A stretch of 64,000 nucleotides of DNA from Eledone cirrhosa (Eukaryota): NCBI GenBank assembly GCA_964016885.1, contig OZ024743.1, positions 261,950,001 through 262,014,000 of the forward strand. Direction: 5' to 3'. Below are positions 1 to 64,000 of the stretch, piece by piece. The stretch's first letter is position 1. Every line of letters starts with the position of its first letter. Below the pieces are notes generated by a model. That model saw nothing but the letters and a program-made list of their open reading frames with translations. It was not told the origin of the DNA and did no database searches. A program made the translations under genes and the position numbers.

Positions 1-277
1 GAAGTAAAGTTATTTGTTACCGTTTTGAAGTGAGCTCGCAAGAGACCATGTTAGGGTTGCCAGTCGAACACGCCTGGCCGAAGGGCCAGGCAGGTTAGAG
101 GAGGGCAAATGAGAGGTAGAGATCGCTCTGAGTATCCCTTTTATAGGGTCTCAAAACGGAAGTGACAAAAGGGGTTCTGCCACCCCAACGGGAAGTAACT
201 CCAGCTACCTCCTGTCTAGAGAGCGTTAATCTATTGGTGATGTGAGAGTCACAACAAGGGAGCCAACTCTTGCTACA
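1..277 (-). mobile_element. Possible LTR fragment, cut by the window edge
   Basis: GC-richer block that begins TGTAGCAAG on the minus strand at 277, with a TATA-like CCTATAAAAGGG at ~137-148. No second LTR or internal ORF is visible. Confidence 0.35.
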
Positions 278-553
278 TTCTCTTAGTGTTGTCTGAAATG
301 TATAGCCTTATACACGCTGAGGAACCGGGGTTATTCCATTTCTGTCAACAACTTACTGGCGAAACAGATCTCTTTGGATTTGTACGTGTTTTATATAGTT
401 ATAGAGGTATTTATTTACGCTTTAATTTATATTTTTAATTATCGTGTCTATGGTCTGCCTTTCATAGGTTATAGATTCCATACACTGGTGGTTTTTCCCC
501 TGTTTTATTGATAGCGCACTGTATATCTCTCTCTAGTGTGTTACCTTTTCAAC

Positions 554-613
<60 letters not shown>

Positions 614-631
614 TGTGTGTGTGTGTATATA

Positions 632-900
632 TAATAATAAAGAAGAAAGACGGTATCACTTTTTCATCCCTATTTATTTTATTATACTTATTTCGAAGAC
701 ATATGTCATTTGTATAATATCTGCCCTACGTGTTTTCTTCCGACAAAAATCCATGCAAGATGTAAATATCCGTTGATATGAGATATTCGTTGATATCCGT
801 TGATATGAGAACACGTAGGGCAGATGTTATACAAATGAAATACGCATAATAAAATAAATAGGGATGGGCAAATGATACCGTCTTTCTTGTTTATTATTAT
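632..900. repeat. Imperfect foldback (arms ~632-737 and ~808-900) carrying a degenerate hammerhead-like motif
   Basis: Arms are reverse complements (AAGAAAGACGGTATCA/TGATACCGTCTTTCTT; TCTGCCCTACGTGTT/AACACGTAGGGCAGA). Minus strand 677-748 reads ttttgt-CGGAAGA...GAAA-TAAGTA-TA-ataaaa. Confidence 0.65.
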
Positions 901-901
901 A

Positions 902-1010
902 ACCCGCCGAGGTTAACTTTGCCTTTCATCCTTATGGGGTCGATAAAATAAAGTACCAGTAATACACTGGGTAATTTCTGGCCTTGTGCCAAAGTAGAAA
1001 CAATTATTAT
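902..1010 (+). mobile_element. SINE fragment with a Meta-type central domain
   Basis: GCCGAGGTTAACTTTGCCTTTCATCCTTATGGGGTCGATAAAATAAAGTACCAG, which recurs at ~15700-16040, 19150-19350 (-), 26960-27135 and 60340-60460. Confidence 0.7.
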
Positions 1011-1902
1011 AATAAAACTCCGGATAAACATAAACTTATGAAAGAGTCGGCAGATTTTCAATCAACCAACTTTCCTTAGTTGAATAAATATATGGATGTA
1101 TATATATATACGTATATTTTCTTTAATATTGCAACATTAAAGGAATCGCGAGCAATTTATAATGTTATTTAAGCATTGGTAATGTTATTTATGTATATAT
1201 TTAAAACATATTTGCTAAGTTATTCTACTGTAAATTTATTTATATGCTTTGTATATATTATATATACACAAATAATGAATCTGTATATTAAAACATCGTT
1301 TGTATTATTCAATCAGTTTATTGAACAACTAGAATGCTCATCGTCAAGTACTTTATACATATATATATATATGTGTGTGTGTGTATGTATGTATGAATCT
1401 ATATATATGTATGTATATCTATATATATGTGCGTGTGCATGTATATATGTGTGTGTATGTATATATATGTGTGTGTATGCATATATGTGTGTGTATGCAT
1501 ATGTGTGTGTGCATGTATATATATATATATATGTGTGTATGCATATATGTGTGTATGTATATATATGTGTGTATGTATATATATATGTATATATATATAT
1601 GAAGATAAATTAACGGAGCCATAGAGTCGCGTTATTCCCTGTAAATTATATGCTCAAAGGGAAAGGAATCCTATACATATTGTATATGTATATATATATG
1701 CATGTATATATATGTATATGTGTATATATATGCATGTATATGTGTATTTGTATATATGTATATGTGTGTATGTATGTATATATATGAATGTATATATATA
1801 CATATATAAAGAAAAAGAGATGAAATCGAAAATGCAACTGAAGTCTTATTTTAAAAAAAAATATATATATTTGAAAAACCACAGACCCTCCATCTCAACT
1901 CA

Positions 1903-1940
1903 CCTTTTGAAAAGCAGAAGAACTGCGAAACCGGTAAAGG
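1903..1940 (+). ncRNA. Type I hammerhead ribozyme motif, U3-A8 core variant
   Basis: cctt-TTGAAAA-gcag(aagaa)ctgc-GAAA-CCGGT-A-aagg: 4-bp stems I and II, palindromic ACCGGT stem III, GUA triplet. It lies between 48-bp perfect inverted repeats (1805-1852/1969-2016). Confidence 0.7.
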
Positions 1941-2081
1941 AACCAAATAAATATATATATTTAAAAAAAAAATAAGACTTCAGTTGCATTTTCGATTTCA
2001 TCTCTTTTTCTTTATACTTTCACTCGTGTAGGACACCTCGGTTATTTTTCATTTTGTAAAAAAAACCTCACTTTCTAATAT

Positions 2082-2640
2082 ATCATCATCATCATCATCA
2101 TCATCACCGTTTTACGTCCGTTCTTCCACGCTAGCATGGGTTAGACGGGTTGTCCTGTTGTGGGCAGTGTCTGGTCGGCTGACCATGCCTTGCTCATACA
2201 GGAACTGATCTGGCTTGATTTCTACAGCTGGATGCCCTTCCTAACACCAACCTCATTTACAGTGAGTGCTGGGTGCTTTTTCGTGGCGCCTACACGTCCA
2301 CTTTACAGTGTGGGCTGGGTGCTTTTTTGCCGTGGCACCTCCACGACCACCTTGCGGTGGGGGGAGTGGGGGCATATTGTTTATATGCTTCAGCATGTAC
2401 CCATGGGAGGTCGGGTACCCTGTATTACTGCGTGACGCCAGAAGTCACGGTCGTGTGTCGTTGTCTTTGAGAGGTGTAGTTGGGTAAGGTCGGCTTTTAT
2501 CACCTCATCCCAAGTCATCTTGGGTCTCCCCACTCCGCGGTTTCCATCAACTTCTAGTGCTCTGCACCTTTTTATGCAGCTGTCATCCTTCATACGCATC
2601 ACATGTCCATACCAGCGTAACCGCCTCTCCTGCACGCAAC
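2082..2640 (-). mobile_element. 5'-truncated RTE LINE (3' end of ORF, 3' UTR, (GAT)n tail)
   Basis: ORF 2390-2635 reads RRLRWYGHVMRM...GRPKMTW. Nearly identical to 6811-7365. Confidence 0.9.
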
Positions 2641-2687
2641 ATATATATATATATATATAGTTTTAATATATTTTTAATATAGATGAG

Positions 2688-2734
2688 ATTCTACAGGACT
2701 AGAACTGTTTCATTCTTTAGAAATCTTCAGGAAT
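2688..2734 (-). ncRNA. Type I hammerhead ribozyme motif
   Basis: Minus strand attc-CTGAAGA-tttc(taaa)gaat-GAAA-CAG(ttctagtc)CTGT-A-gaat. Homolog at 12848-12899. Confidence 0.65.
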
Positions 2735-3044
2735 GTATGTGTATATTTGAATAGTATGGTAGAATAGTATATGATTTTTCTTCGCTCTCCTTTTGAGTGC
2801 TATCAACTAATCTGGCCTTTTAGTTGCTCTGAATCAATTTTTTTTCCTGGGATTTGGAAACTAAAACTAAATTAAACATAAAATTAAATCTAGCCCCAAC
2901 CCTAAACTCTAAATCTAAACCAAACCAAGCTAAATATAAATATAAAGGAACGATCGACTTTCGTCAAATCGGACCGAGGGAACAATGTTTCCATTGGTTT
3001 TTCCAATTGCTAATACTATCTATCGGTCGCAACTCCAGATAGAA

Positions 3045-3160
3045 GGAGAAACGTGAAATAAAGTGTCTTGCTCAAGGACATAACGCATCGCCTGGTCCAG
3101 GATTCGAACTCACAACCTTACGATTGCGAATCCAATTCTCTATCCACTCAGCCACACGCC
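3045..3160 (-). mobile_element. tRNA-derived SINE head with CORE-like domain
   Basis: Minus strand has an A box (TGGCTGAGTGG), a B box (GTTCGAATCC), then CCTTGAGCAAGACACTTTATTTCAC. Confidence 0.75.
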
Positions 3161-3161
3161 T

Positions 3162-3410
3162 ATAAACATTACCCCAACCCTTAAACTAAACCCTAAACTA
3201 TACCCCAACTATAAAACTAAACCCTAAACATTACCCCAACCCTAAAACTAAACCCTAAACTTTACCCCAAACCTAAAACTAAACCCTAAACTTTACTCCA
3301 ACCCTAAAACTAGACCCTAAACATTACCCCAACCCTAAAACTAAACCCTAAACTTTACCCCAACCCTAAAACTAAACCCTAAACATTACCCCAACCCTAA
3401 ACCTAACCCA
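3162..3410. repeat. 31-bp minisatellite built on telomere-like AACCCT words
   Basis: About 8 copies of AAACCCTAAACATTACCCCAACCCTAAAACT. Confidence 0.9.
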
Positions 3411-3760
3411 GGGAAATGAGTTGATTGGAAGCATCTAGGAGGTCAGATTAATTAATAGCACAGGAAATATACCGAAAATGATTAAGTCCCACAACATGTG
3501 AGTGGAGTGTAGATCTGCAAAACTCTTCCTCTCTCCCTCTCCTCTTTCGCCAAAGCTAGTTGTTTTTGACTGGTTTGGAAGTCATTCACTGATAACGCAT
3601 GAAAATAGAATCAAAGAGAAAATTCTGAATAAGCAGGGGATATTCGGGTGAAGGGTGAACCACCTCACCCCGCCGTTTTCCTGGGGGGAAAAAGTCAGTT
3701 TCAAGCATCTTGGAGATTGGATTAGTTGATAGCACATTAAAAATAGGATGAAAAAATTTC

Positions 3761-4735
3761 ACATCACATCACACCACATCAAATCACTCCGCACGCCATC
3801 ACATCACACCACACCACATCTCACCACATCTCACCACATCTCACCACACCACATCTCACCACATCACATCACATCACACCACATCACACCACATCACATC
3901 TCATCACACCACATCACTCCACATCACTCCACACCACATCACACCACATCACTCCACACCACACCACACCACATCACATCACACCTCATTACACCACACC
4001 ACATCACACCACACCAGACCACACCACATCACATCTCACCACATCACATCACACCACACCACATCTCACCATATCACACTACATCATATCTCACCACACC
4101 CCATCACTCCACACCACTCCACACCACACCACACCACACCACATCACACCACACCACATCACACCATATATCACCACATCACACCACACCACATCACACC
4201 ACACCACATCAGACCACACCACATCACACCACACCACATCTCACCATATCACACCACACCACATCTCACCATATCACACCATACCACATCACACCATACC
4301 ACATCTCACCATATCACATAACATCATATCACATCACATCTCACCACATAACACCACATCTCACCACATCACATCACACCACATCACACCACACCACATC
4401 ACACCACATCACATCACACCATATCTCACCACATCACACCACACCACATCAGACCACATCACATCTCACCACATCACATCACACTACACCACACCACATC
4501 ACACCATATCACGTCACGTCACGTCATGTCACGTCTCGTCTCGCCTCGCCTCATTTCACCACGCCACGCCACATTTCATCACATCACATTATATTTCACC
4601 ACGCCGCGCCACATTTCATCACATCACATCACATTTCACCACGCCACGCCACATCACACCACATGCTACCACACTACATTCCACCACACTCCACTACACC
4701 ACACCACACTACACCACACCATACCACACCACTGT
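3761..4735. repeat. Pentanucleotide satellite (CACCA/CATCA)n
   Basis: Direct reading. Smaller patches at ~5030-5100, 5800-6010 and 9360-9505. Confidence 0.95.
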
Positions 4736-5217
4736 CTATTTGACTGTTTTCTATTTCGTAGTTATGTCCAGTTACAGTAAGAGAAAGAAAGTTATTTCAA
4801 AGGATCTGAGTAAGTAAACACTTCATTGACCATCATTTTAAGCAGAATCTCAGTGTAGTTTTAAATTGACCTTTTCATATGATTACACCTCAGTCTTAAC
4901 TTAATCACCTGTAGATGAATGCTACATGTAATGTTAAAATTAGTTAAACACTGTTTCCCCGTTCTCATCACATGTAGATGCTACATGTGTATTGTTAACA
5001 TTAATCTAACGTTGTGTCCCCCACCCCCCGCCTCACCATATCATACCACACCACATCACACCATGTTGTACCGCACCAGACCACATAACACCATGCTATA
5101 CCATATATATATATATATATGAGCTCCCCACTCGTTATATTAACTGTATCTCCTCAGTGTTTCGTGAAAGTCTGAGAGATCAGCTATATATTTGTTTACA
5201 ATTTTTTTTATATTTAG

Positions 5218-5745
5218 ATGGAAAAGAAGAAAAAGACGACGAAGCAGACGACTAAAATGAAAATGACAACAAAGACAAAGAAGACATGGAAAACGAAGAT
5301 GACGAAAAGAAGAAGAAAGTATGATCTCAGTTCAGTCTAAACCTAATGATTTATAGATATGATCTTAGTTCAGTCTTAACCTAATGACCTGTAGATACGA
5401 TCTATTTAGGTTTAACTTAAACATTCAAAGATATTTCTATATACTTTTGTTGATGTTTGATATTGATTTTTAGTTATGAAATAGCTTATAAGCTACATTA
5501 TAGGATCACAGTGCATGAGCACACTGCTCTTTAAATTAACTTTATCTCCTCAGCACTTTGTAAAGTCTGAGAGATAGGCAACATATATGTTTTACATTCT
5601 TTGTTTTTGGTATTTAGATGGCAGAGGAGAAGATAAAGGCACAGAAGAAGTCAAAGGCACAGAAGCAGTCAAAGGCACAGAAGCAGTCAAAGGCACAGAA
5701 GAAAACAAAGGCACAGAAGAAGACAAAGAAAATGAACAAGAAGAA
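5218..5745 (+). other. Two duplicated exon-like acidic modules (5218-5318 and 5618-~5745)
   Basis: Both follow homologous upstream sequence ending TATTTAG|ATGG and encode D/E/K-rich peptides. The first has an in-frame TAA in the acidic frame; the second has no clear donor. Confidence 0.3.
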
Positions 5746-6019
5746 CAATTATTATTACTATTATTATTGTTATTATTATTTGTATTATTATAATCAAACT
5801 AAGCCACACTACATCAACCTATACCATACCACACCACACTGACAAACATTATACCATACCACATTATCCAACACCACACTACGAAACACTGTACGACCTC
5901 ACATCAGACCATGCTATGAAACAATATACCATACTACACTATACAACAATAGACAACACCACACAAGACTATGAAACACTATACTTTACCACACTATATC
6001 ACACCACTCAAGTTAGAGA

Positions 6020-9000
6020 GGATCAACTTTTTTCCTGGAAAGTAGAAAACCTAACTTTAAGCTAAAACCGAACTTTAAAAATAACACTTACCCTAACACT
6101 TGCACTCACATATGCTCTAACAGTGAACTTAGCGCTAACATGAAAACTAACACAAACACAAAATCTGAAAACTAACATTAAATAGAAAACTAACACAAAC
6201 ACTAACCTGAACACTAACACTAAAACTGACACTAACACTAACCTGAACACCAGCACTAAAACTAACACTTCCGTAAACACTAATACAAACACTAACCTGA
6301 ACACTTACACTAAAACTAACATTAGCACAAACATTAGCCTGAACACTAGCACTAAAACTAACACTACCATAAACACTGACCTGAGCACTAACACTAAAAG
6401 TAACACTAACACAAACACTAATCTGAAAACTGATACTAACCAGAAAACTAAGCTAACATTAACTTCAACACTAAAACAAACACTAACGCTAACAGAGATA
6501 CTAACACAAATATTAACACAAAAACAAACACAATCTCTAACACTAACCTCAACACTAACACTAAAACTAACATTAACTTGAACACTAACTCTAACCTGAA
6601 AACTAAGCTAACATTAACCTGAACACTAACATAAACACTAATGCTAACACTAACAGAAATACTAATGCTAACATTAACGCTAACCTTAACACAAAAACAA
6701 AGACTAACGCTAACACAATCACTAACACTAATGGAAACATCAAACACTAATGCTAACAGAGATACTAACACAAATATTAACACAAAAACAAATACTAACA
6801 CTAACACAATCATCATCATCATCATCATCACCGTTTTACGTCCGTTCTTCCACGCTAGCATGGGTTAGACGGGTTGTCCTGTTGTGGGCAGTGTCTGGTC
6901 GGCTGACCATGCCTTGCTCATACAGGAACTGATCTGGCTTGATTTCTACAGCTGGATGCCCTTCCTAACACCAACCTCATTTACAGTGAGTGCTGGGTGC
7001 TTTTTCGTGGCGCCTACACGTCCACTTTACAGTGTGGGCTGGGTGCTTTTTTGCCGTGGCACCTCCACGACCACCTTGCGGTGGGGGGGGGGGGGGGGCA
7101 TATTGTTTATATGCTTCAGCATGTACCCATGGGAGGTCGGGTACCCTGTATTACTGCGTGACGCCAGAAGTCACGGTCGTGTGTCATTGACTTTGAGAGG
7201 TGTAGTTGGGTAAGGTCGGCTTTTATCACCTCATCCCAAGTCATCTTGGGTCTCCCCACTCCGCGGTTTCCATCAACTTCTAGTGCTCTGCACCTTTTTA
7301 TGCAGCTGTCATCCTTCATACGCATCACATGTCCATACCAGCGTAACCGCCTCTCCTGCACGCAGCATTTGATTCCTCTTATGCTCAGTCTCTCTCTCAA
7401 TTCCTTTATGCTTTGTCGTTCACGTATATTACTGTTACACATCCATCGGAGCATGCAGGCTTCGTTTCTCTCTAATCTACGTAAGTCTTCCACCTTCAGC
7501 GCCCAGGTCTCACTACCATGCAACATCGCTGTTCGGATACACGCATCATACAGTCTGCCTTTCATTCTGAGGGAGAAGCCTTTTGCAGCTAGCAGTGGTA
7601 GTAGTTCCCTAAACTTCTTCCATCCCGTTCTTACCCTAGTTATTGTACTTTCTGAGCACCCACCTCCGTTGCTAATTCGGTCACCTAGGTAGCAGAAGCT
7701 GTCTACTGTTTCTACAGGGCCCTCCCAGAGATTGGTGGTACTTGTTTCCTGTGGCTGTTTGCTTGCTGTTTCAGCACAGCTGCTGCATGTGAATCCTACA
7801 TTCTTAATTAAGCTTCCTGAGATCCCGCTACATCTCTTGTGTACCCATTGTTTGCATTTGGGGCAGAGAATGGAGTTCCTACCTACACCTTTCCTACATA
7901 CTGAGCAAGGCCATTTCCCTGAGGGGATCTGGGTTCTGTTTTCTCATCTACTTATAAGGACCTTAGTCTTTGTCATGTTGACTTTGAGGCCCTTTCTCTC
8001 TAGTCCCTGCTTCCAGGTTTGGAATTTATTCTCTAGTTCTACCATAGATTCAGCTATGAGTGCGAGGTCATCAGCATACAGGAGTTCCCATGGGCATCCG
8101 GTCTTAAACTCCTCCGTTATTGCCTGCAGGACTATGATGAACACTAACCTTAACACTAAAACTAACACTAACATTAACTTGAACACTAACACTAACCTGA
8201 AGACTTACACTAAAACTAACACTAACAGAGATACTAACACAAATATTAACACAAAAGCAAACACTAACACAATCTCTAACACTAAAACTAACATTAACTT
8301 GAACACTAACACTAACCTGAAAACTAAGCTAACATTAACCTGAACACTAACACATGTTAACACTAACAGAAATACTAATGCTAACATTAACACAAAAACA
8401 AAGACTAACGCTAACACAATCACTAACACTAATGGAAATATCAATCACTAATGCTAACAGAGATACTAACACAAATATTAACACAAAAACAAACACTAAC
8501 ACAATCTCTAACACTAACCTTAACACTAAAACTAACATTAACACTAACATAACTTGAACACTAACACTAACCTAAACACTTACACTAAAACTAACATTAA
8601 CCTAAACACTAGCACTAAAACTAACACTACCATAAACAGTAACACAAACACTAACACTGATCTGAGCACTAACAGTAACACTAACACTACCATAAAAACC
8701 AACACTAAAAAAACACTAACACTAACCTGATGCTAACACTGACTCAAACACTAATGCAAATGCTGACGTGCACATTGATGCAAACGCTGACACTGAGGGA
8801 AATGCTGATACTGACACAAGTGCTGACGCGGACGCTAATGATAATGCTGACTCAGAAGCTGACGTAGACGCAGGCACTGAAACAAACACTAATGCTAACA
8901 CTAATGTTGACTCAGACGCTAAGGGAAATGCTGACACAATCTCTATCACCAATGCAGACGCTGACGCAAATGCTGACATAGATGCTGACACTTACGCAAT

Positions 9001-9280
9001 CACTAAGGCTAATCCAAACACTAACACAGATGCTAACACCAGTCTACATAGACACTAACACAAAAGCTTACATAGACGCTTATGCAAATGCTAACGCTGA
9101 TGCAGACAGTAATGCAAACAGTAACTGTAAGAGTAACAGTTACAGTAACACTAACAGTGACAGTAATGCTTACAGTAACACAGTCACTAACAATAAACTT
9201 ACCATTAACAGTAAAACTTACCCTAACACTAACCCTAAATCTAACATTAACCCAGAGAAAAAAGTCATTTGCAATCACAT
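6020..9280. repeat. Degenerate hexamer-based (AACACT-type) repeat tract interrupted by a LINE
   Basis: Six-nt periodicity drifting from AACACT to GACGCT, AATGCT and AACAGT, with higher-order duplicated blocks on both sides of the LINE. Confidence 0.85.
6809..8141 (-). mobile_element. 5'-truncated RTE LINE (RT C-terminal half with PHD-type finger; one premature TGA)
   Basis: ELLYADDLAL...GLKVNMTKTK, stop at 7944-7946, then the same frame continues through WPCSVC...HKRC and YLG to RRLRWYGHV. Ends in a (GAT)n tail. Confidence 0.92.
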
Positions 9281-9766
9281 TTAAGGTCACTCTTTAAGAT
9301 ATAGAAGATAGGCATTACATTTTAATGATTTTAAATTAAAGAGAATCACGCTATACGATGCAACACACCACACTAACCTACACTACACCAAACCAGATTA
9401 TACCATACCTTGGTAAATTTATGATAGGTTTCCATGTTATAACTACACCAAACTAAACCATACCAAACCACACCATAACAAACTACACCATACTACATCA
9501 CACCATGCAATTGAACTCAGTGTGAAAAATTTTCTTCCTGATTTTTTTGTCTTTTTAGTGTGTGTGTGCTTATCACCCAATCTGACATTAAAAGTGTTCG
9601 CAATTAACTATTTTTTGCACATATTATCAATGAAGACTTTGAAACCTGTTGAAAATGACTAGCTTTGTAGAAAAAAGAGGGCGGAAAGTGGGTGGAAATA
9701 CCATTCACAAAGCTTGTCATTTTTGATTGCAGTGAAAGTCATATTTGTTGTTAATATGGTAATGGA

Positions 9767-10035
9767 GGCACATGGCTTAGTGGTTAGAGCATTGACCTTG
9801 CAATCGAAAGGTTGTGAGTTCAATTCACAGACCAGATGGTGTGTTGTTTTCTTGAGCAAGACACTTTATTTCACATTGCTCCAGTTTACTCAGCTGTAGA
9901 AATGAGATGATAGGGACTGAGGTCCCTATCATTCCACTGTAAAGTGGTCGTGGAGGTGCCACGGCAAAAAAGCACCCAGCACTCACTGTAAATGAGGTTG
10001 GTGTTAGGAAGGGCATCCAGCTGTAGAAATCAAAG
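9767..10035 (+). mobile_element. tRNA-derived SINE with RTE-derived tail (3' truncated)
   Basis: GGCACATGGCTTAGTGGTTAGAGC head, GTTCAATTC B box, CTTGAGCAAGACACTT core, GTTAGGAAGGGCATCCAGC tail. Confidence 0.85.
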
Positions 10036-10117
10036 GCCCTCAACTTGGTTTTCAAAATTTAAATTTGTGTTTCCTATTCATCAATGCTTCAAGCAAACTA
10101 TAAAACTCTGTTATATT

Positions 10118-10491
10118 TCATCATCATCATTTTATGTCAGTTCTTTTACGCTAGCATGGGTTGTCCTGTTGTGGGCAGTGTCCAGTCGGCTGACCTTGTC
10201 TTGCTCATACGGGAATTGATTCTGTCTTGATTTCTACAGCTGGATGCCATTCCTAACACCATTTACAGTGAGTGCTGGGTGTTTTTTTTTTTTGCCATGG
10301 CACCTCCACGACCACTTTGCAGTGGAATGATAGGGACCCCAGTCCTATCATCTCATTTCTACAGCTGAGTAAACTGGAGCAATGTGAAATAAAGTGTCTT
10401 GCTCAAGGAAACAACACACCACCCGGTCCGAGAATTAAACTCACAACCTTTCAATTGCAAGCCCAATGCTCTAACCACTGAGCCATGTGCC
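10118..10491 (-). mobile_element. Full-length SINE of the same family, inverted relative to the 9767 copy
   Basis: Same head, core and tail on the minus strand, ending in (GAT)n. Confidence 0.85.
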
Positions 10492-10494
10492 TTC

Positions 10495-11450
10495 TATTGT
10501 TGGCAATGTTAGGTCAGGTGACCATGTCTTGCTCATAAAGAACTGATTTTGGCTTGGTTTCTACAGCTGGATGCCCTTCTTAATGCCAAGCTCATTTACA
10601 GTGAGTACTGGGTGTTTTTTGTTGTGATTCCTCCACGACTACTTTACAGTGTGGACTGGGTGTTTTTTACCGTGTCACCATCATGACCACTTTACAGTGT
10701 TTTGGCCTGTTCTCATGAAAGATATATTGGCGGGTGGGATGGAGTGGTGCTGGACTCGTGGGAAGTTGGGGTTTCTGTATTACCGCATAACGCCAGAGAT
10801 CTTGGTCCTGTGTCATTGCCTTTCAGAGGTGCAATTGGGCAAGGTCGGCTTTTATCACTTCATCTCAAGTCTTTCTGGGACTTTATGTAGCTGTCATCCT
10901 TCATACGAATCATATGTCCATACCAACATAATCTCCTCTCCTGCACACAACATTTGATTCCTCTTATCCCTAGTTTCTCTTTCAGTTTGTTTATGCTTTG
11001 CTGTTCGCGTATATTACTATTACACATCCATCGGAGCATACAAGCTTCATTCGTTTCTAATCTATGCAAGTCTTCTACACACAGCGCCCAGCTCTCACTA
11101 CCATGCAACATTGCCGTTCATATACACACATCATACAGTCTACCTTTTATTCTGAGGGAAAAGCCTTTTGTATCCATCTGTGGCAGTAGCTCCCTCAACT
11201 TCTTCCATCCCGTTCTTTCAGAACACCCCCTTCCGCTGCTAATTCGGTATTGTTTTTACCAAGTCCTCCTAGACTTTGATGTCACTTGTTTTCAGTGATT
11301 GTTTGCTGCTTACTGTCCTGGTGCAACTGCTACATGTAAAGCCTACATTCTTAACTAAACTTCCTGATATAGCACTACATCTCTTTGTGTACCCATAGTT
11401 TGCATATGGGGCAGAGGATGGAGTTTCTACCTACACCTCTCCTACATAAT
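10495..11450 (-). mobile_element. Decayed 5'-truncated RTE LINE (PHD-RT family)
   Basis: ORF 10860-11111 reads MLHGSESWAL...RRLCWYGHMIRM, with deletions and frameshifts. Confidence 0.85.
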
Positions 11451-11499
11451 GAGCACACACACACACATATATATACACACACTCACATATATATATATA

Positions 11500-12564
11500 C
11501 TAGCCGAATTACCAGCGCCTTGCTGCGTTTCACACATTTTTTTTGTAAGAAAATGATGATTGATTTTAAATCAGTGATATAATTTATGGAGAAAAACTCA
11601 ATATTACTCAATGTAAAATATAATGCATGAAAAATTGGAAAACATCATTTTTTGTAATATATCAAATCAAAATTGCATTATTAAATATTATTCTTATTTT
11701 GTTTCTTGTAAATAATTTTTTTCAAAATATCAATTGAAAACTTTTGTGAATAAGCATCATATCTTGTCATTTACCTATGGTTTAAGTTTCATATAAATCG
11801 AAAGGGAAAAGTTTTCAGCGGGGGTTTGTACCGCCGGGGAACCCTAATAGGGGGTTTAACCACCATTAAGGTGTCTTACAGTATTGAAATTTTGTGAATA
11901 GGCATCATATCTCTTCATTTATCTAAGGTTTAAATTGCATATAAATCAAACCGAAAACATTTTCAGCGGGGATTTTGTGCCCCCTAGTGAACCCTAATAG
12001 GGGGTTTAACCCCCATTAGGGTATTGTAATTTTATTGAAATTTTCTGAAATGATGTGAATAGGCATCATATCTTGTCGTTTACCTATGGTTTAAATTGCA
12101 TATAAATCGAAGGGAAAACATTTTCAGCTGGGGTTTGTGCCATCGGTGAACCCTAATAGGGGGTTAACCCCCATTAGGGTATTTTAATTTTATTGAAATT
12201 TGCTGAAATTTTGTGAATAGGCATCATATCTTGTCATTTACCTATGGTTTAAATTTCATATAAATCGAACGTAAAGTTTCAGCGGCGGTTTTGTGCCCCC
12301 GATGAACCCTTTGATTAAAATGAAATATACTTATACAAGTACCCTGGGCAATGTAGTTTCAGAATATATATGGTTATGGGGGGGTCTATCTCCAAAACCA
12401 TAGGAGGAGTTCGTAAAATCTTGTTCCATTTATTGGCCAAACTTTTCACTATAGGGCGTTTAACCCCCATTAGGGTGTCTTAATATTATTGAAATTTGCA
12501 CACACACACATCACACACACACACACACACACATATGTATATATATATATATATATATACACAA

Positions 12565-12595
<31 letters not shown>

Positions 12596-12690
12596 CACAA
12601 ACACACACACACATATATATATACACAAACACACACACACACATATATATATATACATATTTATATCTTTTTAGCAGAGCATTTTAATAT
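11500..12690 (-). mobile_element. Non-autonomous Helitron-like element with internal ~150-165-bp tandem repeats
   Basis: Minus-strand 3' end CTAG|T at 11500 with adjacent CAGC-gcctt-GCTG hairpin. About 4 tandem units at 11740-12310 contain GTGAATAGGCATCATATC...GAACCCTAATAGGGGG. The 5' boundary is approximate. Confidence 0.6.
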
Positions 12691-12847
12691 TGCCACTCAA
12701 TGAAAACCCTTTGTTTGTTTGGAATAAATGAATCTTGAAAATTAGGAGTGCCTGTCAGTGTGTATGTGTTTGTCTACTTAGCATCAATTTACTACCCTCC
12801 CCTACCACCAGAAAATGTATAAATACCACCATATTACATTGACAGTC

Positions 12848-12899
12848 GGCTTTTCTGATGATTTCCTCCGAATGAAACAGTTCTAGTCCTGTTGAAGCC
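12848..12899 (+). ncRNA. Type I hammerhead ribozyme motif
   Basis: ggctttt-CTGATGA-tttc(ctcc)gaat-GAAA-CAG(ttctagtc)CTGT-T-gaagcc. Confidence 0.6.
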
Positions 12900-12929
12900 A
12901 TTTCTATATTAAATATATATATACTCTTT

Positions 12930-13565
12930 CAGCTGTTCCAGCCATCCGGCTGAGACCATGATTGGGCACTGCCCTTGTTGCTACAGATTCTATCTCCAGC
13001 CTGTGTTGGCTGGCCATTCATGTAAGAGGGAGTTCGTTGCTGCTGCCCTTAGGTTATCTTCGTACCGTGATGTGGGCTTATCCAGGATCCTGTATAACAG
13101 GGTGTCGAGAAGTTTCTTGACAATATCCACGGCCACACCATGTAGATCTCTCAAATCCGTCGGCAGTTTGTTGAAGAGTTGAGGGCCTTTGAACCCCAGT
13201 CTATTGCAATATTTGCTTCTTGTTCTAGATGTGGAAGACGGGACCTTTGTCACCACACAGTGACGTCCTGTTCGGGGGTTGGTCCTGCTCTCAATACTAA
13301 AGTTTGGTGCTAGTCCCTCCAGGATTTTCCATATGTATATCACTGCATATCTCTCCCGTCTTCGTTCCAAGGAGTAGAGTTTCAGTTCTTTTAGCCTCTT
13401 CCAGTAGCTCATCTCCTTCATCGTGCAATCCTCTTGGTGTAGCTTCGTTGGATTGTCTCAAGTTCCGTGGTTAGTTTGATACTATGGGGTGACCACAGCT
13501 GGGAGCAATAATCCAGGCGGCTTAGGACAAATGGCCTTCATAGTATCAACATGGTCTCCTGATCT
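12930..13565 (-). mobile_element. CR1/L2-group LINE 3' fragment
   Basis: SYWKRLKELKLYSLERRRER...GPQLFNKLP matches the typical CR1-group ORF2 C-terminus. Confidence 0.8.
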
Positions 13566-13792
13566 CTTATATAGAAAACCTCAAATAAAAAGTCAAGATT
13601 TGTTTCGATTTAACAGAGCAGAAAGAATTCCAACCAATCCAGCCTATATCAGCTGAATAAATATGTATATGGAGATATATATATACACACTCACATGCAC
13701 ATATATATATATACACACACATATATATATATATATACACACACACATATATATACACACACACACACATACATACACGCATGCATGCATAC

Positions 13793-14845
13793 ATGATGGC
13801 TGCCCCCTCGTTATCGAGTATGGCCATTGCACAATCGTGCAATGCCTGTGCATGAAGATATTTTTTTAAATGAGGAAAGACTGTGCACTGAGCCAATCCC
13901 ACTCTCTGAGCGACAGTAGCTATAACTCGAAAAGAAGAAAATATCATCATCATCGGTAACTACTGAGCCGCAGGTTTTATATCGGAGTTATCCCAGTTTC
14001 CTGAGTTGCCTTCTCCTAGAAGAATGCCCTGATGAAGGCTAGGGGTCCTTCACTCCCAGTGGTTTAACCGCACGATCGGGTGTCCAGCCCGATTATTTCT
14101 ATGTCCCCGCGCATGTACATACATATGCACCCATGTCATCATCATCATCATCAACGTTTAACGTCCGTGTTCCACGCTTGCATGGGTTTGACGGGGGTTT
14201 TCCCACTTGAGGCAAGAGTGATTGTCTTGCTCGCATAGGACTGTCTGGCAGTTTTCTACAGCTGGATGCCCTACCTAACACCAACCACATTTACAGTGTG
14301 GGGCTGGGAGGTTTTTACCGTGTTGCCTACACGGCCACATTACAGCGTGGACTGTCTGGCGGGTTTTCTACAGCTGGATGCCCTTCCTAACACCAACCAC
14401 ATTTACAGTGTGGGGCTGGGAGGTTTTTACCGTGTTGCCTACACGGCCACATTACAGCGTGGACTGTGTGTTTTTCTGTCGTGACACCTACACGATCTCA
14501 TTTGTTTCGGCCTGGATGTTGTGGCACCAACATAACTTTACATTGAAAGGGGCGGTGTGGATGGGGTGGGGGTGGGGGTGGGACGGGGGTGTATGTATAT
14601 ACACATATACATATACATACATATGTACATGTGTATATACTATTTACACACTTTTGGATGGCCATTGACTTTTATGAGATCTTCCGCCCTTTGTCAGGTT
14701 TTGTTTTTTGTCCTGCAGGGTGTCCAAAATCACCCTCCTCACCAAGTAAACTTGGTGGGGTGGCCGGTTTAGTCACTGACGACCCGACCATGCGACAGGT
14801 TGTACTGGGTTACATGTTACCAATAGCACTCAAGAGTGACCCGAC
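13793..14845 (-). mobile_element. Bipartite non-autonomous RTE derivative with a nested RTE 3'UTR insertion (~14135-14590)
   Basis: Ends GGCCATACTCGATAACGAGGGGGCAGCCATC-(ATGT)n. Homologous copies at 21258-21492 (-) and 29105-29535 (+). Confidence 0.65.
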
Positions 14846-14849
14846 ATAC

Positions 14850-15560
14850 ATACATACATACATACTACATGATGGCTGCAAACTCGTGTTCAAGTATTGC
14901 CATCGCCCGATAAAATGTTCAAAAATGTGAAGCACAAATATGACTCTTTAAACCAGCCAAATACTTGCACCCTCTGGCACACACATGGCAACTTTAGGCT
15001 CCTCCGAAACCTTCCATTGCTTTGTTCTGGCTGTATGTTCATATGTATCTTTTAAGACCTCCCATGCTTGTACATTTCTTACACCTTTTCAGATCATGAT
15101 CTACATGAGGTCTACTGATATGACTTTGTTCATGTCTAATCAAACCAGCTTTGCTCAGGCTGACTCGACCACAGTGCTGGCAAACCAGATGATGTTCAAC
15201 AGCAGGCAGTTCAGAACAGTCTCAATCCTCACCTTCCTTTTCAGTGTTAGGTGTTCTCTCCGACGAGTTTCAAAGTGTTCACCACCTGACTTGATCAAAC
15301 GTCTCCACTTCACACGCTCGTCAGCCATTTTCTCCCATTCGTCAGATGAAATTCCAGCACAAGCCAAGGTGCCCCTGATACAGTCTCGGTACTGCCTTTT
15401 TGGTTTATGTGGTGGTCGCCTTCCTTCACACAGTTCTCCATAGAGAAGTTGCTTTGGAATACGATCATCAGACATCCGGACCACGAGACTGCACCACCTC
15501 AACCGATACCGAAAGATTATGCTCTCTATAGTCATGCACCTGCTCCATTCTAGAATGGAC
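14850..15560 (-). mobile_element. Decayed 3' end of the C2H2-finger RTE family
   Basis: ORF 15155-15535 reads RLRWC...DRIPKQLLYGEL...PHKPK. Ends GCAGCCATC-(ATGT)n. Confidence 0.85.
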
Positions 15561-15649
15561 TGACAGCTAATAGCGTTGTAGTGCCAGTTAAGTTTCTCTT
15601 TCTACAAGCCTAGTTGTTATTGTTTAGCTTAAGGTCAGCTTTCATTGAG

Positions 15650-16042
15650 TGGTTTGGTAGAATCGTTAGTGTCGAAAAATGATTTAAAGAATTTCTTCAA
15701 GCTCCCTACGTTCGGAGTTCAACTCCCAGAAGGTCAATGTTACCTTTTATTGTTACTGGGTAGATAAAATAAAATACCAGCCAAGTACAGGCGTTGACAT
15801 AATAAACTTTTCCCTCTCCTAACTGGTGGCCTTGTGCCTAAACGAGAAAACATCATTGGATTGGCAGTATTGGTAGAGGGTCGGACGCCATGCTTTGACG
15901 CATAGTTACGGCCCTTGCCATTCTGAGTTCAAATCCCGCCGAGGTTAACTTTGCCTTTCATCCTTACGGGGTCGATAAAATAAAGTACCAGTAATACACT
16001 TGGTAAATTCTGGCCTTGTGCCAAAAGTAGAAACAATTATTA
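15650..16042 (+). mobile_element. Two tandem Meta-type SINE copies
   Basis: Each has GAGTTCAA(A/C)TCCC followed by a CCTTT...GATAAAATAAA..ACCAG...TGGCCTTGTGCC block. Confidence 0.7.
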
Positions 16043-16055
16043 TAAAGAAACTCTC

Positions 16056-16448
16056 ATCATTATCATCATCATCATCATCGTTTAACGTCCATCTTCCACG
16101 CTTGCATGGGTTTGGACGGGAATTTTCCCGCTTGAGGCAAGATTGGTTGTCTTGCTCGTATAGGACTGTCTGGCGGGTTTTCTATGGCTGGATGTCCTTC
16201 CTAACACCAACCACGTTTACAGTGTGGACTGGGAGGTTTTTACCGTGTTACCTACACGGCCACATTACAGCGTGGACTGTGTGTTTTTTTTGTTGTGACA
16301 CCTACACGACCTCATTTATTTCGGACTGGATGTTGTGGTACCAACATAACTTTACATTGAAAGGGGTGGTGTGGATGGGGTGAGGGTAGTAGGACGGGGG
16401 TGTATTTTTGTTAGAGGTGCCTACTGACTGTAGGTTTCGCTTTGTACT

Positions 16449-16450
<2 letters not shown>
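16056..16450 (-). mobile_element. RTE 3'UTR fragment with (GAT)n tail
   Basis: Matches the 3' UTR at 51411-51800. Similar fragments at 20995-21258 (+), 30680-30890 (-), 37324-37720 (-) and 49150-49500 (-). Confidence 0.85.
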
Positions 16451-16482
<32 letters not shown>

Positions 16483-17529
16483 ATGCACCACAATAAAATG
16501 AACCCAGCTCATTCTGTTAAGTGGTAGTACTGGTGCCATGATAAAATGCTTCCAGAAGACACAGTAAAGTAATTGGCATTAAGAAGGGCATCCAGTCTTA
16601 GAAACCAAGAGAAAAACGGAACGTATGAGAAAGACATGGTCACCTGATCAGTCTATCCTCAGTACAGGACAACCCATCTAACCCATGGAAGAATGGAAAA
16701 TAGATGTTGAACAGTGATGATGATTATGGTGATGATGATGATATATCATTTTTAACAATCATAAAGCTACATCAGTGAGTCAAAAACAAAACCCTACAAT
16801 GATAAGAGAAAGGTCGTCCTTCCTCACAAAACTCGGCTGCGTTTACTCAGCACCACAACTTTTGCAAGACCATTATCAAAACAGCAAAGGATGCCTCTCA
16901 AGCTCTTCAGCTTTCTCAAAACTGCAATCATTTATTCTGGTTCCTTGTTAAAAGGATCGCCATTTTAATAATAGTACTCTACATCAGGTATTATAACTTT
17001 TTTGTTTGTTATGAACATACACACGCAAAAAGCTCATTCACACACAAATCACAGACACATACACACACAAATTACATTCACACACACATTCACATGCACA
17101 TTCATGCATACACACACAAACACATACAAACATGCACACACTCACATACAAGCACACACACACACAGATGCATACATATATGCACACACATTACATAATC
17201 CGTCTTTCCTCAATCATGATGACTCTATGAGCAGTTCTCGCATGGAAAAAAAACTTTCATTTTCGCTGCCCATTCTGCATCCTTGGTAAATTTCCTCCAA
17301 ATCTAATCCCTTGCCACCAACCAGATTTCTTACATGCATATTGTCAGAATGACCTTTCATATTCTTTTCCCTCAGAATTACATTATAGATACATGTGAAC
17401 AATCTCTAGTGCCTATCACCCTCACATTCTTCTGTGACCCTAGAGCCCTTGCCCTTCCCTTCATTTTCTGTTTTTAAATATCTATAGTTTTGTTGTTATT
17501 TAAAATAGATTTGTTTATGATTTAAACAT

Positions 17530-17853
17530 GGCACATGGCTTAGTGGTTAGAGCATTGGCCTTGCATTCGAAAGGTTGTGAGTTCAATGTGTTGTTTCCTT
17601 GAGCAAGACACTTTATTTCACATTGCTCCAGTTTACTCAGCTGTAGAAATGAGATGATAGGACTAGGGTCCATATCATTCCACTGCAAAGTGGTCGTGGA
17701 GGTGCCACGGCAAAAAAGCACCCATCACTCACTGTAAATGAGGTTGGTGTTAGGAAGGGCATCCAGCTGTAGAAATCAAGCCAGAATCAGTTCCCGTCCC
17801 ACCCTTGCAAGCAAGGAAAAAGCGGACGTAAAATGAAATGATGATGAATGATG
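17530..17853 (+). mobile_element. tRNA-derived SINE with RTE tail
   Basis: Head, core and tail as in the 9767 copy. Ends GGACGTAAAATGAAATGATGATG. Confidence 0.85.
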
Positions 17854-19834
17854 AAAACATAATTACTTTAAAGTTTGCTAAGATATCATCTCAGTATAAA
17901 AAGGAGCAAATATTACTTGAACAAAAGAAACATTCATCTGTCTTAACCCTTCCATTACAATATTTCTAATATGCAAACATGGTAAAAAAAGATGTTAAAT
18001 TATGATGGTGGTGGTGATAGTGATGATGATGATGATTTTTAATGACATATAACTGTATTTGAATTAATGAAAAATTTGGAGGGATTTACTCTTTCACATC
18101 CTTCTTCCAGAGAATTACATTACAGATACATGTGTCTGTGGAATACTCAACCACTTGCATGTTGACTTCATGAGCAGAGTGGACCATTGATCAAACTACT
18201 GAGACACTCATCAGTGAAACTAACAGAGATCTAAGCCAACAGCTGCAGCCTGGTATTTATTGATTGCTATAAAAATTTAATCACAGTCAAAATATCAGGT
18301 AGATTAATACAAGTAAATCACCTGACTGTATGTTTGTATATTTTAAAATCAACCACAGGTGATCAAAGTTGAAATATATTCTGTAAATATATGTCTGTAT
18401 GTGTGTATGTGCATGTTTGTGTGTGTTTTTATGTGTGTGTGTGTGTATGTTTATGTGTGTATTTGTGTGGTGTGAGTGTGAGGTGTGTGTTTATAATGAA
18501 CAAAAAAGTACTCAATACCTGTTATAGAGTACTATTACTCAGGATGACTCCATCTCATCCTGTGTGTGCATGTATGTGTATTTGTGTGTGTGTATGTGTA
18601 TGTGTATTTGTGTATGAGTGTGTGTGTGTGTGTGTGTGTTTATAATGAACAAAAAAGTACTCAATACCTGATATAGAGTACTAATACTCAGGATGGTCCC
18701 ATCTCATCCTAGTGTGGAGAACCAAGGGTTGTTCTGATACTGGAGCTTTTGGTATCGTTAATACAGTGGAAAGGAATGATAAATCCTCAGACAACTGGAG
18801 CAACATGAAATAAAGCATCTTGCTTAAGGACACAACATAATGTCTGGTGTAGGCAGGAATCAAACTCAAGACCTTATGAAAAACCTAACCACTAAGCCAC
18901 ATACCCCCATTTGATCAGCTGAAACTTTCTACCATTACTTTAGGTTTCATGAACATTTGATCAATCAAATGTTCATGATGGTATACAATGAAAAATGTAC
19001 TTTAATCTAAGATGGAGTTGGAGCCTCATTGTTTCATTGATTAACACAGATAACATGAATCACACTTTTTCATATCTACAACACCATCTTGTTACACTTT
19101 GAGGTTTATGTGTCTGTGTGATTTGTTCTCCATCAACATAATCGTTTCTGATTTAGGCACAAGGCCAACAATTTTGGGGAGGAGGGGAAAATCGATTAAA
19201 TCGATCCCACTGTGTTACTGGTACTTTAATTCATCAACCCTAAAAGGATGAAAGGTAAGGCTAACTTCGGCAGGATTTGAACTCAGAATGTAAAGGGATG
19301 TAGCTATATGTCACAAAGCTTGTTGTCCAACACTTTACAGATACTGCCAATCCACTGCCCTTTTTATGCTTATAATGAATACATATCATTTGGCACTAAC
19401 TAGAAAGTTGAATAAGCTCTGAATATTTGTTAAACCAATGTGGAGAGGTTTACTACCTGTCATAAAATCTTGGACAGCAAGACTTAGGAGGTGCCCAGAA
19501 CAATGGGCATATATAGAAAGTGGAGAAAACTCATTATTCTTTTTACTAAACTTCTAGACACTGCTCATATTTGTTGTGCCATTAAAACATTGTCCAATAA
19601 TTTTGAAGATTTAGCTTCAGCATCCCAAGTATATTTTTGACTAATTCATATAGAATCTGATTACAAATATCCCTTGATTTTTTCCTTCAGTGATGAATCT
19701 GAGGCAAATTGTGACTTGCTTATTGCTACTGATGTCTCATGTTTCATCAACATTCTTGTATTCAACTAATAAATTACTTGATAATTATGTTATAAGTACA
19801 CATGTCTGTGGAATACTCAGCCACTTGCATATCA

Positions 19835-20940
19835 GACCACTGCAAAGACATTGAAGCTGGAATAAAAAAGGGCAACAGCAAGGCTACTTATGAAACCCTC
19901 AAAATGCTAATAAAAAGAAAGCAACACACCACCACTGCCATTGAGGACAAAACTGGCTAGCTCCTCACAGACGAGACTAATGTCATCAAAAGATGGCCTG
20001 ATTATTGCAAAGACCTTTATAACAACACACTCAAACATGACATCAATATCCTGGACAATTGCACTAATAAGAACAAAGAAATTGGAGATACTCCAATTCT
20101 GCAGGAGGAAGTCTAAGAGGTGGTGTACATGCTCAAAGATGGTAAATCATCAGAACTCCTAAAACATGGAAGGCCAAAATTTATCAAGGTACTGACAGTT
20201 TCCTGTCAGAAGGTATGGGAAACAAAGAAGTGGTCAAAGGAATGAACCCAATCACTGATGATACCCATTCCCAAAAAAGGAAACTTCAAACTGCCAGAAC
20301 TATAGAACAACTAGCCTAATTACCCCCCCCCCCCCCCCCCCCCCGCCCTCCTCCTCCAGCAAAGTACTGCTAAGAGTTCTTCTAAATGGACTTAAGGGAA
20401 AGGCAGAAGAAATCCTGGCAGAATAACAGGCAGGATTCAGGCCTAAAGAAATACAGCAGAGCAGATATCTGAGACTGCTAACTGAGAAACACCTGCAGTA
20501 CCAATCTGACCTCTACCATAAGTTCATCGACTTTAAAAAAGCCTTTGATTGTGTTTAACATGAGGGTTTGTGAAAGATGATGAAGGATTACAACTTTGAC
20601 ATTAACCTCATTCAAGTAATTAAAGCACTGTATGACAACTCACACGGTGCTGGTCTCCTGAATAACAACATCAGAGAATTTTTTAGGACAACAGTGGGAC
20701 TTTGACAAAGATGTCTCCTTTCTGTAGTGCTTTTCAACATCTTCCAAGAAAACCTCATTCAAGAGACTTCTACGTTTCCATTGGAGGATGTCTCTTTTCC
20801 AATCTGTGATTTGCTGATGGCAATGACCTGTTAGGAAGCAGTGAAACAGAACTCCAGGAACTCATTACCAGATTGGAAAAAGTATCAGGAGCATATGGAA
20901 TGGAGATCAGTTGAGAAAAGTGAAATATTCTGGTTAATAG
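19835..20940 (+). mobile_element. Old RTE/BovB-like reverse transcriptase relic
   Basis: Broken motifs PIPKKGN..CQNYR, QAGFRP, FIDFKKAFD and FAD, with many stops and frameshifts. Confidence 0.8.
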
Positions 20941-20954
20941 TCATAATCAGTCAT

Positions 20955-20985
<31 letters not shown>

Positions 20986-22599
20986 AACTAATGAGGTCGT
21001 GTAGGTGTCACAACAAAAAAAGCACACAGTCCATGGTGTAATGTGGCCGTGTAGGTAACACGGTAAAAAGCTCCCAGTCCACACTGTAAATGTGGTTGGT
21101 GTTTAGGAAGGGCATCCAGCCATAGAAAACCTGCCAGACAGTCCTATACGAGCGAGACACGGTCACCCTACCAATCTTGCCTCGAGTGGGACAATTCCCG
21201 TCTAACACATGTTAGCGCGGAAAATAGACGTTAAACGATGATGATGATGATGATGATGATGGCTTCCCCCTCGTTATCGAGTATGGCCATTATTAATAAT
21301 TATTAATTAATTCTATTGTGCAATGCCTGTGCGTGAAGATATTTTTTAAAGTGAGGAAAGACTGTGCACTGAACCAATCCCACTCTCTGCGCGACAGTAG
21401 CTATAACCCGAAAAGAAGAAAAGATCAACATCACCGGTAACTACTGAGTCGCAGGTTTTATATCGGAGTTATCCCAGTTTCCTGAGTTGCCATATATAAT
21501 AAATTATATATTATTAAGTGACCCCTTAGATTTAATAATAGCCGCAGTTTTAATTTATTTTAATTTTAATTTAATTTAGTTTAATTTGATCAAATTTCAG
21601 AAATAACTTCAACTAAACACTTGTTTTTTCTGACTATTTTTTTTAACCTCTCTCATAAATTATAGCACCATGGAGGCAACCTAGAATATGTAATTTGCTA
21701 CCTATATGTCTATCTTCATATCATTTTCGTCGATATGTGGGTGTTGGTAAGGTGTGTTTGTCCATTGACTTGTAACATATGGTCCTTTGAGTAACGCACT
21801 GTTCAGACTAACTTTGGTCTATGACCTAGTGTGCTTGAAATTGACTAATTAATTAATCAATTTGCCCCTTCCTTTACTTTTGAATATACTTGGTCAATTG
21901 TAACCTATTTACTTTGGACTTCACAATGATACACTGGACTATCGACTGGTCTAAAATAAACTACACCAATTTTAGCCCTCAACACAAGTGCACATATATA
22001 CGCATGATATAGCTTGACAACCCTTTAATATACTTTCATTAATTCGGACCATTGGAGATAAAATTAACTGCCTTTACTTTATTTAACAAGTTATAGTAAA
22101 CGTTATTGTTTTGATAATTCTTATTATTAATACATCCTTACAACCTTATAAATGTTAGTACCTTGTTTCAACCCCTATTCTTTGCTAGGCAATATTATTT
22201 CTATCTCTAAACTTACATAGTTATGTTCCTCTTTAAGTACTCTAACAGTAGACTGACTTGTCTGAAAGATGACCGATATATTAATATCTTTAGATCTCTG
22301 TGACAATGTAGCCACAATTATAATTAAAGAGTGACAGCCTCTAACCCCTCCACCACATCTACCAGCTCAAAAAGTTGGCATCGAGTGTCATTTGGGGACC
22401 ATCTGATACCGATATAACACCATATTTGCAGGCAGGCCCCGAATCAAATTTTCACTTTTCAATTTTCTTTTCAAATATCTTCATTATATGTTTGGGTTCA
22501 ACGTAATCCTGTTACATAATTCTGAAGATGACACCTGATGAGATCACCCTGTCTTGCATCATAATCGGATGATCGTGCTGGATCATTGAAATATATATA

Positions 22600-23040
22600 G
22601 GCCCATGGCTTAGTGGTTAGAGCGTTGGGCTTGCAATCGAAAAGTTGTGAGTTCAAATCTCGGACTGGGTGATGTGTTGTTTCCTTGAGCAAGACACTTT
22701 ATTTCACATTGCTCCAGCTTACTCAGCTGTAGAAATGAGATGATAGGACTGGAGTCCCTATCATTCCACTGCAAAGTGGTCGTGGAGGTGCCACGGCAAA
22801 AAAGCACCCAGCCCACACTGTAAAGTGGACGTGTAGGCACCACAGAAAAAAAAGCACCCAGTCCACACTGTAAATAAGGTTGGTGTTAGGAAGGGCATCC
22901 AGCCGTAGAAAACCTGCCAGATAGTCCTGTACAAGCGAGACACGGTCACCCAACCAATCTTGCTTCAAGTGGGACAATTCCCATCTAACCCATGCTAGCG
23001 TGGAAGATAGACGTTAAACGGTGATGATGATGATGATGAT
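22600..23040 (+). mobile_element. Full-length tRNA-derived SINE with RTE tail
   Basis: A and B boxes, CORE-like block, RTE 3'UTR and (GAT)n tail. Confidence 0.88.
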
Positions 23041-23419
23041 ACTTTACTCCATTCCTGCACCAACTACTAGATACCACATCTACGATGGATGACTTGTATA
23101 ATGTTGAGTGCTTCAATTAATTTGTTGCATCAATGTTTACCAACCAGAACCACCAGTTCTATCCATTGGTAAACAACCTAACATAAAAGATATATATATA
23201 AGTGTGTGTGTATGTATATATATGCATGTGTATGTATATATGTATGTACATATGCATGCATGTGTATGTATATATGTATGTATGCATGCATGTGTATGTA
23301 TATATGTATGTATGAATGTGCATGTATGTATGTATTTATGCATGTGTATGTATGTATACATGCATGTGCATGTATATATGTATATATGTATGCATGTATG
23401 TATGTATGCATGCATGCTC

Positions 23420-23872
23420 TTAAGAGCCAATGGCCATACAAAATCACCGGGAGAGATGACCCCTTAGCCTTTGTCAAGGCAGAATTCTAGGAGAAGGAAA
23501 ACTCTGATATAACACCTGCAACCCTGATGGTATCCAATGATGTTGACTTGTTCTTCTTTTTGGTAAATATCATCTTGGTTAAGAGAGTGGGACTGGCTTT
23601 GTGCACTGCCTTTGCTCACTATAAAAGCTTCACAGCACAGGCATTGCTTTATATCTGGAGATCTCTCTGCACTTGTCGTCACATGGTACCATGGGCCCAG
23701 CACTGTGTCAATAATTGTCACAAGTGTAGTGTTTGTACCAGAGTTTTCAAGTCGCTGGCTGGACTAAAGTCACATTCGTTCAGCGCATCTGTAGGGGTTC
23801 TCCTACATGGATATAAAGTAGTGGCCGTACTCGAAAACGAGTTGGTAGCCACCATGTGTATGTATGTATGTA
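23420..23872 (+). mobile_element. Internally deleted RTE derivative (5'-UTR-like part fused to the last C2H2 finger and tail)
   Basis: CTAGGAGAAGGAAAACTCTGATAT block shared with the 13793/29105 elements, then CSVCTRVFKSLAGLKSH coding sequence, then GGCCGTACTCGAAAACGAG...GCCACC(ATGT)n. Confidence 0.65.
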
Positions 23873-25804
23873 TGTACAAGGGAAAGGGTAACAGGAATGA
23901 TTGTGGGAACTACAGAGGTATATCATTGCTTTCTGTCGTAGGGAAAGTTTTATGTGGGGTGCTTCTGGACCGTCTGCTGACACACATTGCAGATTGTGTT
24001 CTTCCTGAAAGTCAATCTGGTTTTCGTGCTGGACGCGGCACTACTGATATGATCTTCTCAGCTAGACAACTCCAGGAGAAGTGCATGGAACAAAGTTTGG
24101 ATCTGTATCAGGATTTTGTCGATCTGACAAAAGCTTTCGATACTGTTAACAGAAATGCATTATGGAAGGTTCTCCAGAGACTTGGTTGCCCTGATAAGTT
24201 CCTTGCTTTAGTTAGGTCTTTCCATGATGACATGAAGGCTTGGGTTAATGTCGGAGGTAACATGTCGGAGCCTATCTCAGTAAAAAAATGGAGTGAAACA
24301 GGGGGATATTCCAGCACCGACCCTGTTTGCCATATACTTTGCAATGGTTTTCTGTATTGCATTCAGGAATTGCGAGCATGGTGTTTACATCCGATATCGA
24401 ACCTCAGGCAGCATATTTAACATCAGGCGCTTTGCTGTAAAGACAAAAGTATTTACATCAATCATAAGAGACCTCTTGTATGCAGATGATTGCGATCTTG
24501 TAGCGCACACAGAGAGTGATATGCAGCACATTTTGAATGCATTTTCTGACGCTTGCACTGCTCTAGGATTGACTGTCAGTCTCAAGAAAACCGTCGTCAT
24601 GTACCAACCTGCCCCTGGTAAGCAGTACAGTGAACCAAATATTTATGTGTATGGTAAACGACTTGGAGTGGTTGATCAGTTTGTCTACCTGGGGAGCACT
24701 GTCAATCGATACAGCAACCTTGATAGTGAAATCTCACTTAGGATTAGGAAAGCAAGTGATGCTTTCGTAAGCTAGAAAGGTGACTCTGGGGTCGGCGAGA
24801 CATATGCAAGAAGACAAAAGTAAAGGTGTACAAGGCATGTGTGATCTCTTCTCTTCTTTATGCCTGCAAGACCTGGGTCACATATCGACACCACCTTAAG
24901 CAATTGGAGCGTTTCCATCAGATGTGTCTCAGACGGATCCATGGCGTTCACTGGAGGGACCACATCAGTGATATCGAGATTTTGGAAAGCTCTATGTGTG
25001 ACAGTATAGAAGCTCTTGTGCTTAAGCAACGACTCCGTTGGAGTGGTCACCTTGCCAGGATGAAGGATTCTAGAATACCAAAACAACTCTTTGATGGAGA
25101 GTTAGTTAAAGGAAAACAACTGCCACATAAACCAAAAAAGAGGTATAAGGATTCCTTGAAAGCCTCTTTGAAAAACGCTAACATCTCTGCTGATACATGG
25201 GAAAATATTGCTGCTGATCGTAATAAATGGAGACAGACTGTATATGAGGGAAAAGTTGCCTTTGAGGCATCTCGAATCGCATACAAGAAAGTAAAGCGGG
25301 ATGTGAGGAAGGGCATTGCTGTTGCACTTCCAGACAGAGAGCGTCCTCTTATGGTGCTGACATGCAGTGTCTGTGCGAGACACTGCCTAAGCAAAGTTGG
25401 ACTCGAAAGTCATCTTCGCAGTCATAAAGTAAGACCAGTGGTTGACTACCAGGCTGCTGTTGGAGATGCTACTCATCATGCTTGCCAAGCATGTGGTAGA
25501 GAATGTAAATCAGCAGGAGGGCTCAAGCGACATGCAAAAGTACATGAACTCCAACCACAGCCGGCTATTCCCAGTGAATGTTTTGGTTGCCGACGCTGTG
25601 CAAAACATGTTAGATCATTGGCTGGGCTAAAAAGCCACATTCGATCGCAGCGCTGTTAGTTGCTATCGTGTGTGTGTGTATAGATATGTTTCTGTGTGTG
25701 CGTGTGTGTGTATATATATATATGTATATGTATATTATTATTGTTTTATTGTTGTTGTTGTCGTTATCATTATTGTTGTTATTATTATTATTATTATTGT
25801 TATT

Positions 25805-25853
<49 letters not shown>

Positions 25854-25920
25854 CTCGTTCAATGGCCATACTCGATAACGAGGGGGCAGCCATCATGTAT
25901 ATGTATGCATGTATGTATGT
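23873..25920 (+). mobile_element. 5'-truncated, frameshifted RTE LINE with three C-terminal C2H2 zinc fingers
   Basis: KGKGNRNDCGNYRGISLL, QSGFR, FVDLTKAFD, LYADD and FVYLGS are spread over three ORFs. C-terminus has CSVC..H..SH, CQAC..H..VH and CRRC..H fingers. Tail motif at 25860-25920. Confidence 0.92.
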
Positions 25921-27229
25921 ATAAGCAAATCCTTGTTTTGATTTTTTTAAAACTATAATCATCTGTATATTGCTGACTTAGTAGAATAAAAGAAAATCAA
26001 AAAATGAAAGCTACAAAATATTTGCAGATACTTATGAACTTTCATTATTACATAATCCAGGATTAACTTTATTTAAACCAAGGTTTAACTAAAATTTATA
26101 TATGAACCAAGGTTTAATTTAAATGGTAAAAAAAAAAAGGAAAAAATGGGGAAAATACAATCACCATTTTGATTTTATGTTTTAATTGTAGGAGAAGGAA
26201 GAAAAGGAGGAAGAAAAGGAGGAGGAGGAGGGGGTGGAAGGGGAGGAGGAATAAATATCCTAACAGTAGATGATTTTTGCTTTCCTTTACGTTTTTCACT
26301 ACTTTGTCTCTGTACTTTTAACGATGATGATGATGATGATGATGATAATGATGATAATGATGGTCATTATCATCATGATGGTAGTTGTTGATGGTGGTGA
26401 TGGTGACAATGACAACAACAATGACAATGTTGACAAATCAAGAGGAAGAGGAGGACAATTTTTGTTTACCTTTATTTTGCAACTGGTATATTTGGGAATG
26501 TGTGTGAGGGATGGGTTTGGGGTGGGGGAAGCATGAGAAGAGAATTTATTATTTTTTTAATTTTTTTATTTTTACACAACTATGTCCTTATAAATAGAGC
26601 TCCAGCATGAAGATTTGGCACCACTTTAGGTCCTGCTTGCCATGATGTCCAAGCAAATACTTGCAGTTTTTGTCTTCATTGGTGAGTTCTGACATCTTTT
26701 TCATTATCATCATTATCATCATCATCACCCTCATCAATGTTATTTTTAACAACATCATCATCATCATCATCATTATATTCTTCTTCACCCACTTATTCCT
26801 GAGAGGGTTGTGGTGAAAGAGTCCTCAAACAGTCCTTTGAGCGGGTCCTATCAGAAGCAACCGTCTCCAACCGCCTCCATTTCCTTTTCTACCTCATTGA
26901 TGCCACACGGTACTACAATGTCAACCAGCGACCAATATTTATTTTCTAGAGTTGGACAATATTTTTGCGACATATAGCTATGTCCCTTTACGTTCTGTGT
27001 TCGAATCCTGCCAAACTTAGCTTTGCTTTTCATCCTTACAGGGCCGATAAAATAAAGTACCAGTAATGCACTAGGGTCAATTTTATCGACTTTCCCCTCC
27101 CTCCAAATTGTTGACCTTGTGCCTAAATCAGAAACCATTACTATTTCCTTGGATAGCTGTACATTCCAGATCACATCTTGGGAGCTGGGTGGGTGATGGT
27201 TTATGACTCATATTTTCTTACCACTATAG

Positions 27230-27407
27230 CAGGATTTCCCAAACCTTTTCAAACGCAGAACCCTTTTTGGTTCAGAAACTTTTGGGGGAACCCTAAAGTC
27301 TAATATATGGTTGTAATATAAATATACTCCTCTACCTTTTTCACAGAACCCCAGACATTCCTTTGCAGAACCCTTGGGTTTTGTGGAACCTACTTTCGGA
27401 ACTATTG
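27230..27407. mobile_element. hAT-type MITE
   Basis: Degenerate CAGG.TTTCCCAAA terminal inverted repeats flanked by an 8-bp TSD (CACTATAG/CACTGTAG). Confidence 0.65.
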
Positions 27408-27749
27408 CACTGTAGATAACTCATGATATTTTGTTGTGAGTTTGAGAAAAAAAATAATAATGTATCCTATACACATATTCATATACACACAGTCAGTAAA
27501 ACCAATTAGAATATTTACATGTTATACAATCCTTTTACAAATGTATGCACATTTAAGTCAGAACTGAATACAAAATATAATGGATAAAGTGAAACCTTTG
27601 GTCCATGGATGTGCCACATACCAGATGCAATGTGGTTTGTTTCCCAAAAATTATTATTATGGTTCATTTTAGTAAATCCTAGATACTTAGATGTTAAGTG
27701 CTCTAGTTATTTCAATTAGGTAACAGTCAACAGCAATTTTACAAAGGTC

Positions 27750-28650
27750 CCTCACTGCATCCTCTCCATAAACAAGACTTTCCTTAATATCTTTACTGTA
27801 CTAAGTAGTGTTGTATTCTGCATGACTTGTAGCCTTGCATCAATTCTAATTCTATTTACACAGTCTTCAAAACTGTCCGATATGCATCCCGATGCTCCAA
27901 TCACCACTGGAATCAATAAAACCTTCTTCATCCCCCACAATTTCCTAACCTTCTCCTTCAGTGGCTCATATTTCTCCATCTTTTCATGCTCTTTATCCTT
28001 CACTCTCCTGTGATAGAGATATCGATATTTTGGGTCTCTTTTTTCTTCTTGTTCACAACTAAAATATCTGGCTTTCTTTCTTGCCTCAATCATTTATCAC
28101 ATTGAATATGGTGAAGTCCTTCAAAAGCTTAAATTTGTAATTCTCTAACATCCCTTCTGGTTTCTGCTCATACTATTTAATTATTCTGACAAACCCTCCT
28201 TTCTCAGATATCATCCAATAGATATATCTGACAACATCATTTGGTCATCTTTTGTACTCTCACTGTGCCAACTTAACACATTCACTTACAATATGGCTGA
28301 CTGTTTCTCCTTTTGCTCACCACATTTTACATAATGGTGATTTTATCATTTTGTCAACATGATGTTTAACCCGTTAGCATTTAAACTGGCCGTATCTGGC
28401 CAGAATTCTCTCACCCTTTTCTGTTCAAACTGGCTGAAACCGGCCACACATACTGATGTTAAGGTATTGTTCTCAAAATAAATAATATCAAAATCTCATA
28501 GATTCGATATTATCTGAGATAATTATGTGAGGTAAAGTGTTTACCATGAAAATACAATAGTAAATATAGAGTAATGTGAATGCTAAAGGGTTAATGTAAT
28601 TGGTTCAAAGAGCCTGCTCCTGGGTGTTGCACAACAAAGCCTAAGTGCAG
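27750..28650 (-). mobile_element. R4/Dong-like non-LTR retrotransposon C-terminal relic (CCHC knuckle plus restriction-like endonuclease)
   Basis: TNYIKHHVDK, ETVSHIVSEC and KEHEKMEKYEPL...PVVIGASG...ILRKVL motifs, interrupted by a MITE. Confidence 0.75.
28370..28590. mobile_element. piggyBac-type MITE
   Basis: TTAA-CCCGTTAGCATT...AATGCTAAAGGG-TTAA. Related pieces at ~34610-34740, 50070-50230 and 50290-50624. Confidence 0.8.
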
Positions 28651-28898
28651 TAATGATCTCTTAATTGACACCCTATCGAGTTATGTAACTTCAGATATAT
28701 ATTGTAGTAATGACTTGGTAGAGATATCCAAGGCATAAAGCTACTCAAGTTAAGGGTGCATATGTACGTATAATGCTCAGCCACTTACACATTAATTTCA
28801 TGAGAGGCAGTTCTGTTGATTGAATCAACAGGAACACTCATCATTGGGGAAGAAATGGACCTCTTTCATATGTATATATGTATGTATGTATGTATGTG

Positions 28899-28944
<46 letters not shown>

Positions 28945-29589
28945 ATATATATATATATATATATATATAAGTATAATTTCAGCTAGATCGACTCTTTATA
29001 ATATAACCACACTCTACTACTCCAAGTATTGAGTACTCTGTTGAGAAATGGTCTAACCAGTTTCAAACTGATTCTATCTTGATTTATAAATATGTATGTA
29101 TGTATACAAAAGGCGGAAGAATTCATAAGAGTCAACGGCCATCCAAAACTGTGTAAATATGTATATACATGTATGCATGTGTATATGTATATATGTATAT
29201 ACATGTATACATGTGTATGTACATGTGCGGTTAAACCACTGGGAGTGAAGAACCCCTAGCTTTTGTCAGGGCATTCTTCTAGAAGAAGGCAACTCAGGAA
29301 ACTGGGATAAATCCGATGTAAAACCTACGGCTCAGTAGTTACCGATGATGTTGATCTTTTCTTCTTTTTGGGTTATAGCTACTGCCGCTCAGAGAGTGGG
29401 ATTGGCTCAGTGCACAGTCTTTCATCACTTTTTAAAAAATCTTCACGCACAGGCATAGAATTAATTGATAATTATCAATAATGTTATATTGTGCAATGGC
29501 CATACTCGATAACAAGGGGGCAGCCATTATGTATGTATGTACATTTCCTCATATTTCAAATCATGTATTATTATTTTCTCTTGTTTTAG

Positions 29590-29631
29590 CTGTCATTGGG
29601 TATGTCCATACCCACATGAATGAGGAGAGGG
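29590..29631 (+). CDS. Mucin-like gene, short N-terminal exon (VIGYVHTHMNEER)
   Basis: Pyrimidine tract TTGTTTTAG acceptor, G|GTGAGT donor, 42 nt, phase 1-1, in frame with the next exon. Confidence 0.65.
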
Positions 29632-30362
29632 GTGAGTATTATTCAATTTTCATTTAATTCTTTGTTTATTTCTTTCTTTTTGTTTTGATATCTTTTGTTC
29701 TCTATGTGTCCCTTAATCCATTGTAATACACTGCTTCAATACAAAATAGTATAGGCATGGCTTAGTGGTAAAGCTGTTAGCTTCACAATGGTGAGGTCTG
29801 GGATTCAATCTTGCTGTAATGCATCTTGCACCAGAGTCTTTACTCTGGCTTCAGTTCATCCACTGCAAGCCTTATGAATGAAATTAGGTAGACAGATACT
29901 GTTTAGAAGCCTATTGGATGGTTTATACTTGTAATTCAAAGGTCCAGCTTTGTCACATATTCACATTGATTCAGTAAAGTGTAGATGTGTCGGTGGAATA
30001 CAGTCGAGGCTAAAAAGAAATCAAGCTAGTGTGTTCCGTTAGATGTGTAATGTTAGCATGCATGAAAGACAAAACATAGACGAGTTGAAAAAAAAATCTG
30101 GGCATATAGATGATGATTGTAGAAGAAAGAACCAAGAGTTCCTAGTTTATATATATTTTCATATACACCTCTTTTATGCTTAAATGCTGTCTTAGTGCCA
30201 CTGCCAGTTAAATATAACCAACCAAGTTTGCACTAAATGCAATTGAGTATTTCCAGCTGATGTTTTCAATTTGCTATATGCAAATGAGTATCTCCAACAA
30301 ATGTTAATCACACAAAATTCTATATAGACTCTAGTCTACTTCCATGCCAGTACAGGCTGAGT

Positions 30363-30416
30363 GAGTGTCACTGATGAAAGATTAAAAAAATCTTGAAACA
30401 GTGCTGTCTGACATTC
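30363..30416 (+). ncRNA. Canonical type I hammerhead ribozyme motif
   Basis: gagtgtca-CTGATGA-aagatt(aaaaa)aatctt-GAAA-CAG(tg)CTGT-C-tgacattc: full core, GUC site, 8-bp stem I extended by TGCCAGTACA/TGTACTGGCA. Confidence 0.85.
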
Positions 30417-30627
30417 TCAAAATGTACTGGCAATTCTGTGATGTACTCACAGAAAATTTTCATTACGAAAAATGTTTTTTCTTTGATAGCAATGCTACCC
30501 ATATGCTTATTTTATATATAGATTATGATAAACATATAATATATATTTATATATCTTTTCATATACACCTCTATTATGTTTAAATTCTGTCTTGGTGCTA
30601 TTACCAATCAAATATACACACACACAC

Positions 30628-30679
<52 letters not shown>

Positions 30680-31277
30680 AATCATCATCATCACCGTTTA
30701 ATGTCCATTTTTCAATGCTAGCATGGGTTAGATGAGTTGTGAGACAAGTCAGATCAGGTGACCATGCATTGCTCATACAGAACTGGTTCTGGCTTGGTTT
30801 CTATGGCTGGATGTCCTTCCTTGTGCCAACCACATTTACAGTGTGTACTGGGTGCTTTTTGTCATGACAGCTACACAACCACTTTACTTTATTCTTATAT
30901 ATATATATATATATATAAGTATACAGGATGATGTACTGAAGCACAGAGATGCTATAAAAATAGCTTATAAAATAGGGTGAAGGCCCTTAAAATATGGAAA
31001 AAGACACACACACACACATATATATAAATCAATATTTGGTGTGAAATTATATTTGGTAATACTTTAATGAATAATTTGCACCACGCGTAATTATTTTTAA
31101 TACATTAGGATTTCGTACACATGGTTGTTAGAAAAATGTTTTTAAGGAAGTATGTATGATACATAGCCTTATGTACAGTTTATTATGATATATTACCGTA
31201 TTTTGAGCTGATTTAACTTCTCCACCTACTTCTTTCTAGTTTTTATATTTGAAAACGAAATTCTTTATATACATACA

Positions 31278-32710
31278 TCTATACATATATATAAAACTGA
31301 AATTGTCTGTGTGTGTGTGTCCTAATTTTTGCAAAGTCTATACAAATCCACATTTCTACTCCGATTGACTTCAAACTTGCATTTATATTCCTTGCGGTCT
31401 AAAGATATTAACTGCAGCTTTTATTTTTCAATTTTCTGTTGTTAAAGGGGTGTTAGACACCGGTTAGCGATCTCTCTCTCTTTCTTAGTCTGTCTTTTTA
31501 GATAGATACATAGCTATAACGTCGCGCTCTTATAATATCTGTCTGTATGTCTAGCTGTCTGCATTACGACATTATGAAAACATTGTTCTCATTGCTGACG
31601 TATTATCTTCGCTATATTCCGTTCACTGCCAGGGAACGTCTTCACGAACCAAAGTATCGTCTTCCTGTTTTCCTTCGGTTGCAACGTTTTACGAAATATT
31701 TACTTCTGCGTTCACAGATTGATTTTTTTAGTTTCAGAAAATCCCGTTAAGGGTGAAAGCAGCGATTCTTTGCTTAAACTTTAATCTGTTATTTTAATAT
31801 ATATATATATATAATTATATATTCGTGTACAGATATTTTTGCATACGCAAAAACAAAATATAAACAAACGTATTTATTTCACGAAAGCACAGACGGCTTA
31901 TCGTCATTGTTACTGCCGATATGCCACCCAAAAAGTCCCACTACTTTTGGCACAAGGCCAGCAATTACATAGTCAACGGTTCGGAAATCACATGCATCAC
32001 TGACGAGTTTACTCCTTACTCTACCAGTTAGTCTTAGTGTACTTTGTCCTGCTTTTAGCTCATGCCTCGGAGGATGAGATACTCCATTGGCCGAAATACT
32101 GTGAAAGAGGCAAGAAAAAGAACAAGGCAGGCAAACAAATCGTCAGTGGAATCTGCTATTCGCCGGTCGCAAGATGCTGAACATACTGCCATCAGAAGAG
32201 CACTTGAAACAGACAACCAACGAACCATTTGCCGAACCGTGCTAGCTTTGCAATGTCTATCAACAAATCCCAGGGTCAGACCCAAGCTGTTGCTGGTCTT
32301 CTTTTGGAAGAGTCATGTTTTTCACATGGGCAACTATACATTGGCTGCTCAAGAGTGGGAAGCAAAACAAATCTATTTGCATATGCCCGACATGGAAGAA
32401 CAAGGAACATTGTGTACACGGAGGTGCTACAATCATTGTTTAGGTAGATGAGGTAGAAGGGGATATACACGATTGGCTGAAGAAGGATGAGACTGTGTTA
32501 ATAGTACGACCAACGGCTGCTATCACACCAACAGCAACAAAAACAAAAAATTTTGAAAAATCTTAATGGAAAATTATTTGCCTCAGCACAAAATGTAGAC
32601 ACCATCCCCAGGCCGAGGTATTCCGTACTTCTCTGTACTGTTTCAGAAAGGAGGGATAAACATGCCAATCTATGTTTAGAAGCCCGAGCAACGCCGGGCC
32701 ATTCTGTTAG
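31278..32710 (+). mobile_element. Internally deleted Helitron with a PIF1-helicase C-terminal remnant
   Basis: A|TC 5' end; CCCGAGCAACGCCGGG hairpin and TTAG|T 3' end. 32229-32447 encodes FAMSINKSQGQT...FSHGQLY..CSRVG...TRNIVYTEVL. Confidence 0.88.
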
Positions 32711-32839
32711 TATATATATATATGAAATTAAGAAAATTAGATTATATACCTACTACAAGTTTCTCTGAGTTTTACCTATATATATATGTATTTATTTGTT
32801 TATTTGTTTATTTATTTAATTATTATTGATTTATTGTAG

Positions 32840-33073
32840 AGACGGTCACTGACTGGTTTATAAAAGTCAGAAAAGCTTCAATCCGTGGTGAGCTACTGAA
32901 AAAAATGCGCTCAAGAAATCCAGAAAATTGTGCTTTAAAATGTCTTGAAATGGAAGATTGTAAATCTTTTGAGTTTAAAATAAATCGGAGAAAGTGCTAC
33001 CTCTTTGCAAATGATGCTTCTACAGAGACTCTGAGGAGAAAACGTAGATCCACTTTCTACCAACTAGAGAATG
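32840..33073 (+). CDS. Mucin-like gene exon: PAN/Apple domain 1
   Basis: TTGTAG acceptor, G|GTATAG donor, 234 nt, phase 1-1. CALKCLEMEDCKSFEF...CYL...FYQ fits the PAN pattern (C-x3-C-x5-C-x-S-F-x-F...C-x-L). Confidence 0.88.
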
Positions 33074-33097
33074 GTATAGAACAAATATTATGTTTAT

Positions 33098-33123
33098 AAT
33101 TGTTGTTGATGATGATGGTAATA

Positions 33124-33158
<35 letters not shown>

Positions 33159-33400
33159 ATTGTTGTTGATGCTGTTGTTGTTGATGCTGTTGTTGTTGAT
33201 GGTGTTGTTGTTGATGTTGATATTGTTGATGTTATTGTTGGTGTTGTTGAAGTTGTTGATGTTGTTGTTTTTTGTTGTTGATGTTGTTGTTATTGATGTT
33301 GATGGTAAAAATATTACTATTGTTGTTGTTGTTGTTGATGATGTTGTTGTTGTTGTTGTTGTTGATGATGTTATTGTTATTGATGTTCCTTTTGATGTTA
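33098..33400. repeat. (GTT/GAT)n microsatellite
   Basis: Direct reading. Confidence 0.95.
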
Positions 33401-34344
33401 GTGTTATTGGCAGTGACGATAATGAGGATGTTGATTATCCCCCTCCACTGGATAGATATATAATCAAAGGCTATCCACCTATGGCCATCTTGTTTTTGTG
33501 TATCAAGGTCTATCTACACTATTTAATATGCCCTTTTGTGGTTGTTATTGTTGATGATGATGATGGTGTTGATGGCAGTGGTGGAGGTGGGGATGATAAT
33601 TATACTGTTGATTAGCTCCAAGTCTGTCCTTGGTGAGCAGACACATGAAAAAATGCTATCCTACTGTGACCAACCTGCCATTTTTTCTGTTTCAAGATCA
33701 TCCCTCAAATGGGTTCTTGTTTTTGTTATTATCATCCTTGTTGTTGTTGTTGCAGTTGGCATTGTTGTTGCTCTTGGTCAGTATTGATTACATGTGGAGA
33801 CGCATGGACTAGTGGTAAGGGTGTTGGACTTATGAGTTTGATTCCGAGACAGGGTTGTGTGTGGTGTTCTCGAGCAAAACACTTCATGTCCCATTGCTCC
33901 AATATACTCAGTTGAAAATGAGTACCAACAGTAGGGGATCAAAACTCTGTTTTTCTTTCTACTCACTAGGATTTTGGTCTTTGCCAGATTGACTTTAAGG
34001 CCTTTTGTTTCCAAGATACACCACCATGTCTGAAATTTCTTCTCTAATTCTGTCATAGATTCAGCTAAGAGGGTCAGTTCATTGGTGTATAGGAGTTTCC
34101 ATGGGCAACCAGTCTTAAATTCCTCTGCAGGACAATAATGATGTGTATAAAATTTAAACATAGTGTTTATATACATTGTTTGGTCTTCCAATCATTTAAA
34201 ATCATTCCAATCATTTAAAATTATTATGCTGACACAATGCTTTCAGAAACTGCCTTGAAACTTAATAATACATAACTAATTATTATTGTAATATTTGTGT
34301 ATTAATTGTTTATTGTTGTTTTTATTTTTACTTTCTTAAAAAAG

Positions 34345-34572
34345 AAAATGGTGTTAATACATTACTTGGAGCATACATAAAACGGATGAATGACCTCCGT
34401 AAAATTAGACGAACTACTCTCAGTGTGTGCAAACAAGCATGTCATATACATCCTAAATGTCGCTCAATTGAATATAACATCCGCAGACGAAGATGCCATT
34501 TGTCTAGTGCCACACATCAGAGTTTCCGCCTTAAAGTGAGTCGCAGAGGCTGGAATTATTATGAATTTAATC
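34345..34572 (+). CDS. Mucin-like gene exon: PAN/Apple domain 2
   Basis: AAAG acceptor after a pyrimidine tract, C|GTGAGT donor, 228 nt, phase 1-1. Encodes CKQACHIHPKCRSIEY...CHLS...WNYYE. Confidence 0.86.
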
Positions 34573-34879
34573 GTGAGTATTGTATTGTTTTTAAACATGA
34601 TTAGCCATTTAACCGTTTAGCATTTACATTATTCCATATATACTATTTTATTTTCGCAGTAAAGGCTTTACCTCACATAATTATCTCACATAATATTGAA
34701 TCTATCAGATCTTGGTATTATTTATTTTGAGAACAATACCTGTTTCTAGTATTTTTACCACATAGTCAGAGAGGGAAGGGCAGTGAACATAACCTTTCAT
34801 CTTTCAAGGCCTCTGAGACTCATGGGAAGGAGAGAGAAAGCTTGCAAAAGTGTTAAGCCTGCTAAAAGCACCCAAATAC

Positions 34880-35322
34880 TAGGCGGTGGTGTTAAACAGG
34901 GTAACACATTAAGTGTACCACCCAAATAATAGGCAGTTGTGTTCAACTGGGTGATAGATTACGTCTACCACCCAAGGACTAGGTGGTGGTTTTCAACTAG
35001 GTGACAGATTATGTCTACCACCTAAGGGCCAGGTGATGGTGTTAAACTGGGTGACAGATTAAGTCTACCACCAAGAGACCAAGTGGCAGTGTTAAATTAT
35101 GTGATGGATTAAGTCTACCACCCAAGGACCAAGTGGTGATGTTCAACTGGGTGACAGATTATGTCTACTACCCAAGGACCAGGTGGTGATGTTCAACTGG
35201 GTGATAGAATAAGTTTACCACCCAGAGACAAGGTGGTGGTGTTAAAGCAGGTGACAGATTAAGTTTACCATTCAGAGACCTGATAGTGGTGTTAAATTAT
35301 GGTATAGATTAAGTCTACCACT
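34880..35322. repeat. 50-bp minisatellite, ~9 copies
   Basis: Consensus close to AGGTGGTGGTGTTAAACTGGGTGACAGATTAAGTCTACCACCCAAGGACC. Confidence 0.9.
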
Positions 35323-36019
35323 GAAACACCACAAGACATCTTATCTGATGCTCTATCAATTCTGCTAATTCACTGCCGTGACTGCTAGTTTATTTATTAA
35401 TCCTGAAAGAAAGGGGGTGGTGGCAACAAGAAGAAAGTAAGAGTTGACCTTGTTAATGATTAACTTCAGAGTGCAGAGTGCCAGAACAAATACCACTTCA
35501 GAGTGCAGAGTGCCAGAACAAATACCACAAAATATTTTTTTCCTGCATTTTGATAGTTCTGCCAATTTGCCACATTTCAATGCCAGAAATGTATATTTCT
35601 GTACATTTATTTAGCAATTAATTCTCTAACACCTCAACAAATTTCAACAGCGCTACACTTCTATCTTCTGATGATGCTAAAAAGCAAATCAGAAACATGT
35701 CTGCAGTGTTGTTTTTTCTTTTTCTGGGAAAAAGTCAAAAATATAATATTGGTTATCAACTAATTTATTTTACTATAGTTCCATTGTATTGTATATACTG
35801 ATAGTTGCTTATTTAGTATTAAAGTAGGCTAAGTCAGGTGAGATATATATATTGCCTTCTAAACAGGGGAACAATGTATCACATGTAAGATTCTAAGGAA
35901 ACTTAATATTTATATAGAAAAAGAAACAAATACTTGCAGTGAAATCAAATACTGACCTTAAGATATATAAACTAGAAGTTGAATATACATTTCTTTCAGT
36001 TCTATAAGTTACATCATTA

Positions 36020-37260
36020 CCATCATCATCATCCTCATGAGCATCAGCATCATTTAATGTCTGTACTCAAGCAAAGTTACTGAACTCTCTGATGGGCTGG
36101 ATAAGGGAAGAGAGGTACTGCTTCCTGCTGACATACTGTCTCACACTCTACTGAGTGCATTTTATTGTGACATCAGTACTAGGAAGGTTGTTATGCTTTT
36201 GACATAGCTGAAGGGTCCTCACTACCTTTTGTTTGGCAAGCTTTCTATGGCTGGGTGCCCTTCCAATCACTAACCACTTTATGCCATGTACTAAGCATAC
36301 TTATCATGTAGATCACCAACACTAAGTGGGTTGTCATGTCTTTGACACAACTGAGGGGTCATCCTGTGTCTTTGTTTGGCAAGCTTTCTATAGTCAGATG
36401 TCCTTCCCACCACCAATCACTTTGCAGCATATATTGGGTGCATTTATCATATAGATCACCAACACTAAAGAGATTGTTGCATCAGTAATACAACTGATGG
36501 GTCTTCTTGACCCTTTTTTTTGCATAGTTTCTACAACTGTATGCCCTTCCAATTGCCAACCAGCTTATGGGATGTACTGGGTGCATTTTTGTGGCACCAA
36601 CACTAAAGAGGTTGTTGATTATTGATCTAACGGAAGAGCCCTCTTTACTGTGGGAGGGAGGGAGGGAGAAGGAAGATAAGTAGGTTGTTATGGGTGTATG
36701 GCAAGTGTGGTGGGATTTGATAGGGCCATGAGCAGGGAGGAGGGGTAACCTCTGATAGCATAGAGGGTGTAGTCACATTTTAGAAGAGATGGATGTAATG
36801 ATGGTGAGAGGACATGGATGAGGTGGTCGATAGTGTGGGAGGTACTCACTTGTGTGTCAGGGTTTTGGAGTGGGTGTAGGAATGATGAGAATAGCTAAGG
36901 AGGGATAGTGGAGGATGGGGGAGCACAGGGTTGAGTCAGGTCACATTTATGCCGGTAGGAAGGTTTTCTTCAGTCCAGCATGTCCTCAATTCTCATAGTC
37001 CTTTGTTACCACCATTAAGGTTGGTTTTCACAACCTCATCCTAGGTCTTCTTGGGTTTGTCTCTTCACGGATCGCAGCCACTGAGAATTTTCCACATTTT
37101 TCTATACAGCTGCCATTTTCCATACACATCCCATGTCCATACCAATGCAGTCTTCTCTCTTGTGTACTACATCCAATTCCTCTTATGACAAATTTTTCTC
37201 TCAGTTTGCTCACACTATGTCATTCATGCACACTACCATCACACATCAATCAGAGCGTGT
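36020..37260 (-). mobile_element. Old RTE LINE 3' relic with tandemly repeated 3'UTR module
   Basis: ORF 37028-37213 reads QERRLHWYGH. Three to four diverged TTTCTA..GCTGG.TGCCCTTCC modules follow. Confidence 0.7.
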
Positions 37261-38713
37261 TCACTTTATTTCAATCAAAGCATAAGAAAAAAAAAGTTAA
37301 TTTACAAGTAATAGCTACCTTATATCATCATCATCATCATCATCGTTTAATGTCCATTTTCCATGCTAGCATGGGTTAGACGGGAGTTGTCTCACTTGAG
37401 GCAAGGTTGGTCAGGTGACCGTGTCTCGCTCATATAGGACTATCTGGCGGGTTTTCTACGGCTGGATGCCCTTCCTAACACCAACCACATTTAAAGTGTG
37501 GAACTGGGAACTTTTTACCGTGTTACCTACACGACCACATTACAGCGTGGACTGTGCGTTTTTTTTTTGTCGTGACACCTACATGATCTCGATCTTATTT
37601 ATTTGGACTGGATGTTGTGGTACCAACTTTACAGAGAGAGGGTGGTGTTGGTGGGAGTGGGAGGATATTTGGATAAGAAGTGCCTACTGACTGTAGGTTT
37701 CGCTTTGTACATAGGCAAGGCTGGTCGTTCGCGCACGTGCGTGCGTGCGTGCGTGCGTGCATGCGTGTGTATGGTGTGGTGTGTCACTTAAAATTTGTAC
37801 ATGCAAATATATAATTTCCTATATCTGTCACTTTGTTACAATAGGAAGTTTGCTTTCCAATCACAAAGTCCTGGGTTCTAGCCATGCATTTGTACTTGTA
37901 AAATAGTTATTTCTCCAAAGTTACTCATATATTTAATCCTGGATGTCATTTGTACATATATGCTGAACATTTGTGTAATTATATCCTAGAAATAAATTAT
38001 TAAAATATCATTTTAAACTTTAATCACTTCCAATGTGTCAGTATTCAACATAAACTATAAGGTTTCCTTAAACAAACCATAAGTACACAAAAATAGTTTT
38101 ATGGCCATTTGCTCAGTTAATTTTGCAGGCTCCATGAGGATCTTCTCCATTTTGCCTTATTGCCTGCATCCCTACCACCTTTCATTTCCTTCATCTTGAG
38201 TCATGTCTTTGACTGTTCCTTCTAGTACCTTTCACATTCCTAAACACATAGCCCAACTATCTCATTCTATTTCTTTTTGCAACATTCATCACGAGCTCTA
38301 TACCCATCCTCCTCTGATTAATACTCTGCTCATCAACTGAACCATTCTCGTTTGTTTTTTTCATCCTTCTCTGTTCTACGTTCACTCATGTCTCACTTCC
38401 ATAAATCATTGCACTTCTCACATATGCAGCATACATCTTTCACTTTAGTTTCAGCAACATACTCATCAACATGCTACTCAGTTCCTGGAACGTTTATGTA
38501 CATCTGACTCTAGACACTCATAGAGTCTGATCCACCTTCTCCATTTCTCATAAGTTAACAAAATGTTTTCACACATTCTGTCTACGCTGTTTCCAAGACC
38601 CAGCTCAACACCCTCTCCCTCTGTAGCCCCCCATATACACTTTATACTTAAATGTTGATACCACATTATTTAAAAATCCCTTCACAATTGTGTTTATTTG
38701 TCTTTTCCTATAG

Positions 38714-41700
38714 AGAAGCCAAAATTTACTACAACAACTACACCATATATTGAAAAGTCAACAACACCTACTTTAGAGTCCACAACACCATCTACACCAG
38801 AGTCAACAACTCCCACAATGCCAGAATCAACAGCTCCCACAACACCAGAATCAACAACACCCACAACACCAGAGTCAACAACAACGCCCTCTACTGACGA
38901 AACCACAATACCTGATATTGAAGCAACTGGACCATCAGTTTCTGGTGTAGAGTCAAAAACTCCCACAACGCCAGGGTCAACAACTTCCACAATACCAGAG
39001 TCAACAACTCCCACAACACCAGGGTCAACAACTTCCACAATACCAGAGTCAACAACACCCACAACACTAGAGTCAACAACTTCCACAACACCAGAATCAA
39101 CAACAACGCCCTCTACTGACGAAACCACAATACCTGGTATTGAAGCAACTGGACCATCAGTTTTTGGTGTAGAGTCAACAACTCCCACAACACCAGGGTC
39201 AACAACTCCCACAACACCAGGGTCAACAACTCCCACAACACTATGGTCAACAACTCCCACAACACCCACAAGACCAGGATCAACAATACCCACAACACTA
39301 GAGTCAACAACACCCACAACACTAGAGTCAACAACACCCACAACACCAGAATCAATAACTCCCACAACAGCAGAATCAACAACTCCCACAACACCAGAAT
39401 CAACAACTCCTACAACACCAGGGTCAACAACTCCCACAACACCAGAGTCAACAACTCCCACAACACCAGAATCAACAACTCCCACAATACCAGAGTCAAC
39501 AACACCCACAACACTAGAGTCAACAACACCCACAACACCAGAATCAACAACTCCCACAACACTATGGTCAACAACTCCCACAACACCCACAAGACCAGGA
39601 TCAACAATACCCACAACACTAGAATCAACAACTCCTACAACACCAGGGTCAACAACTCCCACAACACTAGAGTCAACAACTCCCACAACACCAGAATCAA
39701 CAACTCCCACAACACCAGAGTCAACAACACCCACAACACTAGAGTCAACAACACCCACAACAGCAGAATCAACAACTCCCACAACACCAGAATCAACAAC
39801 ACCAGGGTCAACAACTCCCACAACACTAGAGTCAACAACTCCCACAATACCAGAATCAACAACTCCCACAACACCAGAATCAACAACACCAGGGTCAACA
39901 ACTCCCACAACACTAGAGTCAACAACTCCCACAATACCAGAATCAACAACTCCCACAATACCAGAGTCAACAACACCCACAACACCAGAGTCAACAACAC
40001 CCACAACACCAGAATCAACAACTCCCACAACACCAGGGTCAACAACTCCCACAACACCAGGGTCAACAACTCCCACAATACCATGGTCAACAACTCCCAC
40101 AACACCAGAGTCAACAACTCCCACAACACCCACAACACCAGAATCAACAACTTCCACAATACCAGAGTCAACAATACCCACAGCACTAGAGTCAACAACT
40201 CCCACAACACCAGAGTCAACAACTCCCACAACACCAGAGTCAACAACTCCCACAACACCAGAGTCAACAACAACGCCCTCTACTGATGAAACGACAATAC
40301 CTGGTATTGAAGCAACTGGACCATCAGTTTCTGGTGTAGAGTCAACAACTCCCACAATACCAGATTCAACAACTCCCACAACACCAGAATCAACAACTCC
40401 CACAACAGCAGAATCAACATCTCCCACAATACCAGAGTCAACAACTCCCACAACACCAGGGTCAACAACTCCCACAACACCAGAATCAACAAGACCCACA
40501 ACACCAGAGTCAACTACACCCACAATACCAGAATCTACAACTCCCACAACACCAGGGTCAACAACTCCCACAACACCCACAACACTAGAATCAACAACAA
40601 CGCCCTCTACTGACGAAACGACAATACCTGGTATTGAAGCAACTGGACCATCAGTTTCTGGTGTAGAGTCAACAACTCCCAAAATACCAGAGTCAACAAC
40701 ACCCACAACAGCAGAATCAACAACGCCCTCAACAGCAGAATCAACAACTCCCACAATACCAGATTCAACAACTCTCACAACACCAGAGTCAACATCTCCC
40801 ACAACACCAGGGTCAACAACTCCCACAATACCCAGGTCAACAACTCCCACAACACCAGAGTCAACAACTCCCACAATACCAGAGTCAACAACTCCCACAA
40901 CACCAGAATCTACAACACCCACAATGCCAGAATCAACAACTCCCACAATACCAGGGTCAACAACTCCCACAACACCTCCAACAATTATGCCATGTGTAAG
41001 TCAGTCTGTATCACCCACTGATGTACAGTCAACACATTTTACTGAGCATTCAACAACACCATCTAAAGTACAGTCTACTACACCCTCATCATCACTGTCA
41101 ACAACACCCTCTACTGATCAATCAACAGCACCAACCATTGTCTCTTGTGCAGAATCTACCACAACTACAGATCAATCAACAACGAAACCACCAGCATGTT
41201 TTTCAAAGCCTGCAACGAAAACAACTGAAGAAATAACATATTCTGTTGAGCAAACAACAAAACCCACCATTGAATCAACAACACCAGAGTCAATAACTCC
41301 CACAACACCAGAATCTACAACTCCCACAACACCAGAGTCAACAACTCCTACAACACCAGAATCAACAACAACACCCTCTACTGAAGAAACTACAATACCT
41401 GGTATTGAAGCAACTGGACCATTAGTTCCTGGTGTAGAGTCAACAACACCCACAACACCAGAATCTACAACACCCACAACACCCACAACACCAGAGTCAA
41501 CAACAACGCCCTCTACTGAAGAAACCACAATACCTGGTATTGAAGCAACTGGACCATTAGTTCCTGGTGTAGAGTCAACAACACTCACAACACCAGAATC
41601 TACAACACCCACAACACCCACAACACCAGAGTCAACAACAACGCCCTCTACTGAAGAAACCACAATACCTGGTATTGAAGCAACTGGACCATTAGTTCCT

Positions 41701-42403
41701 GGTGTAGAGTCAACAACACCCACAACACCAGAATCTACAACACCCACAACACCCACAACACCAGAGTCAACAACAACGCCCTCTACTGAAGAAACCACAA
41801 TACCTGGTATTGAAGCAACTGGACCATTAGTTCCTGGTGTAGAGTCAACAACACCCACAACACCAGAATCTACAACACCCACAACACCCACAACACCAGA
41901 GTCAACAACTCCCACAACACCAGAGTCAACAACTCCCACAACACCAGAGTCAACTCCCACAACACCAGAATCAACAACACCCACAACACCAGAGTCTACA
42001 ACACCCACAACACCAGAATCAACAACACCCACAACACCAGAGTCTACAACACCCACAACACCAGAATCAACAACACCCACAACGCCAGAGTCTACAACAC
42101 CCACAACACCAGAATCAACAACACCCACAACACCAGAGTCTACAACACCCATAACACCAGAGTCTACAACACCCACAACACCAGAATCTACAACACCCAC
42201 AACACCAGAGTCAACTCCCACAATACCAGAGTCAACAACAACGCCCTCTACTGATGAAATCACAATACCTGGTATTGAAGCAACTGGACCATCAGTTTCT
42301 GGTGTAGAATCAACAACTCCTCCAACACCCTCAACACCAGAATCAACTACTCCCATAACACCAGAATCTACAACTCCCACAACACCAGGTATTGTAAATC
42401 CAG
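38714..42403 (+). CDS. Mucin-like gene exon: ~1230-aa PTS/Glu-rich repeat region
   Basis: TCTTTTCCTATAG acceptor and CAG|GTACGG donor (alternative CAG|GTATTG at 42388), phase 1-1. Open for 3.7 kb with PESTTPTT repeats; length variation between repeats is in whole codons. Confidence 0.92.
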
Positions 42404-43210
42404 GTACGGTTTAATATTTAAGAAAAATGAACAACCTATGCTGAAACACTTTCTTTTATCTTTTATAGTAATGTTTGATGGATGTTATTATTGTAATTTA
42501 ACAGGCTTCTCTGACATGGCTTGGAGGTGATATCCAACATCCATTTCAATGACACTTGATTACAAGAAGCCATCCTTTTTGTTAGATCAGAGGCCTTAGT
42601 TTTTAGTCTTCAGTTATGTTGTCTACAGCAGATGTTTTTGATCTCCATTGGCTATCATATTGCTTCAGTACAGGTTACTTCTCTCAATATACCACCCTTA
42701 ATGACATAATTAAAAATGCCTTGGATACAGCTGGTTTCTCATTGCAGCTGGAATCAATGGGATTAAACTAAGGGCTCTGGAAAACTCTGGACAGTATTCC
42801 TAGTCTGGGTTTGCAATCTACAGCAATACCTTCTCTAGTGGCAACCCGGTGAAATGGCATCAGACCCAGGTTTTTGATCACAAGCTGAAAAAAGTATAAG
42901 ACACTTTCTGATAGATTTCTTGTTGAACCTATAGTGATGGAAAATCTAGAAACCTGTGTCCTTCAGCTATCTCCCTACTCTATTCAATTGGGATGGAAAT
43001 TGCTATATGAAAAAATGAGCCCCTAAAGATGAACAGGCTCTTTTAGCACATCCGACTGCCATCATCTGGGGTTACACATTTGTCATTTTCTTTGCATGAC
43101 AAGCTGCAATTTTATTTGTTTTTAACACATTTTTCTTTGTTTTTCCTTTGCAGAATTAATACGTATTATTTTATGTAAATTATAAAATGTTATATTTCTT
43201 TGATGAACAG

Positions 43211-43344
43211 AGTATATAGGATGTTATAAAGATTCTTTACACAAGAAGGCAATGCCAAGTTACTTCATTATCTCCCAAAAGATGACAGTTGAGATATGTA
43301 CAACACATTGTGGAATAAAAGGATATAAATTTGCTGGACTTGAG
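43211..43344 (+). CDS. Mucin-like gene exon: WSC domain, N-terminal half
   Basis: CAG acceptor, GAG|GTAAGT donor, phase 1-0. Encodes YIGCYKD...MTVEICTTHC..KGYKFAGLE. Confidence 0.92.
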
Positions 43345-43919
43345 GTAAGTCAAGCTAAGTTTTAAGTTTTTTTTTTTTCATTTCCCATCCTCATTATTGA
43401 GGGTTGGGGACCATGGACAATTGCACCAATACTCAGCATTGGCTCTTCTTCCTTGCCACTATTGAGGGTCAGAGACCATAGATTATTGCACTAATGCCAT
43501 CCACAGATTATCCATAGATTATTGCACTAATGCACTCAACCAGCATTCTTCCCATACATCATCATTTCAGCGTCTCCTTGGTCTTCCACTTCTGCCATTG
43601 ATGTGACCCTCTAGGATGTGGGTACAGAGATTCTGGGCCATTATATAATGGTTAAAGTATAGTAGCTTTCATTTCCTTATGGTCGTGACCATCTGTCTCT
43701 CTGTTCCCATCTCCTTCAAGACCAACATATTAGTTTTGTAGTCTTTCTAGCTGATGCACAGTACCCACCTGTCACATGTTGTCTCAAATAACATCAGTCT
43801 TTAACACCAGTGGTTTTCGTTTTTAACTTAATTTTAATGACCTCAGATTTGAACGAGTTAGATCTCAAGGCCTATTCTCACCAAGATATGCATGGATATA
43901 TATATATATATTTTTTTTA

Positions 43920-43962
43920 CTCTATAATATTACATATATATATATATATTACTCTATAATAT

Positions 43963-44007
<45 letters not shown>

Positions 44008-44054
44008 CTCTATAATATTACATATATATATATATATATATTACTCTATAATAT

Positions 44055-44093
<39 letters not shown>

Positions 44094-44198
44094 CTCTATA
44101 ATATTACATATATATATATATATATATTACTCTATAATATTACATATATATATATATATATATATTACTCTATAATATTACACATATATATATATATA
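43920..44198. repeat. Compound minisatellite TTACTCTATAATATTACA(TA)n
   Basis: About 8 copies. The same unit recurs at 48119-48310. Confidence 0.9.
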
Positions 44199-44384
44199 AC
44201 AAAGGAATTGTGGTAAGGAACCAGATGGACCATAACGCACCAGAGTACTCAATACTTAGGGTAGTAGAGTGGGATATATATATATATATATATATATGTA
44301 AAAGTTCTATTTAAATTGTTGGGATGCAACAACCAAATATTTTTATAACTGATATAAAGCACTCAACAAATAATTGGAGTAAAA

Positions 44385-44743
44385 ATACGATATTAACAAA
44401 TGGAAACTATATTTATAAAACCATATTTATTTCATTATACATATTTCAAGGACACCAAGTTAAATTATGGTGTGCTTTCATCAGATAAAATATAATATAG
44501 AGCAGTTTTATAAATAAATATTGACATACCCTTAAAGAATGCAACCATTACTGTTGGAAGCTCCCAGGAGCTTCCAACAGTAATGGTTGCATTCTTTAAG
44601 GGTATGTCAATATTTATTTATAAAACTGCTCTATATTATATTTTATCTGATGAAAGCACACCATAATTTAACTTGGTGTCCTTGAAATATGTATAATGAA
44701 ATAAATATGGTTTTATAAATATAGTTTCCATTTGTTAATATCG

Positions 44744-44746
<3 letters not shown>
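44385..44746. repeat. Perfect palindrome (180-bp arms, 2-nt spacer) containing two divergent hammerhead motifs (44428-44492 -, 44639-44703 +)
   Basis: Centre is GGAAGCTCC-CA-GGAGCTTCC. Right arm reads tattttat-CTGATGA-aagcacacca(loop)tggtgtcctt-GAAA-TATGTA-TA-atgaaata. Confidence 0.92.
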
Positions 44747-44775
<29 letters not shown>

Positions 44776-44800
44776 TGTAATAAACAACATAAGGCAATTA

Positions 44801-44861
44801 TTTCATTTACCATTGGTTTCTTAAAAGCAAAAAAAATTTGTTTTCAATCATCAGAATGAAA
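44801..44861 (-). ncRNA. Type I hammerhead ribozyme motif
   Basis: tttcatt-CTGATGA-ttgaaaacaaa(loop)tttgcttttaa-GAAA-CC(aat)GGT-A-aatgaaa: 7-bp stem I, GUA site. Confidence 0.8.
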
Positions 44862-45148
44862 AAATCCTGGTGTATTTATTGACGTTGGATTTTAAAAACA
44901 AAAATGCAATCTATATGAAAGTGAGGCTGGAAAAGGAAGAAGGAAAGGAAAAATAAAATAAAAACACACATGCAAACACACACACACACAATTATATACA
45001 TACACACATATATATATATATATATATACATACACACACTCATACACACACACACACACACATATATATGTGTATATATATACATACACATACATACATA
45101 CACACATAAATATCAACATATCCATACATACACATACATATATACAAC

Positions 45149-45200
<52 letters not shown>

Positions 45201-45643
45201 CACATACATATACATACACATACACATATACATACACATTCATACATACACACAATCATACGTATATACACATGTACATACTACATACACATACATACAC
45301 ACATATATACACGCATACATACGCATGCACAAAAATAGAAATATATACACACACCTCTACATACTCACACGCACAAATAAATATAAGAAAAAATATATAA
45401 TAATAAAAAACCTAAAAATGAATATAAAGACTATTATAATGTTGACAGCGATACAGGCAACAAATAAATGAACAAACACACGTGGTAAGCAATACACACA
45501 AATGCACGTACACATACATACGTAAAAATAAATACATACACACACTCTCACACATAAATATACATATACAAATACATAAACACATACATACGCATACACA
45601 AATACATACACACACACTCACATATACATATATACACACACAT

Positions 45644-45717
<74 letters not shown>

Positions 45718-45846
45718 ATACATAACCATACAAATATACACATACATATACATACATATCACAAACACATACATACAAATACAAACACACACATATATAT
45801 GTGTGTAAACCTCATTCTTAGATAATACATATGAACCTTATTTAAC

Positions 45847-45901
<55 letters not shown>

Positions 45902-45931
45902 ATCAAAAGATGGTTAAAAGAGTTTCCATGT

Positions 45932-46000
45932 ATTTTATTATGCGCATTTCAAAAACAAATATCATCGTGTAATAACATTTGCGTTTTCGTCAGATAAAAT
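45932..46000 (-). ncRNA. Type I hammerhead motif with long stem II and palindromic ATGCGCAT stem III
   Basis: attttat-CTGACGA-(~16-bp stem II)-GAAA-TGCGCA-TA-ataaaat, inside the repeat at 45897-46066. Confidence 0.8.
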
Positions 46001-46204
46001 AGGGAGACATGATATGAAGGTTAAAACACACTTGTGAATAGTGCAGTTATACACATACGTGTGCATACGTACATACACACACACACACACACACATATAT
46101 ACATATATAACTAAATATATATATATATGATAAAGAACATAATTATTATATATATATATATATAAAAAATAAATATTGTATATATAAAAAAAATATTGTA
46201 TATA

Positions 46205-46268
46205 TAAAAATAAAAATAAAAATAAAAATAAAAATAAAAATTAAAATTAAAATAAAAATAAAAATAAA

Positions 46269-46299
<31 letters not shown>

Positions 46300-46365
46300 T
46301 AAAAATAAAAATAAAAATAAAAATAAAAATAAAAATAAAAATAAAAATAAAAATGAAAATAAAAA
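46205..46365. repeat. (TAAAAA)n microsatellite
   Basis: Direct reading. Confidence 0.95.
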
Positions 46366-46626
46366 GTTGGGAATACGACAAATAATAAATATAAAAATAT
46401 ATATTTAAAAAAGGGTATAAATGCTTATAGCAGATTTAGAGCACTCAACAAGTTCCTGGAGCAAAAGAGCAATGGAAATAATCATTAAATCACTATATGT
46501 AATGATGCATATACATACACCCTTATACATATATACATATACACACATATATACACATATATATACATACACACACACACACACACACAAACACAACCAC
46601 AGAAATACACACACACATACAATTAC

Positions 46627-46667
<41 letters not shown>

Positions 46668-46857
46668 TAGGAAAAAGTCTGACCCCACGGCAGAGCTCAA
46701 GCCTTTTCTGAGGCTATTATATATATACACACAAAACCATTATAATAAAAAAAATATATATAAATAAATAAATAAATAAATAAATAAAATATACATATAC
46801 ACGCACAAATATACACACGCCCATACACACACATACATACAAACACATATATACATG

Positions 46858-46903
<46 letters not shown>

Positions 46904-47104
46904 TATAAACACACATACATACATATAAATATATACACACACGCGCACAAATACAACAGGAATAAATAATATATACGATATTATATACATATACATATAC
47001 ATATACATACAGATAGATATAAACATACATACACACACATATATACATACACATATACATATACACACACATATACATACACATATATATACACACATAT
47101 ATAT

Positions 47105-47195
<91 letters not shown>

Positions 47196-47434
47196 TATAT
47201 ACACATATACATACATATACGCAACACAAAAAAAAATTAATATCTAAAAATAAAAAATGTTTGGTATGTGAAAGTTAAGGCAATTAAATAGGGGGGAAAA
47301 AGAGGGGGGAAATAAATGACATAGGAAAAGGTTTAAATATAAGGGGAGATAAGGGAGAAAGAGAATACAAGAGTACAGAACGTGGATTCAGCAGGTAAAA
47401 AAACCGTAGTGGAAGTAAAGAGCAGAGAAGGAGT

Positions 47435-48100
47435 TCAAGGTGGTTGAGTTATCATAGGAATGTCAATCCAGTTACAGATCAGATGTGATTTCAGATGAGG
47501 ACAACATCTGAAGATCTCGGTCTTTGAGTTCAGGCAAGCAGAAGTGGCTTTCAAGCTTAGCAAAATCCTATATTTTTCTGTGGTACACAAAGAACAATTC
47601 TTTGTGCCCCTTTGGTACTCCCTCGAATGGTCTAAAATAGACCAATCGATAGAGTACGGGATGTTTTTATCCTTGAATTCCCACACCTTACTTGCGAGGG
47701 CCGTTGTTGTTCATTTATCGGAGTGCTTAAAAGAAGCGACAGGTTTAAAACCTGGTTTTAAACCTGTCCTGGGTCATGCCAACATATCGCTCACTCCTGG
47801 CTGGCTGGTTGTTGATTAAAGGTGTCACTTTAGTCTCATAAACAACAGATTTGGTGTTACATTTGCCCTGCAATGGGCATTCATCCGGCTTCCTGCAACT
47901 GCATCCTGGATTTGTTCTCGTATGATATGAATTAGTGATCTTGGACTTCATTGATGAGCAACAAGAGTAACTGATCTTAAATACATTTCTATTAAATATC
48001 TTATAATATCTATGATTAGGAGAAAAATGTTTATCTAAGAGTTCAAGGAATTTCCTTCCTACATTAGTTTTGACAGTTAGAGAGAAGGGGGGTGTAAACA
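47435..48100 (-). mobile_element. Penelope-like element GIY-YIG endonuclease relic
   Basis: PPFSLTVKTNVGRKFL.L.DKHF...KISYSC, CSCRKPDECPLQGKC...VVY...YVG.T...FK.R, then frameshifted WSIL...CSLC..EK..I...LN...E...CPH. Confidence 0.88.
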
Positions 48101-48132
48101 TATATATATATATATATATTACTCTATAATAT

Positions 48133-48163
<31 letters not shown>

Positions 48164-48224
48164 TACTCTATAATATTACATATATATATATATATATTTT
48201 ACTCTATAATATTACATATATATG

Positions 48225-48288
<64 letters not shown>

Positions 48289-48835
48289 ACTCTATAATAT
48301 TACATATATATACCCCTCCCCTCCCCTGTCCACCGCACACACATTCCACACACGCATACAGACCATCCCTAACACCCGTCCGTCTGCCTCCTCCTTACTG
48401 CCTTCATCCCTACCACTGCCTGTCTGTCACCCTCCTACTACTATCTCCTCTCTCCCGCATCCTTCGCCCTGACTTGACCCTCTTGACCACTTCCTGTTGT
48501 GCGCACACCCTCACAACTCTCTACTTCCTCTGCACGATTCCACGGATCCTACATACTCGGCCTCCAGACCCCGCACGTCGCCTCTCACTCACCTCTTCTG
48601 ACCCCTCTCCATCCACACATGTACGCCTACACACATACACACACACCACCTTCCACCCTCCCTGCTCGGACCCCCTGTCTCCCTCCCACCCACACGCCTC
48701 ACACATTCTCACCACTTGTTTCATTTTAATTTTTTTACCCTCTTTTTAATTTTTTTTCCTTTCCTCAATTCACCCCCTTTTAATGTCTTTCCACCACTCC
48801 CCCTTACACCCTCGGAACTCTTTTCCTTCCCACTT

Positions 48836-48875
48836 TTCTCCTGATGAAGGGCTTATGCCCGAAACGTCGTAGCCC
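48836..48875 (+). ncRNA. Minimal Penelope-type hammerhead core with a weak stem I
   Basis: CTGATGA-A-GGGC(ttat)GCCC-GAAA-CGTCG-TA. Flanks pair poorly. Confidence 0.5.
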
Positions 48876-49857
48876 CCCCCCCCCCTCACTCTCAAGCGTG
48901 AACCTAATACTAACACTTTGTACTGCACTCTTCGTTATTGTTTTTGTTTTCTGTTTTAACTTATATATATATATGAATTTTGGTAAAGTTTATGTGCATT
49001 TTTTCTTCAAACTTCTATTTTGTACCTAACTCCGTGTAGTTAATTATCTGTCTAGTCAATTTCTACAGGCTAAAAGAAATAATTAGATAAATGGCATATG
49101 ATTGTACATTGCGGAAGATAGTCTGTATAATTTGTTTATTATTTCTTCTTCGTCATCATCATCATCATCACCGTTTTACGTCCGTTCTTCCACGCTAACA
49201 TGGGTTAGACGGGTTATCCTGTTGTGGGCAGTGTCTGGTCGGCTGACCTTGTCTTGCTCGTACGGGAACTGATTCTGGCTTGATTTCTACAGCTGGATGC
49301 CTTTCCTAATATGAACCTCATTTACAGCCAGTGCTGGGTGCTTTTTTTTCCGTGGCGCCTACACGTCCACTTTACAGTGTGGGCTGGGTGCTTTTTGCTG
49401 TGGCACCTCCACGACCACTTTGCAGTGGGAGGGTGTGGGGGCATATTGTCTATATGCTTCAGCTTCGGCTTGTACCTGTCGGGGGTCGGGTCTTCTGTAT
49501 TAAAAATATGGAACGCTTCACAAATTTGTGTGTCATGATTACATTTTAAACTTATAGCCTCGTTTAAATGATTTTTTATGTGGTTGATTTATACGGATAG
49601 GAGAGGAAATACTGTATATATTTGATCTAATAGTTCTTCAGGCTTGCAATTTTATTTTTATATATATATATATGAAATAAAGTGTCTTGTTCAAGGAAAC
49701 AACACATCACCCGGTCTGAGAATTGAACTCACAACCTTTCGATTGCATATATATATATATTGATATGTTGATTTGTTGCATATATATATATATTGATATG
49801 TTGATGTAAAACTGCACTATCCACAAGTGTTTTTTAGCCTTCATATCATGTTCTCCT

Positions 49858-49926
49858 GTTTTATCTGATGAAAACACAAATATTATTGCATGATGATGTT
49901 TGTTTTTGAAATGCGCATAATAAAAT
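49858..49926 (+). ncRNA. Type I hammerhead motif, inverted homolog of 45932-46000
   Basis: gttttat-CTGATGA-(long stem II)-GAAA-TGCGCA-TA-ataaaat, inside the repeat at 49803-49960. Confidence 0.8.
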
Positions 49927-49955
49927 ACATGGAACTCCTTTAACCATCTTTTGAT

Positions 49956-50069
<114 letters not shown>

Positions 50070-50656
50070 AAGGTATCGTTCTCAATAATTATCTCACATA
50101 ATATTGAATCTACGAGATTTTGAGAACGATACCTTAACATAAATATGAGCAGTCAGTTATGGCTGGTTTGTACAGAAAGAGGTGAGAGAATTCTGGCTGG
50201 ATATGGCCAGTTTAAAGAATAAAAGGTTAAGTTAATATAGAAGGAGACATTTCTGTAAAGATATTCATTTTGACAACCAGATGAGGTTAACTCTTTTTAT
50301 ACCAACACACACAAAAACCATCCAATTCAATGACGGCAAACCTATTGTTTTGAAATATATATATTTAGTTCATAGAGAATGTAAGAAACTCAGATGTAGA
50401 AATGTAGTCGGTTGTTATAAATAATAGCTTAGAAAATTGGGCAAAATACTCCCATGGATAGTAAAAAGAGACCAGCAGCTGCTATGAAGAATCAAACTCA
50501 ATATCTTTCAGATACCAGCCATTGAACTAGCAGGGAGATGGATGTATTCTGTTGAGGCTAATACTTTACTGTGAAAATACAATAGTAGTGAAAATATAAT
50601 AGTAGTGTAAATGCTAAAGGGTTAATTATCTTGTTCTATTTTTTTTTTAACTTTAG

Positions 50657-50792
50657 CATGCTGGAGAATGTTATTGTGGAAATAGTTATGATTTGTATGG
50701 CCGTCAAAAGGAAGAATATTGTAATAAAAAATGTGCAGGTCACAGTAAATTAATCTGTGGTGGGGCCACTTCTTTGTCAGTTTATCATTCAG
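50657..50792 (+). CDS. Mucin-like gene exon: WSC domain, C-terminal half
   Basis: CTTTAG acceptor, CAG|GTAAAA donor, phase 0-1. HAGECYCGN...CNKKCAG....CGG...LSVY completes the 8-Cys WSC pattern. Confidence 0.92.
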
Positions 50793-51813
50793 GTAAAAGT
50801 ATACGGTTTTATCTTCATCTCACAAAATACTAACATCTTCATTGCTTTTCAGTTTGGGTTTATTTTCTAGATTGCTACTGTTATTGTTGTTGTTGCGATT
50901 GTTGTTGCTGTTATTATTACTGTGATTGTTGTTGTTATTGCTGTGATTGCTGTTGTTGTTGTTGTTGCTGTTGTGATTGTTGTTGTTGTTATTGCTGTTG
51001 TTGTTACTGTTGTTGTTCCTTAGCTTCACATAAGTCCTCATCTATGAGATATATCATCAAAGGAATTCCAGTCATGAATATTATGACTATTTTCTTTTAT
51101 TTTTTTCTTCTGGACTTAGTGTATCTTGTACTACATTATTCAATGTGCCCTTTCAGGGTGTGATTTGAGGGAGATCTGGTTGCTATTTCTATACCAAGTC
51201 AAAATCAGTTCTGTATGAGCAGGACATGGTCATCTGACCTTGCATTGCTCACAACAGGAAAACTCGTCTAACCCATGCTAGAGTGGAAAAATGGACGTAA
51301 AACGATGATGATGATGATAATCATAGCAGGTTGAACAACAACAATTTTGAGCCCCTACCCAGTCAGCTCACTGTTATTTAGCTTCAGGTGAGCCCTGATA
51401 TATCAGACTTCATCATCATCATCATCATCATCATCAACGTTTAACGTCCGTGTTCCACGCTTGCATGGGTTTGGACGGGGGTAGTCCCACTTGAGGCAAG
51501 AGTGATTGTCTTGCTCGCATAGGACTGTCTGGCAGGTTTTCTACAGTTGGATGCCCTTCCTAACACCAACCACATTTACAGTGTGGGTCTGGGAGGTTTT
51601 TACCGTGTTGCCTACACGGCCACATTACAGCGTGGACTGTGTGTTTTTTTGTCGTGACACCTACACGATCTCATTTGTTTCGGCCTGGATGGCGCGGCAC
51701 CAACATAACTTTACATAGAACGGGGTGGTGTGGATGGGGTGGGGGTGGTGGTGGTGGGACGGGGTGTATTTTGTTAGAGATGCCTACTGGCTGGAGTAGG
51801 TTTTACTATATAT

Positions 51814-54800
51814 TTAGGTAAGGCGGGTCTTCTCTGTTACTGAGTACCGCCAAAGGTCTCGGTCCAGTGACATTGTCTTGGAGAGGTGTAAGTGTGTGAT
51901 GTCGGAGTTTATCAGCTCGTCCCAGGTTTTTCTAGGTCTGCCTATTCCGTGACTACCGTCTATCTTTATTGCCCTGCACTTTGTTATACAGCTATCGACT
52001 TTCATGCGCATCACGTGTCCATACCAACGTAGCCTTCTCTCGAGTAAACAACATCTGATCCCTCTTATCTCTAATTTTTTCCTTAGTTCGTTTATGCTTT
52101 GCCGTTCACGTATATTACTGTTACACATCCAGCGGAGCATGCAAGCTTCGTTCCTCTCTAGTCTGCGTATATCCTCTGCACACAATGCCCAGGTCTCACT
52201 GCCATGCAGCATTGCTGTTCGTATGCAGGCATCGTACAACCTGCCTTTCATTTTTAGGGAGAACCCTTTAGCAGCTAATAGTGGTATAAGCTCTCTGAAC
52301 TTTTTCCAACCAGTTCTGACTCTAGCTACAGTACTTTCAGAGCACCCTCCCCCACTGCTGATTTTATCGCCCAGGTAACGGAAGCTGTCCACTATTTCTA
52401 TAGAACCCTCTGCGCAATTGAAAGAGCTAGTATTTTGTGGGCACTTGCTGCTACTTATTGCACCAGAACACCGGCCACATGTAAAATCTATGTTCTTAGT
52501 TAGCTTACCTGTGATCCCACTACATCTTTTATGCACCCATACTTTGCATTTAGGACATAAAATGGAGTTTCTACCTACGCCTTTCCTACACACCGAGCAC
52601 GACCATTTCCCAGAAGGGACCGCCGCCTTGTTTTCTTTCCTACAAACTAGAACTTTGGTCTTAGCCAGGTTAATTTTAAGTCCTTTTGACTCTAGGCCGT
52701 GCTTCCATGTTTGGAATTTCTTCTCTAGCTCGGCCATTGATTCCGCTATGAGTGTCAGGTCGTCTGCGTATAGGAGTTCCCATGGGCAGCCTGTCTTGAA
52801 CTCCTCTGTTATAGCCTGAAGCGCAATAATAAATAGTAGGGGGCTGAGAACAGAGCCCTGATGGACGCCAACTTTTACGCTAAACTCTTCACTATATTCG
52901 TTGTTAATTCTAACCTTGCTGACTGTTTCTTTATACATGGCTTGTATAGCCCTCACAAGCCATTCGTCAACGCCTAGTTTTCTAAGAGCCCACCAGATAA
53001 TGGAGCGGGGGACTCTGTCGAAGGCTTTCTCCAAGTCGACAAAAGCTAAGTAGAGGGGTTTACCTTTAGCTAGGTACTTCTCCTGTAGTTGTCGTACTAT
53101 GAAAAGAGCGTCTGTGGTACTTTTGCCTGACACAAACCCGAACTGCATTTCATCTAGGTCAATTCTCTCTCTGATTAGTTGCGCTATTACTTTTTCCGTG
53201 ACCTTCATGACCTGGTCGATTAATTTAATGCCTCTATAGTTACTCCTATCTAGGGCGTCTCCTTTACCCTTATAACAGTTAACGATGATGCTGCTATGCC
53301 AGTCCTTCGGAACAACCCCATTCTGTACGACTTGGTTAACTATGCGGGTGACCATGGTGTGTCCCACCGTGCCAGATGCCTTCAGCATCTCAGCAACTAT
53401 TTCCGAAGGCCCAGCCGCCTTACCCGTCTTCATATCCTTGATTGCCTTACTTATTACACTCCCCTCGACTAACACTGCTGGTCCCTCTATTGGGTCGATA
53501 TGGGGGAGACTGTCTTTCTCCCATTTATTCTCCTCATTTAGTAGCCTTTCATAGTGACACTTCCAAGCTACCTTCTTATCAGCGTCGGTGATGGCAAGTG
53601 TGCCATCGTCGTTTAGTACACACTTCTCCCCGACAATATCACGGTTTTCCTTGACGCATTGCCTAGCAATCCTGAACACCTCACGTTTTTGGTCCTCACG
53701 TTGTAGAACATGCTTGAACTTTCTTTCCTCTGCTTCCCTTCTTGCTAAGTACACTTCTCTCCTAGCTTCCCTCCTGGCCACTTGATAGTCTTCTCTACTT
53801 CCCCAATCCCGCCATACTTTCCAAGCCTGCTTTTTGGCCTTAATTGACCCCTCCACCTTACTGTTCCACCACCATGTTACTCTCCTCCTGCCTACAGGCC
53901 TGCTCCAGCCACAGACTTCGTCTGTCGCCAACAGCAGGTTTGCTTTCAGAAATTCCCACTGTCCCTCTATATTGTCCGACTCTAAATGTTCTTCCTTACT
54001 GTCGAAAGCATCAAGTAATATGCTTTGAAATTTATTCCTGGCTGTGGGGTCCTTTAGCTTCCATATTTTTCTCCTGAGGATAGTCCTCTTCTGCTGTCGA
54101 GTACGTCTCGTCCTGACTATGAGGTCGCTAATTATCAGTCTATGTTGGGAGGTGCATTCTTCATGGGGGAGGGATTTAGTGTTTACAACAGACACTCTGT
54201 CACGTCTTCTGGTAAGGATATAATCTACCTGGCTTGTGTGTTCCCCGGATCTATAGGTGATCAGGTGATTGTCACGTTTTTTGAAGTTAGTGTTACAGAT
54301 AGTTAGGTTATTTGCATCACAGAATTCCAGGATTCTGGAGCCTTCCTCATTTCTAGTACCAAACCCATAGCCTCCATGGATTTCGTCGTAGCCGTCACAA
54401 TGTTGTCCAACGTGACCATTTAGGTCGCCTGCAATAATTATATAGTCACTGTCGGATATTTGGGAGGTAGTTAGCATCAGTGTCTCATAGAATCTGTCTT
54501 TTATAGTGCCGGGCAGTCCGGATTGGGGTGCGTACGCAGATATTACTGTCACCGTAGTTCTATTGAGGACAAGTCGTATTTTAATTATTCTGTTGTTCAC
54601 TCTATTTACGTCTATTATCTTATCTGCCCACTTTTCTGCTACCATGATTCCTACTCCACCCAGCCCATCGTCGTTTCCCACCCAGAAAAGCTTATAACAT
54701 CGTTTTTTACCCTCAATGAACCTAGCAGACCCACCCCTCCACCTGGTCTCTTGAATACAACAAACATCGACCTCCTTACGTTCAAACATTTCTACAACCT

Positions 54801-55044
54801 CGTTAGCGCGACCCTTTAGGGTGCCTACATTTATGGTACCAACTCTGAAGTTTTGGATTGCTTTTGGGGGTTGGGGGCGGTGGGGGGCGGGGGGCGATGG
54901 GGTTATGTTAGCCGTCCGCGGTCGAAACAATGAGGAGTGCTCGCATTCTCGTCCAAGAGGTGAATTTGTCTTTATCTTTGGCATTGTCGCTGAGCGTCCA
55001 GATTTTTCTCTCTCTCCTCCACTCTCCAGGATTCCGCAGTCCAT
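51814..55044 (-). CDS. LINE polyprotein: APE endonuclease plus reverse transcriptase with an internal PHD-type finger
   Basis: No stops over ~1075 codons. APE motifs: TINVGTL, QETRW, SAYAPQ, GDLNGHVG, QVDYIL, SQHRL. RT motifs: NYRGIKL, QFGF, FVDLEKAFD, GVHQGSVLSP, YADD, FRYLG. In-frame ATGs at 55044 and 54984 (the track start at 55113 is a GTG). Confidence 0.95.
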   Translation of the reverse strand: MDCGILESGGEREKSGRSATMPKIKTNSPLGRECEHSSLFRPRTANITPSPPAPHRPQPPKAIQNFRVGTINVGTLKGRANEVVEMFERKEVDVCCIQETRWRGGSARFIEGKKRCYKLFWVGNDDGLGGVGIMVAEKWADKIIDVNRVNNRIIKIRLVLNRTTVTVISAYAPQSGLPGTIKDRFYETLMLTTSQISDSDYIIIAGDLNGHVGQHCDGYDEIHGGYGFGTRNEEGSRILEFCDANNLTICNTNFKKRDNHLITYRSGEHTSQVDYILTRRRDRVSVVNTKSLPHEECTSQHRLIISDLIVRTRRTRQQKRTILRRKIWKLKDPTARNKFQSILLDAFDSKEEHLESDNIEGQWEFLKANLLLATDEVCGWSRPVGRRRVTWWWNSKVEGSIKAKKQAWKVWRDWGSREDYQVARREARREVYLARREAEERKFKHVLQREDQKREVFRIARQCVKENRDIVGEKCVLNDDGTLAITDADKKVAWKCHYERLLNEENKWEKDSLPHIDPIEGPAVLVEGSVISKAIKDMKTGKAAGPSEIVAEMLKASGTVGHTMVTRIVNQVVQNGVVPKDWHSSIIVNCYKGKGDALDRSNYRGIKLIDQVMKVTEKVIAQLIRERIDLDEMQFGFVSGKSTTDALFIVRQLQEKYLAKGKPLYLAFVDLEKAFDRVPRSIIWWALRKLGVDEWLVRAIQAMYKETVSKVRINNEYSEEFSVKVGVHQGSVLSPLLFIIALQAITEEFKTGCPWELLYADDLTLIAESMAELEKKFQTWKHGLESKGLKINLAKTKVLVCRKENKAAVPSGKWSCSVCRKGVGRNSILCPKCKVWVHKRCSGITGKLTKNIDFTCGRCSGAISSSKCPQNTSSFNCAEGSIEIVDSFRYLGDKISSGGGCSESTVARVRTGWKKFRELIPLLAAKGFSLKMKGRLYDACIRTAMLHGSETWALCAEDIRRLERNEACMLRWMCNSNIRERQSINELRKKLEIRGIRCCLLERRLRWYGHVMRMKVDSCITKCRAIKIDGSHGIGRPRKTWDELINSDITHLHLSKTMSLDRDLWRYSVTEKTRLT

Positions 55045-55101
55045 CCATCCATCATATATCGAAAGGCAACCAGGCAAGCGATAGTATAGGCCTCTGGCTT
55101 C

Positions 55102-55190
55102 TGATTGGTCCACGTAATAATAATACTGGTGATGCGTGGGGGCTCTAGCTTATGATTGGTCCACGTAATAGCAATGGTGGTGCGTGGGGG
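55102..55190 (-). promoter_or_regulatory. Candidate LINE internal promoter: duplicated CCCCCACGCA...TTACGTGGACCAATCA module
   Basis: Two tandem ~51-nt units just upstream of the ORF, each with a CCAAT box next to an ACGT core. Confidence 0.4.
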
Positions 55191-55484
55191 CGGGAGGGAG
55201 AGGTGTTGGGTAGCTAGATAGAAGGTAATGATTGAATGGGGTCCTTGCACATTTAACAAGCGATTAACAAAAATACAAAATTTGTTCTGTTCAATACGAC
55301 CAAAAACTTTCGTATCTAACAATTAATAAATACAAAAAATGTAGATTGTTTTAGCGATAGATTGGCTATTTGGACTTGATACGAAGTGTGGAGGTAGAGA
55401 TGAAGGAAAATATGTACATTACGTTACATGAATATCGTGGAGTAGACAGCAAAGCAATGAAATTTGGTGAAGTGAATTTCTATC

Positions 55485-55532
<48 letters not shown>

Positions 55533-56622
55533 GGGTGGTGGCCGCATGATGATTGTGTGTATTGGGCGTTTGACCTCCATGCCTTCGAAGTAGCGGGTGG
55601 GGGTCGAGGAAGCGGGAGTTTCGAGTTTCGAAAGAAGGAAGAAGGAAAGGATTTTGTTTTTTGTTTTGAAAATACGCTAGATGTTCAAAAACATTCAACC
55701 CATGAGCACCTCATATTTATCCAATCTATTGTTTATCCAACATGTCTTTCCTCTTTAAAGATGGTAAATTGTGATTTGAGTGAGACTTAGCTACTATTTG
55801 TAGTCAGTCGCTTGACCATATAGCAGCTCTCTTGCTTGGATGTTAAGTAAAATCTCTTCTACATGCCTTTTACTTCCTTGCATTAGCTAGACATTCATTT
55901 TTCAAAACTTTTTTTTTTTTACTGTGGCTCCCAGTAAGACCTGAATTTTGTATTGCGACAAATTTTTGTAGATTTTTCTAGATTTTCGTAGGCTTTTGTA
56001 GATTTATGCATATTTATGTAGATTTTTGCTGATTTTTGTAAATTTTTAAAACTTAATGTTTTGACGGATTTTATTTATGTTACAACCTACTAATAGGTCA
56101 TGAGCTGCTGTTTGTAAGACTTTGAGCTAGACTATAATGATAGCTGAGTGAGTCTATGTGGGATAGGATTGAACTACTATTCAAAGATAGCTTCAGGGGC
56201 TTCAAATCTTGTTATCAACTGTTTACAGATGATTCAATTAATACCAGCATAATTACTAGTACTGGTACTCATGGATACAAGTATGGTTTTGAAGTATTTG
56301 ACTACTATCTTTAGAAATATCCTTCATCTTTCCTTCAGCTATCTTAATAAAGTAGGACACATTTGATAATGTAATTCTTGGTGCTCTGTCTTAGAAAAAG
56401 AAGGGACTTTTCATGACATGAACATATTTAACCATAGGTCTTCTGGATCAGGGGTGCAATAAAGGTAAACAATAACAATAACAGCAACCAAGTCGACTGC
56501 TTTACAATTTTTCTTATACATCATTTTTTATTAGGGAATAACAGTGTTTATTGTTATTGTTATTTTTTTTATATGGCAATAATATCACCGTTGTAATTCT
56601 TCTTCTTCCTTATTATTTGTAG

Positions 56623-56643
56623 GCCCTTTCAATGGACCAAGTG
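56623..56643 (+). CDS. Mucin-like gene 21-nt microexon (GPFNGPS)
   Basis: Long pyrimidine tract ending TTTGTAG, strong G|GTAAGT donor, phase 1-1 matching the preceding exon. Confidence 0.7.
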
Positions 56644-57689
56644 GTAAGTAGATCCTATGTATGTGTGTGTGCTTTTGTGTATGTGTTTGTGTGTGCATGT
56701 GTGTGAATATGTGTATGTGCGTGTGTGTGTGTGCATCTTTGTGTGTGTGTCTGTGCTCGTGAGTATGTGTTTATGTGTCTGTGCGTGTGTGTAAATCTGT
56801 ATGTGTGTCTGTTTTATTGAACAATGATGTGCAATGAGAAAAATAGCTTAAATTTTGATTATTGTTCCTTAACATTAAATTCACGGTATGTTTTATTGAT
56901 TTAATTGATACTCTCTAGGGCTAGGTTATAATTAGTTTCATTTCTGATAAATTTCATATAGAAAATAGTTTACCAGTTGCAGGTGTATATATATATATAT
57001 ATATATATATCCATCAAATGGAAAATTGGCAAGAAATTGAGACCATATGTAAATGTATCTAAGGCATGCAGATTACGCATCAACGAAAGATCAAATATCT
57101 TGCAGAGAAAATGAGAGCCAATTTTTTAAACTGCTATCCGCACGTCACAAAATTTTTGTTATATAACTTAAAAGCCTAGGATGCTTAATGACATCACCTG
57201 TTCCTTTTGGCCAAAGCTATTGTTCTTCAATATGTATCTCCCCTACAACAGTTAAATGGAGTCACAGAAAAGAAAACTAGCCTCTTCTGTGCAAAATGCA
57301 TCCAGTTCAAAAATACTTCTTCTCACATCATAACCATATGCAAGTTGATAATCCTCTTTAGGTGAAATGTGTGTTCTCAAAATATGGTTTGGTAATTGTT
57401 GTGAAATTAACTCTCTCTCTATATATATATATATAAAGTCTGCAGTGCCGTGACTGGGGAGATCACAAATCAGGATAGTACTCTATGTATAGGAAAAAGC
57501 AGAGTGGGTATAAAGGAAGATATAAACCCAACAGCAATGCCTAACAGTTTCAGCTTGTATTCAGCAAGCCTTTTTAAGGGAGTACACCCTTGATAAGGAT
57601 TGCTGAATATAATCTGAAACTGCTAGGTGGCGCACTTGGGTTTATACCCTCCTTTATATATATATATATGTATCGATCAGTGTCTCCAT

Positions 57690-57976
57690 TGAATTGGTGT
57701 ACTCTGAGTATGGAAAGATTTGCTTGAGCAAATCTGATCTCAGGAGCCATAGTCGCAGCCGTGTTCAGAGAGAACCAGTAAACGATGATCTCCATGGTAT
57801 TGTGAAGGTTCACAGGCAACCTGATGCAAGACCTGAGGCCAAGGAGATCCATAGTTGTCATCAGTGTGTGAAGGAGTGCAAGTCTCTAACAGACTTGAAA
57901 AGCCATATTCAAGCATCACACATCTGAATCTGACAAGTGATTGCAATACTTTTAGTGTGAGTTTGCAGCCATCATA
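57690..57976 (+). mobile_element. 3' relic of the C2H2-finger RTE family
   Basis: CHQCVKECKSLTDLKSHIQASH, then the TTTGCAGCCATCAT tail. Confidence 0.75.
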
Positions 57977-58004
57977 TATACATACACACAGACACACACA
58001 CATA

Positions 58005-58057
<53 letters not shown>

Positions 58058-58063
58058 TTGGTT

Positions 58064-58101
58064 CCTTTACCGGTTTCGCAGTTCTTCTGCTTTTCAAAAG
58101 T
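58064..58101 (-). ncRNA. Hammerhead motif, U3-A8 variant, homolog of 1903-1940
   Basis: ctt-TTGAAAA-gcag(aagaa)ctgc-GAAA-CCGGT-A-aag. Flanking 58190-58298 matches 1972-2080. Confidence 0.65.
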
Positions 58102-58320
58102 AGAATTGAGATGGAGGGTTTGTGGTTTTTCTCACATCTCACATTTTAAAAAAGACTCATCTGTGGTTTTTCTCACATCTCACATTTAAAAAAAAGACTC
58201 CAGTTGCATTTTTGATTTCATCTTTTTTTCCTTATACTTACACTCGTGTAGGACACCTCGTTTTTTTTCATTTTGTAAAAAAACCTCACTTTCTAATAAT
58301 TTATATATATATATATATAT

Positions 58321-58582
58321 TTCCTTGAGCAAGACACTTTATTTCACATTGCTCCAGTTTACTCAGCTGTAGAAATGAGATGATAGGGACTGGGGTCCAT
58401 ATCATTCCACTGCAAAGTGGTCGTGCAGGTGCCACGGCAAAAAAGCACCCAGCACTCACTGTAAATGAGGTTGGTGTTAGGAAGGGCATCCATCTGTGGA
58501 AATCAAGCCAGAATCAGTTTCCGTCCCACCCTTGCAAGCAGGGAAAAAGCGGACGTAAAATGAAATGATGAAAATGAAATGA
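58321..58582 (+). mobile_element. 5'-truncated SINE (core plus RTE tail)
   Basis: Near-identical to 17595-17853. Confidence 0.85.
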
Positions 58583-58757
58583 TATATATATATTAGAATT
58601 GGTGCTCTGAAATAGCGATATATATATATGAATGTATACATAGTGTATTTTGCAATACACTATATGCTTAATTAAAAGCATTTCGAAGACCTTACGTTAT
58701 TGTTTTAGAGTAGTGACAGTCTCACTTACTTTAATTTTCAGCAAACAGGGGAGATAA

Positions 58758-58802
58758 AGCTGACAGAGCTCTGTTTCGCACTTTTTGGTGCTTATCAAAG
58801 CT
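58758..58802 (-). ncRNA. Hammerhead motif, U3-A8 variant with 12-nt palindromic stem III
   Basis: agct-TTGATAA-gcac(caaaaa)gtgc-GAAA-CAGAGCTCTGT-C-agct. Stem I is extended by a 16-bp inverted repeat (58734-58749/58813-58828). Confidence 0.78.
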
Positions 58803-59263
58803 AAGTACTCCACCTGTTTGCTGAAAATCATGAATGTTTGATTCTTATAGAATTCTAGTAATAATCAGGAACTGATTATAGAGAGCGGTTGCCGGTCAAG
58901 CAGAAATTGAAAATTAGAATTGGTGCTCTGAAATAGCGATATATATTGTTTGCTGAAAATTAAAGTAAGTGAGACTATCACTACTCTAAAACAATAGCGT
59001 AAGGTCTTCGAAATGCTTTTAATTAAGCCTACAGTGTATTGCAAAATACTTTGACAATATATGAACAATCGTCTGGTTGTGGAACCAACCAACCGGAAAT
59101 TTGTAAATTCCTAAATTTATAAATTTAATTTATAATAAATTGAAGTGAAAGCAACTGGTGCGTGTGTTTCTTATTGGCAACATGACGCTCCCAAAGTATA
59201 ACAATATCGGTTTCAACACACGTTTTCAGATAAAGAATCTTGCTAAACAAATTCAGAAACGAA

Positions 59264-59294
<31 letters not shown>

Positions 59295-59904
59295 AATGTG
59301 AAGAATCAAAACAACAAATGTTTGATTTTAGTGCTTCTCAACAAACCAGCTCAATAGACTATGCCCAGAGCCATAATAATTCAAGTATAAAAGATATATG
59401 TATATATATATATATAGAGAGAGAGAGAGAAAGGACCATGTATCCATGAGAAAAGACAATATATTGTATATATACAGAGCACATATTTCAAAGAAAAATA
59501 TGTACTCCAGATGGAATAAAAAAAACTCCCTATAGCGCTATTTTGTGTTGTGTAAACCATAACTTAAAATTGATCTATGTAATCGATAATCGATCACAAA
59601 CTATCGATTATGATTAAGACATGGGAGACCGTCAACACTCATTAGGAGAGGGTCTCAATGATCTATTGGAAATAATATAGATGAAAAAATAGTATATAAT
59701 ACAATATACCTGTCCATATCAAGGGAAAGATCTAATGAAAGTCACACCAGACTAAAAGCAGCATGGTGTGAAATACATTCAAACCAAGGCCATAGATATA
59801 AACAAATGTGGACATTTATTCCACTAGAAAGAAGTGTGGAAATATTAGTCTCATCAGTTCAACAAGGATATAAAGCTGTAAAATACAAATGTAAAGAATG
59901 AAAA

Positions 59905-60270
59905 CAACCCTGAATACCTTTTTGATTTCCATGTGTCTAACACACGTGAGCATGCCCACAAAGTCAGAAAACAGCACAGTTCCCATGACTTTCAGAACAT
60001 TTTTTCACGCTCAGAGTTGCTGAAGCATGGAACAAACTACCTGCATCAGTCGTTAGCTGTCAAGACACTGCATCCTTTAAAACCTCCATGCTTCCCGAGA
60101 TTCACCAACACTACACCTAATGTTCCTCCTCCATACACATACACACATGTATATTATGACTCATACACTATTCACTTCCCTGACATTTGTATATTATTCT
60201 ATGTACTATACATGCACCGTTGACGAGTTGTAGTGCACCTGATCACTTTACACAATAATTTCATTATATT
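59905..60270 (+). mobile_element. CR1-group LINE 3' fragment
   Basis: SNTREHAHKVRKQ, then frameshifted RVAEAWNKLPASVV...SFK. Confidence 0.7.
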
Positions 60271-60611
60271 ATAAAACATAACAAATATGTTTTTGTGTCT
60301 GATAAAATACCATTCCGATATTTGTTTTAATTCATTACATTCTGAGTTCAAGTCCTGCTGAGATCAACATTGCATTTCAAGTATCAGTAAAGTACTGGGG
60401 GTTCATTTAATTTACTCTTCCCTCTGCCCATATTTTCTGGCCTTGTGCCTAAATAAGAAATCCTTATTACGCTGCTGTTGATGATGATGATGATTGTGAT
60501 GCTTTTATTGTTTTTACATTTCAGATGATTATAAAGATTGGAAAGGTAAAAAAATACCTTCTTTCTATTTGCATGTATTATTATAATGCATTGTAATATC
60601 CTGTAAGATTG

Positions 60612-63600
60612 TATTATTGTAATATTGTATATATTGTAATATTGTAATATTGTATATATTGTAATATTGTATATATTGTAATATTGTAATATTGTATATA
60701 TTTTAATATTGTATATATTGTAATATTGTAATATTGTATATATTGTAATATTGTAATATTGTAATATTGTATACATTGTAATATTGTAATATTGTATATA
60801 TTGTAATATTGTAATATTGTATATATTGTAATATTGTATATATTGTAATATTGTATATATTGTATATATTGTAATATTGTATATATTGTAATATTGTATA
60901 TATTGTAATATTGTATATATTGTAATATTGTATATATTGTAATATTGTATATATTGTATATATTGTAATATTGTATATATTGTAATATTGTATATATTGT
61001 AATATTGTATATATTGTATATATTGTAATATTGTATATATTGTAATATTGTATATATTGTAATATTGTATATATTGTAATATTGTATATATTGTAATATT
61101 GTATATATTGTAATATTGTAATATTGTATATATTGTAATATTGTAATATTGTATATATTGTAATATTGTATATATTGTAATATTGTAATATTGTATATAT
61201 TGTAATATTGTAATATTGTATATATTGTAATATTGTAATATTGTATATATTGTAATATTGTATATATTGTAATATTGTAATATTGTATATATTGTAATAT
61301 TGTATATATTGTAATATTGTATATATTGTAATATTGTATATATTGTAATATTGTAATATTGTATATATTGTAATATTGTATATATTGTAATATCGTAATA
61401 TTGTATATATTGTAATATTGTAATATTGTAATATTGTAATATTGTAATATTGTAATATTGTATATATTGTAATATTGTAATATTGTAATATTGTATACAT
61501 TGTAATATTGTATATATTGTAATATTGTATATATTGTAATATTGTAATATTGTAATATTGTATATATTGTAATATTGTATATATTGTATATATTGTAATA
61601 TTGTAATATTGTAATATTGTATATATTGTAATATTGTAATATTGTAATATTGTATATATTGTAATATTGTATATATTGTAATATTGTAATATTGTAATAT
61701 TGTATATATTGTATATATTGTAATATTGTAATATTGTATACATTGTAATATTGTAATATTGTATATATTGTAATATTGTATATATTGTAATATTGTAATA
61801 TTGTATATATTGTATATATTGTAATATTGTATATATTGTAATATTGTATTATTGTAATATTGTATATATTGTATATATTGTAATATTGTATATATTGTAA
61901 TATTGTATTATTGTAATATTGTATATATTGTATATATTGTAATATTGTAATATTGTATATATTGTAATATTGTATATATTGTAATATTGTATATATTGTA
62001 ATATTGTATACATTGTAATATTGTAATATTGTATATATTGTAATATTGTATATATTGTAATATTGTAATATTGTATATATTGTAATATTGTAATATTGTA
62101 TATATTGTAATATTGTATTATTGTAATATTGTAATATTGTATATATTGTAATATTGTATATATTGTAATATTGTAATATTGTATATATTGTAATATTGTT
62201 ATATTGTAATATTGTATACATTGTAATATTGTATATATTGTATATATTGTAATATTGTATATATTGTAATATTGTAATATTGTATATATTGTAATATTGT
62301 ATATATTGTAATATTGTAATATTGTATACATTGTAATATTGTAATATTGTATATATTGTAATATTGTAATATTGTATACATTGTAATATTGTAATATTGT
62401 ATATATTGTAATATTGTATATATTGTAATATTGTATATATTGTAATATTGTAATATTGTATATATTGTATATATTGTAATATTGTAATATTGTAATATTG
62501 TATACATTGTAATATTGTATATATTGTATATATTGTAATATTGTAATATTGTATATATTGTAATATTGTATATATTGTAATATTGTATATATTGTAATAT
62601 TGTATACATTGTAATATTGTAATATTGTATATATTGTAATATTGTATATATTGTAATATTGTATATATTGTAATATTGTATATATTGTAATATTGTATAT
62701 ATTGTAATATTGTATATATTGTAATATTGTAATATTGTATATATTGTAATATTGTATTATTGTAATATTGTAATATTGTATATATTGTAATATTGTATAT
62801 ATTGTAATATTGTAATATTGTAATATTGTATATATTGTATATATTGTAATATTGTAATATTGTATACATTGTAATATTGTATATATTGTATATATTGTAA
62901 TATTGTATATATTGTAATATTGTAATATTGTATATATTGTAATATTGTATATATTGTAATATTGTAATATTGTATACATTGTAATATTGTAATATTGTAT
63001 ATATTGTAATATTGTAATATTGTATACATTGTAATATTGTAATATTGTAATATTGTATATATTGTAATATTGTAATATTGTATATATTGTAATATTGTAT
63101 ATATTGTAATATTGTATATATTGTAATATTGTATATATTGTAATATTGTAATATTGTATATATTGTAATATTGTATATATTGTAATATTGTAATATTGTA
63201 TATATTGTATATATTGTAATATTGTAATATTGTAATATTGTATACATTGTAATATTGTATATATTGTAATATTGTATATATTGTATATATTGTAATATTG
63301 TAATATTGTAATATTGTATATATTGTAATATTGTATATATTGTATATATTGTAATATTGTAATATTGTAATATTGTATATATTGTAATATTGTAATATTG
63401 TAATATTGTAATATTGTATATATTGTAATATTGTAATATTGTAATATTGTATATATTGTAATATTGTAATATTGTAATATTGTATACATTGTAATATTGT
63501 AATATTGTAATATTGTATATATTGTAATATTGTAATATTGTATATATTGTAATATTGTAATATTGTATACATTGTAATATTGTAATATTGTAATATTGTA

Positions 63601-64000
63601 ATATTGTATATATTGTAATATTGTAATATTGTATATATTGTAATATTGTAATATTGTATATATTGTAATATTGTAATATTGTATACATTGTAATATTGTA
63701 ATATTGTATACATTGTAATATTGTAATATTGTAATATTGTATATATTGTAATATTGTATATATTGTAATATTGTAATATTGTATATATTGTAATATTGTA
63801 ATATTGTATACATTGTAATATTGTAATATTGTATACATTGTAATATTGTAATATTGTAATATTGTAATATTGTAATATTGTAATATATTATAATATTGTA
63901 ATATTGTATACATTGTAATATTGTAATATTGTAATATTGTATATATTGTAATATTGTAATATTGTAATATTGTAATATTGTATACATTGTAATATTGTAA
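60612..64000. repeat. AT-rich satellite of interspersed 8-nt (ATTGTAAT) and 9-nt (ATTGTATAT/ATTGTATAC) units
   Basis: Direct reading; runs off the window end. Confidence 0.97.

Follow-up and report, generated by a model that had tools for sequence, protein, structure and literature searches.

A hammerhead ribozyme motif on the sense strand of a predicted intron raises the question of whether it serves the gene in which it resides or is what remains of a mobile element that came to rest there. The motif considered here is located in a window of 64,000 nucleotides from Eledone cirrhosa (contig OZ024743.1, positions 261,950,001 to 262,014,000 of assembly GCA_964016885.1), and coordinates are given as positions in this window. 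The insert that carries it is very probably an old, dispersed, non-coding hammerhead repeat of approximately 400 nucleotides, likely a non-LTR retrozyme, which was copied by a Penelope-like reverse transcriptase/endonuclease into an intron of a mucin/WSC gene and is likely inert there.

The hammerhead, its insert and the predicted host gene

The motif at 30363-30416 (plus strand) is a hammerhead of type I, in which stems II and III are closed and stem I opens to the flanks (8 + 6 + 3 pairs for stems I, II and III). Its catalytic core is intact and is composed of CUGAUGA (30371-30377), GAAA (30395-30398) and GUC (30406-30408); the core positions C3 U4 G5 A6 N7 G8 A9, G12 A13 A14, A15.1-U16.1 and H17 are all satisfied, and cleavage is predicted 3' of C17, at 30408. 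Stem I (30363-30370/30409-30416) consists of 8 pairs including one G-U, and stem II of 6 pairs, five A-U and one G-C, closed by an A5 loop; pair 10.1-11.1 is A-U, as it is throughout this retrozyme-like family. A first-pass annotation of the locus had described the perfect core, the GUC site and stems of 8 and 6 bp, all of which are borne out, and so is its distal 10-bp extension of stem I (30345-30354/30423-30432), in which all 10 pairs are Watson-Crick. Including this helix the ribozyme spans 30345-30432, with a stem I that runs through 8 bp, a 2-nt bulge, 3 bp, an internal loop and the 10-bp distal helix. Stem III had been given four base pairs, which would force a 2-nt loop; the actual stem has three (A15.1-U16.1, C-G and A-U) and a GUGC loop, where the form most frequent in the family has CG at 30402-30403. 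This short stem is a self-complementary 10-mer (30398-30407, two G-U pairs) which is predicted to pair between two ribozymes. Loop II is A5 in the window copy versus AACA in most family copies, and 30357, near the stem I bulge, also differs from the family; the long bulged stem I is present and both of these likely sites of tertiary contact are altered. An Rfam search returned no hammerhead family at the gathering score or at E values up to 10. Divergent hammerheads can escape the Rfam hammerhead models. To describe the motif as fully canonical was an overstatement in view of its 3-bp stem III with a palindromic loop, A-U-rich stem II, mutated loop II and missing Rfam match.

The descriptor found no match in any of 10 shuffles of 324 kb, from which it follows that the motif is not due to chance. 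The 101 nt at 30340-30440 fold at -32.6 kcal/mol (z -4.1), which none of 200 shuffles equalled, and over 23 copies the stems are paired in 87% of cells versus 27-43% when slid. Covariation in stem I was no greater than in shuffles (95-213 of 500), in an alignment which left out the truncated copies L039 and L096 and in which stems II and III are fixed by the search pattern. Contigs of one sample, from three runs, are identical to the window over 29517-30336, which indicates that this part of the assembly is sound; among the run pieces listed none spans the hammerhead core without differences, and the contigs show other family copies and unique flank only.

The hammerhead is embedded in an insert of 471 nt (30146-30616, plus strand), equivalent to 1.18 turns of a 400-nt unit. 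The insert begins and ends with copies of the same 71 nt, which occupy 30146-30216 (unit positions 1-71, the 5' end being where this copy happens to stop) and 30546-30616, are identical at 61 of 71 positions (86%) and are spaced by exactly 400. The one-and-a-fraction unit of about 400 bp proposed in the first-pass annotation thereby holds, and its diverged direct repeat is present, with a length of 71 nt in place of the suggested 60 or so. The 3' repeat copy holds both of the 3' ends preferred in the family, at about 30575 and 30616, and the stretch between them is predicted to represent a Penelope-type tail. A (CA)n/(TA)n microsatellite (30617-30680) abuts the 3' end, a feature shared by most copies of the family, and no target-site duplication was found around the insert beyond TA runs. 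The longest open frame in the insert is 65 codons and GC is 0.33 over 30001-32000. Treated as a circle, the 400-nt unit folds with a z of -4.7 (0 of 60 shuffles as good), which is mostly due to the ribozyme; the unit outside it is weakly structured (z -2.1 and -1.0) and alignment folding of family copies gave no consensus structure for the circle.

The host gene is predicted from a chain of plus-strand exons that agree in phase. A first coding exon (29529-29631), located in single-copy DNA, comprises an ATG, a hydrophobic stretch reminiscent of a signal peptide and a phase-1 donor (gtgagt), and is followed by a 3,690-nt exon (38714-42403), which is open throughout, encodes Ser/Thr/Pro mucin-like repeats and runs from phase 1 to phase 1. 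Two further exons, at 43211-43342 and 50657-50792, encode the first and second halves of a WSC domain (Pfam PF01822 positions 1-44, E 7.7e-9, and positions 48-82, E 3.6e-7). The hammerhead would accordingly be situated in sense orientation in a first coding intron of 9,082 nt, with its predicted cut 777 nt past the predicted donor and 8,306 nt ahead of the next strong acceptor. An intronic position on the strand of the gene had been claimed before and stands as a prediction from splice sites, phases and Pfam matches in the DNA; a homologue search with the host protein scored none, which leaves the gene model to these three lines of evidence. If a weaker candidate exon, also of phase 1, at 32840-32887 were used, the intron would be reduced to 3.2 kb. 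Positions 29590-29631 were also considered as a 42-nt internal exon, which was rejected because the frame extends back through the hydrophobic stretch to the ATG at 29529.

The product would be a secreted mucin with at least three WSC domains, each spread over two exons. Further WSC-like exons lie beyond the window at +70701, +78279 and +79519 (L124, L125), and four paralogous WSC exons are found elsewhere in the genome. The surroundings contain tRNA-like heads, likely SINEs, at 22602-22669 (Rfam tRNA, 33.9 bits) and about 29755-29830, the latter in the same intron as the hammerhead, and reverse-transcriptase fragments of a non-LTR element at 23942-25500 (plus strand, Pfam RVT_1), ahead of the predicted first coding exon. 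Another plus-strand gene is represented by five or six strong exons about 41-58 kb upstream of the window (L118-L119), which may encode a C-terminal propeller like that of Rho exchange factors.

A dispersed family with recurrent 3' ends

A 481-nt query against the 3.0-Gb genome yielded 1,328 first-look candidates, of which 40 were scored to give 55 matches, the full-length ones being 71-82% identical. Exact ribozyme patterns occur at 11 and 13 places and a terminal motif at 27, all dispersed on many contigs, and among these 11, 13 and 27 places none is adjacent to another of the same pattern. The 23-mer terminal motif is held by 3 of the best 30 loci, which leads to an estimate of some hundreds of family copies at least. 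The window insert thus has genomic relatives of the same build: the internal repeat has a median period of 385 nt (30 loci), and 35 of 71 mapped loci exceed one unit with copies longer than 400 nt, the longest reaching 675 nt. (Counts over 71 loci drop the twice-fetched L037, L045, L048, L056, L059, L064 and L097, and the end counts below keep all 24 and all 27 loci, the window's own copy being among the 27.) The search for tandem arrays suggested in the first-pass annotation was run as well: two hammerhead regions stand in tandem at 3 of the 71 loci, and none of the 71 reaches an array of two full units, in a search that scores only part of the family. Li et al. call a retrozyme 'active' where two consecutive units have complete hammerheads; none of the 71 loci has such a pair, so that the window copy may be filed as a dispersed, monomer-type copy, by its sequence a putative inactive fossil retrozyme and non-autonomous Penelope-like element.

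The family copies are 5'-truncated, with variable 5' ends and microsatellite flanks, and an inverted piece adjoins the 5' end at 12 of 71 loci. Their 3' ends recur. Of 24 loci fetched with a ribozyme pattern, which does not select for ends, 10 terminate at unit positions 8-42 and 8 at 55-75, in most cases abutting (TA)n, (CT)n or (CA)n, and 6 terminate elsewhere. The two zones were defined after seeing the data, make up 14% of the unit and lie about 40 nt apart, and such clustering greatly exceeds chance expectation (p 4e-12 for 19/24 as counted by hand, about 1e-10 for 18/24). A (CT)n or (CA)n stretch tends to follow the copies that end in the first zone (L031, L040, L041, L091, L093, L098), and a (TA)n stretch those that end in the second (L032, L038, L094, L101). 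The microsatellite at either zone resembles the last letters of the copy, and could reflect microhomology priming or microsatellites grown from the element end.

The other side of the insertions is informative about the template. The 27 terminal-motif loci include 18 terminal copies, 11 of which, the window's own among them, extend past the cut site, while one starts 11 nt after it and six are shorter. The 5' ends do not pile at the cut, which disfavours linear cleaved monomers as templates. Copies that cross the cut site fit either a circular or an uncleaved template, as both give the same picture. The proposal of the first-pass annotation that the insert arose by reverse transcription of a circular RNA of about 400 nt is in this respect half sustained: the retro-inserted partial tandem and the read-through of the cut site agree with it, an uncleaved tandem transcript fits equally, and a circular template for the window copy is plausible.

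This anatomy is highly reminiscent of Penelope-like elements with a C-terminal GIY-YIG, which are described as showing 5' truncation, partial tandems, inverted 5' copies, a tail of 30-40 bp and microsatellite targets (Craig et al. 2021, PMC8557442). The tail is optional, lies between two internal start sites of the reverse transcriptase downstream of the hammerhead, and is reported together with AT-rich targets (Frangieh et al. 2024, PMC11167929). Unlike the Poseidon reverse transcriptase, which is reported to start without homology in vitro (PMC11167929), the family has 3' ends that often blend into the flanking microsatellite, and unlike autonomous Penelope-like elements the unit has no coding frame and its hammerhead is not minimal. 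It may be proposed that tandem source loci were transcribed, that their hammerheads, probably via paired palindromic stems III, cut out unit-length RNA, and that a host ligase closed this RNA into circles. A Penelope-like protein would have nicked AT-rich or microsatellite DNA and begun cDNA synthesis inside the unit, at a position either about 170 or about 210 nt 3' of the predicted cut; the reverse transcriptase would then have crossed the cut junction, passed its own start and stopped once 471 nt had been copied, which would account for the 71-nt direct repeat.

Non-LTR retrozymes are reported as units of 150-450 bp (350-390 bp in mussel) whose circles are closed by RtcB and for which Penelope-like elements have been proposed as helpers (PMC7229834). 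By description, the present repeat being known from DNA, it resembles the retrozymes of Mytilus galloprovincialis (Cervera and de la Pena 2020, PMC7229834) in its non-coding unit of 350-400 bp, its low GC, its type I hammerhead with a short tetraloop-capped stem III, its many copies and the Penelope-like elements in the same genome. It differs in having no dimers or longer arrays (longest copy 675 nt, 71 loci) and in belonging to an old, decayed family. The monomeric retrozymes of Xenopus are similar in that they exist as dispersed solo copies, which spread evenly, and in that mobilisation by Penelope-like elements is proposed (Li, Clavereau, Pollet, bioRxiv 10.64898/2026.07.22.740005). The link drawn by Li et al. 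is homology to pLTRs, which is not found here in the 36 loci tested; the link here is the anatomy of insertion, namely two 3' ends, inverted pieces and microsatellite flanks.

The choice of template also defines the main competing explanation, which we regard as improbable, in which the unit derives from a once autonomous, now extinct Penelope-like element, either as its terminal (pseudo-LTR) portion or through internal deletion, was copied from linear, uncleaved tandem RNA with no circles involved, and acquired its partial tandem in the manner usual for Penelope-like insertions. The insertion signatures, all of them Penelope-like, and the lack of a multimer in 71 loci suit this explanation, and there are precedents: unprocessed RNA is the main substrate of Poseidon reverse transcriptase in vitro, with the hammerhead dispensable (PMC11167929), and non-autonomous elements of Chlamys insert head-to-tail without canonical hammerheads (PMC8557442). 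As Li et al. regard retrozymes as pLTR derivatives anyway (bioRxiv 10.64898/2026.07.22.740005), the difference concerns mainly the template. Against it, the DNA upstream re-enters the unit and reaches another hammerhead (3 loci), and never a coding frame. Fragments of Penelope-like proteins (RT/GIY-YIG) occur within 1.5 kb of 2 of 81 family loci, both downstream and both from other families, and no sequence match to the 400-nt unit was found in 36 Penelope-like loci (20 + 16 of more than 10,000 GIY-YIG candidates). The hammerhead, with its full 6-bp stem II and 21-bp extended stem I, is unlike the minimal form reported for pLTRs, and the unit has the size of mussel retrozymes (PMC7229834).

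The genome contains 10,597 GIY-YIG candidates. RT + GIY-YIG frames that run uninterrupted for 844-1,096 codons are present at L102:3809-6622 (minus strand), L103:2488-5019 (plus) and L104:1775-5062 (plus), which are read as recently active Penelope-like elements. In one Penelope-like family of autonomous type (L105, L106, L111, L117) a minimal hammerhead is followed, after about 150 nt, by two alternative ends that lie about 45 nt apart, a layout like that of the unit, with 3 copies ending at one and 1 at the other, about 350-410 nt past the end of the frame; the first end of this family resembles the first end of the unit over about 9 letters, which is too short to count. The Penelope-like fragment beside the unit in L009 was considered as a helper and rejected, as its family lacks the unit, and it is taken to be a neighbour at the same (TA)n.

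For a retrozyme-like repeat mobilised by a Penelope-like enzyme, as preferred here, the individual locus has little meaning, being one passenger among hundreds. The family is a fairly clean record of its own movement, in which two 3' ends, inverted 5' pieces and cut-site read-through tie a full-sized hammerhead repeat to Penelope-type reverse transcription; in the papers cited here the link between retrozymes and Penelope-like elements is argued from co-occurrence and pLTR homology. A literature search, which did not extend to the supplement of PMC7229834 with its further invertebrates, found no such family described in a cephalopod, and mollusc terms searched in the supplements of PMC4918200 are not present there.

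Cleavage, decay and the fate of the intronic copy

A sense-strand ribozyme in a long intron could in principle cut the transcript before splicing is complete, and the first-pass annotation had suggested such a race with splicing. The corresponding explanation is that the copy has been retained as a functional ribozyme and, by cleaving the mucin/WSC pre-mRNA while the 9-kb intron is still incomplete, lowers or times expression. It has the sense orientation, a core and stems that are intact after about 8% decay, and a position close to the donor (777 nt) and far from the next strong acceptor (8.3 kb) in its favour, and the CPEB3 ribozyme and amniote intronic hammerheads (cited in PMC7229834) as precedents. 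We nonetheless consider it very unlikely, on account of how the ribozyme is predicted to fold, of how the family has decayed and of what else the gene contains.

In nearest-neighbour calculations the active fold of the monomer lies 5.2 kcal/mol above the ensemble in all contexts from 88 to 701 nt but one, and the monomer is predicted to misfold because the strands of stem III pair into the core. The same applies to all 12 intact copies scored, which lie 4.3-9.4 kcal/mol from the active monomer fold. A CpG change at 30402 was examined as the lesion that disables the window copy and was rejected, since it is worth 0.7 kcal/mol and the misfolding is family-wide. A dimer formed via the palindromic stem III is predicted at -33.0 versus 2 x -12.7 kcal/mol. 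The folding therefore points to help from a dimer, and activity of the monomer would be compatible with it, as such models undervalue hammerheads, omitting tertiary and Mg2+ terms. The weak palindromic helix III and the predicted advantage of two ribozymes over one are features in common with the dimeric amphibian hammerheads of the satellite-2 type (axolotl HHR_Amex1/2); helix III of the window copy has two pairs beyond A15.1-U16.1, like HHR_Amex2 and like hammerheads of invertebrates for which monomer cleavage is also described (PMC7229834).

Published rates vary widely. For monomer hammerheads of coral and mussel, co-transcriptional cleavage in vitro is reported at 0.8 and 0.1 per minute, which favours a working ribozyme, and axolotl monomers are reported to be 6-22% cut in an hour (PMC7229834); 1 of 9 Xenopus retrozyme dimers cleaved in vitro, which speaks against one (bioRxiv 10.64898/2026.07.22.740005). 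The calculated fraction cut in 5-10 minutes is 39-63% at 0.1 per minute and 5-10% at 0.01. Cutting need not prevent splicing, as introns cut by hammerheads were still spliced in mammalian cells (Dye 2006, Fong 2009, as cited in PMC2995048), whereas splicing was blocked by a fast HDV ribozyme (as cited in PMC2995048). The window hammerhead would at most nick the nascent intron slowly, which splicing likely tolerates. As a copy with a single ribozyme it cannot release a circle by itself.

The decay of the family can be read from its repeats. Divergence between the paired repeats of one locus is 0.20, and between repeats from different loci it is 0.21 (23 loci, p 0.052), and the best repeat pair among 30 copies is 86% alike. 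Variants shared between the two repeats of a locus are barely present, and a single template is neither supported nor opposed by them. The near equality of the two values implies a family of near-star shape which arose in one old burst, with about 10% decay per copy. If the family decays at the 0.0036 per million years adopted for Octopus (PMC13282606), it would be about 20-35 million years old. The loop III CpG has decayed across copies to TG in 9, CA in 8 and TA in 2, with CG in 5; of the derivatives only TG retains palindrome pairing in RNA, and the even decay to TG and CA shows no sign of selection on the family copies.

In the window copy, 5 of 87 positions in the ribozyme and 43 of 363 outside it deviate from the majority letter of their alignment column, an excess conservation that is not significant (Fisher p 0.12), and its ribozyme region folds best of 11 copies (z -7.0). 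A better-kept and best-folding ribozyme leaves some room for selection, weakly, in a copy that was picked for being intact. The descriptor is also passed by 3 of the best 30 family copies and by 9 more pattern-fetched ones, and intact copies are therefore expected without selection. The changes specific to the window copy, in loop II and beside the stem I bulge, fall where tertiary contact is likely and count further against a retained function, and 42-44% of Xenopus retrozymes are intronic (bioRxiv 10.64898/2026.07.22.740005). Insertion into this intron by chance is likely.

The amniote hammerheads HH9 and HH10 are sense-strand, intronic and domesticated ribozymes which are conserved between species and stand alone. 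The window hammerhead is like the CPEB3 ribozyme in being a self-cleaving motif, here a putative one, on the sense strand of an intron, here a predicted one, and unlike CPEB3 and HH9/HH10 in lying within a complete repeat copy whose decay is like that of the rest of its family. Domestication in this intron would mean CPEB3-like control of a secreted mucin/WSC gene in an invertebrate. There is correspondingly little chance that a hammerhead from a fossil retrozyme sets the level of the mucin/WSC message as an invertebrate counterpart of the CPEB3 ribozyme with the transposon body still present. A regulatory role in the host gene is unlikely, and the race with splicing is weak as a function given the predicted misfolding of the monomer, the lack of significant extra conservation and the other sense-strand motifs in the gene.

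Other hammerheads in the window and the genome

Two of these other motifs, which also argue against a working ribozyme, are on the sense strand in a later intron of the host gene (44647 and 49865) and belong to other families, and three further hammerhead motifs in the gene are on the opposite strand. Hammerhead motifs of other families number 5 in 260 kb of other loci and 10 in 324 kb overall, which corresponds to tens per megabase in the DNA sampled, not a random sample. Single motifs of other builds also flank family loci (L030:213 and L017:3310, both minus strand, and L020).

The motif at 44647 (plus strand) is part of a near-perfect inverted pair (44420-44720, centre near 44569), each arm of which carries an other-family hammerhead motif. 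The cores, at 44484 (minus) and 44647, have a long stem II, a palindromic loop III and an AUA site. The pair is an inverted insertion of Penelope type and lies in the intron that separates the two WSC exons. Another hammerhead family, the third and a younger one, is present at 45900-46060 (minus) and 49800-49960 (plus), both copies ending in (TA)n, and near-identical motifs are found in L019, as an inverted pair, and in L107 and L112. This younger family is the better place in which to seek living retrozymes or pLTRs.
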